IMG/VR virus record: IMGVR_UViG_3300032164_000006 | Span: 8,057 to 72,056 of that record | Strand: one strand, 5' to 3' | Source of the DNA: a virus | Length of the DNA: 64,000 bases | Part shown: piece after piece, positions 1 through 64,000 of the stretch | Layout: each line of letters starts with the position of its first letter | Position numbering within the stretch: position 1 is the stretch's first letter | Made by a program: the position numbers and the translations under genes | The notes under the pieces: model-generated | Databases searched by the model: none | Told to the model about the DNA's origin: nothing | The model's input: the letters and a program-made list of their open reading frames with translations, nothing else

Positions 1-810
1 AGAGAAGTTTCGTTTGTAGATTTAGCCGCAAACGAGAAGGATTTTCTCGTGGTCAAAAATAAATTAGGTGCAAAAGATATTGGTGTCCTCAAGAAACTTG
101 AGGTTGCAATTCATTCTATCAATTTCTGGAAATATGATTACCCAGATGTCCAATCTGTCAAAGATTTTTTAATCAAACAGGGAATTGATCCAGAGTCTGG
201 AACAATTGTGGATAAGGACTACGAAATAAGGTTCGTCGTAAACGACGCATCTTTGTTCGAAGGTACCTCACTAGCTGCATCAATGTATGTGCCAATGAAC
301 AAGGGTGTAGACTCTCTCATCGGAGTTGTGAAAAGCCTCAGTGGGATGGTTGACGTTGAGAAGAAGGGTGCAAAGCTTTCTTCCAAGTCGCTAGAGAAAA
401 TCAAGGGTGCATTCAATTCTTTAAAATCTTTACTAGAAGAAGTGGAGGACAAGGTAGTGGAAAAAACAGAAGTGAAAAAGTCTGAAGGGGAAGCTGTTGT
501 TGAAACGACAGAAGCCGTAGTTGAGACTGTAGAAGAAAAAGTTGAACCAGTTGTTGAGCCAGTTGTTGAACCAGTTAAGACAGAAGCTACCGAAGCGGCT
601 GTTGAGAAGGATAGCGAAGTCAGCAAAAGACTAGAAATCCTTGAGAAAAAATTCGACGACAAACTCAAAGAAAAAGACGAAGAGATTGCTGTTCTTAAAA
701 GCAAACTAACTGAACTAGAGAACACACCATCTGAGAAGAAGGGTGCGTCTGTAGACGGAACAGTTGAAGTTAAGAAGAGTGTTGGAAACGTGTGGGGTGG
801 TATCCTTTAA
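1..810 (+). CDS. Prohead protease/scaffold protein, C-terminal part (5'-truncated by the window edge)
   Basis: Frame is open from base 1 and reads REVSFVDLAANEKDFLVVK, matching the E(I/V)SxVDxxAN motif of HK97/XkdF-type prohead proteases. An acidic coiled-coil scaffold-like region follows. Lies immediately upstream of the capsid gene. Confidence 0.75.
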   Translation, partial: REVSFVDLAANEKDFLVVKNKLGAKDIGVLKKLEVAIHSINFWKYDYPDVQSVKDFLIKQGIDPESGTIVDKDYEIRFVVNDASLFEGTSLAASMYVPMNKGVDSLIGVVKSLSGMVDVEKKGAKLSSKSLEKIKGAFNSLKSLLEEVEDKVVEKTEVKKSEGEAVVETTEAVVETVEEKVEPVVEPVVEPVKTEATEAAVEKDSEVSKRLEILEKKFDDKLKEKDEEIAVLKSKLTELENTPSEKKGASVDGTVEVKKSVGNVWGGIL

Positions 811-822
811 AACATTGGTATC

Positions 823-850
823 TTCGAAGGGTATTTGTATCCCCTTCGGG
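823..850 (+). promoter_or_regulatory. Intergenic hairpin between scaffold and capsid genes
   Basis: TTCGAAGGG (823-831) pairs with CCCTTCGGG (842-850). There is no strong U-tract, so an mRNA-stability or processing element is more likely than a terminator. Confidence 0.4.
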
Positions 851-886
851 TAATTTAATTTATAGCATTTGGGAGGAGAATTTCAG

Positions 887-2092
887 ATGGGTATGTCAAA
901 CAAAGAGATCATCAGCAAGGCACAGATCACTACAGATGCTATCGCCTCCGCTGGTAAACTCAATCCACAGCAAGCAGATAAGTTCATCGACTATGTTTAC
1001 GACTTAACAGGTCTCAAAAACAAAGTTAGGACAGTTCGGTTCAGACCAGACCAACTGGATATCGACAAGATCAATATTGGTCAACGTGCGGCTGTTGCGA
1101 AATCAGAAGCAACAGATCCACAGGTTCGTCGTGGCGTTACAACTTCTAAGGTGACTTTGTCTCCTTTCGAAATCATGGTTCCTTTTGAAATCTCTGATGA
1201 TTTCATGGAATACAACATCGAAGGCGATGGCATTGAAGATCATGTTATCCGCATGATGGCAACTCAGCTCGGCAACGACATGGAAGAGCTCTACATCGAT
1301 GGTGAGAAGCTTGGTCCAGCTAGATTCCAAGGCGACTTGTTTGCCAACGGATCTTTAGCTCACGCTGTAAAAGATACCTACATGGGTCTTGGCGACGGCT
1401 GGCTGAAAAAGGCACGAGGCGGGAACGTTGTTGACGTAGCAGGTGCAAACATCACTTCTACTGTATTCAGCAACATGATTAACGCGATGCCAGAAAAATA
1501 CAAAAGAAACAAAGCGAACCTTCGTTTCTTCTGTTCAACAAACATCGAACAGAACTACCGTCAAGCAATTGCTTCTCGTATAACTTCTGCTGGTGACAAC
1601 GCTCTTTCTAGCGAAAGCCGCTTGACTCCATTCGGTATCCCGTTAGATCCATTCTCCCTCTGGGCATCTACCCCACGAGTTACTGAGCATGTGACCTTAA
1701 CCGGAACAACTCCAACTTCATTGCTCTTCAAGAACATTGTTGTGGACAGCGAAGTGGTTGTGCTTTCTAGTCTTGGCGGAACACCGACTGCACCATTTGT
1801 TGAAGGTGCACCTGCCGACTATGTTATGGACTACGTCAATGGTACAATATCTAGATCAGCAACATCTGGGATTTCTAGTGGTGCTGTCGTTAAGATTACT
1901 TATCAGTCTGAAGCACAAATCATGCTTACTGAGTACCGAAACCTTATCGCAGGTATCGGCCGTGAGATCCGCATCGAAAAAGATAGAGATATCTTCCGTG
2001 GTGTGAATCAGTATGCTATTACAGCCAAGGTCTGCATGGAAATTGAGAACCTAGAAGCTGTAGTTTGGGCAAAGAACATTGGCCTGAAATAA
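887..2092 (+). CDS. Major capsid protein (HK97 fold, P2-capsid-like family) with an inserted domain
   Basis: RBS GGAGGA (872-877) precedes ATG 887. GKLNPQQADKFIDY...IDKINIGQR and MATQLGNDMEELYIDG are typical of this capsid family. About 400 aa and follows the protease gene. Confidence 0.9.
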   Translation: MGMSNKEIISKAQITTDAIASAGKLNPQQADKFIDYVYDLTGLKNKVRTVRFRPDQLDIDKINIGQRAAVAKSEATDPQVRRGVTTSKVTLSPFEIMVPFEISDDFMEYNIEGDGIEDHVIRMMATQLGNDMEELYIDGEKLGPARFQGDLFANGSLAHAVKDTYMGLGDGWLKKARGGNVVDVAGANITSTVFSNMINAMPEKYKRNKANLRFFCSTNIEQNYRQAIASRITSAGDNALSSESRLTPFGIPLDPFSLWASTPRVTEHVTLTGTTPTSLLFKNIVVDSEVVVLSSLGGTPTAPFVEGAPADYVMDYVNGTISRSATSGISSGAVVKITYQSEAQIMLTEYRNLIAGIGREIRIEKDRDIFRGVNQYAITAKVCMEIENLEAVVWAKNIGLK

Positions 2093-2124
2093 ATTTGGCC
2101 TGAAATAAATTTGGACTGAAATGA
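2079..2124 (+). repeat. 16-bp tandem repeat (TTGGCCTGAAATAAAT x2 plus a partial third copy) over the capsid stop codon
   Basis: Copies start at 2079, 2095 and 2111. Read directly from the sequence. Confidence 0.9.
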
Positions 2125-2149
2125 GATTGTTCACAATTGGGGATAAATA

Positions 2150-2434
2150 ATGAAGCGTTACAATGTAACATTAGATCCTAGCAAGTGTGTTAGCTACACT
2201 CTTCCTGATGGTCGGAAGTTTTTACCGAATAGGACTCGGAGTATGGACGAGAAGGACATAGAGCCTTTCGTTAAGTCTGGGGTTTTCCACGTCGAATTAG
2301 TAGAAGACGACGAAAGAAAAACTCAGGCAAAAAATGCTGGTTTTCGTAGAAAGAAACCAGCCAACACTGAGGTCAACCACGAGGAAAAACAGACTACCAG
2401 TGAGGAGTCGAGAGAAGAAGTAACGGAAGACTAA
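2150..2434 (+). CDS. Hypothetical protein (small, head region)
   Basis: ATG with an upstream GGGGA; fits the operon packing. Confidence 0.7.
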   Translation: MKRYNVTLDPSKCVSYTLPDGRKFLPNRTRSMDEKDIEPFVKSGVFHVELVEDDERKTQAKNAGFRRKKPANTEVNHEEKQTTSEESREEVTED

Positions 2435-2459
2435 CATTTTTCTCGATAAGGAGACACAA

Positions 2460-2648
2460 ATGAGGGTTCAATACTTGGGTTCGTCTCCCGAAGATGTTGA
2501 CGGGTTCCCTTCGAATATCGAAAGGACCTTCACAGGTGCTTTATACCTGAAGCCTGGACGAGTATATCTCCTCTCGGCAGCAGAGTATGCGTACATCAAG
2601 AAAGTGCGTCCAGAACTTAGATTCGTAGAATTTAAATCTGGTCGTTAA
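2460..2648 (+). CDS. Hypothetical protein (62 aa)
   Basis: Strong RBS TAAGGAG before the ATG. Confidence 0.7.
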   Translation: MRVQYLGSSPEDVDGFPSNIERTFTGALYLKPGRVYLLSAAEYAYIKKVRPELRFVEFKSGR

Positions 2649-2719
2649 TTTTGGTCATCGAGTAGCACACATCTGGGGTCTAGGTTCCTTATTTGGTCAT
2701 ACAAAAGGAGCTAAATACC

Positions 2720-3121
2720 TTGATAAAGGTAAACAGAAAAGATGGAAAGACACTATCATTTGATTTATGTAGGGATGAGGAATACTCCGACATCCAAGCA
2801 AAATTGGATGACGTATCTTTCTCAAAAGATGTCACTGGGATAAACTGTCTATTCAATGCCTTCTGGCATGCGATAACAGTTCCGGTGAATTTTCGTAACA
2901 TCAAATATGATGTTGAGAAAGTAAAGTTCTCGAAGGGTGGCGTCGAGAAGATAGTTGGAGAGAAGATAATTTGCCATGCGGACGACGTCCGCTTAACTGT
3001 TCTCGTCTACTACAATACGTGTCCAAAGATTGCGAGAATAGAGCTTAAGAAGATTGGTAAACAAAGATACGTTCCAGTGAGGGGTAAGACCAATGGCACT
3101 AACAGAGAAGAAGACATCTAA
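2720..3121 (+). CDS. Hypothetical protein
   Basis: Start moved from 2693 to the in-frame TTG at 2720, which follows AAGGAG (2705-2710). Confidence 0.65.
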   Translation: MIKVNRKDGKTLSFDLCRDEEYSDIQAKLDDVSFSKDVTGINCLFNAFWHAITVPVNFRNIKYDVEKVKFSKGGVEKIVGEKIICHADDVRLTVLVYYNTCPKIARIELKKIGKQRYVPVRGKTNGTNREEDI

Positions 3122-3395
3122 CTTTGCGAGCTATAGGGGAGCACCCTCTAGTGACACAAACTGGGATAGGGTTTCTTGGGATTTTGATGCACGACACGTT
3201 AAGGTTGTGGTGCTTCCGACGTCAACGGTAAACCCCGAGATGTCTATAGACGGAGCGGACGTTCACGCTAGTTTACAGCGTCCTTCTGCGAGTCAGAACC
3301 CGATGGTTTATGAATTCAACGACATAGGCGTTAGTCGGCTTTCCTTTAGAAAGGTTGGAGCCGTCATTGAAGTCTACGCTTATGGAACGCACTAA
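3093..3395 (+). CDS. Small beta-rich putative virion protein (paralogue family A)
   Basis: Shares an S(I/F/W)(D/N)G motif and a C-terminal strand pattern with 3413-3694 and 5167-5496. Confidence 0.6.
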   Translation: MALTEKKTSNFASYRGAPSSDTNWDRVSWDFDARHVKVVVLPTSTVNPEMSIDGADVHASLQRPSASQNPMVYEFNDIGVSRLSFRKVGAVIEVYAYGTH

Positions 3396-3412
3396 GATAA
3401 GCGAGAACAAGA

Positions 3413-3694
3413 ATGGCAGTTGGCTCAAATAGTTTTTATTCTATTACTGTATCCAACTTGACGTTCGAGCAGATCCCCACAATTGACTTCCCATTTATTT
3501 GTCGCACAATCCTCATAGTTCCTGATACCCTAACAGATGGTATAGAGTATTCGTTTAATGGACGGGAAGTTTGTGGCGTCATCCACTGGGATGACGAAAA
3601 ATTGGTTATATCTGATACAGAGACAGGACGGATATGGTTCAAAACAAACAATCCTAATGGTACAAAGGTAAGGGTTTTCGTGGAGGCTTATTGA
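3413..3694 (+). CDS. Small beta-rich putative virion protein (paralogue family A)
   Basis: IEYSFNG...RIWFK...VRVFVEAY aligns by eye with 3093-3395. Confidence 0.6.
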   Translation: MAVGSNSFYSITVSNLTFEQIPTIDFPFICRTILIVPDTLTDGIEYSFNGREVCGVIHWDDEKLVISDTETGRIWFKTNNPNGTKVRVFVEAY

Positions 3695-4158
3695 TGAATC
3701 TTGACCTGACCAAGAAAACCAAAATTATTCAGGGAACCAGCGGACACACCCTAGCTGTCAACGCCGACCAATCAATCAACGTCAACGCTGTAAATTCTGC
3801 TGGAGTCAACACTCCCATCGACGTGCGTCCACCGACTAGTGTTGCACTGGTTGAGACAGGCTACACCGAGATTGTGAAATATCCACACATAGATCCAGCC
3901 AAGATATTTCAACTTCTACAAATAATGGTTTCTTTTGTTGGGTTTTCATCCCACTTTGTTGTCGAGCACTATGATGGTGTAACGACAAGAGTGCTTAGAG
4001 AATATTGGTTGAATGTCCAAATCCCTTTCTCAGAAAATCTTGGCGTTCCCATCCCAATTGCAGGGTCTACCGGAGGCTATATTAGGGTGATTGCCAAGAT
4101 GAATGGTGTCAACCAAACTGGGAAAGGTTATGCTATTATTAACGGATATCACAACTGA
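3694..4158 (+). CDS. Putative virion protein (paralogue family B)
   Basis: ATG overlaps the previous TGA. The C-terminal INGY motif is shared with 4445-5152. Confidence 0.6.
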   Translation: MNLDLTKKTKIIQGTSGHTLAVNADQSINVNAVNSAGVNTPIDVRPPTSVALVETGYTEIVKYPHIDPAKIFQLLQIMVSFVGFSSHFVVEHYDGVTTRVLREYWLNVQIPFSENLGVPIPIAGSTGGYIRVIAKMNGVNQTGKGYAIINGYHN

Positions 4159-4168
4159 GGATGAAGGT

Positions 4169-4426
4169 ATGGCACTACTAGTCTGGGATGAAAAAACATA
4201 TAAGCTTTACGTCAGATGTAGAACAGATGAGACCTACATTCCGTCAGAAGACGTTACCGAGTTAGTGGCAGAGGCAAATTCCATATCTGACGAGTATGGT
4301 GTTCTTGCTTCCAAACTGACGAAGCTGTTTGATGAGTGCAATAGGTGGAATGCGGAAAACGACAAAATTTTCGCAAAGAACCTAAGGACACAGAACACTA
4401 AAAGTAGATTTGTGAAAAAATCATAA
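4169..4426 (+). CDS. Hypothetical protein
   Basis: In-frame ATG 4169 after GAGGATGAAGG, inside the ORF 4103-4426. Confidence 0.6.
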   Translation: MALLVWDEKTYKLYVRCRTDETYIPSEDVTELVAEANSISDEYGVLASKLTKLFDECNRWNAENDKIFAKNLRTQNTKSRFVKKS

Positions 4427-4444
4427 CATTTTTGGAGGTGTTCT

Positions 4445-5152
4445 ATGCAAAGTTTTTCCACCATAGTCGGCCAATATAACTTAACGCTTCTCGGTCTAGC
4501 CGACAAGCAACACAGCATCCTAGCGTTGGACATAAAGTCGCGGCTCATAATAGACCACACAACCTCCTCGACAAAAATTGGTGACGGGACAGATATTGTG
4601 CGAGTGCTCACGCACGATGCGGCTGCGAGCGTACCAATAGGTGAGACTGGATTTGGTATTCTTGCCGTTAGAAATGACGATGAGGGAACCCTTGTGTCGC
4701 ACGACAAGGATTTCACATTTCTCCAAGTGGACAACCTAGGGAGATTGCGTGTGTCGTCGACGGCTCCTGGAGCACAAGGGGACACGTGTGCTGCCGCGAC
4801 TGGTATCGGTGAAATCCCAGCTGTGGGATTGACTACTTGGGTAGACGTTGTCACTATTCCTGTTCCAGTTGGACAACTATACCAGATGGAGGCTTTTGAT
4901 GCCTCTGCGGATAAGTTATGCCAGTTCCGTGTTATTGAATGGGATAGTTCTCAGCTTCCGGGAGCTGAGGTTGTCAAGTATATCCGGAAAATACTCTTGA
5001 CAGAAAACTTGGGAACTATCCAAATTGTGTTCCCTAGAACTGTTCAGATCACAGGCGGTGCAACAATCTCGTTGAAGGTACAGGCTTTGAGGTTACGAGG
5101 TGGGAGTGTGGATGCGAACGTGTCCGGTGCAGTGAACGGATATTGGACCTAA
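4445..5152 (+). CDS. Putative virion protein (paralogue family B)
   Basis: RBS GGAGGT. Contains TKIGDGTD and LQVDNLGRLRV (fibre-like) and ends in VNGYWT. Confidence 0.7.
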   Translation: MQSFSTIVGQYNLTLLGLADKQHSILALDIKSRLIIDHTTSSTKIGDGTDIVRVLTHDAAASVPIGETGFGILAVRNDDEGTLVSHDKDFTFLQVDNLGRLRVSSTAPGAQGDTCAAATGIGEIPAVGLTTWVDVVTIPVPVGQLYQMEAFDASADKLCQFRVIEWDSSQLPGAEVVKYIRKILLTENLGTIQIVFPRTVQITGGATISLKVQALRLRGGSVDANVSGAVNGYWT

Positions 5153-5166
5153 TATTGAGGGTGTAG

Positions 5167-5496
5167 ATGAAAGAGATTCAAACCGAGATTCAGAACAATC
5201 AGGAACGTACAACCGACCAGTGGGAGTCAGCCATTCCCTCGCTTACACCTATCGAAGTTGCGACAAGCACTGGTCGGGCAATCCAACTCCTCTACATCTA
5301 CAGTCCAACAATTGGCGTGAATAGGAACGCTAGCAGCGTGATCATCTACATTTCTTGGGATGGGGTGAACTACACGACCATCCAAAGGGGGACATCTTTT
5401 TTCTGGACAGGAAAAGGCTATGGACCAAACGGAGATAGGATCAAGTTGAAGGCGAGTGAGGCTGGAGCAAAATTTGAACTAATGATGGTGAGCTAA
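5167..5496 (+). CDS. Small beta-rich putative virion protein (paralogue family A)
   Basis: RBS GAGGGTG; contains YISWDG...RIKLKAS. Confidence 0.6.
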   Translation: MKEIQTEIQNNQERTTDQWESAIPSLTPIEVATSTGRAIQLLYIYSPTIGVNRNASSVIIYISWDGVNYTTIQRGTSFFWTGKGYGPNGDRIKLKASEAGAKFELMMVS

Positions 5497-5498
5497 GT

Positions 5499-6575
5499 AT
5501 GTTAAGTGGACACAGAAGCGATAACGAATTAGTGAAGTTCAGTCCGAGATATGACGACATGAGTTTGTCTCATGGCGGTGTGCTTCGGAACACGCTTATT
5601 GGTGAAACTGCCTTTGTGGCTGTGTATGAATATCTCGGTTCGGGCTATGTCCATGGGTGGAATTTAAACCTAGAAACAAAGGATGGGTGGATAATACAGT
5701 TCATTATTGACGGTGAGAATTTGTTCTTGGGATATGATAGGAACTACCTACAACCCCAATCAATAAACGTCACACCAACGTCTTTTCTAGTGGCAACGTT
5801 CATGACAGTTCAGTTCAATCCAACCAAAGCCAACAACACGCTCTATACAATCACAGTCAACGGAACTCCATACAACTACACTTCGGATGCGAACGCTACA
5901 GATGCCGAGATTGGGAATGGCTTGGCGAACGCAATCAACGCAAATCCAAACGTGGCTGTGATTGCGACAGTTGTTGGTGGACCTGCGAATGATGTTCTAT
6001 TGACGTCAAAATTCCTAGGTGTTGCGTTCACCTATTCCAACTCGACAACCATTGTTGCAACTCCGGGAACAGCCAACGTCCCGATAGAGGTCTATACAGT
6101 CACCATCGCAGGTGTTCCATATACTTTCACCTCGGACGGTACACCGACAGCGGCTGAGGTTGTTACAGGTCTCACGAACCTTATCAACGCAGATCCACTC
6201 TGTCCGGCAATTGCTAGTGGAACCACGGTGCTGAACCTATTTGGGAAAGTGGGTGGAACGTGGACACATTCTGTGTCAGCAAACATGACGACAGCGGATT
6301 TAACCCCGAACCCTTTCCAATATGACTATGATGGTTTATCCATGACGGAAATGGGTAATGATGCTTTATATGACTTAGATGGTTATGTGACAGGACTACC
6401 CGAGGATTACAGTTGTATTGGATTACACCTTGGAGCCAACGGAAAAATACTTTGGGGGTTCGGTGGTACTCCACTCCGGTTCCTTCGTTCTGTCAAGATA
6501 ACGTGTAAAAGACACGTTGCAATGGGAGCGAAAAAGTTCAACGCTGGATTGATTGCAATCACAAAGGAAACATAG
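5499..6575 (+). CDS. Putative virion structural protein with two internal repeats
   Basis: Two copies of YT(I/V)T(V/I)xGxPYx(Y/F)TSDxxxTxAE(I/V)xxGLxNxINAxP; Thr/Ala/Gly-rich composition. Confidence 0.7.
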   Translation: MLSGHRSDNELVKFSPRYDDMSLSHGGVLRNTLIGETAFVAVYEYLGSGYVHGWNLNLETKDGWIIQFIIDGENLFLGYDRNYLQPQSINVTPTSFLVATFMTVQFNPTKANNTLYTITVNGTPYNYTSDANATDAEIGNGLANAINANPNVAVIATVVGGPANDVLLTSKFLGVAFTYSNSTTIVATPGTANVPIEVYTVTIAGVPYTFTSDGTPTAAEVVTGLTNLINADPLCPAIASGTTVLNLFGKVGGTWTHSVSANMTTADLTPNPFQYDYDGLSMTEMGNDALYDLDGYVTGLPEDYSCIGLHLGANGKILWGFGGTPLRFLRSVKITCKRHVAMGAKKFNAGLIAITKET

Positions 6576-7361
6576 ATGAGACTAGATTGGGTCAAATTTA
6601 AAGAGCAAGTCATAGCAAGGAACGGCATTATCCAGTGCGTTGAAACGCTAGACAGCTACAGGTTATCGACATTCGATGGTGGATTGAGTCACTCTTGTTT
6701 GCTTGTAAAAAACCCGACAGATTCAACTGACCTCGATGACTTTGTAAATAATTTCAAAGCAGGGATAAATCAACCAATCAACCCTAGACCTCTGTTCAAT
6801 GACGAAAAGAAACAAATTGTATCCATCTCGATGTCCAGCGAGGATGCACATTATGAACCTCGCTCCCTAGATTTTTACACAGCCAAGGTTGGCAGTCTGT
6901 ACAACAGAAAACCCGATGGGATTGGCATAGATGACGGAACAGACTACGGAGATGGTTGGCTTGAATTTTTTGATGCTAGTGGGAACGTAATAGACCAAAC
7001 AAACCAGCAAGCAATTACTGAAAATTGCACAATCACGAAAATGCAGTTTGAACCAAAGTTTGTCTTCGATATTTTCAGCGGTATTCTGTTCCTAGAAAAG
7101 ACACCCATAGGGCGAGCATACCTTTGGGTGACGGTGGCTCCCGACATACCAGAATCATATGGTGGAAGCGTTCCGTTTATGGCTGGAGGGCTGAACCTGA
7201 AAATGCTCTCCGACTATTCTACAGTCAGGTTCGATGCAAAAACATCTAAGCAGATTAGTTACAACGAAGATTACCACACTGGTAAGATTGAGATGAAAGT
7301 GAAACATGCAGTAGGAGAACAGATTGGTATTCAGATGCTCTATGAATTCTATAGGCACTGA
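6576..7361 (+). CDS. Hypothetical protein (structural cluster)
   Basis: 261-aa ORF directly abutting the previous stop codon. Confidence 0.7.
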   Translation: MRLDWVKFKEQVIARNGIIQCVETLDSYRLSTFDGGLSHSCLLVKNPTDSTDLDDFVNNFKAGINQPINPRPLFNDEKKQIVSISMSSEDAHYEPRSLDFYTAKVGSLYNRKPDGIGIDDGTDYGDGWLEFFDASGNVIDQTNQQAITENCTITKMQFEPKFVFDIFSGILFLEKTPIGRAYLWVTVAPDIPESYGGSVPFMAGGLNLKMLSDYSTVRFDAKTSKQISYNEDYHTGKIEMKVKHAVGEQIGIQMLYEFYRH

Positions 7362-7363
7362 GT

Positions 7364-7879
7364 ATGAAGATATATTTTTCGACGAACGAGAAGTGGTACT
7401 CGAAGCTGATGAGATTTGCAGAAGGATCAGACGTTACACACGTTGGTCTAGGGTTCTTTGACGACCTCCAGCTTGTCATCGACTGCACAATTCCAAAGGG
7501 GTCTTTGTACCACTACAGATATTGGAAGGACAAGTATGAGGTTGTCCACACGCTAGACATTCCGATGAGTCGGGAGGACGAGGAGTTAGCATATAAGTTA
7601 ACTCTGGAGATGTGCCTTCTAGTGGAGTACGACAGAAGTGCGTATATTTTTGGCCTATACTGGTTGGTGCGGAACAAGATAACTGGCGAAAGGTTTCCAA
7701 CTAAGAACGTTGGGAACAGAGGCGACAAGTTGATGTGTAGCGAGGTTTTCATACCAGTGGTTGAAGTTCTTAAGAAGTATGGAATTGACTTGGAGTGTAT
7801 AGATTTTTCGGTGAAATCTCCGAGAATGCTATATGACCGAATTGTTGAAGAAATGAGAGATAGCGAACTGTGGAGATAA
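7364..7879 (+). CDS. Permuted papain-like amidase (YiiX/YebB-like NlpC/P60 family)
   Basis: His-first motif SDVTHVG, then EYD, the catalytic-Cys motif LMCSEV and a terminal SP, in the permuted order. Confidence 0.65.
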   Translation: MKIYFSTNEKWYSKLMRFAEGSDVTHVGLGFFDDLQLVIDCTIPKGSLYHYRYWKDKYEVVHTLDIPMSREDEELAYKLTLEMCLLVEYDRSAYIFGLYWLVRNKITGERFPTKNVGNRGDKLMCSEVFIPVVEVLKKYGIDLECIDFSVKSPRMLYDRIVEEMRDSELWR

Positions 7880-7882
7880 CGT

Positions 7883-8401
7883 ATGAAAGTGGTTAGGATT
7901 TTGAATAAAGAGTACGCAAAGAAATTTGCCAATGGCTTTCATTCCAAATCTGGCTATCTGCTTCCATACATGACCTTCCTAGAAAATGCTACCTTCGCAG
8001 TCAAAAAGTTTGACAACACCCTCCACGGTGGGATGTGCTTTATTGAGGACAAGAGCAAGTTTAGAGTACTCAGGCAGATTCCACCCGACTCAAAGATAAC
8101 ATGGATAAACGAAAATATTATCTGTGAGTTAACTGCATTCTGGGTAGACAACAAAGCTGCATATATCCCAATCCTATCCAAGATTACTTGGTATGTGCTG
8201 TGGAGCAAGAAGAAATATTTTGTCTATTCTTACGCAACAGACTGTCGTAAATTACAGGATTACTACTCTAGAGGCAAACCAGTCCTTCTCTATTCTGGAC
8301 AGATGACGACGGGATCTGAGGAGAACGTCGAGTGCTTGAGCAAGCTAGGGATTGTTAGAATATTTGTGAGTAACATTTTAAAATCAATGAGGTTCTGGTA
8401 A
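7883..8401 (+). CDS. Hypothetical protein, possibly GNAT/acyltransferase-like fold
   Basis: GGMCFI...ICELTAFWV...LQDYY pattern is reminiscent of GNAT strands. Weak evidence. Confidence 0.4.
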   Translation: MKVVRILNKEYAKKFANGFHSKSGYLLPYMTFLENATFAVKKFDNTLHGGMCFIEDKSKFRVLRQIPPDSKITWINENIICELTAFWVDNKAAYIPILSKITWYVLWSKKKYFVYSYATDCRKLQDYYSRGKPVLLYSGQMTTGSEENVECLSKLGIVRIFVSNILKSMRFW

Positions 8402-8799
8402 TGTGGGAAAGCGTACTGAAAATTGAGAAAGCAACATGGTCTACCGCTTATGTAAACTCTCTTCCAGATACTGCCTTTGCGTATATTGAGGCTGATGGAG
8501 AGAAGGACGAAGAGGGGAAAACCAAGCCAAGGTCGCTCAGGCATCTACCACACCACAACGCAAGTGTAAAGTTTGGATCTGAGAAGGAATCTGTTGACCT
8601 TCCCCATCTACGGAACGCAATGGCTAGGCTGGAGCAAACTAACATTTCAGATGAAGCGAAGAGAGAAGCAAAAAATCATTTGGAAATGCACGAAAAACAG
8701 TGGGACGTTGGTGAGGCTGGAAATGCTGATGATGTGGAGATGGGTTGCGGTGGAAAAGACAAGAAGACCAAAAAATCACTATGGGGAGATTTGATATAA
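8401..8799 (+). CDS. Head-morphogenesis-associated protein (LPDxAFA...RHLP...HxRNAxAR domain)
   Basis: WSTAYVNSLPDTAFAYIE...PRSLRHLPHH...PHLRNAMARL resembles a domain commonly fused to phage proteases/scaffolds. Ends in KKSLWGDLI, similar to the scaffold C-terminus. Confidence 0.6.
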   Translation: MWESVLKIEKATWSTAYVNSLPDTAFAYIEADGEKDEEGKTKPRSLRHLPHHNASVKFGSEKESVDLPHLRNAMARLEQTNISDEAKREAKNHLEMHEKQWDVGEAGNADDVEMGCGGKDKKTKKSLWGDLI

Positions 8800-9725
8800 T
8801 GGATAACATTGGAAATTATGTTACACCACAGGAGCTATTCGACAGACTGTATCCGTCTCCGTATGTCTCTTATCGAAGTAAAGTTGTGCTCGCGGATAAG
8901 AACATCGACGAGTTTACCTACGCTGGAAGCACGTTCGTTCTGGCTGTCGGAGACATAATTTGCCAAGGTGAGTACTCGGCTGAAGTTACAAAAATACTGG
9001 CTGGAGTGATAACTCTGTCTGACGCAGAAGATATTTTAGATGGTTCAGCCGTTGCCTATAGAACAACACAGAGCCTAGCAACGTGGGATGCAATGATTTT
9101 GCGGAACATGCAGATCATTGATTTCCACACTGGCCAGTGGTTCAACAAGAGAGAATTCACTGGAGATGGCAAGCTACAAGTAGAGGGTAATGGTTCGTAT
9201 CTACTCCATTTTTCTGTTCCAATAATTTCTATCTCCACAATCAAGCACTCCAATGAGTACGACGTGGTTGATCCGAAGGAATACATGGTATTTCGTTCTA
9301 GGGTTATCCCAGACGACAGACGCAATCCAAAGGTCAAGCTTCTGCGTGGTTCGTTTTATAAGCACAGTTTCACCGAGATAGAGGGTGCCTTTGGCTGGCT
9401 AGAGCAGGATGGGACCACACCACAGCTCATAAAAGATGCAGTCTCTAGGTTGATAATGCTTGGATTGACGAAAGACCCAATGCAGACGGCATCCAACCCA
9501 ATCAAGTCTGAGAAGACTGACCTCCATGAAATCCAGTACGCTGTTTCCGCGACATCACTCGCTAGCGACCAAAATTCAGGTAGGACTGGAGATCCAGAGG
9601 TAGACAGAATAATCCAACTGTATAAGTCCCCATTCTCTATAGGTGGAACAGAAGCAAGTGTTAAGTTGAACAATTCAACATACTATGATTACGAGGATTC
9701 CCTATGGTCAAGCCGAACTTATTGA
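8799..9725 (+). CDS. Head-tail adaptor/connector protein
   Basis: Start moved to ATG 8799, overlapping the previous TAA. Motifs YVTxxEL, IIDFHTGQWF and GxFGW...TPxLIKDAV; gene order. Confidence 0.7.
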   Translation: MDNIGNYVTPQELFDRLYPSPYVSYRSKVVLADKNIDEFTYAGSTFVLAVGDIICQGEYSAEVTKILAGVITLSDAEDILDGSAVAYRTTQSLATWDAMILRNMQIIDFHTGQWFNKREFTGDGKLQVEGNGSYLLHFSVPIISISTIKHSNEYDVVDPKEYMVFRSRVIPDDRRNPKVKLLRGSFYKHSFTEIEGAFGWLEQDGTTPQLIKDAVSRLIMLGLTKDPMQTASNPIKSEKTDLHEIQYAVSATSLASDQNSGRTGDPEVDRIIQLYKSPFSIGGTEASVKLNNSTYYDYEDSLWSSRTY

Positions 9726-10129
9726 ACGCAATTCTGGTTGAGTTCAAGCAGATAAACAGAAAAGACACAGTATGGGATGACAAAAAGAAACAACCCTCTG
9801 GTGTCATCGTGTGGGAAAAACCATTCAAGACCAATGCTCAAATATATTTTGGAAAAGATAAATACTGGAGTGCCGCGACAGCAACACCAGACCCTAGGTC
9901 CATGGGTGGAATTGTCCAAGAGTCAGATGGGTATGTCATGGTCCGCAAGTTTGATTTACAGAGCATTGGAAAAGAGCTGAAAGCTGGGGATGTTATCACC
10001 GGATATGGCAGGACAGGCGAAAATGTGAAGTGCGAGCTCCTACTCATCGGGATGAAAAATGCAGCACACTACGCAGACATGGGACAGTGTACGTTAGAGA
10101 GATGGTACTTTAGGGAGAGGAATGGCTGA
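9704..10129 (+). CDS. Putative head-closure/stopper protein
   Basis: Size, beta-rich character, LKAGD motif and position after the adaptor. Confidence 0.5.
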   Translation: MVKPNLLNAILVEFKQINRKDTVWDDKKKQPSGVIVWEKPFKTNAQIYFGKDKYWSAATATPDPRSMGGIVQESDGYVMVRKFDLQSIGKELKAGDVITGYGRTGENVKCELLLIGMKNAAHYADMGQCTLERWYFRERNG

Positions 10130-10679
10130 TAACACCTTCAACTCTGGAACTGGGATAACCATTGGGGGAGCCGACCTAGCCAAGTGGGAATACTTCATTG
10201 GATCCAAATGGGTTGATGAGTTCGAGCGAGAGATGGACAAGGCTACTGGGAGGTCTGCAAAATATATTCTCTCCCAAATCCGAGCCAGAATTCTTTCCAA
10301 ATCATATGTTCCCAACTCTCTGTGGACAGCCAAGCGAAAGGGATTCAACAGTGTTGCGGAGGCAATCCCCCTTGTTGAAACAGGTGGACTTATTCGAGAG
10401 GCAATTGCTGCAAAAAGAAAGTCAATTGGCGTGTGGGAAGTTGGTGTGATAGAGGATAAGACAAGCAGACGAACAGGTGCAAAGGCTTCTAAGTACGTTA
10501 GAGCTCTCCACGAGGGTGTGACCATCACGTCAACCATCAAAGGTGTGCGTCGCACGTTTAGAATTCCACCTAGGCCATTCCTGCGAAGCGTGTGGGAAGA
10601 TATGGCTGTTCGGGGTAGAGTACATAAAGATTGGTCAGATACTATTGAAATGACTTTAAGAAAGCATGGGAAGTTATGA
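10122..10679 (+). CDS. Neck/virion morphogenesis protein
   Basis: PLVETGGL...HEG...IPPRPFLR motifs are typical of this family. Confidence 0.75.
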   Translation: MADNTFNSGTGITIGGADLAKWEYFIGSKWVDEFEREMDKATGRSAKYILSQIRARILSKSYVPNSLWTAKRKGFNSVAEAIPLVETGGLIREAIAAKRKSIGVWEVGVIEDKTSRRTGAKASKYVRALHEGVTITSTIKGVRRTFRIPPRPFLRSVWEDMAVRGRVHKDWSDTIEMTLRKHGKL

Positions 10680-11173
10680 AAAATATAGAAGTGTTAATGA
10701 TGCGGGAAAGCCTTTCTAAAATAAATAATAGAAAGAATACAAAGTTCAGTTATCTTATATTGCGAAATAAGAAAGCTATTAAAGATACTGTGGATGCACT
10801 GAGGGAAGTCCAGCTACAAAAAATTGAAGGTCAGGATGCCTTTGATAAGGATAGAATGGAACTATGTCGAAAATTCTCTAAGAAAGATGAGAAGGGAAAT
10901 CCAAGATTCATTCAGATCCCTAGCATCAGTGCTAAGTCTTTTGATATTGAGAACATAGAGCAATTCAACTTGGAAATGGCTGAATTATTGGCAGCAGAAC
11001 GACACGCTGGTTACAGGGAAAATCTTGAGAGAAAGACAAAGGAATTCGATGGATTGCTGGCATGTGATGCCGTAGGCATTGGATGCTTTGCAAAAATAGC
11101 TCTAACTGACCTGCCGAATGATTTGACTGTCGAGGAACTAGAAGTGATTGAACAATTCATAGAGGAAACGTAA
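10676..11173 (+). CDS. Hypothetical phage protein
   Basis: 165-aa helical ORF with overlapping start/stop; AT-rich. Confidence 0.65.
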   Translation: MKNIEVLMMRESLSKINNRKNTKFSYLILRNKKAIKDTVDALREVQLQKIEGQDAFDKDRMELCRKFSKKDEKGNPRFIQIPSISAKSFDIENIEQFNLEMAELLAAERHAGYRENLERKTKEFDGLLACDAVGIGCFAKIALTDLPNDLTVEELEVIEQFIEET

Positions 11174-11204
11174 ACTGGAAGCTCGCCTTAAAAAGAAGAG
11201 AAGT

Positions 11205-12683
11205 ATGATAACTAGAATTATTAAAACATGGGAATTCACAAACTCGGAGAGAGAACTCACCGAGTTGTTTGGCGTTAGACTGAACGCAGAAGACCTAGCA
11301 CATTCTAGATTACAACTGATTGCAGATCCACAGTACAGTACAGAGACAACAAACTACGCCAAGACCAGAAAAGACACACCCCATAGCGTGTTGAGCTGGT
11401 CAATGTTTGAAGTGATATGGGGAACAACGGAGCCTGATTTTACTGAGTATTCTTTGCTTCTTACTGGAAAATCCGGAAACAATTTTGAGTTCTACGCAAG
11501 GTCCGCAATCCCAAGGGTTGGCGACCACGTTTATCAAGGCGACAGTAGAACAAAAATTGCTGGCATCAGTGGATCTACTCTTACTCTTGAGGACGCTGCA
11601 GGAATCACGGATGGCATATCGTACGCAAATAGAACAAGATGCGACGTGCTTATCAAGGTGCTAGACAAGAACGACACAGCCTATTTCTACAATGTTGTAA
11701 CGTCAGCTTGGGAAGAGGCCGGACCAGACGACTGGAGCACAATGTACGTCGTCAACAGCCATATTGGGGAAATCAAACTAAAGGAATTCGGAAAGACAAT
11801 TGGTTTCAGTGTCAACCTTAGAACCTCCGATCCCATCTACACCCCTCAAGTCTTTTCTATCTTTCTACTTGGAACATTTGATATAGAGTTTACAGAAGAC
11901 ATTCTTTTCGACTCTTTGATCCCCATTCTCGAAGCAAACTTATCCGTCACAACGCAAATAAATATCAAGCTGGTTGAAGACACAGATGTGGTGGACTTTG
12001 CGAACCAATATGTTCTTGATTGTGTTGGATATAATATCACAGACGTTGAGATTGCATACAACGTGACGCAAGATCCAACAAAGACTGAAAATATAGCCAC
12101 AACCTACACGCTAGGTGAACCAAAGGAAAGAAACGGGAACCTTCCTGGATCTCTCAAATTGAATTCTATTCAGAGTGCTGGCGACATTCTTGAAATCAAG
12201 CTAAAATATTATCCAGAGATAGCTATCAATACTGCGAAAGAATACTACGAGATCACAAAGCATCCTCTGATTGTGTTAGAGCACATCACAAAAAAGGGTT
12301 CTGTGACTTCGCCGAATTCAGACATAGGTAGAAGCTATATTAGGAATAAGTTGACTTTAACAGGGGTAAAGGAAAACAGCCCTGAGCAATATGATTTAAT
12401 AGTTGAGTATGTTGTCTTTACGGGTAATCAAACAGACCAATATAGATTGGGAGAAGCTCTTCACCGCTTCTTTAATTCGACTAGCGAGATTAGGTCATGG
12501 GGGTTGGACGAGCCTTATCCACTGATTGTTGGCACTATCTTTAGGAGTGAAAATACTCCTGGAATTGCAGACATCAGCACTCATGTCGGGCAATTTAGGA
12601 TTGCAAATCTTGTTGAAGTAATTAGAGATCCATTGGATGTAGCTCTGGTTGAATACCTTAACGGAAGCATGACTACAAATTAA
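11205..12683 (+). CDS. Putative tail-completion/terminator protein with N-terminal extensions
   Basis: Directly precedes the sheath. The C-terminal P-x-I-V-L...YDLIVEYVV region resembles terminator-fold proteins. Confidence 0.5.
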   Translation: MITRIIKTWEFTNSERELTELFGVRLNAEDLAHSRLQLIADPQYSTETTNYAKTRKDTPHSVLSWSMFEVIWGTTEPDFTEYSLLLTGKSGNNFEFYARSAIPRVGDHVYQGDSRTKIAGISGSTLTLEDAAGITDGISYANRTRCDVLIKVLDKNDTAYFYNVVTSAWEEAGPDDWSTMYVVNSHIGEIKLKEFGKTIGFSVNLRTSDPIYTPQVFSIFLLGTFDIEFTEDILFDSLIPILEANLSVTTQINIKLVEDTDVVDFANQYVLDCVGYNITDVEIAYNVTQDPTKTENIATTYTLGEPKERNGNLPGSLKLNSIQSAGDILEIKLKYYPEIAINTAKEYYEITKHPLIVLEHITKKGSVTSPNSDIGRSYIRNKLTLTGVKENSPEQYDLIVEYVVFTGNQTDQYRLGEALHRFFNSTSEIRSWGLDEPYPLIVGTIFRSENTPGIADISTHVGQFRIANLVEVIRDPLDVALVEYLNGSMTTN

Positions 12684-12723
12684 AAAAACAGTGTTCATCA
12701 ATTAATCTCTAAGGAGGATTCAG

Positions 12724-15700
12724 ATGGCAGAACGAAGGTATGGTCCGACAAACGGAGCGGGAACAGTAATCATAGAAAAAGATGCGGAAAAGCAAATTGA
12801 GAAGGGAGCATTAGGAACTACAGTTTATCTTGGAATTTTAGAAAAAGGTCCAGTTGGACAGTTGTTCAAGTGTTCTACGAAAGCAGACTTTCTAGCGAAG
12901 GCTGGAAACTTCATCAAGGAATCCACACTTCCAGATGCAGCGTTTGATTTCTTTAATCTTGGCAGGGCATCCGGTGACCTCTACTGCGTTCGTCTTACAG
13001 ACGGGACAGAAGTGCAATCAGAAGTGACGTTATATGGCAGAAAAAATGTTGGATTTGAGAAAACAATTTCAGCAGATTGTTCTAGTCACTATGCGTTCGT
13101 ATCCCAAGCAGACTATCTAGCTCTTGGTTCCCCAAAGGTTTCTAGCCAACTCGTGTTGTCTAGCGATACCCTTGGCGACAGTCCAGTACTCCAAGTCACA
13201 GCTGTAGACTTCGCTAGTCCATCTGTCGGCACTGTTCGGTTAACCCTCAGTGGCTCTGTGTTGTATCTCTCCGGAGACAAGATCACAGCCTACAGTTCAG
13301 CAATCCGTCCCGCTGTTATGAAATTTAAAGCGGCAAACGGTGGACGTTGGGGTGGAAAGAAAGACATAATTTTTGGAACAGAATTTGGTCCTGGAGGTCT
13401 TACAGAATTTTCTTTCGATACTGGCAAACCAGCACTCGTAGATTATTTTGCTGACGCTCTTGTTCGCTTTGCTGCGATGCCCGGAAAATCATATCGAGTT
13501 GTTTCTAACGACGAGAATGGTTTGCTCTACGTTTCGGCAGATTCGAAGATGGCTTCTGACTACGCATCTAGCGGAAGTGCAGACACAACATGGTCTGTTC
13601 AGCTAGAAAACAACGGCAAAGCACTCGCTGTTAAGATTGTAGATGGTGTGTCTTATCCATCCACAAGATTTGGCGTTGAAGTGTATTGCGACGGAATCAG
13701 ATGCTTGGTTTATGACGACCTCACGTTAGATCCAAAAGACAAGACATACTACAGGGATCTCATCAATGATGACGATGCCAACGTGTACGTCGAAGTGGAA
13801 GATCTATGGTTTGGTGACTACATCCCAGAAATCAGACCAGCCAACGTGTTTGGTCAAAACTTTGGTGTGACCAACACTGTTCTCACTGGTAGAGCTGTCG
13901 CAGCTTCTTTCCAAGGTGTGGGCAATGGCATCATCGACGCTTTCACCTACGGTGGAACTGTCCAAGAAGACACACTAGAAGTTGAATGTACCGATGCAGG
14001 TGCGTTGGCTTCTGGTCTCGTCCAGATTGCCAGCAATGCGTTCGACCTAACATCCCCAGAGGTTGTTGGTTCTGACGTTTCTGTTGCTTATCTTCTAGGC
14101 GACTACTCTGCGTGTGTTCACAACAAACTTCTTGTAGCGTTGTATGGCCAAACTCCAGCAGAGGTTGTCCTCAACTTGGCATCGTGCATTGACGGAGCTG
14201 CAACAGCAACTGAACTCACCGCTAAAATCAACTCTGCGTTGGCTTCTGCTGGCAAGGTTGGAACTGTTCTAGCTGTTTACGACACAGATCACTTCGTGGT
14301 CACTGGTGATGCGGAAGGTAAAGATCTTGATCTTGTCCTCACCGACACTGGCTTAACTGGTGGATCTCTAGCTTCTGAACTGAAAGTGTCACCATCTACT
14401 TTCGCTAACCATACTTTAGGAACAGGCGACTATCTGCGCTTCTCCTTTGGTGCTACTGTAGCGGATTTCGTGTTCGTCAGTGGTGTAACTCCAGCCTCAG
14501 TTGGCAAGGTTCTTGTCGGTGGAAGCGTAGCTCTCACAGCTGAAGCGTTGCTCCAAGCACTCTTAAGCTACTCGGCAATTGCTGGTCTTGTGACCGCTGC
14601 TCGCACAAACGACATTGTGTCTCTTCTTGCTACTAAGCCTCATGCTGCTGTGGGTTGGTCAATTGTAGAATTTGACGGCACGACAGACAACCTAACTGTA
14701 GTGAGTTTCAGTGGTGGAGCTGAACAACTTTGGAGCTATCAAAGCTCTGAACTCGGCCTCCTAGCTGGATCCGTTCCAGTGACAGACGTAGCTTTCGCAA
14801 CTCCAAATGACTTTGGCGTTGGCTTCAAAATCTCAAGCGGTTCATCTCTGTTTGCTCTAGGCGACAGATTCACATTGGTTGTTCGTCCATGGGCGACAAA
14901 CTCAATGGTTCGTGGTTGGTTGTATCCAGACGTGTTGAACGCACCTCGTAGCAAGTACGAGATCATTTCAAACACCGCAAACACAATCACAGTTAAGCCG
15001 ACATCCGCAATGAAAGACGTTGCTCGTTTAGGAAGCACCTATCGAGTTGAATTTCTAGAAGAGATGTCTGCTGGCTACGACGGGTTGGTTGGTGTAACTG
15101 ATTCCGACTATCTCAATCTTTTGGACTCGTCCACATCACCAATCAACTCATTGTTTGGTGAGATGAAAGGTCTTGTTAAGGTTGGTATTCCCGGAGTTAC
15201 AGCGACAGCGGTTCAAAAGGCTGGACTAGCCTACGCAGAAGCAAGGAACTATCAGTTCAGGGTACAAATCCCATCGAACATAGTTTCTGAAGATTCGGCT
15301 GAATCCTACATCAACGACACCATTGGTAGAAATGACTTCGGTGTTGTTTCGTTCCCATCTTGGATGTACGTTCCACATCCCACAGCAAGTGGTTTGAAGC
15401 TAGTTCCTAACATCGGTGCTATCCAAGGTAGAGAAGCACTATGGGCAAAGAACTATAGTGGATATCACAAGGCAGCGGCTGGAGTGGATTGTACAATTCC
15501 AAATTGCGTTCGACTTCCTACTGGTGACAGGGTTCTCGACGAAGAGCTTCTAAACAAGCATGGTATCGGTGTAGTCAAGTCCAAATCCGGTAACTTCATA
15601 ATTTGGGGTGATAGAACAATTTCTATCGATCCATCATGGAAATGGAAACATCAAAGAGAGATGATGTCGTTCTATGAAAATGATCTGAGAGAAGCATTTG

Positions 15701-15963
15701 ATTGGATCATCTTTGCAATCAACGACAAGATAGAGCAAAAGAAAGCTCTGTCTGCTCTGTATTCTTACTTCATTCCAGAATTTCAGAAACGAGCATTGCG
15801 TGGTGACACGTTCGAAGATGCAGTTTCTATAAAACTGGATGACGAGAATAACACCAATTTGTCAATGGCAAATGGCGACATGAATGCGGAAATCTCCCTG
15901 AGATTGGCAGACACTGTTGAGCGTTTCATCATCACCATGAGCAAGCGTGGAATCTTTGATTAA
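12724..15963 (+). CDS. Contractile tail sheath protein (1079 aa, large insertions)
   Basis: RBS TAAGGAGG. N-terminal G-x-x-x-KGPV; C-terminal YHKAAAG, LNKHGI, IWGDRT, WIIFAIND and ERFII motifs. Confidence 0.92.
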   Translation: MAERRYGPTNGAGTVIIEKDAEKQIEKGALGTTVYLGILEKGPVGQLFKCSTKADFLAKAGNFIKESTLPDAAFDFFNLGRASGDLYCVRLTDGTEVQSEVTLYGRKNVGFEKTISADCSSHYAFVSQADYLALGSPKVSSQLVLSSDTLGDSPVLQVTAVDFASPSVGTVRLTLSGSVLYLSGDKITAYSSAIRPAVMKFKAANGGRWGGKKDIIFGTEFGPGGLTEFSFDTGKPALVDYFADALVRFAAMPGKSYRVVSNDENGLLYVSADSKMASDYASSGSADTTWSVQLENNGKALAVKIVDGVSYPSTRFGVEVYCDGIRCLVYDDLTLDPKDKTYYRDLINDDDANVYVEVEDLWFGDYIPEIRPANVFGQNFGVTNTVLTGRAVAASFQGVGNGIIDAFTYGGTVQEDTLEVECTDAGALASGLVQIASNAFDLTSPEVVGSDVSVAYLLGDYSACVHNKLLVALYGQTPAEVVLNLASCIDGAATATELTAKINSALASAGKVGTVLAVYDTDHFVVTGDAEGKDLDLVLTDTGLTGGSLASELKVSPSTFANHTLGTGDYLRFSFGATVADFVFVSGVTPASVGKVLVGGSVALTAEALLQALLSYSAIAGLVTAARTNDIVSLLATKPHAAVGWSIVEFDGTTDNLTVVSFSGGAEQLWSYQSSELGLLAGSVPVTDVAFATPNDFGVGFKISSGSSLFALGDRFTLVVRPWATNSMVRGWLYPDVLNAPRSKYEIISNTANTITVKPTSAMKDVARLGSTYRVEFLEEMSAGYDGLVGVTDSDYLNLLDSSTSPINSLFGEMKGLVKVGIPGVTATAVQKAGLAYAEARNYQFRVQIPSNIVSEDSAESYINDTIGRNDFGVVSFPSWMYVPHPTASGLKLVPNIGAIQGREALWAKNYSGYHKAAAGVDCTIPNCVRLPTGDRVLDEELLNKHGIGVVKSKSGNFIIWGDRTISIDPSWKWKHQREMMSFYENDLREAFDWIIFAINDKIEQKKALSALYSYFIPEFQKRALRGDTFEDAVSIKLDDENNTNLSMANGDMNAEISLRLADTVERFIITMSKRGIFD

Positions 15964-15970
15964 CCAACTG

Positions 15971-15995
15971 TAGGACCACCCTAGGGGTGGTCTTA
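15971..15995 (+). promoter_or_regulatory. GC-rich hairpin between sheath and tube genes
   Basis: TAGGACCACCC-TAG-GGGTGGTCTTA forms an 11-bp stem with one G-U pair. No U-tract. Confidence 0.55.
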
Positions 15996-16020
15996 TATCA
16001 ACAAAATTAGGGGAATAATT

Positions 16021-16467
16021 ATGACGCTAAAGGGAACAATTGCATCGAACCATATACCAATCAACAAGTACACTTTGTCTGTTGCTACTCAGCCAACATT
16101 CATTTTTACGACTGTTAGTGGTGTGGAGCAAGAAACAGCCGGAACAGTATTGCCAGACAATACGAAAGCATCCGGTGGGGAACAACAACCATTCGAACTG
16201 ACCTGCGAGATTCCGTTGCACCATGCAGCTGAAGTCGTGGCTCTAGAAGCATGGTTCACAGAAGGAAAAGATCCAGTCACAGTAACCTACAAAAAAACTG
16301 GAACCATGATCTACAAAAACATTGCTGGAGTAGTCAGCAAGTCCCTTCAGCTCACAGGCATGTGGATAACCAAACTCAAGTATCCAGATACCGACATGAG
16401 CAATGAAGAAGGCGAAATGGCCGTTCTAGAAGTCACATTCTCCATAGACAACTACAAAGTTATCTAA
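16021..16467 (+). CDS. Tail tube protein (T4 gp19-like)
   Basis: 148 aa directly after the sheath; FTTVSGVE...AW...YKKTG...GMWITK pattern. Confidence 0.85.
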   Translation: MTLKGTIASNHIPINKYTLSVATQPTFIFTTVSGVEQETAGTVLPDNTKASGGEQQPFELTCEIPLHHAAEVVALEAWFTEGKDPVTVTYKKTGTMIYKNIAGVVSKSLQLTGMWITKLKYPDTDMSNEEGEMAVLEVTFSIDNYKVI

Positions 16468-16478
16468 GGGATTTTGAC

Positions 16479-16510
16479 TGGACCTTGGGATATGTCTAAA
16501 AACTATCCCA
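16479..16510 (+). ncRNA. Putative H-type pseudoknot RNA element, copy 1 (3' of tube gene)
   Basis: TGGAC/GTCTA stem 1 and TGGGATA/TATCCCA stem 2. A near-identical copy lies at 60766-60794. Confidence 0.55.
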
Positions 16511-16598
16511 CCAAATCTTGATGGTTTAGGTGAATTAGTTTACTTATTCATCAATACATTTTTAAGAATTCTAACAATGCTCTAATTGGAGAATTACA

Positions 16599-17420
16599 AT
16601 GGGCGAAGCTACATCAAAACTACAATCTATCCCTCTAAAAGAACTCAAAAACAGATTACCAATTGAAGTAGATGGCAAGGTGAACCAGTTCTTTACGTTC
16701 AGAGATTGGACGTTCAAAGAGGAAGAGTACATTGCAAAGGCAAAAACAAAAACAGCCACAATGGGAAGGTTCATTGGCGACATCCTAGCCATGATGCTTA
16801 CTTCTGTTGGCGGTGAAGATTTCACAAAGAAAGAACACGGAGAAAAAATCCTGTTCATGAATAGACAGCCTGTCGGCAATGTTCTGTACATGTACATCTA
16901 TCTGCGTTACGACCAGCTAGGTGAAGAGCTTCGCCTCACATTCAAATGTCCATTCTGCAACGCTGAAATAAATAATTTCATAGCAAACATTGGCGACCTA
17001 GATGTGGATTGCAAGTTTGGTGAATTCAGCGACGTTATTGACTACCATCTTAAGAAGCCTGTTTCCCTAGATGCTGGCGACCAACTCATCGAGACCTTGC
17101 GTATTGGTATGGCTAGATGGGACGTGATGGAAAAAGCACAGAACACGTCAGATGCAAACGAAGCCACAATGAAAAAATATTCCTACAGGAATAGCATTGT
17201 GGGTGCGAGCAACGTGACGGGTTATCTTGATCCAGAAGAAGTTATTCAAAAACTACGCAAGCAAGATATAGAACGACTTGGTACTGTTATCGCAGCACAC
17301 AACGGAGGTCCGTCTATCCAAGCAGAAGTTATCTGTAGCAAGTGCAACAATATGTTCTGGAAGCAGATAGACTGGAGTTACGACCATTTTTTCGGGAATG
17401 GCTCTTTACCTCAGACCTAG
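16599..17420 (+). CDS. Tail/baseplate-hub assembly chaperone (T4 gp26-like, two CxxC motifs)
   Basis: Lies between tube and tape measure. TFKEEE, LR...G, CPFC and CSKC motifs; ends with FF. Confidence 0.7.
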   Translation: MGEATSKLQSIPLKELKNRLPIEVDGKVNQFFTFRDWTFKEEEYIAKAKTKTATMGRFIGDILAMMLTSVGGEDFTKKEHGEKILFMNRQPVGNVLYMYIYLRYDQLGEELRLTFKCPFCNAEINNFIANIGDLDVDCKFGEFSDVIDYHLKKPVSLDAGDQLIETLRIGMARWDVMEKAQNTSDANEATMKKYSYRNSIVGASNVTGYLDPEEVIQKLRKQDIERLGTVIAAHNGGPSIQAEVICSKCNNMFWKQIDWSYDHFFGNGSLPQT

Positions 17421-17590
17421 AAGGTCTATGGGAAGAGTCGTTCACATTAGTCTATAGAATCAAGGGTATGACTCCTGAGAAGATTGAGAGGATGACGCAC
17501 AAGGAACGCAAGTGGTGGCTCAACAGACTTATGAAGCAGTTGAAAGCCGAACGAGAAATGATGGAGAGTGCGTCTAAGAGAAGAAAATAA
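17387..17590 (+). CDS. Probable -1 frameshift extension of the tail assembly chaperone
   Basis: Slippery heptamer T TTT TTC at 17387-17393 in the chaperone frame. The -1 frame ORF (17342-17590) has no RBS-linked start and contains EESFTLVY...MTHKERKWWL. Confidence 0.6.
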   Translation, partial: FFREWLFTSDLEGLWEESFTLVYRIKGMTPEKIERMTHKERKWWLNRLMKQLKAEREMMESASKRRK

Positions 17591-17602
17591 CAGGGAGTTT
17601 CT

Positions 17603-20600
17603 ATGTCTTTTAATCTATCTGCGATACTTAATTTCAAGGCTCCGGGAGTCAAAGATGAACTGGACAAGGTAAACCAGTCGTTCAGTAATTTGAAGACAAG
17701 CGGACAGCGTGTAACGCAAGGAACGAATCAAGTAGCAGGAGGAATGAAGGCTGTTGGACTAGCTGGAGCTGGACTAGCGGCTGGAGTTTCGTACTCTGTG
17801 AACGAGCACATTGCCTTTGAAAAGCAGATGAGTTCTGTTATCGCAAAGATGGATGATGGGAAAGAGAACTTCAGTAATCTAGAGTTGGTTGCAAAGCAAT
17901 TGGGAGCATCGACAGTCTACTCGGCAACTGAAGCCGCTGCTGGACTCGACTTCCTAGCGACCGCTGGATACAGTGCAAAAGAAGCCATTGGTGTCCTTCC
18001 AACTGTTTTAAAGACAGCCGCTGCATCCAACATGGGTCTAGCTCAGACTACGAGCATTGTTGCAGATAGCTTGGCGAACCTTTCGCCTGTCATGGGTATC
18101 TATGGAGACAAGACACAACAGGCTGTCGTTCTATCAGATATGCTTGCAATGGCTGGAGCAAAAACAAACTCTGAGGTCTCGGATCTCGGAGAAGCAATCA
18201 CATACGGAGGTGGTGCTCTAGCCAACCTAGGCATTCCGCTCGAAGAAATCATCGGAAGTTTGGGTCTTCTCGCCAACGCTGGTATCAAGGGTTCGTCTGC
18301 TGGTACTGCTATGGTCAATATGTTCGCCAAACTGCAAGATCCAACTGAGGATGCTCATAAGTGGTTGGCGGCAATGGGTATAGCCTACAAGGACTTTATA
18401 GATCAAGACACTGGCAAGCTCCTACGGATGGACAAGATAATAGGAATGGTTGGCGAAAAAGCATCTGGCCTTGGCGACAGCTTTGACGTCGGTGCTGCTC
18501 TAGCTGAGATCTTTGGTCTCAGAGGGCAGAAGGCTTTCTTTGCGATGAACAACACGCTCAAACAAGCTCCGGATCTGTTTGATTCTCTCAGAAATTCCCT
18601 TGGCGAATCAGACAAGATGTACAAGATAATGACGGACAACCTTTGGGGTATGACGCAGAACTTCCAGAGTGCTGCCGAGGGTGTGCGTTTAGAGTTGGGT
18701 AAGATGGTAGCCGAACAGGGTGGACTCCTACAGATGGGGAACTCTGTTATAGATCCAATCCAGAACCTAGCCAACGCTTTCATGGCTTTGAACATTCCGG
18801 TAGAGCAGTATGCGACACTGGAACAGCAGATGGGCAAAGAAAAATTCGGAGAGTTATTCAAAGTACTCACAACGGACGTTGGACAGTTTGCCGTTGGTGT
18901 TCGAGATGGATTCCTATCCGCCAAAAAAGGAATAGGGGAGTTTGCTACTAGTCTTTGGACGACTATGGGATTAACCAGCGGAACAGCCGAAAGCTACAAA
19001 CAGCTAGGTGAGAAGATAGGAAAATTTGCGACATGGCTTGCCGTCATTGGTCCAGTTATTCTTGGCGTTGGAGCTGCATTCATGTTCATCGCTCCAATCA
19101 TAACCAGCGTTGTTGGTATTGTTAATCTGTTTGTTGGAGCCTGTACACTTGTGACCAGCGTTGTGACAGGGGTTGTGAGTGGCCTCGCCGTCCTGCGTAC
19201 AGCGTTCATGGGTTCCGCTCTACAGATACAGCTCACAACGTGGTGGACAAATGCTTTCGGTGTATCTACCACTAGGTCAACAGCGGCTACAATACTTTCT
19301 TCAGCCGCAACACGAGTCGCAGCAATAGCTCAAGGAACATACAACGTCGTAATGCTGGTCGGCCTCAACATTATGAATCTCCTCAAGTGGGCTTTCCTAG
19401 GAACGGCATCTGCAATCAGTTCAACAACTCTTGCGACAAAATTAATCACAGTCGCAACACGGACAGCGGCAATTGCGACCGCTGCATGGACTGCAGTCGT
19501 AGCCTTTGGTACGGCAATTATGACTGCAATTCGAGCAAGAATCATGGGAACAATTGTTGCAACATGGTTGTCCGTCGCAGCATCTAGAGCCGCGACTATC
19601 GCACAAGCAATCTGGAGTGCGGCGACAGTAGTCGGAACGGGAATATTAACAGCGTTTAGAAGCGGAACTCTGCTCGTTAGAGCTGCTCAATTGGCTGGAG
19701 TTGCCGTTATGTATGTAATGACAGCCGCTCAGTGGGCGTTCAACGTCGCACTGAATGCGAATCCAATTGGACTTGTGGTCCTAGGGATTGCTGCTCTAAT
19801 TGGAGTTGGTTATCTGCTCTACAAAAACTGGGATACAATTACTTCTGGCCTACAGAGAGCGTGGACGTGGTTCAAAAACCTTCTCGCACCAATTGGCGAG
19901 CTGTGGAATAAAATGAATGTTGGCGAGAACCTGATGTACGCTTTATCCAACCCAATGGAGGTTCTAAAGGCAGGTGTGACCGCTCTAGGAAATGGCTGGG
20001 ATTACGTTATAACCAAGATCACGGCAGCGTGGGATTGGATAAAGCGTATCATGTCTTCTGGCATGGAAAAAGTCGCTGGTTGGTTTGGGTTCGGTGACAC
20101 CGAAATGACAATGACACAGAACATGGAACCAGCCTATATGTCTGGTCCACAAGTGATGGCTCCACCACAAGAGAAGCCAAAAGAAAAAGGTGTCTGGGAT
20201 AAGATGAAGAGTTGGGTTGGTCTTGGTGACACACAACCAACACCACAACAACTAGCACAACAACAGCCACAACAGGGCAAACAGCCAACACAGACTCCAC
20301 AAACCATTGCGGCCGAGGCTGGCAAACCAGTAGGACAACAACCGACTGTTCAGACCAACAAGCCATTTAAAGGGTCTATGCCGAATTTACCCAACGTGTG
20401 GAAACCTAAAGGAGAAAAGAAGAAGGGAACTGGTAAAGGCGGAGGTGGAAACAAGGATTTAGAAGAAGAAAACAGAATGCTAGATCAGATGTTGAATAGG
20501 CTGATGATGCCTACAGTCAGCGAAGATCAGCCAATTGTTTCCAACATAGTGAACCAGACAAATCCACAGGCTATGCCTTCTAAAGATGGCACAATCACAG

Positions 20601-20920
20601 TTCCGTCTATAACTCCACCTCCATCTCTAACCAAGCCAGAGGGTGGGAAAAAGCCGACAGCAGAAGCACAAGCCGCTAGAAACTATGGATCAGAAGTGGC
20701 AATGAAGACTGGCGGTGGACCGCAGATTCTTGTCAACATTCCTGCTCCACAGGTTCAGCTAGGCGATATCATTGTTGATCTAAAAGTAGCACAGAGTGCA
20801 GACGGAACGTACTCGCTAGTTAAGAAGGCAATCAGACACGAAGCAAACAAAGCAGGAACCCAACTAGATTTAACAGCACAAGAGGGTATCTCTCAATCTG
20901 GTCACAAAGCTGCAAACTAG
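17603..20920 (+). CDS. Tail tape measure protein (TP901-type core)
   Basis: FEKQMSSV...STVYSATEAAAG...LATAG, LANAGIKGSSAGT and ANPIGLVV motifs; Ala-rich helical repeats. Confidence 0.95.
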   Translation: MSFNLSAILNFKAPGVKDELDKVNQSFSNLKTSGQRVTQGTNQVAGGMKAVGLAGAGLAAGVSYSVNEHIAFEKQMSSVIAKMDDGKENFSNLELVAKQLGASTVYSATEAAAGLDFLATAGYSAKEAIGVLPTVLKTAAASNMGLAQTTSIVADSLANLSPVMGIYGDKTQQAVVLSDMLAMAGAKTNSEVSDLGEAITYGGGALANLGIPLEEIIGSLGLLANAGIKGSSAGTAMVNMFAKLQDPTEDAHKWLAAMGIAYKDFIDQDTGKLLRMDKIIGMVGEKASGLGDSFDVGAALAEIFGLRGQKAFFAMNNTLKQAPDLFDSLRNSLGESDKMYKIMTDNLWGMTQNFQSAAEGVRLELGKMVAEQGGLLQMGNSVIDPIQNLANAFMALNIPVEQYATLEQQMGKEKFGELFKVLTTDVGQFAVGVRDGFLSAKKGIGEFATSLWTTMGLTSGTAESYKQLGEKIGKFATWLAVIGPVILGVGAAFMFIAPIITSVVGIVNLFVGACTLVTSVVTGVVSGLAVLRTAFMGSALQIQLTTWWTNAFGVSTTRSTAATILSSAATRVAAIAQGTYNVVMLVGLNIMNLLKWAFLGTASAISSTTLATKLITVATRTAAIATAAWTAVVAFGTAIMTAIRARIMGTIVATWLSVAASRAATIAQAIWSAATVVGTGILTAFRSGTLLVRAAQLAGVAVMYVMTAAQWAFNVALNANPIGLVVLGIAALIGVGYLLYKNWDTITSGLQRAWTWFKNLLAPIGELWNKMNVGENLMYALSNPMEVLKAGVTALGNGWDYVITKITAAWDWIKRIMSSGMEKVAGWFGFGDTEMTMTQNMEPAYMSGPQVMAPPQEKPKEKGVWDKMKSWVGLGDTQPTPQQLAQQQPQQGKQPTQTPQTIAAEAGKPVGQQPTVQTNKPFKGSMPNLPNVWKPKGEKKKGTGKGGGGNKDLEEENRMLDQMLNRLMMPTVSEDQPIVSNIVNQTNPQAMPSKDGTITVPSITPPPSLTKPEGGKKPTAEAQAARNYGSEVAMKTGGGPQILVNIPAPQVQLGDIIVDLKVAQSADGTYSLVKKAIRHEANKAGTQLDLTAQEGISQSGHKAAN

Positions 20921-20929
20921 GAGGCACGA

Positions 20930-21958
20930 ATGGGATATGATCTTAAGAAAATAAATAGAACAAGCAAGACTACGAAGTCTTTGATTAAGAAGACTTCAAT
21001 AAATGCTGCGAAAAAGACGATATCTGAGTTCAGTGCGAAATACGATGCACAGATACGAGCAAAGGCAGCACGTTCGGGCATGAGTGACTTCCTAGGCTTG
21101 ACTCCGGCGAATACGTGGCGTCTAAAGATGATTGATCCACCCTACTCGTCTTTTGTTGGTCAGCATCGAGCAGAAAATTTACTGGAAGCCATAGGTGCCA
21201 GAATTGGAGACAAGGGAGCTTTAAATAAGCAAGATACAGATAAGACTTGGCTTGGAGGAGAACCAGGAACTGTCCAGTTTTCTACAAGAGTTTGGGCAAC
21301 AGATTCGACCAAGAGTGTTAGGGCTTCTGTTGAAACGCTGAGAGAATTTACCAAGCGAGATCCAACGCTCAAACGTGCTCCTCTTTTCGTCTTTACATCT
21401 GGTATCGACCTACGTTTCAACGTCTTTGTCAAATCCATAGGTGGAGTCGAGTACGACAACCCACGCCAAGATGGAACAATCCGAGGAGCGACATTCAAGG
21501 TCACGCTTGTTATTGTGGACGAAGTGCCTACAGAACAAACAACAATGTCGCTGTCTAGCCTTTGTAAGACGGGACTAGGCATCATTAGTTCGGCGGCTGT
21601 TTCTGCATGGGGATCAGTTTCTAAATGGATGAACGTTCCGGGAGGATCCCTCCACGTCAAAGGCAAGCAAATCATTATCAAGGATGGGCAGACCTTTGAG
21701 CATATAGCACAGCAAGAGTATGGAGACGCAAGAGCTGGAGATATACTCAGAAGGGTACATTACGACAACCCTAGAAATATCATCAAGAATTCACTAGAGG
21801 TTGGAGACTACATTGACCTTGTGGCAAACGAAGACATATCAAAAATAAGTGTGACACCACAGTCGATAGCTTTGAAAGAAACCACTGCGAACCTGCAAAA
21901 TATACGAGATCATTTTCAGATGAGAAGCGAAGAAAGGAAGTTATATTCAGGTGGCTAA
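20930..21958 (+). CDS. Tube-initiator/baseplate protein with C-terminal LysM-like (P2 gpU/gpX-like) domain
   Basis: Follows the tape measure gene; GQTFEHIAQQEYGD is a LysM/gpX-like motif. Confidence 0.7.
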   Translation: MGYDLKKINRTSKTTKSLIKKTSINAAKKTISEFSAKYDAQIRAKAARSGMSDFLGLTPANTWRLKMIDPPYSSFVGQHRAENLLEAIGARIGDKGALNKQDTDKTWLGGEPGTVQFSTRVWATDSTKSVRASVETLREFTKRDPTLKRAPLFVFTSGIDLRFNVFVKSIGGVEYDNPRQDGTIRGATFKVTLVIVDEVPTEQTTMSLSSLCKTGLGIISSAAVSAWGSVSKWMNVPGGSLHVKGKQIIIKDGQTFEHIAQQEYGDARAGDILRRVHYDNPRNIIKNSLEVGDYIDLVANEDISKISVTPQSIALKETTANLQNIRDHFQMRSEERKLYSGG

Positions 21959-23192
21959 CTATATAAACGACCCATTCGCACCCAATTGCGTTCTACTTAT
22001 CAACGACATAGAGTTGGAAGATAGGTTGATGAACTGCATTTCGGATATCACATTTGAGGACGAGAGCGACAGTGCTTCTTCTCTGACATTCAATGTAGCA
22101 TACCAGATGAACATCATAGGCGGGATATCGACAGACATACTCAGGTCAAAGCTATTTGCTCCGGGAAATAAGATTGTTCTCAGAGGTGGGTATGGTATCG
22201 ACGTTATAGAAATAGGTGCGGGATACATCTCGGAGATAGAGCCAAACTTTGCAGAAGATTCTCCACCATCTTTTCGAGTTATTTGCTACGACAAACTCCA
22301 CACGCTATCGCTAATGAAATCAGAGACTGGGAGGTCATGGATATCATCATGGCGAGACAGCCAGATAGCAACATTCATAGGATCAGAAGCTGGTTTCTCA
22401 ATCTCGCAAACTGATTCCGCTTCCCTAGAGGGTATCCGTAAGACTCGAAGTAGATATGGAGAACAGCCTAGGGTGCAGAAAAGAGGAGAAAGTCATTACA
22501 ACTTTCTGCGTAGCCTTGCAGACCAAAACGGATTTGAGTTGGCTTGTAGATGGGATGGAAAAGAAGACAAATTTAGACTGTATGTTGAACCAGCCAAGGA
22601 TCAAACCAAGCCTCTTTTTATATTTGAATATGGCCAGAATTCCACGTATCCGATATCTGATGTGGACGGAGAACTTATCGGTAGTCTTCTGTCATTCTCG
22701 CCACGCTTTTCTGTAACTTCGCAGTTCACAAAGTACAGAGCGTATTCTGTAAACTCGCAGGGAGAAGAAATAGCACACACGATGACGCTAGATGAGTTTG
22801 TAGAAAAGAAAGATATGAAGTTTGGTGGTCTGTTTGCCGAGGAACTAGCCTCGTTTACAAAGGGTTCAACTGGAGGTGGAGCCGACACAATGGCCAATGC
22901 CTTTGGGGAGCTTGTAGAAATTGTCTCTACGAAAATTTTCGATAACAGACAGCAAGCAAATGAATATTTGAAGATGCACATGAGGAAGCTGGCTAGGGAT
23001 TTCCTCTCTGGTCCAGCAACAATCAAAGGCAACCAATACGTTCAGTCTAGACAGGTACATGAATTTAGGGGTCTCGGTCCACTGTTCGATGGGAAATACT
23101 ACGTCAAAACTGCAAAGCATACTTTCACGGATAGTGGATACACGACAGTGATGGAAGTTAGAAAAACAACACCAGAAGAGAAGACACAATGA
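21951..23192 (+). CDS. Baseplate hub protein (P2 gpD / late-control D family)
   Basis: DSQIA, QxxESHYNFLRSLA and GLGPLFDGKYYVKTAKHTF...GYTT motifs. Confidence 0.85.
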   Translation: MANYINDPFAPNCVLLINDIELEDRLMNCISDITFEDESDSASSLTFNVAYQMNIIGGISTDILRSKLFAPGNKIVLRGGYGIDVIEIGAGYISEIEPNFAEDSPPSFRVICYDKLHTLSLMKSETGRSWISSWRDSQIATFIGSEAGFSISQTDSASLEGIRKTRSRYGEQPRVQKRGESHYNFLRSLADQNGFELACRWDGKEDKFRLYVEPAKDQTKPLFIFEYGQNSTYPISDVDGELIGSLLSFSPRFSVTSQFTKYRAYSVNSQGEEIAHTMTLDEFVEKKDMKFGGLFAEELASFTKGSTGGGADTMANAFGELVEIVSTKIFDNRQQANEYLKMHMRKLARDFLSGPATIKGNQYVQSRQVHEFRGLGPLFDGKYYVKTAKHTFTDSGYTTVMEVRKTTPEEKTQ

Positions 23193-24652
23193 GTAAAGAA
23201 TTCTACATGGCAGTTGTTACCAGAAATGTTGAGAAGGCTTCTGGGAAAACTGATGCAGCACAGACAGCAGACGTCAGTTCCAAAACCCTAATGGGTGCTG
23301 TCTACTTTCAGTGCAGCAATATCAGCAACGGAGAATACCCAATACCAGCTAGACCAACCTTCGGGTTCGCGGGTTCAAACGGTGGAGGCCTGTTTTGGGT
23401 TCCAAAAGTTGGTGACCATATTTTGGTTATGCTCGACACTCAGCTAGACCAGCCACAACCATTCTACATCTGCTCGGTGTACACCATCCCAAACAACCCA
23501 ATCCACGAGGAGTGGGAAACGAACTATCCAAACAGGATGGGGTGGATAAGCAACATTGGACACCAATTTATTTTTGACGATACAGATTACGACGAGCTCA
23601 TAAGAATCCAACACGCCTTTGGTGGAATGATTGAGATGGATTCTGGTGGGAACTACTATGAGAAGGTTCTCTCGAACAGGTTCTCGGAGGTTGCTGCTCA
23701 CTCGGAACACGAGGTGAGGAAGGACCTGATATATACGGTGATTGGTAATCACCTAATGGATATCCGCAAAGACTACAATCTAAAAGTCAAGGGTAACAAC
23801 ACCACGACAATTCAAGGAGATTATACCCTAGAGGTTCTTGGAAATTTTGTTTTCAAACAGAAAGAAATGATCCAAGAGTTTGGCTCCGTAACAGAGGTTA
23901 CAAAAGGAGCCAAAAATGTGTCTGTAGATGGCGGTATGAACGAAACAGTTGGCGGCTGTCTTGGTCATGCTATTGTGTCCAACTACTCTAGAACTATTGG
24001 TGGAAACGAAGCCATTCTTGTTTCTGGAAGCACCTCACGAACATTCGGCCTAGGGTACACAGAAACAGTCGCACTTGGAAACAAAGACGTCGTAATGTTG
24101 CTAGGCAATTACACGCTGATGATAACAGCCGGAAACATTGACCTAACGACAGTAGCTGGAACGACAAATATTGGGAACCTGCTAGGTGCTCTGGCTGTGG
24201 ATATTGCAGGTGCAATTGAAGCCGGAAACTTTCTAGGTAGTCTGTCTATCGACGCTGTGGGAGCAATCACTCTGTCTGGTCCAATTGGTAGTATCTCGAT
24301 AGATGTTACCGGAGCCATTGACGTGAGCAACGCTGTCGGTGGAGTTAGTATAGACGCAACGGGAGCAATTGATGCGAGCAACGCTGTCGGTGGTTTGAGT
24401 ATAGATGCAACAGGATCAATCATGCTCAGTAATCCAATGGGTGAGTTCAGTATGGACCCGACTGGTACTGGAAAATTCGGGGGAGCTACAGGCTATGTCC
24501 AGATTGATCCAGCTGGGAACATAACAATCTTTGGAACGACGACGACAGTTGGAGCTGGTGGAGGCTCTGTTCTTACAAACTTGACAGATCCAGTTGTGGA
24601 CACCATCACAGGTGCTCCACATATTGGTCTACCTACATTTACAGCGGGATAA
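23189..24652 (+). CDS. Baseplate central spike (gpV/gp5-like OB fold plus beta-helix repeats)
   Basis: GGLFWVPKVGDHILV, GHQFIFDD and gp5-like repeats (VKGNNTTTIQGD). Confidence 0.85.
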   Translation: MSKEFYMAVVTRNVEKASGKTDAAQTADVSSKTLMGAVYFQCSNISNGEYPIPARPTFGFAGSNGGGLFWVPKVGDHILVMLDTQLDQPQPFYICSVYTIPNNPIHEEWETNYPNRMGWISNIGHQFIFDDTDYDELIRIQHAFGGMIEMDSGGNYYEKVLSNRFSEVAAHSEHEVRKDLIYTVIGNHLMDIRKDYNLKVKGNNTTTIQGDYTLEVLGNFVFKQKEMIQEFGSVTEVTKGAKNVSVDGGMNETVGGCLGHAIVSNYSRTIGGNEAILVSGSTSRTFGLGYTETVALGNKDVVMLLGNYTLMITAGNIDLTTVAGTTNIGNLLGALAVDIAGAIEAGNFLGSLSIDAVGAITLSGPIGSISIDVTGAIDVSNAVGGVSIDATGAIDASNAVGGLSIDATGSIMLSNPMGEFSMDPTGTGKFGGATGYVQIDPAGNITIFGTTTTVGAGGGSVLTNLTDPVVDTITGAPHIGLPTFTAG

Positions 24653-24656
24653 TGCT

Positions 24657-24938
24657 ATGGCTTGGAAACAGCTAACGGAGCGTGGAAAACCAGACGTAGA
24701 AAGGCTTATCAGCATAGCCAAAAAACTGGAAGCCATACGGGACTTAGAGATAGAAGACGCAAAAGACAAGCTGAAAAAGATTGCAGACGTTATGAAAATT
24801 CACGTTGAAGTGAGCAAAAATTTGGAGACGAGAAATGCCTTGGCAAAACAAACCACTACTCCCACCATTACATCCAAAACTCCTGACTCTCGCAAACGAC
24901 ATCAGTGGAGTCGCCTCCGCCGTGGGTGCAGTTCTTGA
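24657..24938 (+). CDS. Hypothetical coiled-coil protein
   Basis: In-frame ATG 24657 just after the spike stop codon. Its 3' end overlaps the next gene by 104 bp. Confidence 0.5.
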   Translation: MAWKQLTERGKPDVERLISIAKKLEAIRDLEIEDAKDKLKKIADVMKIHVEVSKNLETRNALAKQTTTPTITSKTPDSRKRHQWSRLRRGCSS

Positions 24939-25791
24939 AGTGGTTGGTGAGCTGCTAGAGGTTGCAAAGATATTCTATCTCCTAGTGACAGACCCATATA
25001 AGGCTCTTGTTGCTGCTCTAATAACTGAGTTGGAAGACTTAGTTAACGACATGTTTTCGACTGGAGTTTACCAGCTAGTAATAGATCCATTCCAAGTGTT
25101 TTCTGCTGGAACAAAAAAAGACAGGTGGGGTATTCCGCTTCTAACTCCAGCCGACGCAATCAACGCTGCAATCAAATCTTTCGATGATTTGGCAGATGAG
25201 AATAGGCCAATATTTTCACCAGACTCGAAAATTGCTGCTCTAGGCATCATGGTAACGTCACCTAGCTACGGAGAATTGGTTAGTCTACTTCAGTCGCTGT
25301 GGAACGTGTTGGGTGTGGATGATATCAAATGGCTACTGGACAAACTTGAGAGGGAGAAATACGGGAGACCAAAGTTTTCTCGACCTCCAGATTGGCAGTC
25401 TTTGCGTCTTAACGAAATCAAGGTCATGGGTGACGTCCAACAATATCTTTTGGATACCCTTGCCACAACCAAAGGGTACTTGACGACGACAGATGAAATC
25501 ATTCAGAAAATGATTGATTCTCTAGCTCGCAAGGTTCAAGTGTGGCAAGATGCAGCAGATATGATTAACATGATTGTCTTAAATATTCAGAACATAGCCA
25601 ATATGAATCAAGCGTATATTATGGATTTACCAGAAACCTATGGCGGAGTTGAGCGTATCAAGCAGGAGTTGATGCATCCAGAATTGATGTACAACAAAGT
25701 GAATAAATACACTTTCATGTATCTGTGTGTTGGAGGGGGACCAAGCCTAAAGACGTGCGAGCTACTGAGGCAATTGATGACGGGACATTAA
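24835..25791 (+). CDS. Hypothetical baseplate-region protein
   Basis: 318-aa ORF with RBS-like GGAG, inside the baseplate cluster. Confidence 0.7.
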   Translation: MPWQNKPLLPPLHPKLLTLANDISGVASAVGAVLEVVGELLEVAKIFYLLVTDPYKALVAALITELEDLVNDMFSTGVYQLVIDPFQVFSAGTKKDRWGIPLLTPADAINAAIKSFDDLADENRPIFSPDSKIAALGIMVTSPSYGELVSLLQSLWNVLGVDDIKWLLDKLEREKYGRPKFSRPPDWQSLRLNEIKVMGDVQQYLLDTLATTKGYLTTTDEIIQKMIDSLARKVQVWQDAADMINMIVLNIQNIANMNQAYIMDLPETYGGVERIKQELMHPELMYNKVNKYTFMYLCVGGGPSLKTCELLRQLMTGH

Positions 25792-25792
25792 G

Positions 25793-26008
25793 ATGAATAA
25801 TAGTGAATTGATAGAGTTTACTCAGGCTTCATATTTGGATTGCGAGAAGTATGATGCTCTATACCGAGAGATGCAACAACTTACGATGAAATATAATTGC
25901 GACCTAGGTGGTCTTTCGCTTGTGAAACTTGAGGGTGCAAAAATATATTTCCAAAGTGCTGTTTACCATTGGGCAGAAAAATCTAAAGCGGAGGATAGAC
26001 GTGATTAA
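25793..26008 (+). CDS. Hypothetical protein
   Basis: Tightly packed 71-aa ORF. Confidence 0.55.
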   Translation: MNNSELIEFTQASYLDCEKYDALYREMQQLTMKYNCDLGGLSLVKLEGAKIYFQSAVYHWAEKSKAEDRRD

Positions 26009-26375
26009 GTTTAATTGTGATATTTGTGGAAAAGAAACATTTATAAATCCACCAACAGAGCAGGTCTTTGTGGAGCAGGAATTCGAGTACGACGTACCAG
26101 ATCCAGAGAACCCTGCAAAGCTAAAGAAAGAAAAGAAGCTGGTGAAGGTACCAGAAATGACTGTCATGCGTGTGCAGCATCCAAACGACCCGAACCAAGT
26201 GCTGGAGCAGAAGATCCCAAAGCTGAAGGATCTCAAACCTAGAATGTGGCGTGTGCAGTTGAGGGTTGGACAGGAAAGCGTGGATAGAGATTTTTGTAAA
26301 GAATGTTTGGATAAAGAACTCAAAAGTGATTTAGCTTGTCTGCGAGATAAACTAGAATCTATAGAGAGGAAATAA
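26001..26375 (+). CDS. Zn-ribbon protein (CDIC ... CKEC)
   Basis: GTG 26001 after GGAGGA. Two CxxC pairs separated by a long loop. Confidence 0.6.
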   Translation: MIKFNCDICGKETFINPPTEQVFVEQEFEYDVPDPENPAKLKKEKKLVKVPEMTVMRVQHPNDPNQVLEQKIPKLKDLKPRMWRVQLRVGQESVDRDFCKECLDKELKSDLACLRDKLESIERK

Positions 26376-26989
26376 TGCCGATAGTTGGTGCAACAATGGT
26401 TTCTGAGATGCAGTCGTTCTGGGCTGGAAAAGGCTGGATGGGTGCAGACTTGGTAAATTTGGCAACGGCGATAGGAAATGGAGCCGCTGCTGGAATGATT
26501 GGTGCAACATTTACGACAATGGATACGGGATCTGGACCAACTCCAGGAACTGGAACAGGTGTTGGAATCACAATAGTTCCAGCCGCTCTTTCGTCTGCAA
26601 TTCTAGCTGGTCTGATGTCTCAGTTCCCTCCCGGAGGGAAAGACCTACCAGATCTGTGCGACGGGATTGCAAACGCAATAGCGAATGGACTGATGATGGC
26701 AACTCTAACTTCTATGCACCCTCTATGCTTTCTGGGTGCTGGAATGATATCCACAGCTAGTGGAGGCGTAGCGTTTATCGGTGCTGGAATAACCAGCAAT
26801 ATTCAAAGCATGGCTCCAACTTTCCTTGGGGAAAATTGGCCTGCGATATGTGATGTGGTTGGCAAGGAAATAGAGAACGCTGGAAAGATGGCGACAGGGC
26901 AAACTGTAATTACAGGTGCTCCGCCTCCACCTCCAGCAACTCCAATACCTTGTCCTCCGGGAACGAGTGGAACAGGAACAGTAGCCTAG
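26375..26989 (+). CDS. Gly/Ala-rich putative baseplate/spike-associated protein
   Basis: MP start, internal helical repeats and a C-terminal GTGTVA. Position before the gp25-like gene. Confidence 0.5.
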   Translation: MPIVGATMVSEMQSFWAGKGWMGADLVNLATAIGNGAAAGMIGATFTTMDTGSGPTPGTGTGVGITIVPAALSSAILAGLMSQFPPGGKDLPDLCDGIANAIANGLMMATLTSMHPLCFLGAGMISTASGGVAFIGAGITSNIQSMAPTFLGENWPAICDVVGKEIENAGKMATGQTVITGAPPPPPATPIPCPPGTSGTGTVA

Positions 26990-26999
26990 GAGGGTGAAC

Positions 27000-27392
27000 A
27001 TGGCGACGGGACTAAAGGTGCCTCTTGTAGCAAGTAAGTCTGGTGGAGCCGCAATCCAAGACGAGGAAACCCAGCTAGATAAGCTGGTCGTATTGTCGCT
27101 GTTAGAGGGTGGGGACGACAATCCATTTCAAGACATAGGGTTATCGCCAACTGTTCTGTATAGAGACAATTCTGATTCGGCTAAAGCAGATATGCGGACA
27201 GAAATTGAACAAAAACTGAAGTCGTTCAGAGGCAGATTGCAGTTGACCGACGAAGGAATTGTAATAGAAGAAAAGCAGAATCCAGAAGCAATGAACGAGT
27301 ATTCGTCGTTCGTTAGGTTCGACTATGTTAATCTTGACGTAAACGATGCCCGTGAATTTGCTTCCGCATTTTCTACACTCGGGGATAATTGA
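27000..27392 (+). CDS. Baseplate wedge protein (T4 gp25 / P2 gpW-like)
   Basis: ATG 27000 after AGGAGG. GLKVPL...GG...PF...G pattern, ~130 aa, directly before the J-like gene. Confidence 0.65.
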   Translation: MATGLKVPLVASKSGGAAIQDEETQLDKLVVLSLLEGGDDNPFQDIGLSPTVLYRDNSDSAKADMRTEIEQKLKSFRGRLQLTDEGIVIEEKQNPEAMNEYSSFVRFDYVNLDVNDAREFASAFSTLGDN

Positions 27393-27407
27393 TAGGGGGA
27401 TAGGCCG

Positions 27408-29873
27408 ATGGCTGGAACAGTTATTACAGTACCAACAATTGATTTTTCTAAGATGTACTATGCTGATATTGTTAAGCTGCTGACACAATACAGAAGGAAG
27501 AATGTTCCGGCTATTACAGACGAAAGCGAGTATGAACCATACATTCAGCTGGAACGTGCCTTCGCCCTAGTCGGACATTTGAACAACGTGCTTTTAGACG
27601 TTGTGGCAAACGAGAGTTTGTTGCCGACAGCCAAACTTCTTGAGAGTGTGCGGAACCACTTGAAATTGATTGGCTACGAAATGTCGCAAGCGTCGCCAGC
27701 CACAACTGAAGTCATATACGAATTGTCGAAGGTGTTAACCACAACTGTTCAGTTCATTCCACAGTACACACAGGTTGGAACAGCCGAGACAGAATCAAGA
27801 GCAGCCATTATTTTCGAGGCGTTGCAGAGTCAGATTGTAGAAAGAACGGACAGGGTAAGCTACGTCTACACTTGGAACAGTGCGACCATTGATATCATAG
27901 ACAATGACTTTGAAGTTGGAGACTATGTTTCTATCAATAGCGTTACATTTGTTGCCGACACAAACTTCATTGTTGGTTCCACTAGGGAAGAGACTGCCGA
28001 GTATCTGCTCAAGGCGATAAACACTTCTGGAGCGGATAACATCAAGAACAAGATTATGGGTAGACGTGTTGGAACCAAACTCTATCTTTTCAACATGGAT
28101 GAATTCACACAGATACGGATAGTTAAGTGGGATAACGGAACGTCTAACTTTGCGATATCTGATGGCTTTTATTCCGCTGAATTCTCTCCTGACGCAAACA
28201 CAGATGGAACCTACTTTACACCGCTTCCACTTCCGAAGCCAAACGACGCAATCTATTTTGGACACAAGAACATTCAGTTCGACAAACTGCAATTCAAAAT
28301 AGACACCTTCGCCGTTGGCATCACAGGGGTGTGGGAATACTTTGACGGAGAGTTGGAGGATGCCAACCCTACGTCTGTTCAGAACCTTGGCTCCAGTCTT
28401 AAGATTGATATCTCTAGCATTTTTCAAGCTGGGATAGATTACAGTGGTGCTCTTGTTAGGGTGAAGCTAGAGGAGACTGCAGTCATCGAGGATGCTGTGT
28501 CTTTCTACGAGGGTGGTATCAACTACATCCAAACGTCTGTTCTAGGCCAAACTAGTCCGGCTATTGCTGCCAACGCCTATGTGATTGGTGCGTATTGGCA
28601 AGCACTCCCAGACATTATAGACGACACTCTTAACTTCATTGAGAATGGGGATGTTTCGTACACCCTACCAGAAAACGTGACAAGGACATGGAAGAAGCGT
28701 GTTCTTATGGCTCTGTACGAAGGCTATTATGTTCGCTATAGGGTTATCAACACGCTTCCAACATACACAACCCCAATCATGGAGCGTGTCCGTATAGACC
28801 AAGGTGGACAGTACGTCAAGGTCAGCGTATCTCAAGGCGAAACAAGGTCGGAGGATCCACTTGGAAGCTCCAACGGAACACCAAAGCAAGCCTTCACGCT
28901 AGTCTACGCACCTCTGATTGTCGGATCTCTAGTGGTAGAGGTGAACGAGGGAACTGGCTTCCAGTCGTGGAACAACATATCCAACTTCCTTTCGTCAGAT
29001 GCAAACTCCAAAGATTACTTTGTAGAGATCAGGGCCGACGACACCATCATTGTTTCGTTTGGCGATGGCATCCAAGGGAAGATTCCAGCTCCTGGAGTGG
29101 ACAACATAAGATGCCGATATAGGATTGGTGCAAGCGAAGATGGGAACGTTGGTTCTAGTGTAATTACGGATAACGTGAGTGGCATTTCGTTTGTGAATAG
29201 GCTGTGGAACCCACGTCAAGCGTTTGGATGGGTACAGAAAGAAGGTTCGACAAAAGAAAGTTTAGAAAAAGCAAAAATAGAAGGTCCAGCCTCTATCAGG
29301 GTTCTTAGTAGAGGTATCACTTCATCCGACATTGAGTATCTAGCCAAAAAATACAAAGATCCAAACGGCTCGTCAATTGTGACGAGAGCACAGACCTTTG
29401 AAGAAACATTTGGCATCAAGACAGTAGAGCTCATTGTTGTGGGTGTTGGCGGGAACCTTCTTTCTGTCGGCCAGCGTACAGAACTACAAGACTACTACAA
29501 CGGAAGCAAGGCACGAGGCATAGAAGGCTGTTTGGTTGTGAACCATGAAGTGACAGCGGTAAACTACACGAAGAGAATAGTTAACGTAGATGTGACAGTG
29601 TATGGTGGAGATCCAATTAAAATTGAGAATGCGTTGCGAGAGTTCTTGCACCCTGAAGCACTATTTACAGATGGGATAACCTACAGATGGCCATTCAGTA
29701 CGCTGGAAGTGAAAACATTCCTGCGGCTATCCCTACTCTACTCTGTCATATACGAAACTGACCCTGCGAATATTAAGAACGTAGTCATAACGAATCCAGT
29801 TGAAGACATTGGGTTTGAGTTAAGGGAGCTTCCGTTTTCTGGTGAAATTAACGTGACTGTCGTAGACATTTGA
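27408..29873 (+). CDS. Baseplate wedge protein (baseplate J / T4 gp6-like)
   Basis: ESLLPTAKLLESV...LIGY, SNGTPKQAF, FGDGIQGKIP, YRIG...GNV and RGITSSDIE motifs. Confidence 0.9.
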   Translation: MAGTVITVPTIDFSKMYYADIVKLLTQYRRKNVPAITDESEYEPYIQLERAFALVGHLNNVLLDVVANESLLPTAKLLESVRNHLKLIGYEMSQASPATTEVIYELSKVLTTTVQFIPQYTQVGTAETESRAAIIFEALQSQIVERTDRVSYVYTWNSATIDIIDNDFEVGDYVSINSVTFVADTNFIVGSTREETAEYLLKAINTSGADNIKNKIMGRRVGTKLYLFNMDEFTQIRIVKWDNGTSNFAISDGFYSAEFSPDANTDGTYFTPLPLPKPNDAIYFGHKNIQFDKLQFKIDTFAVGITGVWEYFDGELEDANPTSVQNLGSSLKIDISSIFQAGIDYSGALVRVKLEETAVIEDAVSFYEGGINYIQTSVLGQTSPAIAANAYVIGAYWQALPDIIDDTLNFIENGDVSYTLPENVTRTWKKRVLMALYEGYYVRYRVINTLPTYTTPIMERVRIDQGGQYVKVSVSQGETRSEDPLGSSNGTPKQAFTLVYAPLIVGSLVVEVNEGTGFQSWNNISNFLSSDANSKDYFVEIRADDTIIVSFGDGIQGKIPAPGVDNIRCRYRIGASEDGNVGSSVITDNVSGISFVNRLWNPRQAFGWVQKEGSTKESLEKAKIEGPASIRVLSRGITSSDIEYLAKKYKDPNGSSIVTRAQTFEETFGIKTVELIVVGVGGNLLSVGQRTELQDYYNGSKARGIEGCLVVNHEVTAVNYTKRIVNVDVTVYGGDPIKIENALREFLHPEALFTDGITYRWPFSTLEVKTFLRLSLLYSVIYETDPANIKNVVITNPVEDIGFELRELPFSGEINVTVVDI

Positions 29874-29884
29874 TGGAGTGGTAG

Positions 29885-31765
29885 ATGGCAAAGGTAAATC
29901 CAAAATTTGAATTCGATATGTTCCGTTTCGTCCATAGACCACTTCGGATGGAGGACGTAAAGAACGACAATTTCCTAGAAAAATATATGCTTGGAATGCA
30001 GAATGTTTGGGAGCAAGTAAACGGAAAAATATTTAACCTAGCTCTCATTAACGAGCCTAGTACATGCAGTCCAGATGCACTCCAATATCTCAAAGATATT
30101 GTTGGATTTACAAAAGAGTTAGACTATATTACTAGGAACCTTTCTGAGACAGACTTGAGAAAGGTTATCCTTCTGGGTGTCCCTCTTTGGAAAACAAAGG
30201 GTTTAGAACTCGGATTCAGAACAATTATAAAATTATTCACTGGCTTCGACGCTAGAGTTTTCATCTGGTTTGACTACCGAATGATAGTTGGCGAAAAAGC
30301 TATTGGAGAAGAGCAGCTAGGCGAAGACGCTTGGATTATTTCTCTTCCCGGAGTTGGCTACAAAGAGACTCTTGGGGATGTTTTTCTGTTGCTACAGTTT
30401 GATAAGAAAACTTTGAAAGATGGATCTCGATACCAAAATAACATTCAGACATATGGAACCTTCTTCTACGAGGACGGTGGACCTATTGGTCAGAGCAGTT
30501 TCTATCCTATTGGCAGTGATTGGTGTATCAAGTCCACTGCTAGACCTCATTTTACGTTTTCCAAAGGAATGACATTTGAGTGCTTCTTTAAGACAGACAC
30601 CCAACAAATCTTCCCTCTGATTTCTCACTTAGATGAAAATGGGAAAGGTATCGAGCTGATCCTAGACACAGCCGGAAAAAAATTCATTTTCACAATTAGC
30701 GATGGAATCATATCCGAGACACGAGAGTGGTCTGTTGTAGAAGATCTTGCCGATAACAACTGGCATCACGTTGCGTGGGTGTTTGATTGGCTTAGATTTG
30801 TAGATCCACTTAATGACGACATTACTGCGATGTGGGTGGATGGAATAAGGATTGGAAGGGAAGTCCTAAGCGAACTGTTTACACCAAGCGAAGTGCGTTC
30901 CCTAGATGACATCAAAATAGGCTCCAAAACAGAGTTTGGTGCTAGGTACAGAGGAGCCTTCGATATCATAAGGTTGGCAGGAGATCCGAGGTATAGTGTA
31001 GACCTAGCGACAATCACACTTCCAGCAACAAGATATGTAGAGTACCAAAAAGAAGAGCTTGATGAGTTCCAGATTGACGTTAGGGTTGTGGATGACGGAA
31101 CGCTGGACAGGCTCCAGCTAAAACGCATCATAAATCTTATGCGTCCAGTTGGAGAGAGGGTGAATATTAACTACATTGATTTCTATGATGCTTTCGAGAG
31201 TGGGAAAGGCAAGCTAGAAACAATTAGTGGGGATTCATACGTAGAAGTTACAGACTACATTGCATATCTAAAATTACAGCCAAACTCGCTAGAGCATATA
31301 AATGTCACGGGATGCAAAGACTGGACGAACTACATTGCACAGTTTCGAGCGGACATCTATAGCGGCAAGGAATTCGAAATAAGATGGCTAGTGCAGGATG
31401 AAAATAACTACTATGCTTTCAGGGTAAACGCAGATACTAAGTTAGCAACATTAGACGCTTGCGTTGCTGGAGTAAGGTCGCCAATTGCTGCTCCCGTTAT
31501 TATAGACATTGAAATTGCCAAGCCAACTTTATATTATTCATTTTATATTTTCACTGTTAGTTGTTACCGAGACCAAGAAAACGGCAACACGACTATTAGA
31601 GCCTTCTTAGATTCTAATAGAATATTTGAAGTTGATGACCACAATTTTAATAAAGGAACTTTTGGTCTATACTGTCCTGCTGAAAGTGTGTGTTGGTGTA
31701 GTGAGATAGAAATGTTTCAACACCCATTAGATAGAGAACGTATCAATCCAAATGATAAATTTTAA
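29885..31765 (+). CDS. Baseplate protein (P2 gpI-like) with inserted LamG/concanavalin-A-like domain
   Basis: CSPDALQYL...LWKTKG...RP gpI-like motifs, and a TFECFFK...DNNWHHVA...WVDG LamG pattern. Confidence 0.8.
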   Translation: MAKVNPKFEFDMFRFVHRPLRMEDVKNDNFLEKYMLGMQNVWEQVNGKIFNLALINEPSTCSPDALQYLKDIVGFTKELDYITRNLSETDLRKVILLGVPLWKTKGLELGFRTIIKLFTGFDARVFIWFDYRMIVGEKAIGEEQLGEDAWIISLPGVGYKETLGDVFLLLQFDKKTLKDGSRYQNNIQTYGTFFYEDGGPIGQSSFYPIGSDWCIKSTARPHFTFSKGMTFECFFKTDTQQIFPLISHLDENGKGIELILDTAGKKFIFTISDGIISETREWSVVEDLADNNWHHVAWVFDWLRFVDPLNDDITAMWVDGIRIGREVLSELFTPSEVRSLDDIKIGSKTEFGARYRGAFDIIRLAGDPRYSVDLATITLPATRYVEYQKEELDEFQIDVRVVDDGTLDRLQLKRIINLMRPVGERVNINYIDFYDAFESGKGKLETISGDSYVEVTDYIAYLKLQPNSLEHINVTGCKDWTNYIAQFRADIYSGKEFEIRWLVQDENNYYAFRVNADTKLATLDACVAGVRSPIAAPVIIDIEIAKPTLYYSFYIFTVSCYRDQENGNTTIRAFLDSNRIFEVDDHNFNKGTFGLYCPAESVCWCSEIEMFQHPLDRERINPNDKF

Positions 31766-31776
31766 GGAGTAATATA

Positions 31777-34700
31777 ATGTCTACTGGTCAGGAAAAAGTA
31801 AATATATTCTTAAAGAAGTTTCTAACACAACAACACATCACAACAAACTTTTTGGATTATCTACATAACCTGATCCTTGAAGACCACGTTGCTCTAGTTG
31901 GAGTGAATGGAGTTTACAGCTATCCAATCACGGGATTGTCTACGCTTCCAGACTCAATCACAGTTCTAACTCCGGGCGAAACAACTCCCGGAGATCTCAA
32001 TGGACCTCTGGCAAAGATGGATGACGGACTAGGTCACACCATGGGTCTAACAACCCTACAGCGGACAAACATTGCTGTTCCAAACGAACTGGGAGTCAAA
32101 TACAACGTAGGAACAAAATTCTGTTGGCTTCCTTCGTCAACAGAAATCAACGTTCGTACAGGCTTGATTATGTGGTCGCTCAATGCGGAGGCAGTCGGCG
32201 AGCTGAACAAGCCGAACGCTGTTTCTTACCACAACAATATTTTCACGCTACAGGTAGACAACATCTGCTCAGACATGCATCAGTATGGTCGCAAGGCGAA
32301 AGTGTATCTCGAAACCCCTGTATCTCAGTCATCTGGAGACTTGTCTGAAGAAGTAATTGTTGTTCCACATTCTATGGCAGTAGAGAAGAATGGTGAGCTA
32401 GGATACATAGACATACCGACAGGTCAGATTCAGTTTTTCGTTCTTGGCAAGCAATACACCATCGATACCGCAACACCAAATCCAACTGTCTTTACAGTAA
32501 CAGCCATTGGTGAAGTAAACTCTGGCGGGACAGGCTATACAAGAGTGAGCGTGGATCAGGACTTACGAGCATATCTGGTTGTTGACGAACCATTTATAAC
32601 GACAGGATATAACGTAGTCCATCTGTCTGGTACTCTAGGCCAGTCCTTAACACCTTCGCTCGATCCATTAGATTACAACATCTACATGGGTGGAGTTACC
32701 GTTACGTCGAACAATCTACAGAACGACAAGAACTACGTTTATCTGTTCTCGTACATTGGAACTGGAGTTGGAAATATGCCAGCTCAGTTCAACTGGGTTT
32801 TCCAACAACAACTGCCAGAAAACGTGATGCAGATGCTCTTGAATCTAAAGAGATGGCAAGAGTATGTGAAGCAACGTGATGGATTTATTTTGCGTGGTGG
32901 AGGTCAGTTTACCTTTGCAGGCGGAACGTTGGATTGGAACGACGACTTCTATATTGTCAACCCATATCGCGGTGCTTATAAGATACCAGCTTCCACAATT
33001 ACATCTATCATTAACGACGATGTTCTCTACGTGAAGCTACCAAACGAGCAAGATGTAATTGTAGATGGAACAGTGGTTGGTGAGATTTGGGTAAAAGACA
33101 ACTCCAGATTTAATTTGGAAGACACAGTCTTGGTTGGCGACGTCAACAGTCCTAGAATTCCGGGAGTTGTGAAAGAAGTTGGAGCTGCTGGAAAACTCTA
33201 TTTAGAAGATGGATTGGGGAACCCACTGGACCTCTCCATGTTTCTAGCAACAACTGGCTCATGGGTACAGCCTACTCTTCTCGAACTGCTGAAAGAACAG
33301 GTAAACACAGGCGACCTCCGTCCTTCTGGGCAAAGGGTTATCGATGAGGAAGTCATTGTAATTGCAATGGCACACAGCAACTCCCTTATCTTTAAGAATG
33401 GCGTTCTTGTTCTTGAGGATGGAGATACAGGTGAGATTGGAAATCTACCTAGTGGTGTGAATTGGGTGAGCAACATTACAGAACTACGCAACTCTGTAAT
33501 CAACACATCCGACGACAACGTAGCTCTTATTTCTCCAAAGGTGTACTCGATAGCAACTGACCTAGCTGTGAACAAGAACCTGACGTGGGCTGGACTTAGC
33601 GACAGGGTGATTGTGGAGATTGCCGAAGCAATACAGCTATCAGTCAAGTGGGACGCAACAACATCTAGCATCCATCAGAATACTGAATTTAAAAATATTA
33701 GATTTGTTGGTCTTGGAAGCGGTGCTTCAATACTGATAGATAACACAGGAGCAACAAAGCCAATCCTCGTCAACTTCACAGATTGCGTGTTCACTAACCT
33801 ACAGATTAGTGTGACAAAGGGAGCGACGACACAACCTGTTATCCTCAAATTTTCTGGATGCAGGGACATAGAGTCAAATTGCAATATGGTTTTTCCAGCC
33901 ACACACGCCGATGACTTGCTGGATCTAAAGGAATTCAAGTTTGATCCACAATCTGGATGCTACATTCATTTTGGAGCTCCATCGACAAATCCAGGAGCAA
34001 AGGCCAGTCTAGAAGAGGTATCGGGTATTGAATACTTTGAGGCACTGTCTTCTGGACGCTCGAATACAGTAGAATTGAGAAACTGCAAAGGGACATTGTT
34101 GGGTCTTAGCAGAATTGAAATACTGAACCCAGAGCAAGCAATATTTTTGGAGACATCGACAGATGTTGACCTGTCTGATGAGAAGCAATATTTAAAGCAC
34201 TCGGCTATGACACGTCTACATGGTGGAGGCCTCCTAGATTACAGGGGTGGAGCCTTCAGTTGGAGCGAGGACTTCAGCATAATAGATCCAATCTACGGTG
34301 TGTCAAAACTGACTGCCGGAAGCTTGTCTGGCATGGTGGCTGGATCTATCCTCTACGCAAAATTCTATCGGCCACAACGCCTCTGGTCTAGTGGAACAGT
34401 CGATGGTAAAGCCTATGTGAAGGAAACATCCCAGTTTAATCAAGACGATAGCGTGTTGGTTGGCGACCACGACTCTCGAGTATCTGGGTTTATCCTGTCT
34501 GCTCCGGTGGAAGACAAGCTGGTTGTTGTGGATGACGGAAGCGGCAACGTGCTTGATCTAAGTCAATACCTACTGATGGGTGGGAGCTGGATCAAGCGGC
34601 TCAATACTGTTCTTGTGGTTGGAACAATTGGTGTGGGGGACCTAGCAAGAGATGCTGATGGTTTGTTTAGCGACGACATTTTCATTGTGGGTGTTGTGGA

Positions 34701-35274
34701 CTCCAAAGGGATCCGACTGACCAATGGGGTTCTTGTTGAGAGGTGGTGGATTTACGAAGAATCTCTCCTGTCCACTGGACTTACTTATGGATCTGTGGTC
34801 ACACTTCCGTTGGACTCAAAAAACGGTAACTCTGTGAAACAATACCAGAATGGAGCAGGACACCTACAGGTAGAGGAAAATGGAGTCGTATTAAATTCGA
34901 GTCCAGTCGATGTATGTGGTGGGCTGTTTGATCCTTTGTCGTATAATGGCTCCACTGGATTTGTTTCCCTAGCCGATGGCGTAGACATGAGTGCAGTATT
35001 GCACCAAGACACGTTTGTTGACGCCACTGGAACAGAGTTTGAGATACTAGGTGGGCTCAGCGACGTTGACGGAAGCAAGGGATTTAAGATTGGACTTGCA
35101 CTGACACCTGACTTGGGTTCCGGTGCTAGTATTGTGAGGAAGCAATATGAGGAAGACGGTGCAGAATATTCGTGGCAATCTTCAATAACACTTAAGAAAA
35201 GGGTTCCAGCTGGTTCGGTCCTTAGATTTAGGATCTTACCAAAGGGGAACGCTGGAAGAACAGTTGACGCTTAA
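31777..35274 (+). CDS. Large tail fibre / fibre-attachment protein (1165 aa)
   Basis: RBS TAAGGAG; follows the gpI-like gene. Contains an internal duplication of a ~180-aa GGG...W module. Confidence 0.7.
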   Translation: MSTGQEKVNIFLKKFLTQQHITTNFLDYLHNLILEDHVALVGVNGVYSYPITGLSTLPDSITVLTPGETTPGDLNGPLAKMDDGLGHTMGLTTLQRTNIAVPNELGVKYNVGTKFCWLPSSTEINVRTGLIMWSLNAEAVGELNKPNAVSYHNNIFTLQVDNICSDMHQYGRKAKVYLETPVSQSSGDLSEEVIVVPHSMAVEKNGELGYIDIPTGQIQFFVLGKQYTIDTATPNPTVFTVTAIGEVNSGGTGYTRVSVDQDLRAYLVVDEPFITTGYNVVHLSGTLGQSLTPSLDPLDYNIYMGGVTVTSNNLQNDKNYVYLFSYIGTGVGNMPAQFNWVFQQQLPENVMQMLLNLKRWQEYVKQRDGFILRGGGQFTFAGGTLDWNDDFYIVNPYRGAYKIPASTITSIINDDVLYVKLPNEQDVIVDGTVVGEIWVKDNSRFNLEDTVLVGDVNSPRIPGVVKEVGAAGKLYLEDGLGNPLDLSMFLATTGSWVQPTLLELLKEQVNTGDLRPSGQRVIDEEVIVIAMAHSNSLIFKNGVLVLEDGDTGEIGNLPSGVNWVSNITELRNSVINTSDDNVALISPKVYSIATDLAVNKNLTWAGLSDRVIVEIAEAIQLSVKWDATTSSIHQNTEFKNIRFVGLGSGASILIDNTGATKPILVNFTDCVFTNLQISVTKGATTQPVILKFSGCRDIESNCNMVFPATHADDLLDLKEFKFDPQSGCYIHFGAPSTNPGAKASLEEVSGIEYFEALSSGRSNTVELRNCKGTLLGLSRIEILNPEQAIFLETSTDVDLSDEKQYLKHSAMTRLHGGGLLDYRGGAFSWSEDFSIIDPIYGVSKLTAGSLSGMVAGSILYAKFYRPQRLWSSGTVDGKAYVKETSQFNQDDSVLVGDHDSRVSGFILSAPVEDKLVVVDDGSGNVLDLSQYLLMGGSWIKRLNTVLVVGTIGVGDLARDADGLFSDDIFIVGVVDSKGIRLTNGVLVERWWIYEESLLSTGLTYGSVVTLPLDSKNGNSVKQYQNGAGHLQVEENGVVLNSSPVDVCGGLFDPLSYNGSTGFVSLADGVDMSAVLHQDTFVDATGTEFEILGGLSDVDGSKGFKIGLALTPDLGSGASIVRKQYEEDGAEYSWQSSITLKKRVPAGSVLRFRILPKGNAGRTVDA

Positions 35275-35300
35275 AATGAACACTCTCGAAGGAGCAGGTA

Positions 35301-38300
35301 ATGACACATTCTAATCAAATATTGGACAGGAAAAACAGAGCACACGTTCGGTCAACTGTTGGAGAAAATCTGGAGAATATTCTAGATTTGGTTGATGACA
35401 GATTGTCGTATCCAATGGAAGTTTCCATCGGCGGCTATACCATCACAATTGGGAGTGGACTCCTGCAGTCCGCGGAATCAAACAGCCTAGATGGTAAATC
35501 CGACTCATATAGGGTTGGCGTTCCACCTCTAGCTGGACTTGAAACGAAGCCAGTTGTGTCCAGTCTTGTGCTGAACACAGGAGCATACGACGGTGACTTT
35601 GAAGTACCAACCAATCCAACTCTAACTCCAAACCAATACATTAGAATGGGTATTGAGCTGCGACCAGATGGAAAATACTACGCTGTTTTTGGAACGCCGA
35701 GTGCGTTGCTGACAGGGTGTGGATATCCTCCATTTGCCATTGGTGCCTCAATCCAAATTATGGTCATCGACCTGCAAGATAGTGGTTCTGGTGGGAACTG
35801 GAGCTACAAGGTTCCAGCAAAAAAAGACGTCATAGTGTTCAACAACCCTAGTGCTGGAGGCGGTGGAACACCCAACGCAAAGCTGATGGGTGGAGGCGTG
35901 TGGGCTGCATCAAATAATCTTGGTGACACACAATTAGAGTGGAATGGTGTTGCGTATGTTTCTCTTCCGGGATTACAGAAAGAGCGAAACACAATACAGC
36001 CGGACATCATATCTTTGGCAGAAGACGAAGCTGCCTACGTTATCTTGAACAAGTTGGCTGGTCCAAACGAGGATCTCGTCGTTCAGAAAGACCTGTTCGT
36101 CAACATATTCCCATACAATCCAAATCTATTTTTAATAGCAAGGGGATTTGCTGGGGGAGTGCTGGTTGGTAACTCTTGCTTCAGCTTAATTCATGGAGAA
36201 TCAAAAGAGCTGGACACTGGCATGTCTATCCAAAACAGGCAGCTATTGGGGTCTGACGTAGATGAGACAACGTCTGTACCAGAATACTCTTTGCGTGGTG
36301 CTCCAGAAAGAACACTGGACGACACACAACCCGTCCTAGAAGCATTGTCTAGCGTGGATGCAGAGATAGATAAGTTTTTTGGACAGCTGAGAATAATCCC
36401 ACACGAAAGCGACACAAACAAAATAAGAATAACAGGGGTTGATTTCACCATGAAGGATGGCTCTATATTGAGCCAAGAGATTGCAAGTCTTCTTCTGAAA
36501 TTCGACGGAGCAGTAGTAAACCTGACAACTGGTGGAGTGTTCGCCTCGAATGGGACAACCCCAATTGGAATAAACTTTACTCCAGCCACAATCCCTCTTT
36601 CGTCTTATAACTGGTATTCCATAGGTCTTGTCGCAAACACCATAACAGCAAACGGAGCAATGACAGCTCAGTTGATTGTGCTGTCTGGTGGTCCAAACAC
36701 ATCGTCTTCGGCCACAACAATCCCTAGCTTTGCTGGCTCTAAAAAGGTTGGTCTGGTTCAGGTTCAAAACTCTGGCGGGAGCATTGTACGCACAGCCATA
36801 CGACAGCTAGGTGCTGGAACTGGAAGCGGAGGCGGTATATCCAACGCCAAGTTAATCAATGGTGGGAAATTCTACTGGACAGGAGAAATAGAATCTGTTT
36901 CCAGTAACTCTGTATCTCCAAACAGCGTCAACATCAACAATATGTTCTCGGATTGGAATGCTTGGCAGACCTTTGTTGCTGTCGGCTCTGGCTTGACAAA
37001 GTTCTCATCTACCGCTTTTTCTAGGTCTAACTCTGGGGTAACAGGTGTTCTTCGTGGCTATCTGTATGCTGTAAACCAAAGCACAGGTCTTCCAATTGCT
37101 ACGCTCCTCGCTACGTCTATAAACACAGTACCAATTGAGACTCTGGAAACACAATCTTCCGTTAAGCAGTACACCCCCGTGACGTTCAATTTTTCTGGCG
37201 AAACTCTTGTTCCAGGAACCAGATATTGTGTTCTAGTCAAGGTTGTTTCTATCAGCGGTGGATGGATTGCACCCTACATAAACAACACGAACCCACTTCC
37301 AAACGAAAAGGCTGGCATACAATTTTCTGGGTTGAGTGAGACAGTTGGAATGGACATCAATATGTCTGTTGGTCAGCTAGGTGTTGGAACCCTCAGCTGG
37401 GATTCCGCTGCATACGTTTCAATGCCCGGACTAGACTTTGCAAGAAACACAATCCCAGTTGGATCTTCATCCCTAGGGTTGGACGAGGCTCTGTACGTCA
37501 AGGTATCCACACTCGACGGAGTCGCTGCAAACCTAACTGTAGAGCGAGGGAACATAACAGACATTTCGCCCTACGACTCAAGCATATTCATCTTTGCTGT
37601 TAAGACTGCCGAAGGTGTTGTTGTTGGCGACACGTTGCTTGCTGCTGGACAGTCGAGGAAGCTAGACGACAACAGAGTGTTTACGTTCAACAGTTCTTCT
37701 CCTGCAACTCTGACAACCCTAACGTCTACGAAATACGTTGGTGGATATTATTTTCCACTTGGTGGGAGAATTAAGAGTGGGGTTGTAATCTACGGGAACG
37801 TGGTTTCTGATGGAAACCTAACTATCGAAACCAACGTCACAATCTTTGGAAGTGTCACTACAAACGGAAACAACTTAGAGTTTGATTCGACCTATGCTTC
37901 GGCAAACGAAACAATCAAAATCTACGGAGATTTACTTTCCGGATGGACTTACTTCACGTCCGCAACAAACAGCCGACAACACACGCTAACAGTTTACGGA
38001 AGTGTCACAGCTGGATCATTCTATCTGGACACTCTAAACTCCACATCCGATATGCTCAGCATCGAAGTGAAAAGAAGTTTTATAACTTCGGAATTCAGTG
38101 CCTACACAAAAACAAACAACTCTGTAACTGTTGCGGCAATCACAGTCCGAGGCGACCTAATTTGCTCGCAAGGTTTGACAATCAAGCACCTAGAAACTTC
38201 AACAGCACAAGGATACAGAACAACCATCGGCGGGAACCTAATAGTTCAGGGTTCTCTGGTCTATGGCTTCTACGACTCGGCTACAGGAAACTCTAGCAGT

Positions 38301-41300
38301 TCGTCTCTAGGATACCTAGACGTTAGGGGTGTCACAAAAATAAGTGGAAACGCATCGTTCAACGCTAGGTCTGAACACGTCTTCTATGGTGAGACATACA
38401 TCGGTGGAAACCTATTTGTCTATAGTGCTGTAAACAACGTCACCGAGACAAAAATAAAGTTCCGTGGAAATGTTTCTGTAAACGGAGAGGTCACCCTAGC
38501 TGCTCCAACTGGAACCTCAGTTGTTGGTCAATACACTATAGAGGCGTATTCTGAATTTAGAGCTAGAGCTTTGAAGAAGGTATATTCCAACACCTACGCT
38601 TCGGTACGAGGGTACGGAAAAACAGATTACAGGATACCCAAAATCTACGCCGACGGAGTTCTGGCAGATAAGCAAGTTTACTTTCTAATGTCTGATTCTG
38701 CTGGCCAAATGTCGTTGGAAACATATAAGAACACCAACGTAGATGTGAAGCTGGCGAACGTTGGATTTACAGTTCTCAAGACGCTGACAGACGGACTAGC
38801 GTTAATGAGAAAATACAACTGGAATAACGACCAAGCCTATGTTGTGCAGTATGGTAGAGACGACTCGATGTACGACATAGTCGTAGATGCTTCTGGGAAA
38901 GGAGACTACACCTCCCTTCGTCTTGCGTTGTTGGCGGCTGGAGAAAACGACACAATATTCATTCGCAATGGTGTCTATAACGAAACAACTGATTCCCTGT
39001 ACCTGAAGTCAGGACAATCAATCATAGGTGAATCTAGAGACGGAGTTATCCTTACCACTAGCACGACAAGTTGGTTTTTCAGTGCATATAACAGAATTGG
39101 TGGACTCTACTCGACATATCCAGCAACAAGCAACCTAGGCTTCGACTCTGCTACTGGCATCGGTACTGTATCCATAACTAACGGATCAAGACTTGTAACA
39201 TACACTGGAACAACACACCCATCCGACGGAAAAATAGCCTACATCCTAGGTGACTGGTACACAATCAGCAACACCGACACAGTGAACAAGACGTTCAACG
39301 TGGATAGGGATATTTTCAAGAGAACACAGACGGGTCTACCTTGGAGATTTGCGACAACACAAGGAGGGGTAGACTACTCGGTCACACCAAACCAATTCCT
39401 GAGAATAAAGAACCTAACCTACAAAGCAACAACAGCGGCTTCATTCTTGTATGCGAATGCGTGTGCAAACATTGAAGTAGAAAACGTAGATGTTATTTCT
39501 ACAGCATGGAACAGCTCGTCAAACGCAATAATCTACGGACAAAACATGACGAACGTTAGTGCTAGAAATATCCGCTTCTACAACAAGAACACAACTGCCG
39601 GAGCCGACGAACCGAACGTGCTCTATGTCTATGCTGCGTGGGATTGCTCGTTTACGGAATGGGAAGTCTACGGTGGAAAATACATGAGAATGGATGGTTC
39701 CGCTGGAGCCGCGATGAACTACCACTGTAAGGTCCACTTCAGTAGATTCGAAAGCGACGCTCTAATGTGGCTGTCTCTAGGCTTCTGTCAGGAATGTGAT
39801 TTTTCGTTTGGCGTTATAAATTGCAATCAGTTCTGTCAGAGCGAATTCAACTTCCACAAGTGTCGGCTAGATTTCTTCGAAACAAGAATGTTTGGGGGTA
39901 GCTCATATATCCGAGGACAAGACAACATAGTCAACTTTGGGAATATGTATCTCGACGGTGCTTCTTTCTACGTTAATAAGGCTCAAGCATCTGGGTATCT
40001 TTCCAAAAACATTCTTGTATCTGGAAACGTCATTGGAACTGGAACACTCTATCTAGACGACAGCGTGTACCTAGGAGACAGCGTCTACGTCCAAACTTTG
40101 GGTGGAACAGCTCCAGCACGAACACCAACACCAAGAACAAGTGCTGTTGTTTTGGATGCTGCTGGAGGAGGCGACGCAACAACGCTCGCAGCTGCGATAA
40201 CCAAGGCTGGAAACTACGGATCAATCTTTGTTAGAAACGGAACGTACACCATGTCTAGTGGTGTCAGCTTATCTATTGGCCAAACAATCTTAGGTGAGTC
40301 CAAGAACGGAGTTATCCTAGAGTTTACTGGTGGATATATCTCAATGCCATATCCAGTTTCATACAACATAGGAACTAGCTTCACAAACGGAGATCCAAGA
40401 ACACCGAGCACAACCTACGCTTGCGGATTTCTGACGCTAACCACAAGTTCCAGAACCATTGCATACTCTGGAGACATCGCTCCAACTGTAGGCAATATTC
40501 TACGAGTACAGGGCGAATGGTTCGAGGTCATGACTGTAGATAGTGGTGCGAAAACATTCACAGTAGACAAAGACGTTCGTCACGCTCCGTTCTCCAATGT
40601 TTGGTGTAAATTCTACCAAAAACAATATGGAGTAAACATATCCCAAAATCCATCTATCAGGTCTTCTATTAAAAACCTGACAGTGAAAATGACGTCAGGA
40701 AACATGGCGATAAACGTGGGTTCTTGCTGCGACGTAGAGGACGTTGACATTATAGACGTTGCAGCTAGTGGATACGGTGGAATGTTGCAAGGTGGGCAAG
40801 GGATTTGCGACACGAACGTGCGTAGGGTAAAAATCATAAACGCAAACATCAACTCTGGTGCAACAACAACATATCTGCGAGCAATATATTTGAGTGGAGC
40901 ACAAGATTGTACCTTCGAGAACATAGAGTGTCACCACACCAACAATGACATGATAGGTGGAGCTAGTTTCAACAATCCAGTGATAAACTGTAAATTCCAC
41001 TTTCTGCGTAAAGTTGGATCAGGTCCAGCGTTCCAACCACTCGGCTACATGACAGAGTGTGACCTGACAATAGACTTCATGGAACACACCAACCTCCAAG
41101 ACGTCAGCGCCTCTTGCTGCCTATATAACTGTCGGGTTAAGTTTGGCCAATCCAGATTCACTGGAAACGTCTATATGTATTCCCTAGGCTCTACATTCGA
41201 CCTAGGTCATATGTGGAACGTCGGCTACGCTTATGTCATTAGTGGTTCACCAACAAAGACCCCACTCAACAAAGTAAACTCTGGACGGCTATATGGCTCC

Positions 41301-43949
41301 ACAGCTTTAGAAGGTCTACTCAGCGTCGATGCATCTGTTATCCTAACCGACAACATCCAAGTAAACCAACTTTCTGGAGCACCATACTCGTCCCCAACAA
41401 AAAAGATGTGGACTATTGTTGCTGCAGACGGAACTGGCGACTACACGAGCATCAGCTCTGCTTGTTCTAACATGCCAGAGGGAACTACATTTTTCATAAG
41501 AAACGGAGCCTACACCGAAGGTGTAATTTCTGCAAAAGCAGGACAGAAATTCATAGGGGAATCAAAGGCTGGAGTCCGAATAACGGCTTCTAGTGGTGTG
41601 CTGTTCCAGCCAACTGGATACTATGCTGGTGGATGGCGTTCGTCTCTCAACTCGACAACATACGAAGAATTTTCATCGACAGAAAACCTCGGTCTAGCTT
41701 CGACAACCCACAACAGTACGACAGTCTCGTACAGCGGAACAGGTTCGAACCCATCTGCGAACCAGTATGTAAGGATGTGCGGAGAGTGGTACAAGTTAAT
41801 CAGCGTAGACACGGGTCTAAAAACATTCGTAATAGACAGAGCGTTTACAAAAGGAACCTACACCCAAATTCCAGTGCTTATGATGTCATTAAATACCGGA
41901 TTCTACGAACTCCACACTTATCAAAGTGGTGGAATGGAATTCAAAAACATGACCATACTTTCTGGAACGCAAACCAACTTCCAAGGCTTCAACATCACAT
42001 CGCAGGTTGGTCTTGTTATAGAAAACATAGACGTCATCGGTGAGAACGCCTCGGCTGGTTTCACTCCATTCTACCTGTACTCTTGCGTAGGGATGAGAAT
42101 GAGAGATTGCGGACAGTACGCTATGGGAACAACAACACTCAACTCAAAGTCTCAGATAACATCTGGATGGGAAAACGTAATAGAAAATCACGTTATCTTT
42201 GGTGGATACCAAACAGAGATCTACGGCTCTGCACAGTCTCCAGCATATAGGTGCAAGTATCACTTCAGAAACATCACTTGCACCGATGCAATGTTCCAAT
42301 TCTTTAGGGCAATGTATGAGTGCGAGATTGAAGTTGAGCGTGGACAAGCCGAAAGAGTTACATCTCAGACAGGAGACGCTCCATCTAGGTGTGTATTCCG
42401 CTTTGGAAAGATACGCACAACCCAAGGAAGCATAATCAAGAGTATAGGCTGTCAGTTCCATATTGGAGATTGGATTGATAGTGCTGGATCTACGTTATCG
42501 CTCGGAAAAGGTTCTAACGGAGTCAGCTTTACTCCATACAACAAGTTGATGTCTGGAAACTTTGGCGGAGCGTTGTCAGTTGACGGAAGTGTTGTAATAA
42601 CAGATGGATTCCAATACACCGGAACTCTAACCGGAACTCCAGCCTACAAACCTATTCTTAGTGCTGCTCCAAAACAATATGACTATGTTGTAGATCCTGC
42701 TGGAGGGGGAAGCCACACAACAATCCAAGCTGCTGTCGCCGCTGCTATAGACGGGAAAACCATATACGTTAGGAACGGGAACTACGACATGCTAGGTGTT
42801 TCCGCATCGGCAGCTAATGGCTTGTCTATTATCGGTGAAACAATGGACGGTGTGAGAATCTCATCTAGTTCGGATATGTTCGGTGTTTCTGGGGGAGGCC
42901 TCATGATGCGAGCTAGAACACAGCTGATAGCAAACCAGACAACCTTTGATACCACAACCAATATTGGAACTGTGACTGTAACGAACGGGAGTACAGCCGT
43001 TGTTTACACTGGAGATCTTACTGGAATTAGCGGCTCAATCACAATAGGGGATGCTATTGCTCTAGGCTCGTCTGAGTTGTATTCTGTTGCTGGAATAAAC
43101 ACAGGAACAAAAACAATCACACTCAATACGGCATACATTGGAGCCTCTGGTGCTGGACTACCATGTTTCATAACATTCGGTACTCCTACAAACTTAACGA
43201 GATCATGTTTCACTCTGAAAAATGTAACTCTCATTTTGACTGCAGGAAACCAATGTATCCAAGCAAATAATGCCTACAAATTGCATCTCGAAAACATCAC
43301 ATGTTTCCATGCAAACACAGGCGGATCTGGTCTTGTTACGATGCAAAGTGGATTCAGAAACAAATTAATCAACGTCAGGACAATTTCAACATCTGCTGCT
43401 GGATATGCTGCTTTCAATTGCACCGGAGCGTGGGGACTAGAATTTGTGAACGTTGAATGTGAAAGATCAAAATACAACTATTGGGGTGGTGGAACAACAA
43501 TTCCTAGTCTGTATTGTGACCTCCACTTCAAGAGGATTACAGAATCACCTGCTCTATTTTTCCTAGGATGGGGTGGTCAAGCATTCTGTTCACTTGTGAT
43601 AGACCATATTGAGGGGTGTCGTGGTGGGTTCATGCAAGATGGCGGTGGAACAGCTGAAGACCTATGGCATTTTTATGTGGAAATAAAACGTATGTCGAAT
43701 TGTGCTGGACAGATATCTCTGTTCGGTAGGAATGTAACATTCGTTGGTGGGCATCTACATCATGCTGGTTATTTCAGGCTTAAATCTAGGCAGGGTTCGA
43801 CAAACAACGTGATGATGAGTGGGATGTTTACATCAATCCCAGCCAGCAATTTGGAGGTGGATAGCTCCACAATTATTTGTTCGGCTGTTAACTATCCGAC
43901 AGGTGCTCTGTCTGGTAGTCCAAAACGCAACGATGGTTTCGCGTTCTAA
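35301..43949 (+). CDS. Giant tail fibre/tailspike (2882 aa) with four tandem pectin-lyase-like beta-helix modules
   Basis: RBS AAGGAG. Four copies of the VVDxxGxGDYTxIxxA...IF(I/V)RNGxY...IIGESxxGV motif known from pectinesterase-like beta-helices. Confidence 0.85.
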   Translation: MTHSNQILDRKNRAHVRSTVGENLENILDLVDDRLSYPMEVSIGGYTITIGSGLLQSAESNSLDGKSDSYRVGVPPLAGLETKPVVSSLVLNTGAYDGDFEVPTNPTLTPNQYIRMGIELRPDGKYYAVFGTPSALLTGCGYPPFAIGASIQIMVIDLQDSGSGGNWSYKVPAKKDVIVFNNPSAGGGGTPNAKLMGGGVWAASNNLGDTQLEWNGVAYVSLPGLQKERNTIQPDIISLAEDEAAYVILNKLAGPNEDLVVQKDLFVNIFPYNPNLFLIARGFAGGVLVGNSCFSLIHGESKELDTGMSIQNRQLLGSDVDETTSVPEYSLRGAPERTLDDTQPVLEALSSVDAEIDKFFGQLRIIPHESDTNKIRITGVDFTMKDGSILSQEIASLLLKFDGAVVNLTTGGVFASNGTTPIGINFTPATIPLSSYNWYSIGLVANTITANGAMTAQLIVLSGGPNTSSSATTIPSFAGSKKVGLVQVQNSGGSIVRTAIRQLGAGTGSGGGISNAKLINGGKFYWTGEIESVSSNSVSPNSVNINNMFSDWNAWQTFVAVGSGLTKFSSTAFSRSNSGVTGVLRGYLYAVNQSTGLPIATLLATSINTVPIETLETQSSVKQYTPVTFNFSGETLVPGTRYCVLVKVVSISGGWIAPYINNTNPLPNEKAGIQFSGLSETVGMDINMSVGQLGVGTLSWDSAAYVSMPGLDFARNTIPVGSSSLGLDEALYVKVSTLDGVAANLTVERGNITDISPYDSSIFIFAVKTAEGVVVGDTLLAAGQSRKLDDNRVFTFNSSSPATLTTLTSTKYVGGYYFPLGGRIKSGVVIYGNVVSDGNLTIETNVTIFGSVTTNGNNLEFDSTYASANETIKIYGDLLSGWTYFTSATNSRQHTLTVYGSVTAGSFYLDTLNSTSDMLSIEVKRSFITSEFSAYTKTNNSVTVAAITVRGDLICSQGLTIKHLETSTAQGYRTTIGGNLIVQGSLVYGFYDSATGNSSSSSLGYLDVRGVTKISGNASFNARSEHVFYGETYIGGNLFVYSAVNNVTETKIKFRGNVSVNGEVTLAAPTGTSVVGQYTIEAYSEFRARALKKVYSNTYASVRGYGKTDYRIPKIYADGVLADKQVYFLMSDSAGQMSLETYKNTNVDVKLANVGFTVLKTLTDGLALMRKYNWNNDQAYVVQYGRDDSMYDIVVDASGKGDYTSLRLALLAAGENDTIFIRNGVYNETTDSLYLKSGQSIIGESRDGVILTTSTTSWFFSAYNRIGGLYSTYPATSNLGFDSATGIGTVSITNGSRLVTYTGTTHPSDGKIAYILGDWYTISNTDTVNKTFNVDRDIFKRTQTGLPWRFATTQGGVDYSVTPNQFLRIKNLTYKATTAASFLYANACANIEVENVDVISTAWNSSSNAIIYGQNMTNVSARNIRFYNKNTTAGADEPNVLYVYAAWDCSFTEWEVYGGKYMRMDGSAGAAMNYHCKVHFSRFESDALMWLSLGFCQECDFSFGVINCNQFCQSEFNFHKCRLDFFETRMFGGSSYIRGQDNIVNFGNMYLDGASFYVNKAQASGYLSKNILVSGNVIGTGTLYLDDSVYLGDSVYVQTLGGTAPARTPTPRTSAVVLDAAGGGDATTLAAAITKAGNYGSIFVRNGTYTMSSGVSLSIGQTILGESKNGVILEFTGGYISMPYPVSYNIGTSFTNGDPRTPSTTYACGFLTLTTSSRTIAYSGDIAPTVGNILRVQGEWFEVMTVDSGAKTFTVDKDVRHAPFSNVWCKFYQKQYGVNISQNPSIRSSIKNLTVKMTSGNMAINVGSCCDVEDVDIIDVAASGYGGMLQGGQGICDTNVRRVKIINANINSGATTTYLRAIYLSGAQDCTFENIECHHTNNDMIGGASFNNPVINCKFHFLRKVGSGPAFQPLGYMTECDLTIDFMEHTNLQDVSASCCLYNCRVKFGQSRFTGNVYMYSLGSTFDLGHMWNVGYAYVISGSPTKTPLNKVNSGRLYGSTALEGLLSVDASVILTDNIQVNQLSGAPYSSPTKKMWTIVAADGTGDYTSISSACSNMPEGTTFFIRNGAYTEGVISAKAGQKFIGESKAGVRITASSGVLFQPTGYYAGGWRSSLNSTTYEEFSSTENLGLASTTHNSTTVSYSGTGSNPSANQYVRMCGEWYKLISVDTGLKTFVIDRAFTKGTYTQIPVLMMSLNTGFYELHTYQSGGMEFKNMTILSGTQTNFQGFNITSQVGLVIENIDVIGENASAGFTPFYLYSCVGMRMRDCGQYAMGTTTLNSKSQITSGWENVIENHVIFGGYQTEIYGSAQSPAYRCKYHFRNITCTDAMFQFFRAMYECEIEVERGQAERVTSQTGDAPSRCVFRFGKIRTTQGSIIKSIGCQFHIGDWIDSAGSTLSLGKGSNGVSFTPYNKLMSGNFGGALSVDGSVVITDGFQYTGTLTGTPAYKPILSAAPKQYDYVVDPAGGGSHTTIQAAVAAAIDGKTIYVRNGNYDMLGVSASAANGLSIIGETMDGVRISSSSDMFGVSGGGLMMRARTQLIANQTTFDTTTNIGTVTVTNGSTAVVYTGDLTGISGSITIGDAIALGSSELYSVAGINTGTKTITLNTAYIGASGAGLPCFITFGTPTNLTRSCFTLKNVTLILTAGNQCIQANNAYKLHLENITCFHANTGGSGLVTMQSGFRNKLINVRTISTSAAGYAAFNCTGAWGLEFVNVECERSKYNYWGGGTTIPSLYCDLHFKRITESPALFFLGWGGQAFCSLVIDHIEGCRGGFMQDGGGTAEDLWHFYVEIKRMSNCAGQISLFGRNVTFVGGHLHHAGYFRLKSRQGSTNNVMMSGMFTSIPASNLEVDSSTIICSAVNYPTGALSGSPKRNDGFAF

Positions 43950-44363
43950 CTGTCTTCAGTTTGTTCTTCACTCTACTTTCGGAGAAACTGAGGTTTGCCG
44001 ACAGTTAGAGGAAAGACCCTAACTGTCTTCAGTTTGTTCTTCACTCTACTTTCGGAGAAACTGAGGTTTGCGGACAGTGGTTGGAAAGACCCTAACTGAC
44101 TAGAACTACAGAATGAAGGACCTTTTGCGGACAGTTAAGAAAAAGACCCTAACTGTCTTCAGTTTGTTCTTCACTCCACTTTAGAGGAAACTGAGGTTTG
44201 CCGACAGTTGAGTGAAAGACCTTAACTGACTAGAACTACAGAATGAAGGACCTTTTGCGGACAGTTAGAGGAAAGACCCTAAGTGTCTTCAGTTTGTTCT
44301 TCACTCTACTTTGAGTGAAATTGGCGTTTGCCGACAGTTGAGAAAAAGACCCTAACTGTCTTC
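43946..44363. repeat. Non-coding array: six copies of a 35-nt palindromic repeat alternating with 38-nt (A) and 22-nt (B) inserts, order A-A-B-A-B-A
   Basis: Repeat consensus GTTTGCCGACAGTTAGAGGAAAGACCCTAACTGTC starts at 43993, 44066, 44123, 44196, 44253 and 44326. Periods are 73 and 57 bp. Confidence 0.95.
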
Positions 44364-44512
44364 TAAAAATGCTTTACCATTCTAACTTGGTAATGGCTTC
44401 CAAACTCACCAAAAAGCACATCCTATTCAACATCTACATTCTTCCTCTAGATTTTTTAAAACAATTTGGTTAAGATATACTCACACCCAATCAGAACTTT
44501 GCGAGGACGCAG

Positions 44513-45427
44513 ATGTTGGATCTTATCAAGGCTAGAATTAGCAGACTTGAAGAGGTATGTCCGACTATAGAAGTTGGAAACGCCTCGTATCCAACAAAGG
44601 GTGGTGACGACGACTGCCTATGGCTTGGTCTACTTGCATCGGTTGGCTATCAACCAGCAATGGACGGTGTGTTTGAATGCCAGAAGAGAGTTGGGGAGCA
44701 AGAAGGTTTATTCCTTGGAAATCCAAAGCTGGCAGCAAACGAAAAACAAGATCAATCAATCTTCTCTAGCGACATGGCTCTAGGCGTGTTGTGTTGGCTT
44801 GTGTCGTCGGAATACTCTGGTCGGAGTGTTCTTGCGGCTGAATTGTGGCTGAAATGGATAAATAAGAACAGACGGTGTTTGATACCAAATCCAAAAATTT
44901 TTGGAGGCGGCTGTCTGCTCCACGGTGGGTACAGATACGCACCAAGCAAAGACAAACGCTCTAACATCACACCTACAATGTGGTCTTTGATGGGTAGAGT
45001 TTGGGATCACAGAGGGTTAGAGCCACACAAGATGATGGAATTTGCCGAAGGGACTTTCGCTATAGTAGAGGATGAAGTTTCTGTTCTAGAAGCAGAATTT
45101 TGTGCCCTAGGCTATCAGCTACACCTAAAGGCTGTTCAAGCATATATTAAGCTCCAGATTCAACAGTCGACAGAGTGCAGAAAGAAAGTGACAAAAATGT
45201 GTCACGCACGTTTACCAGCAAACCTATTCTACAAAGTCCTTTACCAAGAAGGTGCATCGAAAGAAGACATGGAAGTTTTCTTGACAATGTTGCCGAACCC
45301 AATGACCTTTCGCCCACAGAACTATTGGTTGTGGGAGAGAGAAGATTATACGGAAGCGGTAAGACAAGGAAATATGTGTGGATGGGACATGGTGTTCCTA
45401 GGGAAGTTAATTCTCCAATTCACATAA
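44513..45427 (+). CDS. Hypothetical helical protein (possible alpha/alpha-toroid enzyme), moron-like
   Basis: RBS GAGGA. Motifs DDCLWLGLLASVG, FSSDMALGVL and GYQLHL; preceded by its own AT-rich upstream region. Confidence 0.7.
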   Translation: MLDLIKARISRLEEVCPTIEVGNASYPTKGGDDDCLWLGLLASVGYQPAMDGVFECQKRVGEQEGLFLGNPKLAANEKQDQSIFSSDMALGVLCWLVSSEYSGRSVLAAELWLKWINKNRRCLIPNPKIFGGGCLLHGGYRYAPSKDKRSNITPTMWSLMGRVWDHRGLEPHKMMEFAEGTFAIVEDEVSVLEAEFCALGYQLHLKAVQAYIKLQIQQSTECRKKVTKMCHARLPANLFYKVLYQEGASKEDMEVFLTMLPNPMTFRPQNYWLWEREDYTEAVRQGNMCGWDMVFLGKLILQFT

Positions 45428-45475
45428 TAGCCAAAATTTTAAAAAGATAAATATTGAATTCCCATCCCATGTAGA

Positions 45476-45484
45476 TGGTAAAAT
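45476..45484 (+). promoter_or_regulatory. Putative extended -10 promoter (TG-G-TAAAAT)
   Basis: TGnTAAAAT in an AT-rich intergenic region about 40 bp upstream of the ATG. TTGAAT lies 19 bp upstream of the hexamer. Confidence 0.4.
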
Positions 45485-45521
45485 TACTCATGACATTACT
45501 TTCACCAAGAAGGAGAAGAGT

Positions 45522-46400
45522 ATGTTCAAGTGGATAACAACCCTAGTGCTGGTTCTGGTCGGGTGTGGTTCGTCAATTGGATTGGCGAAAACCACGTTCA
45601 TGGAAGAAAACGACCTCTACAGAGAGGACACAATGTTCTTGTCGAACATGCAAGAAAACGAGTTCTACGACATCTTAAATGAAGTCCAAGGACAGTTTGG
45701 GTGGATCTCACAGCAAACTGGAATGAGACTTGAAATTATAGGTGAATGGGATAACTCGGAAGTGAACGCCTACGCAAACATCGAAGGAAATGTTCGTAAG
45801 GTGGTTATCTATGGTGGTCTTGCTAGACGACCAGAAGTAACTCTCGACGGGCTGTCGCTTGTTGTGTGCCATGAACTCGGGCACCATATCGCAGGATTTC
45901 CATTCTACGCTGGACAAGGTCAGTGGGCTTCTAACGAGGGTAACAGTGACTATTTTTCAACTCTAGGGTGTGGTCGGATTCTTTGGAACGGAAAAGCAGC
46001 TGAAAATGCTGAATTTGCAGCCATTGTTCCACAATATCCGAAAAGTCTTTGCGACAAGGTATGGTCAGGCGAGGGTGACAGAAATCTTTGCTACAGAGCA
46101 ATGGTTGCTGGAAAATCTTTGGGGGACCTACTTGCAAGACTTGGCGGTAGAACTGTGAATTACGAGACACCAGACAGACGCATCGTAGCGAAAACGTCTG
46201 ACTCACATCCACAGGCTCAGTGTCGCCTTGACACCTACATGCAAGGAGCACTTTGCACAGGGACATGGAGGCATGGAGCAATCCCTAGAACAGAGCAGCA
46301 AGCCTTCGCTAGTTCGTGTCCATCAAACAAATGGTTCGGCTATCGACCAAAGTGCTGGTTCAAACCATCTTTTGGAGTCAAGAAACCAAAGGCTGACTAA
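45522..46400 (+). CDS. Exported zinc metallopeptidase (M48-like HExxH), probable lipoprotein
   Basis: Signal peptide with lipobox LVGC. VNAYA, CHELGHH, NEGNSDYF and SHP...R motifs; multiple Cys. Confidence 0.8.
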   Translation: MFKWITTLVLVLVGCGSSIGLAKTTFMEENDLYREDTMFLSNMQENEFYDILNEVQGQFGWISQQTGMRLEIIGEWDNSEVNAYANIEGNVRKVVIYGGLARRPEVTLDGLSLVVCHELGHHIAGFPFYAGQGQWASNEGNSDYFSTLGCGRILWNGKAAENAEFAAIVPQYPKSLCDKVWSGEGDRNLCYRAMVAGKSLGDLLARLGGRTVNYETPDRRIVAKTSDSHPQAQCRLDTYMQGALCTGTWRHGAIPRTEQQAFASSCPSNKWFGYRPKCWFKPSFGVKKPKAD

Positions 46401-46417
46401 CTTCTGGGGAAACAAAC

Positions 46418-46759
46418 ATGGATAGCCTACTGAATGGTCAGTCTCTGGTAACAGTCACAATTGTGATTGTGATTGTTACTCTATTAAAAATTATAGAATT
46501 TTTAATAGAAAAAATATCGAGTGAGAAATCAAAATTAACAAGGGTTGAGCAAGAACAATTAAAGGAAATACACTCGCTCGTTTCTGCAAGAGACAACGAC
46601 GGTATGCCTTTGTTCTACATCCCTAGGTCGTGGGCTGATCTGCAGCGAATCATGTTAGACAAGATGGAGAAGATAACCCATAGTCAAGAACGCACAACGT
46701 ATGTGATGGAGACAATTATTAAGTCTCTAGAGAACTTATCTAAAACAGGGGGAAGATGA
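46418..46759 (+). CDS. Holin-like single-transmembrane protein
   Basis: N-terminal hydrophobic stretch LVTVTIVIVIVTLL followed by a coiled coil. Located at the end of the late region. Confidence 0.45.
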   Translation: MDSLLNGQSLVTVTIVIVIVTLLKIIEFLIEKISSEKSKLTRVEQEQLKEIHSLVSARDNDGMPLFYIPRSWADLQRIMLDKMEKITHSQERTTYVMETIIKSLENLSKTGGR

Positions 46760-46760
46760 T

Positions 46761-47123
46761 ATGGAACATAGTGCAGTAGAAAAAATGAGCATCGACGAAC
46801 TCAAGGTTCTAGTTGGCTTTATCGCCAAACTTGGAGGCACGACATGGGAGATTATGGAAGATGGAAAGGTTGGAATACGCGACCTCCCGCAACTGTGGAC
46901 CATCCTTCGAGCGGCTCAAGCAATTGTTCAAGTAAACTACGGGAAAGTGGCTCTTGAACTAGGTGATCTATCTGATGAGGAAAAGGATGAGTTAGGTCAA
47001 ATTTTCCGTGATGGTTTCAGTGGACCAATAGAGGACATCGAGCGTACATTAGAATGTGTTGTTACTGTCGCCATTGAGCTATACGACCTCGTCACCCGAC
47101 TAGTAAAGCTCTTTAAACGATAA
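46761..47123 (+). CDS. Hypothetical phage protein (lysis-region, amphipathic helices)
   Basis: DGKVGIRDL...ELGDLSDEEKDEL; last gene before the terminator. Confidence 0.6.
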   Translation: MEHSAVEKMSIDELKVLVGFIAKLGGTTWEIMEDGKVGIRDLPQLWTILRAAQAIVQVNYGKVALELGDLSDEEKDELGQIFRDGFSGPIEDIERTLECVVTVAIELYDLVTRLVKLFKR

Positions 47124-47152
47124 GCTGTATTCGGTCTTTGATCTCCGAGACT

Positions 47153-47202
47153 GCACACCTATATTTTGGCTGCCATGCCATTCTGTAGGTGTGCTTTTTT
47201 TT
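47153..47202 (+). terminator. Rho-independent terminator ending the late region
   Basis: GCACACCTATA/TGTAGGTGTGC stem with an inner TGGC/GCCA stem, followed by T8. Confidence 0.8.
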
Positions 47203-47300
47203 AAAAAAAGCCTTGCACTATTTTACCCATTGGTGTAAATAACCATAACATACGTTAATACACTTTTCCGCACAGGCGAAAATACGTTTTAGGATTATGG

Positions 47301-48761
47301 ATGTTTATTGAAATCAGAGAACAGTTATTTCTACGTTCAACCAATACAGAAATCACAAATGAGATTAAGTCGCTTCTGGACAAGCCAAATCCAGACTACC
47401 TAAAGCTCAAGCGTATGGGTTATCCAACAGAAAAAGTACCACCAAGAATAAGAATGTACGAGATTGACGAAGGTGTCGTTATTGTGCCTAGGGGTGCGTG
47501 GCGAACAGTCAACGAGGTATGCAAGAAACATGGTGTGCAGGTCAGTTACGAGGATAACAGAACAGTAGTTGACGAGATGGAGATTGAGATAAGCGAAGAG
47601 TTGACGCCTTTCTGGTATCAAGAAGAAGCCATAAATAAAATGATTAAGTTCCAGCAAGGCATGGTCGTAGCACCGTGTGGAGCGGGAAAATCCGTTATAG
47701 GATGTGCGTTCATTGCAAGGCTACGCAAGCCAACTATCATAGTTGTCCACACGCTAGAACTATTCAAACAGTGGGAAGACATGGTGCGTGAGCACCTTAA
47801 TTTTCCTGGAAAAATAGGAAAGATTGGTGGCGGCACGAAAACCCTAGGCAACATAACCATAGCAATGATCCAAACGCTAGTGAAGTCATCCCCAAAAGAA
47901 TGGAGCGAAATACAATCCAAGTTTGAAATTTTCATAGGAGACGAATCTCACCACTTCGGTGCCGAGTCTTATATCAAGTGTATGCGGAACATCAGGGCGA
48001 AATATGCCATAGGATTGACAGCCACACCAAAACGAAAAGACAAGAAAGATTTCGTAATCCACAATTATCTAGGCAATGTAATCTACGAGATAACGGACAG
48101 TGACCTTGAAATGATGGGACGTTCGCTGACGTGCAAGTGCAAGATAGTTGAGACAAAAAGAAATTATAACTACACAAAAATGAATGAGATGCTTCCAGTA
48201 TTAGGGACAGTGATAGCAAAAGACAAAACAAGAAATGAAATTATAGTTGAAAAAATAAAAGAGGATATAGATGACGGTAGGACTGTACTTGTTCTTATCG
48301 AGCGTGTTGCCCACGGAAAAATACTATATTCTCTATTAAAACAAGAACAAATAAAAGTTGAATTGATTTCAGGTGCTGTTGACGCTAATACAAGAAGCAA
48401 GATTAAAAGCAAAATGAAAACTGGACAATTAGAGGTGTTAGTAGCGAACAAGGCAATTGCCGCAGAAGGCTTAGATATACCCATTATAGATTCAGTTCAC
48501 ATATGTTTTTGGACAAGCAACGTATCGCTAGTGAAGCAAATGATAGGTAGAGGGAGAAGACCTTACGAGGGTAAGGAATTCTGTAGAGTTTGGTTCTATA
48601 AAGACAATGTTTGTAGAACAGAGTTAGATGGTAATTTTCGTGAGGTGCTTCGTGAAGTGCCAACGTTCAAGTATTCGTTTAGTAGATTAACTTCGTGGTT
48701 GGAATCTCAGTCATTTACAGTGGTAAATGACAGAGACCACAACATGAAGGAGCTTTTTTAG
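47301..48761 (+). CDS. Superfamily 2 DExH helicase (UvsW/XPB-like)
   Basis: APCGAGKS, DESHH, GLTATP, EGLDIP and QMIGRGRR motifs. Confidence 0.92.
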   Translation: MFIEIREQLFLRSTNTEITNEIKSLLDKPNPDYLKLKRMGYPTEKVPPRIRMYEIDEGVVIVPRGAWRTVNEVCKKHGVQVSYEDNRTVVDEMEIEISEELTPFWYQEEAINKMIKFQQGMVVAPCGAGKSVIGCAFIARLRKPTIIVVHTLELFKQWEDMVREHLNFPGKIGKIGGGTKTLGNITIAMIQTLVKSSPKEWSEIQSKFEIFIGDESHHFGAESYIKCMRNIRAKYAIGLTATPKRKDKKDFVIHNYLGNVIYEITDSDLEMMGRSLTCKCKIVETKRNYNYTKMNEMLPVLGTVIAKDKTRNEIIVEKIKEDIDDGRTVLVLIERVAHGKILYSLLKQEQIKVELISGAVDANTRSKIKSKMKTGQLEVLVANKAIAAEGLDIPIIDSVHICFWTSNVSLVKQMIGRGRRPYEGKEFCRVWFYKDNVCRTELDGNFREVLREVPTFKYSFSRLTSWLESQSFTVVNDRDHNMKELF

Positions 48762-49210
48762 CAGGTAAAACCACAACATCTTTTTTTACGAAAAGATGTT
48801 TTAAAAAAATCATTCTCGGAAGGTAGTTTATGACTTTTTCTAGGTCCATCTACGGTGCATCCTTTTGTCTAAATAACAAGTTTGGAACAATCCTACAAGG
48901 ACATTTACGCACCCTGTCTGATTATTCACGGTCCTACATATCTACGTTCATACTACTGCGTAGCAGTAGTGTGAACTGTGTAGATATATATGATCCACAA
49001 AATATTCCAGCCAGTGTTCAAATCCCCTTGTCGAATAGACCGCTCGCGTGTGCGTTGATCCACCCAAGGCAACCTAGGGCAATGTACCTTTCGGCACACA
49101 CTTTCCAAAAGCACAAAACACACCCTAGGCTGTCTGCAAACTGTTTGGGGTGCGTGGGTATTGGTTCCCTAGTGTGCGGATAACTACGTTCCTGTTTTGG
49201 AGGTTTTTCT
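48762..49210. other. Structured intergenic region; candidate replication origin or ncRNA
   Basis: Hairpins at 48775-48800, 48938-48987 and 49121-49152. Lies immediately upstream of the loader/helicase/primase genes. Confidence 0.45.
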
Positions 49211-49633
49211 ATGGCTACAAAAACAATTTCCAGCCAAGCAACGTGCAAGGCAATTTGCTTGAAACTGGTTGGTGACATTTCTATTAAAACGAAAATTGCT
49301 TCTGAAGATTTGTATGGTTTTTTAAAGATTTTAAAACTGAACTTAACTTCTCATAAGGCAAAAAGATTTCTAATAATTTTGTCGACAAGTGATCCAGAAA
49401 CAGTTGTCGATGCCTATTACACCTACGTTGAAACTATGGCGAAATATAACCACGACGATACGACTGCAAACGTGCGGAGATTTAGCTCTTATCTGCTTTC
49501 TTCTAAAAGCAAATCAATTGACCTAGGTGAGGAACTGAGAACAACCTACGGAATGTACGACCACACTGAAAGTGAGGTGAGTGCTTCCGAGTTAGACTAC
49601 TGCATTGGAGTAATGGAAGATGAGGACTGCTGA
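49211..49633 (+). CDS. Hypothetical protein, possible replication initiator
   Basis: RBS GGAGGT. Position directly before the DnaC-like gene; function is inferred from synteny only. Confidence 0.55.
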   Translation: MATKTISSQATCKAICLKLVGDISIKTKIASEDLYGFLKILKLNLTSHKAKRFLIILSTSDPETVVDAYYTYVETMAKYNHDDTTANVRRFSSYLLSSKSKSIDLGEELRTTYGMYDHTESEVSASELDYCIGVMEDEDC

Positions 49634-50378
49634 AGAGATATATGAACTGCAAGATTGTCCACGCTGCAACAACACGAGGCGTGTGTCGTATGAAGATCCA
49701 TGTCTAGGGATGCGTGAAAAACAGTGTCAGTGTGTTGACTACAAGAAACGAGTGGCAATACTGAAGAGAGCTAGAATACCAAAAACATATTTGTGCTACG
49801 AACTAGGCGACTACAAATCTGAGATTGGGGACGAGAGTTGTTGGGGACCAAACAAAGAAAATTTTCGACGGCTAGTTAAGGCAAGCGACAACCACAAGAC
49901 AGTGTTGCACGAGGCAATTGACCTTCTGATCTATGGAGGGGTGTCGTGTGGGAAAACCATGCTTGCGACAATTCTTTTAAAGAACTTGATATTAAAGCAT
50001 GGCTATACAGGTGTCTTTGTGACAGCCGACGAGCTGGTAACACTTGCCATGGATAAGACAAGATTTGGGGTTGAAAACGACTTCACGCTAGAAAGTTTAT
50101 TAGATGTAGATTTTGTTGTTGTGGATAACTTTCATAGGGTTGTGGATTTAGACGAAGCTAGGGTGAGCGGAACAGTGAAGATTATTTTAAATGACTTCTT
50201 CCAGCAAAGAAAACACAATGGGAAATCTTTCATACTGACGTCGCATAGTTCTCTGCGTTCTCTGCTACAGAAGCAAAGATTTGTCGATAACCTAGCCTAC
50301 ACAGTTGTCGGGTTCAAGTTTCAGGGAAATTGTGGTGCTGACGTTAGAAAAAGAAAAGAAGAATCTCTAGGTCTATAA
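49620..50378 (+). CDS. dnaC: DnaC/IstB-like helicase loader ATPase
   Basis: N-terminal CPRC...CQC, ARIP, Walker A GGVSCGKT, Walker B FVVVDN and ILTS. Confidence 0.8.
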   Translation: MRTAEEIYELQDCPRCNNTRRVSYEDPCLGMREKQCQCVDYKKRVAILKRARIPKTYLCYELGDYKSEIGDESCWGPNKENFRRLVKASDNHKTVLHEAIDLLIYGGVSCGKTMLATILLKNLILKHGYTGVFVTADELVTLAMDKTRFGVENDFTLESLLDVDFVVVDNFHRVVDLDEARVSGTVKIILNDFFQQRKHNGKSFILTSHSSLRSLLQKQRFVDNLAYTVVGFKFQGNCGADVRKRKEESLGL

Positions 50379-50387
50379 GGATGGTAT

Positions 50388-51836
50388 ATGGGATTTACAG
50401 TTAGGGAAAAGAGGCAAGAAAAACACGTTGAGAATAGTGTTGGAGACGACAAGGAAGTTAAGCGAATTATTCCTATCGACAGCAACAATGAGCAATTTAT
50501 TTTAGGACACGCAATTAACGACGGCAAAGTGTTGGAGGTGCTTTTAAATGAGGTGGATGCCAGTACGTTTCTGTACACCAACCACCGAGCATTGTTCGAG
50601 TGTTGCCAGTATCTTTACAATAGCAAGGTGAAGGTGACACCAGACTCGATAGACGTTGTAAAGAAAAGATTTAGAGGCGGAGAAACCCTACGACTCGACT
50701 ATATAACAGAACTTGTGGCTGTTTTTGGCGACAATGTTGCTGAAGAAAACTACAGGTTCCATGTTTCCAAGTTGAAGGACGACAAGATAAAAGAAACCTT
50801 GTCGATGAACCTGTTACCCGAGCTGACTAGGTCGATGCTTAATAGCAGCACGACCACAGAAAATATTATAGAAAAAATAAATAAAATGATGTCGATGCTG
50901 GAGGATGGCAGAACCGACGGAGACTTCAAGTTTATTCCTATGGTGGACGTAGATGAGATCCACACGAAAGAGAACACAGCTAGGGAAACTGGCAGCTCGT
51001 TCGGAACGACAGGCTATGGCAAGCTAGATAGGTTTTTGACGGATGGCCTAGGTGCAACAAAAATGACAATTGTAGCGGGACGTCCCGCTATGGGTAAATC
51101 TGCGTTGGTCGCAAATATGCTTTTGCGTCTTGGGTTGTTGGGTATTCCTGTTGCGGTATTCAACTTTGAGATGGACTGCATAAGCATGTACGACAGGTTT
51201 GTTGCTATTAGAGCAAACTTGCCGATAACGAAACTGATACGCAATAGAGACAAGATGACGCCAACCGAGCGGATGCAAGAGCAGAAAGCAAAGGATGAAA
51301 TCAGCAAACTGCCAATCTACTTCTATACGGCGAGTACGCAAAGCATGGAAGGAATAAAGCGGGACATTCGCATACTGAAGGAACGCTATGGTGTAAAGAT
51401 TATAGCCTACGACTTGTTCGATAAAATACGCTTTAAATATAGTGGTAACAGGAGTACTGCTGACATTCTAAATGAAAGTTTGAAAATAATACAGGGGTTC
51501 GGCCGCGACTTCGATATCCACCAGATCCTAGTTGTGCAGATTGGTCGTAGTGCGGAAAAACGCAAAAATAAACGACCAAAGTTAAGTGAGTTGAAAGACG
51601 CTGGAGGATACGAGGAACGTGCCGACAACGTCTTTTTTCTATACAGGCCGAGTTACTACGACAGTCCAGAAGAGGAGGGAGATGCAGAATGCGGTATTGA
51701 GAAGAGCGAGGATGTGGAGATTATAATTGCAAAGCAAAGGCAGGGAACGTCGAACGTAAAGGTGACGTTAGATTTCTGGCCAGCGACAACGACTATAGCT
51801 GAACCAATTCTTACGAGTTCTGATGGAGCAATGTGA
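50388..51836 (+). CDS. dnaB: Replicative DNA helicase
   Basis: AGRPAMGKS, FNFEM, RPKLSELKDAGGYEERAD and IIAKQRQG motifs. Confidence 0.95.
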   Translation: MGFTVREKRQEKHVENSVGDDKEVKRIIPIDSNNEQFILGHAINDGKVLEVLLNEVDASTFLYTNHRALFECCQYLYNSKVKVTPDSIDVVKKRFRGGETLRLDYITELVAVFGDNVAEENYRFHVSKLKDDKIKETLSMNLLPELTRSMLNSSTTTENIIEKINKMMSMLEDGRTDGDFKFIPMVDVDEIHTKENTARETGSSFGTTGYGKLDRFLTDGLGATKMTIVAGRPAMGKSALVANMLLRLGLLGIPVAVFNFEMDCISMYDRFVAIRANLPITKLIRNRDKMTPTERMQEQKAKDEISKLPIYFYTASTQSMEGIKRDIRILKERYGVKIIAYDLFDKIRFKYSGNRSTADILNESLKIIQGFGRDFDIHQILVVQIGRSAEKRKNKRPKLSELKDAGGYEERADNVFFLYRPSYYDSPEEEGDAECGIEKSEDVEIIIAKQRQGTSNVKVTLDFWPATTTIAEPILTSSDGAM

Positions 51837-52072
51837 TGGGATTTATAATTAAAAAAGATGTGATTGACAAGAAAGAGATTGCAGAAAGTTTTATAACTGC
51901 ATTTGAGTTAATAGGCTTTGCCGACGCAAAGCAAACAACTGTGATAACTGACATGGAAAAGTTTTGGAGGCAGAGGAAAACGCTGTCTAGAGCACAGTGT
52001 GATTACCTGAATGGGATAGTGCAGAATTTAAGGAAAAAAGTATGGACTTTGAAACGGTCAGCGAGAATATAG
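51833..52072 (+). CDS. Hypothetical protein
   Basis: 79-aa ORF overlapping both neighbours. Confidence 0.5.
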   Translation: MMGFIIKKDVIDKKEIAESFITAFELIGFADAKQTTVITDMEKFWRQRKTLSRAQCDYLNGIVQNLRKKVWTLKRSARI

Positions 52073-53025
52073 ATATACAGAGGTTTCTGTTTACAGACCT
52101 TCGTGTAAGGTACATAGGTGTGTCGGGCGACAACTACATTATCGAGTGTCCAGATCCAACGCACGTCGACAGACACCCTAGCTGTTACTTCCACAAAAAA
52201 ACACTCGTCTATCATTGTTTTGGGTGTGGTGCTAGAGGCAGTATTATTGACCTCGTTTCATATAACAGGGATATAGATAGAGGTGAAGCAACAAAGCTGA
52301 TACAGAAACACGCTGGCATGGCAATGAACTCCGTATCAAATTCATTTAAAGGACGCTACAAACTTAAGGACATACCAGAAGTTAGATTGAGTAGCCAGTA
52401 TAGAAGGGATTGGGAAAATGCGAGAAGTGAGATCCAGGAATTCGTTACACGGAGGCGTTTTAGTCTCCCTCTATTCGAGTCTTATTATATTGGTTATAAC
52501 AATGCTATGGGTTCCATTACTATGCCTATCATTTACCATGCTGATCTCATTAATGTCGGTGAAAGGTTTGTACTCGGTGATCAAATCACTAAGATTAAGT
52601 ATAGGAAGGACGTCCCTCTTTCCATGAGCATCTGGGGAATTTTCGATGGCTACAATCCTGTAGATCCATACTTTACAGAAGGGATATTTGATGCAGTACG
52701 GATGCGTGAGGCTGGACTCAATGCCTACGCTTTGCTGAGTATTGTGTTACCCAATGCAAAGATACGTTTTATTCAAGACCACTTTGAGGGTGTGTTCACT
52801 ATTGTTCCAGACCCAGATCAGGGTGGAAGAAAGATGATAGAAAACTGGAAAAGGGTGATGCACACAAACGAAGTGAGAATTATGCAACCAACCAAAGGCG
52901 ACATTGACGAGACACCAATAGATGAGATTAGGGAATTAGTGCATCGCACGACACGGATGCAGGACCATATTTTCAAGGGATTTAGAATAAAAAATGAGAT
53001 TTGTGGAGGTGTAGATGCAAGATAA
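52042..53025 (+). CDS. dnaG: DNA primase (CHC2 zinc finger plus TOPRIM)
   Basis: CP..H.D..PS...HCFGC, EGIFDA and DPDQGG motifs. Confidence 0.92.
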   Translation: MDFETVSENIDIQRFLFTDLRVRYIGVSGDNYIIECPDPTHVDRHPSCYFHKKTLVYHCFGCGARGSIIDLVSYNRDIDRGEATKLIQKHAGMAMNSVSNSFKGRYKLKDIPEVRLSSQYRRDWENARSEIQEFVTRRRFSLPLFESYYIGYNNAMGSITMPIIYHADLINVGERFVLGDQITKIKYRKDVPLSMSIWGIFDGYNPVDPYFTEGIFDAVRMREAGLNAYALLSIVLPNAKIRFIQDHFEGVFTIVPDPDQGGRKMIENWKRVMHTNEVRIMQPTKGDIDETPIDEIRELVHRTTRMQDHIFKGFRIKNEICGGVDAR

Positions 53026-53872
53026 AACAACGTACCTGATTGACCTTTCCAACATGGCCTACAGGAACATGTATGGGGTTCGCTTAAAGACAAAAGAAGG
53101 GATGCCAAGTGGTCATGTTTTTGGCACCATAAGAAACCTATTGGCACTGAGAAAGAACACTCACGACTACGAGTTGGTGTTCGCCCTAGACAGCAAACCA
53201 CGTCGGAAGCTGGAGCTAGACCCAACGTACAAGGCAAATAGGGCAAGAGCAGACGGGGAGTTCAACCCAACACCCGACATTCGTAAGATGGTGAGGTATC
53301 TAAAGTGTACTTGCATTTATAACGAGGATGAGGAAGCAGATGACGTGATTGCCTCGTACATTGCCAGAAATCCAAACGAGTCTATCACAATTGTTTCATC
53401 GGATGCCGACCTATACCAACTGATAGACAGGGAGCGTGGTGTGCGACAGTACAATCCACTAGATAATGCTTTCATAACGTCGGACGACCTCCACAGAAAG
53501 TTCGGGCTATCGCAGTTTAGGAAAGTAGCACTATGGAAAGCACTGTTTGGCGACAGCGGCGACAACGTGAAACCACCAATACCAAGATTAAAGAAAGCGG
53601 ATTTGATAGAGGCGATAGAGCTATGCGACTGCACTGTGGATATGTTCATGGATATATTGGAACGGTGTGATGGGAAGACAGTGGAAAAGATACAGAGTGA
53701 TCCACAGTTTAGAGCCAAACTACAAAAGAATCTGGAATTGGTGGAACTGAAGCGGGACCTAGAATACGTGGTCGAGGAGCACAGCGGAAACGCAAACTTC
53801 TTGAATTGTTTTTTAAGAAAATTTGAGTGTGAGAGTCTGATTAACGCAGATTTAGAAAGGATACTGGTTTGA
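53015..53872 (+). CDS. 5'-3' exonuclease / flap endonuclease (PolA N-domain or T4 RNase H-like)
   Basis: LIDLSN, YKANR, EADDVI, SSDADLYQL and GDSGDNV motifs. Confidence 0.93.
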   Translation: MQDKTTYLIDLSNMAYRNMYGVRLKTKEGMPSGHVFGTIRNLLALRKNTHDYELVFALDSKPRRKLELDPTYKANRARADGEFNPTPDIRKMVRYLKCTCIYNEDEEADDVIASYIARNPNESITIVSSDADLYQLIDRERGVRQYNPLDNAFITSDDLHRKFGLSQFRKVALWKALFGDSGDNVKPPIPRLKKADLIEAIELCDCTVDMFMDILERCDGKTVEKIQSDPQFRAKLQKNLELVELKRDLEYVVEEHSGNANFLNCFLRKFECESLINADLERILV

Positions 53873-54192
53873 GTAATTCATTTTATGACCAAGAAAATTT
53901 GTCGAAGTTTACGCTTAATTTAGACTTCTCGTCTATTGTTCGCCTTGAGGAGATTGCCCTATCTTTAAGACGCTTAGGATACACGAGAATGAGCCGTGGA
54001 TTTCTTATCTCCGCTGCATCTAATCACATTGTGAATGTGTACGAGCGTGGTGGAATGGAAGCGGTGATGGAAATAATACAGGTACACCTTGATAAGTTTT
54101 CCGAGCTGAAGGGGTTGACGAAAAAGGAAGATAAGAAGGACGAGGAGAAGCCGCAAACAGTATTGAGGCGAAGGAAAGACGATGTTATATAG
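53869..54192 (+). CDS. Hypothetical protein
   Basis: Packed ORF with a TTG start overlapping the previous stop. Confidence 0.55.
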   Translation: MSNSFYDQENLSKFTLNLDFSSIVRLEEIALSLRRLGYTRMSRGFLISAASNHIVNVYERGGMEAVMEIIQVHLDKFSELKGLTKKEDKKDEEKPQTVLRRRKDDVI

Positions 54193-54730
54193 TTGCCCTA
54201 GGTGCGACAAGGTTGTATCTCGTGTTGAGAAGAATGGGAATGTGTGTACTGGATGCGGGTTAGAGTTCTCTATCTCCGACCAGACAGACGTTACCAAGAT
54301 ACAAACTGACCTACTAATCAAGCGTTTTTCTGATGAAATAATGCGGGGCAAAAGAAATATAGATTACCTAGAAACGGCTATCAATATTATCAAGGCTTCT
54401 TTGGTAAATGTTGTTATGCTACGCAAAATTGAGAAGTGTATGTTTTATAGAGTGGAAGATATGGAGATAAGTTGTTATCTGTTTAGTCTCAAAAAGAGGA
54501 AATTATATGTGGAATTTCTTTTCGACACCAATCCAAGATACGATGGGTGTGTTCCCATATCTGAGGAGAAAAGACTGAAATGCAAGCTAGGGACTGCGAC
54601 TGCCTACTTGCGGACAACAAACTTTGAGAAAGTGGCAAACGTGGCGATGGCAGTTTATAAGATTAAAGCTGAGAGGTACATGGACAGGAAAAAGGTAGAT
54701 AAAAACGCCAATCTATACATATTTAGGTAG
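54182..54730 (+). CDS. Zn-ribbon hypothetical protein
   Basis: N-terminal CPRC...CTGC. Confidence 0.6.
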   Translation: MLYSCPRCDKVVSRVEKNGNVCTGCGLEFSISDQTDVTKIQTDLLIKRFSDEIMRGKRNIDYLETAINIIKASLVNVVMLRKIEKCMFYRVEDMEISCYLFSLKKRKLYVEFLFDTNPRYDGCVPISEEKRLKCKLGTATAYLRTTNFEKVANVAMAVYKIKAERYMDRKKVDKNANLYIFR

Positions 54731-54735
54731 AACAA

Positions 54736-57447
54736 ATGAGTATTAAAAAAATTGTAGATGATGTGATTGCAAAGGATAAGACAAACAGAATTACAACGCA
54801 CGAGTGGAAGGGTATGTTTTTCAACGTGGTGTTGTTAGAGCGAGAGGGTGGAACTGTAATTCCCCTCCGGTTTATCCGCAAAGGGTTCACGGAACCAACG
54901 CTATTTATTTTTAAAACACGGAAGCGTGGAACGGTATATGGCTGGTACGACATACTAGAGTTTGAGATTATAAGTAGAAAGACAATTTACGAAAGTGAAG
55001 AGCTTATTATAGACAAGTCTGCACTGATGGACATAGCCGACTTTAGTGAGCAACAGGCTAGGTCGATGATAGATGGAACATACAGGGAGATGCACGACAA
55101 GTATTTAGACATCTACTCTGTTGGCGAAATTGTAATTTCCATATACCGAGACAAGTTTACTGGTATGCGATGTAGAAGAACCATTAGGGGATTTAAGTGG
55201 TATTTCTATGTTAAGAAAATTGAATACAACAAAATGATTGAGGTTCTGTCGGAGTCCAACCTAGACAGGCTCATAACGGAGACGGAGGTATCTGGAGAGT
55301 TCTTGCGTGTCTACTGCAAGAATTTCAGCACAACACAGTGGTCGAAGGATAAGGACGGAGATCCTGCGTACATTATCAAGCAGAAGCTGCAAAACAGGGT
55401 GAAAACCTATGAGGCAGATATTTCGTTATCCGAACGCTACATGATTGACAACCACATGAAGGTGGATACGGATGTAAAGATTCTGTACTACGACATTGAA
55501 ACTGACGACAGTACGGTGCAAATAGATATGGAGAAAAATGCCATACTGTCGATAGGTGCTGTGGATAGCGACGGCAATGAGTTTTTCAAGGCATCTTCTG
55601 ACGAGGAGGAACTCATAAAGTGGTGGATGTTACTGAGCAAGGGTTACGACATCTACATGGGATATAACTGCTACAACTTTGACGCTCCATACATAGAAAC
55701 GCGAGCAAAGCTCTACAAGTGTTTCTGGTCGCCAACGTACAAGCCTTGGCGAGCTGGACATATAGACATGATGCGTAGAATCATCGGCTCCTATGGTAAA
55801 TTCAGCGACATACGAAGCTTCTCACTGGAGAACGTATCGCAACACTTCCTAGGCAGAGGCAAGGTGAAGCACGAGGAAAAGATTATCGAGTTGTTCAAGC
55901 ACAACCGAGGCAAGCTGAAGCAATACAACTTGATGGACTGCAAACTTTTAAAAGATCTCGACGACGTGTTGGGTGTATCCAAACTGATGGTGGCGATGTG
56001 TGGTTGGACGGGATGCTTTCCCACAATCTTTCGGCCAACGTCTAACATGTCTGGTATCAGTGTTGCTCGTATGCTTGATATTTTTATTCTCCGTCTAGCC
56101 AAAGACCGCCAAGTGTACTATCCAACTGTTTACTGGGATGACACAGAAGGTGTGAAGTTTGAGGGAGCATACGTTATAGATCCGGTTCCTGGAATCTACA
56201 AAAACATCCATGTATTCGACTTCAAAAGTTTGTATCCAACAATCATTTGGAGCTGGAATATAAGTCCGGAAAATGTGAGAAAAGATAGGCGAACTAGGGA
56301 GGAATTAATTGCCTCGGCAAATGATATATTTTTCTACAAAAATAGGGAGGCAATATTTCCCACGCTAGTTGAGCAGCTGATGAACGCACGAAAGGAATAC
56401 AGAAAGGTAATGGTGAGCTACAAGGAAGGTTCGCAGGATTACAAAAAATATGACGTTATGCAGCAAGTAGCAAAAGAGTTAACCAACTCCCTCTACGGTG
56501 CTCTAGGTCAGCGTGGTAGTCGCTACTTTGACTTCGACGTTGCGGGAAGTGTAACAGCGGCTGGACGTTTTCTTATAAAGAAGACCAGAGAAATAATTGA
56601 CGCTAGTGGGCTGAAAGTTATATATGGGGATACTGACTCTGTTTTCGTTAGCGGAATAAGTATAGACCCAACGGAGTTATGCGAGCTAGTGACCGAGGAT
56701 TTGCGTGAGGTTATTAGAAAAGAATTTGGGGTGGACAAATCCATTATTGAACTACAGTATGAAAAGAAGTTTGATAGGTTTATTTCCATTGCAATGAAAA
56801 ACTATGCTGGAATTAAAGAGGGTAAAGACAAGCCAGATATTAAGGGTTTGGATTGTGTGAAAAAATCCACAATTGCCATTGCCAAGCGTGAGCAAGAAAC
56901 GATGCTTTACGAGCTACTGAAAAAGGACTATCCGCTGTCGTACTATGTTGACAAAGTTGAGAAGCTGAAACATACGTTCTACACCACACAACCACACGTT
57001 GACGACATTGTGCAAAAGACGTCGATAAGCAAACACCCAGACCAACTGAAAACACTACAGCCACACGCTAGAGTTGCCAAGCAACTGATAGAGGAGAAGC
57101 GGGGGTTTTACGTTGGTATGCAGATACCCTATGTGATTACAGATAAGACTGGAAAGGGTGTGGTACACGTTGACGACTACACTGGTGAGTTTGATAGGGA
57201 CTACTATTGGGAGCGGCTATCCGTTCCACTCACTAGGGTGTTGGCGGTATGCTTCCCTAGCTTTGATTGGGGTGTGTATGGGAAAGAGAAAAAGAAGAGG
57301 ACGCCTAGGGTGACCAAAAATCCAAAGGCGGAAAAAATAAAACCATTAGAGAAAAAAGAAAGCGAGGTGAAGAGGGGTAGATTTATTTTGAAACCAAAGG
57401 TGTCTAGGTTTGTGATTAAGAAAAACGAACACAATCAACTATTCTAG
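54736..57447 (+). CDS. polB: Family B DNA polymerase with 3'-5' exonuclease domain
   Basis: YDIETD, GYNCYNFD, YNLMDC, FDFKSLYP, KELTNSLYG, YGDTDS and KNYA motifs. Confidence 0.97.
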   Translation: MSIKKIVDDVIAKDKTNRITTHEWKGMFFNVVLLEREGGTVIPLRFIRKGFTEPTLFIFKTRKRGTVYGWYDILEFEIISRKTIYESEELIIDKSALMDIADFSEQQARSMIDGTYREMHDKYLDIYSVGEIVISIYRDKFTGMRCRRTIRGFKWYFYVKKIEYNKMIEVLSESNLDRLITETEVSGEFLRVYCKNFSTTQWSKDKDGDPAYIIKQKLQNRVKTYEADISLSERYMIDNHMKVDTDVKILYYDIETDDSTVQIDMEKNAILSIGAVDSDGNEFFKASSDEEELIKWWMLLSKGYDIYMGYNCYNFDAPYIETRAKLYKCFWSPTYKPWRAGHIDMMRRIIGSYGKFSDIRSFSLENVSQHFLGRGKVKHEEKIIELFKHNRGKLKQYNLMDCKLLKDLDDVLGVSKLMVAMCGWTGCFPTIFRPTSNMSGISVARMLDIFILRLAKDRQVYYPTVYWDDTEGVKFEGAYVIDPVPGIYKNIHVFDFKSLYPTIIWSWNISPENVRKDRRTREELIASANDIFFYKNREAIFPTLVEQLMNARKEYRKVMVSYKEGSQDYKKYDVMQQVAKELTNSLYGALGQRGSRYFDFDVAGSVTAAGRFLIKKTREIIDASGLKVIYGDTDSVFVSGISIDPTELCELVTEDLREVIRKEFGVDKSIIELQYEKKFDRFISIAMKNYAGIKEGKDKPDIKGLDCVKKSTIAIAKREQETMLYELLKKDYPLSYYVDKVEKLKHTFYTTQPHVDDIVQKTSISKHPDQLKTLQPHARVAKQLIEEKRGFYVGMQIPYVITDKTGKGVVHVDDYTGEFDRDYYWERLSVPLTRVLAVCFPSFDWGVYGKEKKKRTPRVTKNPKAEKIKPLEKKESEVKRGRFILKPKVSRFVIKKNEHNQLF

Positions 57448-57457
57448 GAGATTAAGT

Positions 57458-58093
57458 ATGGGATTTAAAAAGACGCAAGGTGTGTCTAATGGATGTGATT
57501 TTGTCGAACCAGAATTGGCGTTTGATAATGGAGATTTTACGAAGTTAATTGATGTGATGGATTCTCATAGATTTGGTGTGGAGATGCACAAGAGGATTGT
57601 TGAGGAAACTAGGATTGTGATGAACGAGCAATCACAGTTCGATATGAACGACATCAGTCGCATACTTGCACAGTATCCAAGATATTTTTCTTGGATAATT
57701 GTGGAGGCCGAAGTTCTGAATGAGAAGTATCTAAAAGAGGAACGCGACTTCAATACATGGTACAAAATGAAGTACATGGATGCGTCGGAAGCAATGGCTG
57801 GTAAGACAACAATTAACGCAATTGAAGCAAAGGTTGTGCAATTGTGTACCGCCGAAAAACGGGAGATGCACAAGAAGTTGAACCTAGAGGGTAAGAGCGA
57901 AGCAGAGATTGCTGAGATTCTTAAGTACGAAGGTTTAGACGGAAGACAGAACAAAGTTATGGAATACCAGACAAAAGCAAACATGGCGAAAGGCATGGTT
58001 AAGGTGTGGGCGAATGCAATTAATTCTCTCCAATCACTCAGCAAAAATATTGTGACGGAAGCAGAATTAATTAAGAGACAATTAGGAGGTTGA
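57458..58093 (+). CDS. Coiled-coil protein, possible recombination mediator (UvsY-like)
   Basis: Helical, with a KTTINAIEA motif, in a recombination gene neighbourhood. Confidence 0.45.
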   Translation: MGFKKTQGVSNGCDFVEPELAFDNGDFTKLIDVMDSHRFGVEMHKRIVEETRIVMNEQSQFDMNDISRILAQYPRYFSWIIVEAEVLNEKYLKEERDFNTWYKMKYMDASEAMAGKTTINAIEAKVVQLCTAEKREMHKKLNLEGKSEAEIAEILKYEGLDGRQNKVMEYQTKANMAKGMVKVWANAINSLQSLSKNIVTEAELIKRQLGG

Positions 58094-58094
58094 T

Positions 58095-58349
58095 ATGCTA
58101 GAACAGAGACCAAGATTGAATTTCACCCTTTCTTATAAGGGTATTATCGTAGGCGGCTTGAATGACTATCATCCCGAAAAGGTTGATTTTTCTATATCAA
58201 AGTCTATTGATTATATCGAGGGTGAAACTGAAGAACAAATGAAGCAAAGAATAAGTGAAACCAAGATGCTAGAGGAACTTTTGATTGCCGACGTCGAGAA
58301 GACAATTGGAACCAAAGTTAAGAAGCTAAAAGGCAAATTAAACAAGTGA
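58095..58349 (+). CDS. Hypothetical protein
   Basis: RBS AGGAGGT. Confidence 0.65.
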   Translation: MLEQRPRLNFTLSYKGIIVGGLNDYHPEKVDFSISKSIDYIEGETEEQMKQRISETKMLEELLIADVEKTIGTKVKKLKGKLNK

Positions 58350-58359
58350 AGGAGCAAGA

Positions 58360-59706
58360 ATGAGTAACATGTTAGATCAGTTTACGAACGCAGAACAGTT
58401 TAAGGGTGGTGGCTCTTTTATCGGTAAAGACGTACTGAAAAAGACTATAAAAGATGGCGACAATGTTTATAGAATTGTGGGTAAAGGCAAGGTCTTCTAT
58501 ATCCATAAATTTGATTCTGCCGACCATTCAAAGGTAACTTCCATTTGCGTTAAAGATGAAGATGGGGTTGGCGAGTGTCCAGTTTGTAGGAAGTACAGAG
58601 AAGCGTGGGCTATTATCAAGGCTGTAGAAAAAGGTGAGGCTGACGACTATTCGACAGATCAGATTCAGATGGCTGAAATTGTTGCTGGTCAGCGTGTAAA
58701 TCCAAACGTAGGCTTCAAGCAGAGTTGGGGTCCAAAGCGTATGATTGCCCTACAGGTTATCGATAGGGATAGCAACACCAACGTAAAAGAAAATCATCTT
58801 TCAATTCTATGCAAGAGTGATTACGAGTTTGGTATCTCGGCTAGTAAACGTGGAATCTACGAGGTCATCGTCAGGTTGTTTGGTAGATACAAAAACGAGC
58901 TGAAGGAACATTTCCAGAAAGGTCACGACTGGTTCCCATTCGACGTAAACCTAATGCGAGAAGGCAAAGGGATGGATACGTCGTATGACAAGGAGAAGGG
59001 TGACAACAAACCACTGACAGCGGCAGAGCTGAAATACAAGCGGTACGACCTAGATGCCATAACAGCACCGACAAGCGAAAAAGACGTTTCGATGTGGCTG
59101 TTAAGTGGAGTCAAGAAAGCAACAAAAAAAGTGGTTGTCGATGATGGTGATGACGAGGATTTATTTGAGACTGAAGAGGATCTTCCAGCTCCAGTGGTCA
59201 AACCAAAGATTGCTCAAAAGCAGGCTCCCGTAGTTGAGGTTGAGGACGAAGAAGAGAAGCCAATACACGTTGAAAAAGAAGCACCTAGAAAAAGAGCTTC
59301 TGTAAAGAAGGTGGAGAAGAAACCAGCTCCAGTGGAAGAGGATGTGTTTGGTGGAGATGAGGTAGATGTAGTTAGCGACGACAGTGACGAAGCCTTTGGT
59401 GGAGTAGATGACGAAGTTGAAATTGAAATTGTACAGCCAAAGAAGTCGGTGCAGAAAAAGAAACCTGTTGAGCCTGAAATTGTAGATGAAGATCCATTTG
59501 GAATTGAGGAAGAGGTGGTAGAAAAACCAGCTCCAAAGAAAGAGTCAAAGGTAAAAGTAAAGGCTAAGAAGGAACCAGAAGAGGAGAAAGACAATTGCCC
59601 TAGTTGTGATAAGTTGATCTCTGTTACTTCTAAATCTTGTCCATACTGCAAATGTGAATTTGAAGGGTATGAAGACGAGGCAGGTTCTGACGAAATCCCA
59701 TTCTAA
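58360..59706 (+). CDS. Single-stranded DNA-binding protein (T4 gp32-like) with long acidic tail and Zn ribbon
   Basis: GDNVYRIV...H...C...CPVC, REGKGMDTSY and DL motifs; acidic tail ending DEIPF. Confidence 0.75.
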   Translation: MSNMLDQFTNAEQFKGGGSFIGKDVLKKTIKDGDNVYRIVGKGKVFYIHKFDSADHSKVTSICVKDEDGVGECPVCRKYREAWAIIKAVEKGEADDYSTDQIQMAEIVAGQRVNPNVGFKQSWGPKRMIALQVIDRDSNTNVKENHLSILCKSDYEFGISASKRGIYEVIVRLFGRYKNELKEHFQKGHDWFPFDVNLMREGKGMDTSYDKEKGDNKPLTAAELKYKRYDLDAITAPTSEKDVSMWLLSGVKKATKKVVVDDGDDEDLFETEEDLPAPVVKPKIAQKQAPVVEVEDEEEKPIHVEKEAPRKRASVKKVEKKPAPVEEDVFGGDEVDVVSDDSDEAFGGVDDEVEIEIVQPKKSVQKKKPVEPEIVDEDPFGIEEEVVEKPAPKKESKVKVKAKKEPEEEKDNCPSCDKLISVTSKSCPYCKCEFEGYEDEAGSDEIPF

Positions 59707-59717
59707 GGAAACACACA

Positions 59718-60746
59718 ATGGACGTTGGTAAAGCAAAGGATTTTATCCTTAAAAGACATGGGGAAGGCTCTATAATGAAAATTGGAGATGTACCCGAATG
59801 CCTAGCCGACAAGATTTTGTGTTCGACAGGTTTCCATGGTCTAGAAAAGGCCATGGGAATTCTGGGAATTCCCAAGAATAGAATTCTGGAAATTTATGGA
59901 CCAGAGTCTAGCGGCAAAACAACTCTTGCTCTTCACATGATAAAAGCTGTGCAAGATGCCGGAGGTTCTGCTGCATTTATAGACGTCGAGAACGCCATTG
60001 ACGTTGAGTATGCTAGGACAGGTATTGGCGTGGATATGGACGAGCTACTGTTGAGTCAGCCAGACTACGGTGAGCAAGCTATTGACATTGTAGTGAGTTT
60101 GTTGACGCTACAGAAAGTGGAACCATCCAAACCACTTGTAATTGTCTTGGATTCGGTAGATTCCCTAGTGCCAAAGAAAGAGTTAGATGGGGAGTTTGAC
60201 GAAGGTGCTGAGGTCGTTGATCCTGAGACGGGAAAGAAAGTGAAAGCAAAGGGTGGAGGTATGGGACTACGAGCTAGGCTCATGTCTGCCGCTTGTAGAC
60301 AGATAACGCAACACCTGAAGGGGAGTAACGCTACTGTCATTTTCATTAATCAGATCAGGATGAAAATTGGTGTCATATATGGGACACCCGAAACAACTAG
60401 CGGAGGAAACGCACTCAAGTTCTATGCTTCTATGAGAATGGATATTAGGAATATAGGTCAGTACAAAGAGGGAGAAAAGGTTATTGGAAACAATTTTAGA
60501 GTTAAGATTGTGAAAAATAAGTTGGCTCCACCCTTCAAGGAATACATCGGGCTGAATATCCATGGTCAAGGAATCCAAAAGGGTTGGGACATGTTCACAG
60601 TTCTTTTGGAGAAAAACATCTTGAAAAAGAAAGGCAGTTGGTATTCTATAGAGGATACCGATGTCAAGTTTCAAGGCTTTAAAGGTTTCGTTAAGATCCT
60701 TGAAGACAAAGATGTATATGATGACATAGTTGAATTGTGCAAGTGA
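59718..60746 (+). CDS. recA: Recombinase A
   Basis: EIYGPESSGKTT, SQPDYGEQA, FINQIRMKIGVIYGTPETTSGGNALKFYAS and KNKLAPPF motifs. Confidence 0.97.
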   Translation: MDVGKAKDFILKRHGEGSIMKIGDVPECLADKILCSTGFHGLEKAMGILGIPKNRILEIYGPESSGKTTLALHMIKAVQDAGGSAAFIDVENAIDVEYARTGIGVDMDELLLSQPDYGEQAIDIVVSLLTLQKVEPSKPLVIVLDSVDSLVPKKELDGEFDEGAEVVDPETGKKVKAKGGGMGLRARLMSAACRQITQHLKGSNATVIFINQIRMKIGVIYGTPETTSGGNALKFYASMRMDIRNIGQYKEGEKVIGNNFRVKIVKNKLAPPFKEYIGLNIHGQGIQKGWDMFTVLLEKNILKKKGSWYSIEDTDVKFQGFKGFVKILEDKDVYDDIVELCK

Positions 60747-60765
60747 GTCCTTCGTAGTCTAGATA

Positions 60766-60794
60766 GGACCTTGGGTAAGTCTAAAAACTGCCCA
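60766..60794 (+). ncRNA. Putative H-type pseudoknot RNA element, copy 2 (3' of recA)
   Basis: GGAC/GTCT stem 1 and TGGGTA/TGCCCA stem 2; matches 16479-16510. Confidence 0.55.
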
Positions 60795-60812
60795 CTTATA
60801 GAGTTGGATGTG

Positions 60813-61043
60813 ATGGAAGATTGTCCGAAATGTGACGAGATAGTACCTAGTCGAGATGGTGGCAGCTATTGGGAAGATAACAGATTTGAGTATTGCTGTC
60901 TGAGATGTGGGTGCAAATGGAATGAGATTGGGGGAGTAGATGGTGAAGTTTCTGCACTTGGCAGATTGCGGGTTGAGAAATCTACCGTATGGCGGGGTAA
61001 ACCCAGAGACAGGCTTGAACCGAAGGTTCGAGGACATAAATGA
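60813..61043 (+). CDS. Small Zn-ribbon protein (CPKC...CLRC)
   Basis: In-frame ATG 60813 within the ORF 60771-61043. Its 3' end overlaps sbcD. Confidence 0.45.
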   Translation: MEDCPKCDEIVPSRDGGSYWEDNRFEYCCLRCGCKWNEIGGVDGEVSALGRLRVEKSTVWRGKPRDRLEPKVRGHK

Positions 61044-62088
61044 AAATTTCAGATTTGCTATCAAAAAGGCAAAGGAAAAAAACTGCAAATATTTCGTAAT
61101 TGCAGGGGATATCAACGAAGAGAGAAATCCAGAATCATTTTTAATAGAGAGATTTAGCACACACGTTGCAGACCTAGTTAGCCTAGGGATAATTGTGATT
61201 ATTGTGGCTGGAAATCATGACGTAGATAGTTCAAAATCTACGTCAACTTCTATCTCATTCATCAAGGCTCTAGGATTGGTAGACACCTACGTTGCCGACC
61301 TCAAGCCAGATAAATTCGAGTTCCACGACGTGGTGTTCCATTGTGTTCCGTACATGTTTCCACATCAGGTTGGACTCAAAAACAACACGGAACTGACAAC
61401 GTGGTTGAACACCTACATTTCTAAAATAAAGCTACACCCACAGAAGAAAAATATACTGGTCACCCACTACTCGCTCGACACGACGTTTGGTGGTCTATAT
61501 GTGGACGAACCAACGCTGGACCAAGACGTACTCGGTAGATTCGACTACGTTGCTCTTGGTCATATCCACAAGTACGAAATGTTTTCTAGCTTTGTTGGCG
61601 GCTACACTGGTTCGATGTTTGTAAAGGATTTTGGTGAAGAGAAAACAAAGCATGTGAACGTTGTTTCGTTTCTGAATAACGAGGCTTCTATTGAGAAGAT
61701 AGAGCTGCCAGAACGTAGATTTGTGCAGCTAGAAATCCACGCTAGGGATCTCGACTGCGACGAAGTGGTGCGTGTGCTACTAAAATCCATTGTGGTTGTT
61801 GGCGGTATTGCCGACGCTATTGTGAAGGTTCGTATCCATGTACGCAAGCGGTTCAATCCAAAAATGCTTTACAACGTGTTGCGTGAAGCCAACTCGTTCC
61901 ACTACGCACCTATAGATTGGAAGGTTGAGAAGGTAGAAGTTACAACCAAACTAGATATAGAAAAAGGAACGACAGACAAAGATATAGTTGAACGGTACTA
62001 CGCAAAAGATGAAGACGGAAAGAGCGAGAAAACTAAGCTATACATTATGGAAAAAATAGCACAATGGGATGAAGTATTTGTTTCTTAA
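60940..62088 (+). CDS. sbcD: SbcD/Mre11-like nuclease
   Basis: HLAD, AGDI, AGNHD, LVTH, ALGHIH and YTGS...DFGE metallophosphoesterase motifs. Confidence 0.92.
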   Translation: MVKFLHLADCGLRNLPYGGVNPETGLNRRFEDINENFRFAIKKAKEKNCKYFVIAGDINEERNPESFLIERFSTHVADLVSLGIIVIIVAGNHDVDSSKSTSTSISFIKALGLVDTYVADLKPDKFEFHDVVFHCVPYMFPHQVGLKNNTELTTWLNTYISKIKLHPQKKNILVTHYSLDTTFGGLYVDEPTLDQDVLGRFDYVALGHIHKYEMFSSFVGGYTGSMFVKDFGEEKTKHVNVVSFLNNEASIEKIELPERRFVQLEIHARDLDCDEVVRVLLKSIVVVGGIADAIVKVRIHVRKRFNPKMLYNVLREANSFHYAPIDWKVEKVEVTTKLDIEKGTTDKDIVERYYAKDEDGKSEKTKLYIMEKIAQWDEVFVS

Positions 62089-62100
62089 GGATGATATTGA

Positions 62101-64000
62101 ATGAATGTATTAAGCATAAGTCTAAAGAATTACCTGAGTTTTAAAAATGCCAAGGTAGAGCTGACAGAAGAGGATGGGATATTTCTTGTCATTGGTAGAA
62201 ATGACGAGACTGTAGATGAGTCTGATGGGAATGGAAGTGGAAAAACTGCCTTTATGAGTGCAGTTAGATTTGCTCTGTTTGGCTCGGCTAGAGGTGAATT
62301 CAGTAAAGACCTCCTTAACGAGGATGTGATCTATAAGAATGAAAATGATGAGGTCTCAGATGGGTGTGAAGTTGAGATAGAGTGCGTTCACGGTGGTTCT
62401 TACTACAGGGTAAACAGGAGCATAAGGAAAAACGGAGCACAGACGGTGGAGCTATACACCTCGCCGGATAGGGTAGAGTGGGTGTGTGGTACGCTGAAGG
62501 CTGGAGTAAATAAACGCACAGACAAGCGTGAAAGCGGGATTGTACGGACACAGGATAAGATACGAGATTTGTTTGGATTCGACGACGAGCTATTTACGAA
62601 TAGTGCTTATTTTGAGCAAGCAAACATAGATACCTTTGCTAGAGGCTCGCTAACAGAAAAAGACAACATATTCAAGTCGGCCATTGGGATATCCAGATGG
62701 GCCGACTACCATCTTTTAATGAAAGACGACCTAGCACAAACCATTGCGTTAGAAAAATCCAAGGCGGCTATTCTTGACGACATTGGGAGCCCAACGGAAC
62801 TAGAGCAGAGAATACTAGACACGGAGGAGGTTCTTAAGGGGATAGCCAAAGACCACAAGGAAGCAAAGGTTGAACAGGATAAACTACAGAAGGATCTTAA
62901 GGCTCTAAACAAGCTGGAGCTCAAAGAACAGAGCAAGCTGGAAGAGCTGATTGCTGAGACCAAAAAAGAAGAAGAGAAGGTGAAGCAATTGGCGTTCCTG
63001 GAGGGCGAAATCCCTAGGTGTGAGCTACAGTTGAAAGAAACTGATAGGATGCTATTGCAGATCAATAAAGAGCTGTCTGTGAACACGTTAGAGATGGCAA
63101 AAATACAGGTTGATGCAAAGAGGCTTAAAGGTGAAATAAGCACCTACGAAACGACAGATGAAACCCTAGCTACAATTGATGAAGAGTACGACAAAGTAAA
63201 GCAAGAGGAGCTAGTAGCGTCGGCACAGATGAGAATCATCCGAGACGACACAACAAAGCTAAATGATGCAGTTTGTCCGTTAGGTCTTGAATGCGAGGCT
63301 ATTACTGAGGATAAGAAGGAAGAAATCAAGGCGAGATATCGGCTAGAATGGAAAAAACAGAAGCTTGCTAACGAACGTGCGAAGGCGAAATTAGATTCAT
63401 TGGCAGAAAAACGCAACAAGATTTCTGAGTGTTTGGAAAAAAAATCACAGGTAGAAGTGCTGCGTGAGACGTATGTTAGGAGAATGGCAGATAAGAAAGC
63501 AGCACAGAAAAGGCTTGAATACTCCACAAAAACAAAAGATGAGCTAGACGCAAAGGTGCAAGGGTATCGCTCGGAGTTTGAGAGGATTGAGAAAGAACTT
63601 AGCGAGATAGACGAGACGAAACTGTACGAGTGCCATAGCAAAATTGTAGAGATCAAAAAGAAAATAGATGCTTGCGAGTGTGGCTTAATTGACTTGAGTA
63701 ATCACATAGAACAGATTTCTAGTGAGGAACAGAAGTGCCTAATAGACGTGAATGAAGCCAAGCGTAGCATAGATAAATACAGAAAATTAGAAGCAGAATT
63801 TACGGCTCTACAGGATAAGAAGGAACTCATAAAGGGTGCAATGTATGTCGTAAATAAGGACATCCCCCATATCCTCATTTCTCAGTCCATACCAGAGATC
63901 CAAGACTACGTTCGTGAATTTATTTCGCAATTGTCTGGTGGAAGATTGGACATGGAATTTAGGATGACCAAGAGCCTCAAGGCAAAGGTGGATGGGGAAA
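62101..64000 (+). CDS. sbcC: SbcC/Rad50-like SMC ATPase (3'-truncated by the window edge; absent from the ORF track)
   Basis: ATG 62101 after TAAGGA; own translation gives MNVLSISLKNYLSF...GNGSGKT...FALFG, a long coiled coil and IPHILI...QLSGG at the window end. Follows sbcD. Confidence 0.9.
   Translation, partial: MNVLSISLKNYLSFKNAKVELTEEDGIFLVIGRNDETVDESDGNGSGKTAFMSAVRFALFGSARGEFSKDLLNEDVIYKNENDEVSDGCEVEIECVHGGSYYRVNRSIRKNGAQTVELYTSPDRVEWVCGTLKAGVNKRTDKRESGIVRTQDKIRDLFGFDDELFTNSAYFEQANIDTFARGSLTEKDNIFKSAIGISRWADYHLLMKDDLAQTIALEKSKAAILDDIGSPTELEQRILDTEEVLKGIAKDHKEAKVEQDKLQKDLKALNKLELKEQSKLEELIAETKKEEEKVKQLAFLEGEIPRCELQLKETDRMLLQINKELSVNTLEMAKIQVDAKRLKGEISTYETTDETLATIDEEYDKVKQEELVASAQMRIIRDDTTKLNDAVCPLGLECEAITEDKKEEIKARYRLEWKKQKLANERAKAKLDSLAEKRNKISECLEKKSQVEVLRETYVRRMADKKAAQKRLEYSTKTKDELDAKVQGYRSEFERIEKELSEIDETKLYECHSKIVEIKKKIDACECGLIDLSNHIEQISSEEQKCLIDVNEAKRSIDKYRKLEAEFTALQDKKELIKGAMYVVNKDIPHILISQSIPEIQDYVREFISQLSGGRLDMEFRMTKSLKAKVDGE

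Follow-up and report, generated by a model that had tools for sequence, protein, structure and literature searches.

What kind of element is the block of palindromic repeats that follows a giant gene in this phage genome? Dispersed repeats are well studied in bacteria and have rarely been described in phage genomes. The window analyzed here is a stretch of 64,000 nucleotides from the IMG/VR record IMGVR_UViG_3300032164_000006, and positions 43946 to 44371 of it form a non-coding array of six 35-nt units interspersed with two insert types. A first-pass annotation, made from the letters of the window, described this array as an orphan with CRISPR-like geometry. It proposed a processed small-RNA array, such as a crRNA mimic or a guide or decoy RNA, or else a locus of iterated protein binding or recombination. 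From comparison with other copies and with related phages, the array looks like a repeat spread by recombination and not like a CRISPR-like locus. The 0.4-kb composite array occupies at least five intergenic sites, and at four of these, phages about 90% identical to each other differ in whether they carry it.

Layout of the array in the window

The 35-nt pattern was found at 43993, 44066, 44123, 44196, 44253 and 44326, with 0, 0, 1, 0, 2 and 0 mismatches, respectively. All six starts annotated previously were confirmed. When the window was shuffled 100 times with its dinucleotides preserved, no match appeared (0 expected by chance). The two insert types and their order, A-A-B-A-B-A, were likewise borne out by coordinates and sequence identity. 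For positions 43946 to 44358, TRF reported a period of 73 (2.1 copies, 93% matches) and a period of 130 (2.8 copies, 87% matches, score 567). A repeat together with its insert measures 73 or 57 nt.

All parts of the array are read here on the plus strand. It begins with a truncated unit of 9 nt (43946–43954) consisting of just the right arm of the 35-nt repeat. The TAA stop codon (43947–43949) of a 2882-aa ORF (35301–43949, plus strand) falls within this partial unit. The first copy of insert A (38 nt, 43955–43992) is followed by unit R1 (43993–44027), which carries the full 9-bp palindrome, by an identical second copy of insert A (44028–44065) and by unit R2 (44066–44100), of the subtype preceding insert B, in which the palindrome is broken. 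Next are the first copy of insert B (22 nt, 44101–44122), R3 (44123–44157), a diverged third copy of insert A (44158–44195), R4 (44196–44230), again of the subtype preceding insert B, and an identical second copy of insert B (44231–44252). R5 (44253–44287), the fourth and most diverged copy of insert A (44288–44325) and the final unit R6 (44326–44360) complete the series. The element closes with a conserved 11-nt tail (44361–44371), which is common to two of the arrays described below (G000 1412–1850 and L004 8836–8963).

The upstream gene had been annotated as a giant fibre gene. Its product is a putative tail fibre or spike, for which no Pfam or PHROG family was matched. Downstream of the array, a unique spacer (44372–44512), in which a scan found neither a consensus sigma-70 promoter nor a terminator, precedes a 304-aa gene of unknown function (44513–45427, plus strand). 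This first gene past the array has 41 homologues, all unnamed or annotated as hypothetical, and an identical copy on a 94,024-bp contig.

Copies and empty sites in one phage lineage

The array proved not to be an orphan. Scanning the rest of the genome, as the first-pass annotation had suggested, revealed a second array on the same contig (G000) outside the window. It lies on the minus strand at G000 1412–1837, about 50 kb upstream of the window array, is 92% identical to it over 426 nt, and is inverted with the same unit order. A metagenome scan returned 13 loci, of which three, on contigs L003, L004 and L005, were true arrays and the other ten were single chance matches, bringing the total to at least five intergenic loci. 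Outside the arrays, L003–L005 resemble G000 in neither nucleotide nor protein sequence. L003 begins within the last 22 nt of G000, and all three contigs are 86–90% identical to a relative, G004, that also overlaps the right part of G000. Given this overlap and the shared relative, L003–L005 make up the remainder of the genome lineage to which G000 belongs. The host of the arrays is one uncultured myovirus lineage of about 100 kb from sediment, with at least five array loci; all copies come from this lineage in related sediment samples and represent few independent events.

Together the arrays contain 15 copies of insert A and 8 of insert B, and the element ranges from about 0.13 to 0.46 kb. 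All units inside any one array are in direct orientation. The order A-A-B-A-B-A is kept in each long copy, so the long copies arose by duplication of the entire block. Among the five arrays, three have an almost identical right end, and their left ends vary within a 20-nt range. A unit profile search found no solo or degenerate copies outside the five loci.

We compared these loci with array-less relatives. No array was found in the whole records of G001–G004. The syntenic loci in related phages, which the first-pass annotation had singled out for comparison, lacked the array in all four comparable cases, with flanks 80–94% identical; these four exclude the window locus at the end of the giant gene, which is not comparable with the array-less relative. 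The array-bearing segment G000 1174–1841 corresponds to 192 bp in G001 and 74 bp in G002, and L003 9507–9646 to 12 bp in G004. L004 7652–8136 corresponds to 227 unrelated bp in the array-less relative, and the L004/L005 array to at most 145 bp. Thus, 12–227 bp are replaced between filled and empty sites, and the left ends are ragged. Because the element is absent at these loci from relatives of such high identity, it is dispensable and must be gained or lost as a block.

No target-site duplication was found at the junctions in this comparison, and the junctions contain short microhomologies. The short array spans a single 130-nt period exactly and has the same 7-nt word on both sides, next to a similar one in the empty site. 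For the minus-strand array, the left junction falls inside a stretch of about 9 nt resembling the empty site. At another locus, two 17-bp direct repeats stand upstream of a conserved TTGACA-type promoter in the array-less relative, and the array takes the place of this pair. Public contigs matching the region were pieces of 53–765 nt without joints and gave no direct sign of movement, of recombination products or of an inversion. Such dated, comparable filled and empty sites provide material for studying how non-coding DNA spreads in a phage genome and seeds rearrangements.

Guide RNA, structured RNA and binding-site readings

With a unit of 35 nt, an insert of 38 nt and a repeat starting with GTTT, the array has CRISPR-like geometry. 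On this basis it could be a guide array of the CRISPR or TIGR kind, or could encode a crRNA mimic that titrates a host Cas protein and so acts as an RNA anti-CRISPR. However, the inserts at the five loci are two recurring sequences and not unique spacers. Searching the repeat against Rfam, as had been recommended, gave no match even at E ≤ 10, CRISPR-DR families included. Reference genomes of 185,579 species contained no array and 12 single matches, none with the extended motif; no genome carrying the repeat that a mimic would imitate was found among them. There was no multi-copy occurrence in other metagenome contigs.

TIGR arrays consist of 36-nt units with two alternating 8–12-nt repeats and 9-nt spacers beside a Nop-domain (Tas) gene (PMC12045711). 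The likeness to TIGR and CRISPR arrays lies in the regular alternation of conserved and other segments, a size near 36 nt and the occurrence in phage. In contrast, the present array has 73- and 57-nt units, 6-nt patches with seven variants, no unique spacers, no associated protein and no match to a known repeat; its contexts are mixed and it is dispensable in relatives. A six-frame search of the 72-kb contig for the Nop domain (PF01798) gave nothing at E ≤ 1, and the domain was not among the matches listed for the ORFs of L003–L005. No Cas family was among those listed (25 of 36 displayed in one set) for the 80 ORFs of the non-structural part and the large ORFs of this incomplete genome, and no integrase or RT family was among those listed. 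The first-pass observation that no cas, Nop, integrase or RT gene is visible therefore holds among the families listed. The guide-RNA proposal itself, including the crRNA mimic, is already largely refuted, and we consider it very improbable. CRISPR-like geometry alone is no evidence of a guide-RNA system.

The intergenic regions that contain the arrays are variously convergent, co-directional and divergent, and the arrays run in either orientation with respect to the flanking genes. Three of the five begin at, or at most 3 nt from, the stop codon of a gene that shares the orientation of the array (the giant ORF, a nuclease-like gene and L003 8832–9506), and the short array is placed between a stop codon and an intrinsic terminator. 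These positions are consistent with a cis-acting structured RNA, in which the array would be the transcribed 3' untranslated tail of the upstream gene and form a chain of hairpins. Such an RNA would shield the mRNA from 3' exonucleases, reduce read-through into the next module or be processed to small RNAs. Against this, one array is antisense between co-directional genes and another lies between divergent promoters, near-identical relatives have no array, Rfam gave no match, and consensus scans of both G000 arrays found no sigma-70 promoter or intrinsic terminator inside them.

Folding gave results on both sides. As RNA, units R1 to R6 had predicted energies of −13.8, −6.3, −8.0, −8.3, −9.9 and −8.0 kcal/mol. 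Five of these six units, and two or three copies of insert A, folded better than shuffles. R1 had a z of −4.6, R2 was no better than its shuffles (z = −0.4; 62/200), and the insert-B region was unstructured. The repeat had been described as palindromic; this applies in full to R1, and the other five units of the window do not have the complete 9-bp palindrome. In all 12 of the 12 units compared, the stem of insert A can pair, and each of the three substitutions in it leads to a G-U pair on the sense strand. However, stem covariation, named beforehand as a test, was not detected across the arrays (0–1 pairs changed on both sides; 443–492 of 500 shuffles equal or better), which tells against a structured RNA and also against a guide RNA. 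The outer stem is broken, with no compensation, by two common changes, each in 7 of 12 units. We regard a structured RNA as possible but unlikely.

A sponge RNA for an RNA-binding regulator, acting in the manner of CsrB/RsmZ through GGA motifs in hairpin loops, was also considered. The repeat, both inserts and most of the patch variants contain GGA, and TCC is nearly absent from the same strand (GGA versus TCC, 11 versus 1 and 17 versus 2). However, GGA at 26–39 per kb is a small enrichment over the 21.8 per kb of the plus strand of the genome, and 10 of 27 repeat units have patch variants lacking GGA. With no Rfam match to Csr or Rsm families, no promoter found and mixed orientation, a sponge is hardly credible.

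Comparison of the three long arrays revealed where they differ. Differences amounted to 37–45% in ten 6-nt patches and 4.2–4.8% elsewhere, a roughly ten-fold concentration. The patches comprise seven variants in total, purine-rich and reused in both R and A units. Patch length is fixed, and conserved blocks flank each patch. Because the differences concentrate in patches of only seven variants, the flanking blocks appear to be under constraint, and the contrast between block and patch argues for a sequence-specific reader, either protein or RNA. Should the blocks have such a reader, the element would amount to a novel system, regulatory or mobile.

The conserved blocks around a patch of fixed length fit arrays of sites for a specific DNA-binding protein, each unit being a bipartite site with an unconstrained 6-bp spacer; the sites may act as operator, enhancer, partition, packaging or nucleoid-organizing sites. 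Independence from the direction of transcription would suit the mixed contexts, and the array that replaces the 17-bp direct repeats would take their place upstream of a promoter. Two arrays are also located 70–150 nt upstream of the presumed promoter region of the next gene. On the other hand, the patch variants are a non-random, purine-rich set of seven. No lineage-specific DNA-binding gene was found among the lineage-specific ORFs seen, which were a DUF6876 protein and a 76-aa ORF that matched no family. As close relatives have no arrays, these are not an origin, pac site or centromere needed by the phage. We think DNA-binding sites unlikely.

Origin iterons, a pac site and a centromere were also rejected as candidates in their own right, given the absence at four of four comparable loci (window locus excepted) and given that no ParB or Rep family was among the families listed.

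A proposed mosaic repeat and its known counterparts

The explanation that we favor, with moderate confidence, is a lineage-specific, non-autonomous mosaic repeat like BIME, BOX or a minisatellite-MITE, copied by microhomology-mediated recombination. The element would be a composite of a 35-nt imperfect palindrome and two linker types, and the phage's own recombination and replication machinery would copy it into further intergenic sites, using short microhomologies for template switching or illegitimate recombination. Genes for a RecA(-like) protein, a FEN-like 5'-3' exonuclease and an SbcCD-like pair (metallophosphatase and SbcC-like) are present. Gene conversion may afterwards swap unit variants between copies, and selection may keep the blocks around each patch as bipartite recognition sites or hairpin-forming sequence. 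The main effects would be dispersed homology, on which inversions, deletions and exchanges of modules could act, and padding rich in hairpins that separates transcription units. The first-pass annotation had as its fallback an iterated locus for protein binding or recombination, and the evidence is compatible with this. Its null alternative, an ordinary minisatellite, is too weak for an element with at least five loci, block gain and loss, and conserved blocks around hypervariable patches.

Several points count against the mosaic repeat. The window array could be an ancestral, functional master copy. The shared right ends and the 20-nt range of the left ends suggest a discrete element whose ends are set by an enzyme, more than they suggest illegitimate recombination at random. 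The contrast between block and patch, with the reader for which it argues, and the small number of independent events count against this reading as well. A new self-propagating array of a virulent-type phage, with conserved blocks read by some protein or RNA and patches serving as address or specificity codes, is a doubtful but conceivable reading. Examples would be a multi-site system by which modules of the genome are coordinated or insulated, and a non-autonomous mobile element whose novel way of copying yields a defined 3' end and a variably truncated 5' end.

Several known elements resemble the mosaic repeat that we favor. REP/BIME sequences of bacteria are described as intergenic imperfect palindromes of about 35 nt in mosaic arrays with defined linkers (PMC2817692, PMC3333891). 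They share with the phage array the non-coding palindromic units with linkers and dispersed copies whose content differs between close relatives. However, BIME palindromes alternate in orientation, and a genome has over 100 BIME copies, accompanied by a Y1 (RAYT) transposase. The units of the phage array are all direct and occupy five loci, in a phage genome instead of a bacterial one. The Y1 family (PF01797) had no match at E ≤ 1 in the 72-kb contig and was not among the matches listed for the ORFs of L003–L005; a Y1 enzyme encoded by the host is possible.

PeSL cassettes of T4-type phages are units of a sigma-70 promoter and a terminator stem-loop, about 50 per genome, and have been proposed as substrates of homologous recombination (PMC2839356, PMC4122927). 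Like the present arrays, they are repeated intergenic sequences of myoviruses found at indel or replacement differences between close phages (here at four of four comparable loci). PeSLs are single units, whereas we found tandem arrays of 130–460 bp with no consensus promoter or terminator, and a shuffled gene cassette between arrays was not seen.

BrickBuilt, a minisatellite-containing MITE of Porphyromonas gingivalis, is a discrete, always intergenic, multi-copy element, and like the phage array has a tandem-repeat body with distinct end pieces. It has a 23-nt repeat with no spacers, small terminal inverted repeats and 19 copies in a bacterial genome (PMC4596501). The phage array differs in its two alternating linkers and ragged left ends and, in terms of MITE features, in having neither terminal inverted repeats beyond the unit palindrome nor a target duplication. 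The BOX elements of pneumococci are a case similar to BrickBuilt.

Array layout and dispersal

The six-fold 35-nt pattern reported in the first-pass annotation was confirmed at 43993-44360, with zero to two mismatches per copy and a match in none of 100 shuffled windows. The array starts with a truncated unit of 9 nt (43946-43954) that holds the TAA stop codon of the 2882-aa open reading frame (ORF) at 35301-43949. The body follows as A-R-A-R-B-R-A-R-B-R-A-R, where R is the 35-nt unit and A and B are inserts of 38 and 22 nt, and an 11-nt tail (44361-44371) completes the array. In TRF, the stretch 43946-44358 shows periodicity at 73 and 130 nt. Stop codons occur in all frames of the array, and the sole ORF touching it is a 67-aa overlap at its start. 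The giant ORF does lie after the tail genes; its label as a fibre gene derives solely from this position, because the protein gave no Pfam or PHROG match. Neither Rfam (gathering thresholds) nor ARAGORN gave a match anywhere in the window, and scans for consensus promoters and terminators detected none inside the arrays.

We compared Logan contigs of four sequencing runs with 42800-45400. The array was recovered in pieces of 53-178 nt, with no joints and none spanning it; the summed depth was several-fold higher than in the flanks, but depth is not equal to copy number and no conclusion was drawn from it. Twenty sequencing runs were listed as holders, with no RNA run among those listed.

The array had been described as an orphan, which was not the case. 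A second array is located on the same record (IMGVR_UViG_3300032164_000006) at bases 1412-1850, on the minus strand and beyond the window, with 92% identity; it shares the insert order A-A-B-A-B-A and likewise carries the common tail. Scanning JGI metagenome contigs for the pattern yielded 13 loci, comprising ten single chance matches and three true-array loci (L003, L004, and L005) that represent two contigs. The short array on L003 (9510-9652) consists of a single period, the array at L004 7680-8127 is long, and the third is split by a contig end (L004 8836-8963 and L005 1-157). A unit profile search found no additional solo or degenerate copies beyond the five loci. By blastn, none of 50,697 phage records matched the array, and pattern scans of IMG/VR gave zero matches and then two single chance matches.

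The record is linear, 72,056 bp long, and 54% complete according to CheckV; the window spans its bases 8057-72056. It encodes a tail sheath, a tape-measure protein, a large terminase, a family-B DNA polymerase, DnaB, a primase, and RecA. No cultured phage has a terminase more than 31% identical to this one; therefore, the record represents an uncultured myovirus lineage. Outside the arrays, the contigs of L003, L004, and L005 had nothing in common with the record at the nucleotide or protein level. The final 22 nt of the record (window end 64000) are identical to L003 1-22, and the relative G004 is 86-90% identical to all three loci and overlaps the right third of the record at 92%. Because of this 22-nt overlap and the shared relative, we assigned the three loci to the same genome lineage as the record. 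Thus, the genome is approximately 100 kb, with at least five array loci. This estimate is larger than the 72-kb record and smaller than the approximately 130 kb implied by the CheckV completeness.

Array-free relatives and the proposed mode of spread

The whole records of four IMG/VR relatives (G001 to G004) contained no array anywhere. At all four comparable loci, the flanks aligned and the array was missing in the relative. The region of the minus-strand array measures 668-707 bp, against 192 bp in G001 (flanks 94% identical) and 74 bp in G002 (flanks 80-85% identical). The short-array region (L003 9507-9646) is replaced by 12 bp in G004, that of the long L004 array (L004 7652-8136) by 227 unrelated bp, and that of the split array by at most 145 bp. 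At the last site, a conserved TTGACA-type promoter of G004 is preceded by two direct repeats of 17 bp; these repeats (approximately 3120-3165, locus L047) have palindromic ends, stand in place of the array, and are possibly operator sites. Since the more distant relative G002 also has no first array, the comparison favours gain of the arrays in this lineage over their loss in the others. The arrays are missing in close relatives, and an origin, pac site, or centromere was therefore rejected.

This comparison covers four loci other than the array following the giant ORF; G004 stops 820 bp downstream of the latter. In IMG/VR, no relative was retrieved with the C-terminal or the N-terminal end of this ORF. 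The neighbouring 304-aa protein also has no close relative in IMG/VR, and a search with its alignment returned only array-free loci at 28-38% identity. An identical 304-aa protein was found on a 94,024-bp contig and an 88% identical relative on a 28,487-bp contig.

Filled and empty sites were compared at the junctions, and neither target-site duplications nor terminal inverted repeats were detected. Short segments were replaced, with breakpoints lying within microhomology. Exactly one 130-nt period makes up the short array, with the same 7-nt word on both sides, and a similar word is present in the empty site; the minus-strand array joins its left flank within a stretch of approximately 9 nt that is alike in the unit and the empty site. 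These junctions suggest that the arrays were copied by illegitimate or template-switch recombination without a transposase. The right-hand tail (11-16 nt) is common to three arrays, which on the left begin at first-unit positions 8, 14, and 27; given such near-common ends, an enzyme-defined copying mechanism is possible. Our preferred reading, to which we give about even confidence, is that the array belongs to a dispersed mosaic repeat that is specific to this lineage and that recombination has spread.

The arrays occupy intergenic regions of every type. Two are located between convergent genes, one between divergent transcription units, and two between co-directional genes, one in the sense orientation (the array following the giant ORF) and one antisense. 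The terminator hairpin adjoining the minus-strand array (record 1850-1879, locus L030) is a strong intrinsic terminator with a 12-bp stem and a T run; it overlaps the end of a nuclease-like gene, is abutted exactly by the array, and is kept in the record, G001, and G002. At L003 9655-9695, a bidirectional intrinsic terminator is located between convergent genes, and the short array is inserted into the gap that separates this terminator from the stop codon.

Structure, apparent constraint, and candidate functions

For three arrays, a gene running in the array orientation has its stop codon at the array start or at most 3 nt from it, and a structured RNA of the 3′-UTR would occupy such a position. 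The two foldings put forward earlier, a local hairpin and a stem closing each insert, showed no covariation in 12 R-A-R units: pairs changed on both sides numbered zero to one, and 443-492 of 500 shuffles were equal or better. Two common substitutions, each present in seven of the 12 units, disrupt the outer stem and are not compensated. In insert A, the stem was paired in all units tested, and its three changes led to G-U pairs, too few events to carry meaning. Folding energies of single units ranged from -6.3 to -13.8 kcal/mol, with one of the six no better than shuffles, and insert B was unstructured. Whole-array folds (z = -5.1 on the plus strand and -4.6 on the minus strand) are uninformative because the repeats pair among themselves. 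We consider a structured 3′-UTR RNA unlikely.

The three long arrays differ by 37-45% in ten 6-nt patches and by 4.2-4.8% elsewhere. Only seven patch variants, mainly purine-rich, occur; the same variants recur in R as well as in A units and are shuffled among the arrays. The blocks flanking the patches look to be under selective constraint, as homogenisation alone would not spare the patches. A specific protein-binding array, the fallback of the first-pass annotation, would be built of such repeated blocks. The families listed for 80 ORFs of the non-structural part, which for one set comprised 25 of 36, included no Cas, Nop, Y1-transposase, integrase, reverse-transcriptase, ParB, or CsrA, and a six-frame search of the 72-kb contig for Nop and Y1_Tnp gave no match. 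Lineage-specific ORFs include a 76-aa ORF adjoining the minus-strand array and a DUF6876 protein. We regard specific protein binding as about as unlikely as the 3′-UTR RNA; these two are the serious rivals of the dispersed repeat.

The ORF at L005 262-930 matched the PHROG terminase small subunit (E = 8.5e-10), yet it was not taken as a small-terminase partner. Its conserved part begins at an internal Met, contains a P-loop, and is 88% identical in an array-less relative; Pfam gave nothing. This ORF, whose label comes from PHROG 800, more probably encodes a P-loop protein of approximately 177 aa starting at the internal Met.

Comparison with known systems and other gene content

The CRISPR-like reading proposed at first was not supported, and CRISPR, TIGR (PMC12045711), and Racr were set aside, as the defining features of CRISPR and TIGR fail. 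A CsrB-like sponge was dropped because GGA is barely enriched over the genome background. The dispersed mosaic repeat was compared with published elements. Like REP/BIME elements (PMC2817692, PMC3333891), the phage arrays have a palindromic unit, linkers, and an intergenic mosaic form, but the alternating orientation, copy number, and RAYT of REP/BIME are not found. Like PeSLs (PMC2839356, PMC4122927), they coincide with indels between close phages, whereas the promoter-terminator content of PeSLs is absent. The BrickBuilt minisatellite-MITE (PMC4596501) is nearest in form, but differs in its inverted ends and spacer-less repeat. No like element was described in the literature surveyed on dispersed tandem arrays in phage genomes, which covered PeSLs, Cluster O palindromes, REP/BIME, and BrickBuilt.

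Other features of gene content were observed. G004 contains an insertion of approximately 800 bp inside its helicase gene (L034 2484-3300) that is absent from the window at approximately 47677 (gene 47301-48761), and the protein match is limited to residues 119-486. The extra segment may represent an intron, an intein, or the insertion of a homing endonuclease. ORFs of L003 include TET-associated glycosyltransferase, radical-SAM, and cold-shock domains, which hint that the DNA of this phage may be hypermodified. Further genes, noted at L004 2222-2581 and in the L004 4752-5897 region, include a 120-aa protein consisting of a stand-alone response-regulator receiver domain and, among the L004/L005 ORFs, a phage lysozyme and an enzyme of the GH5 cellulase family.
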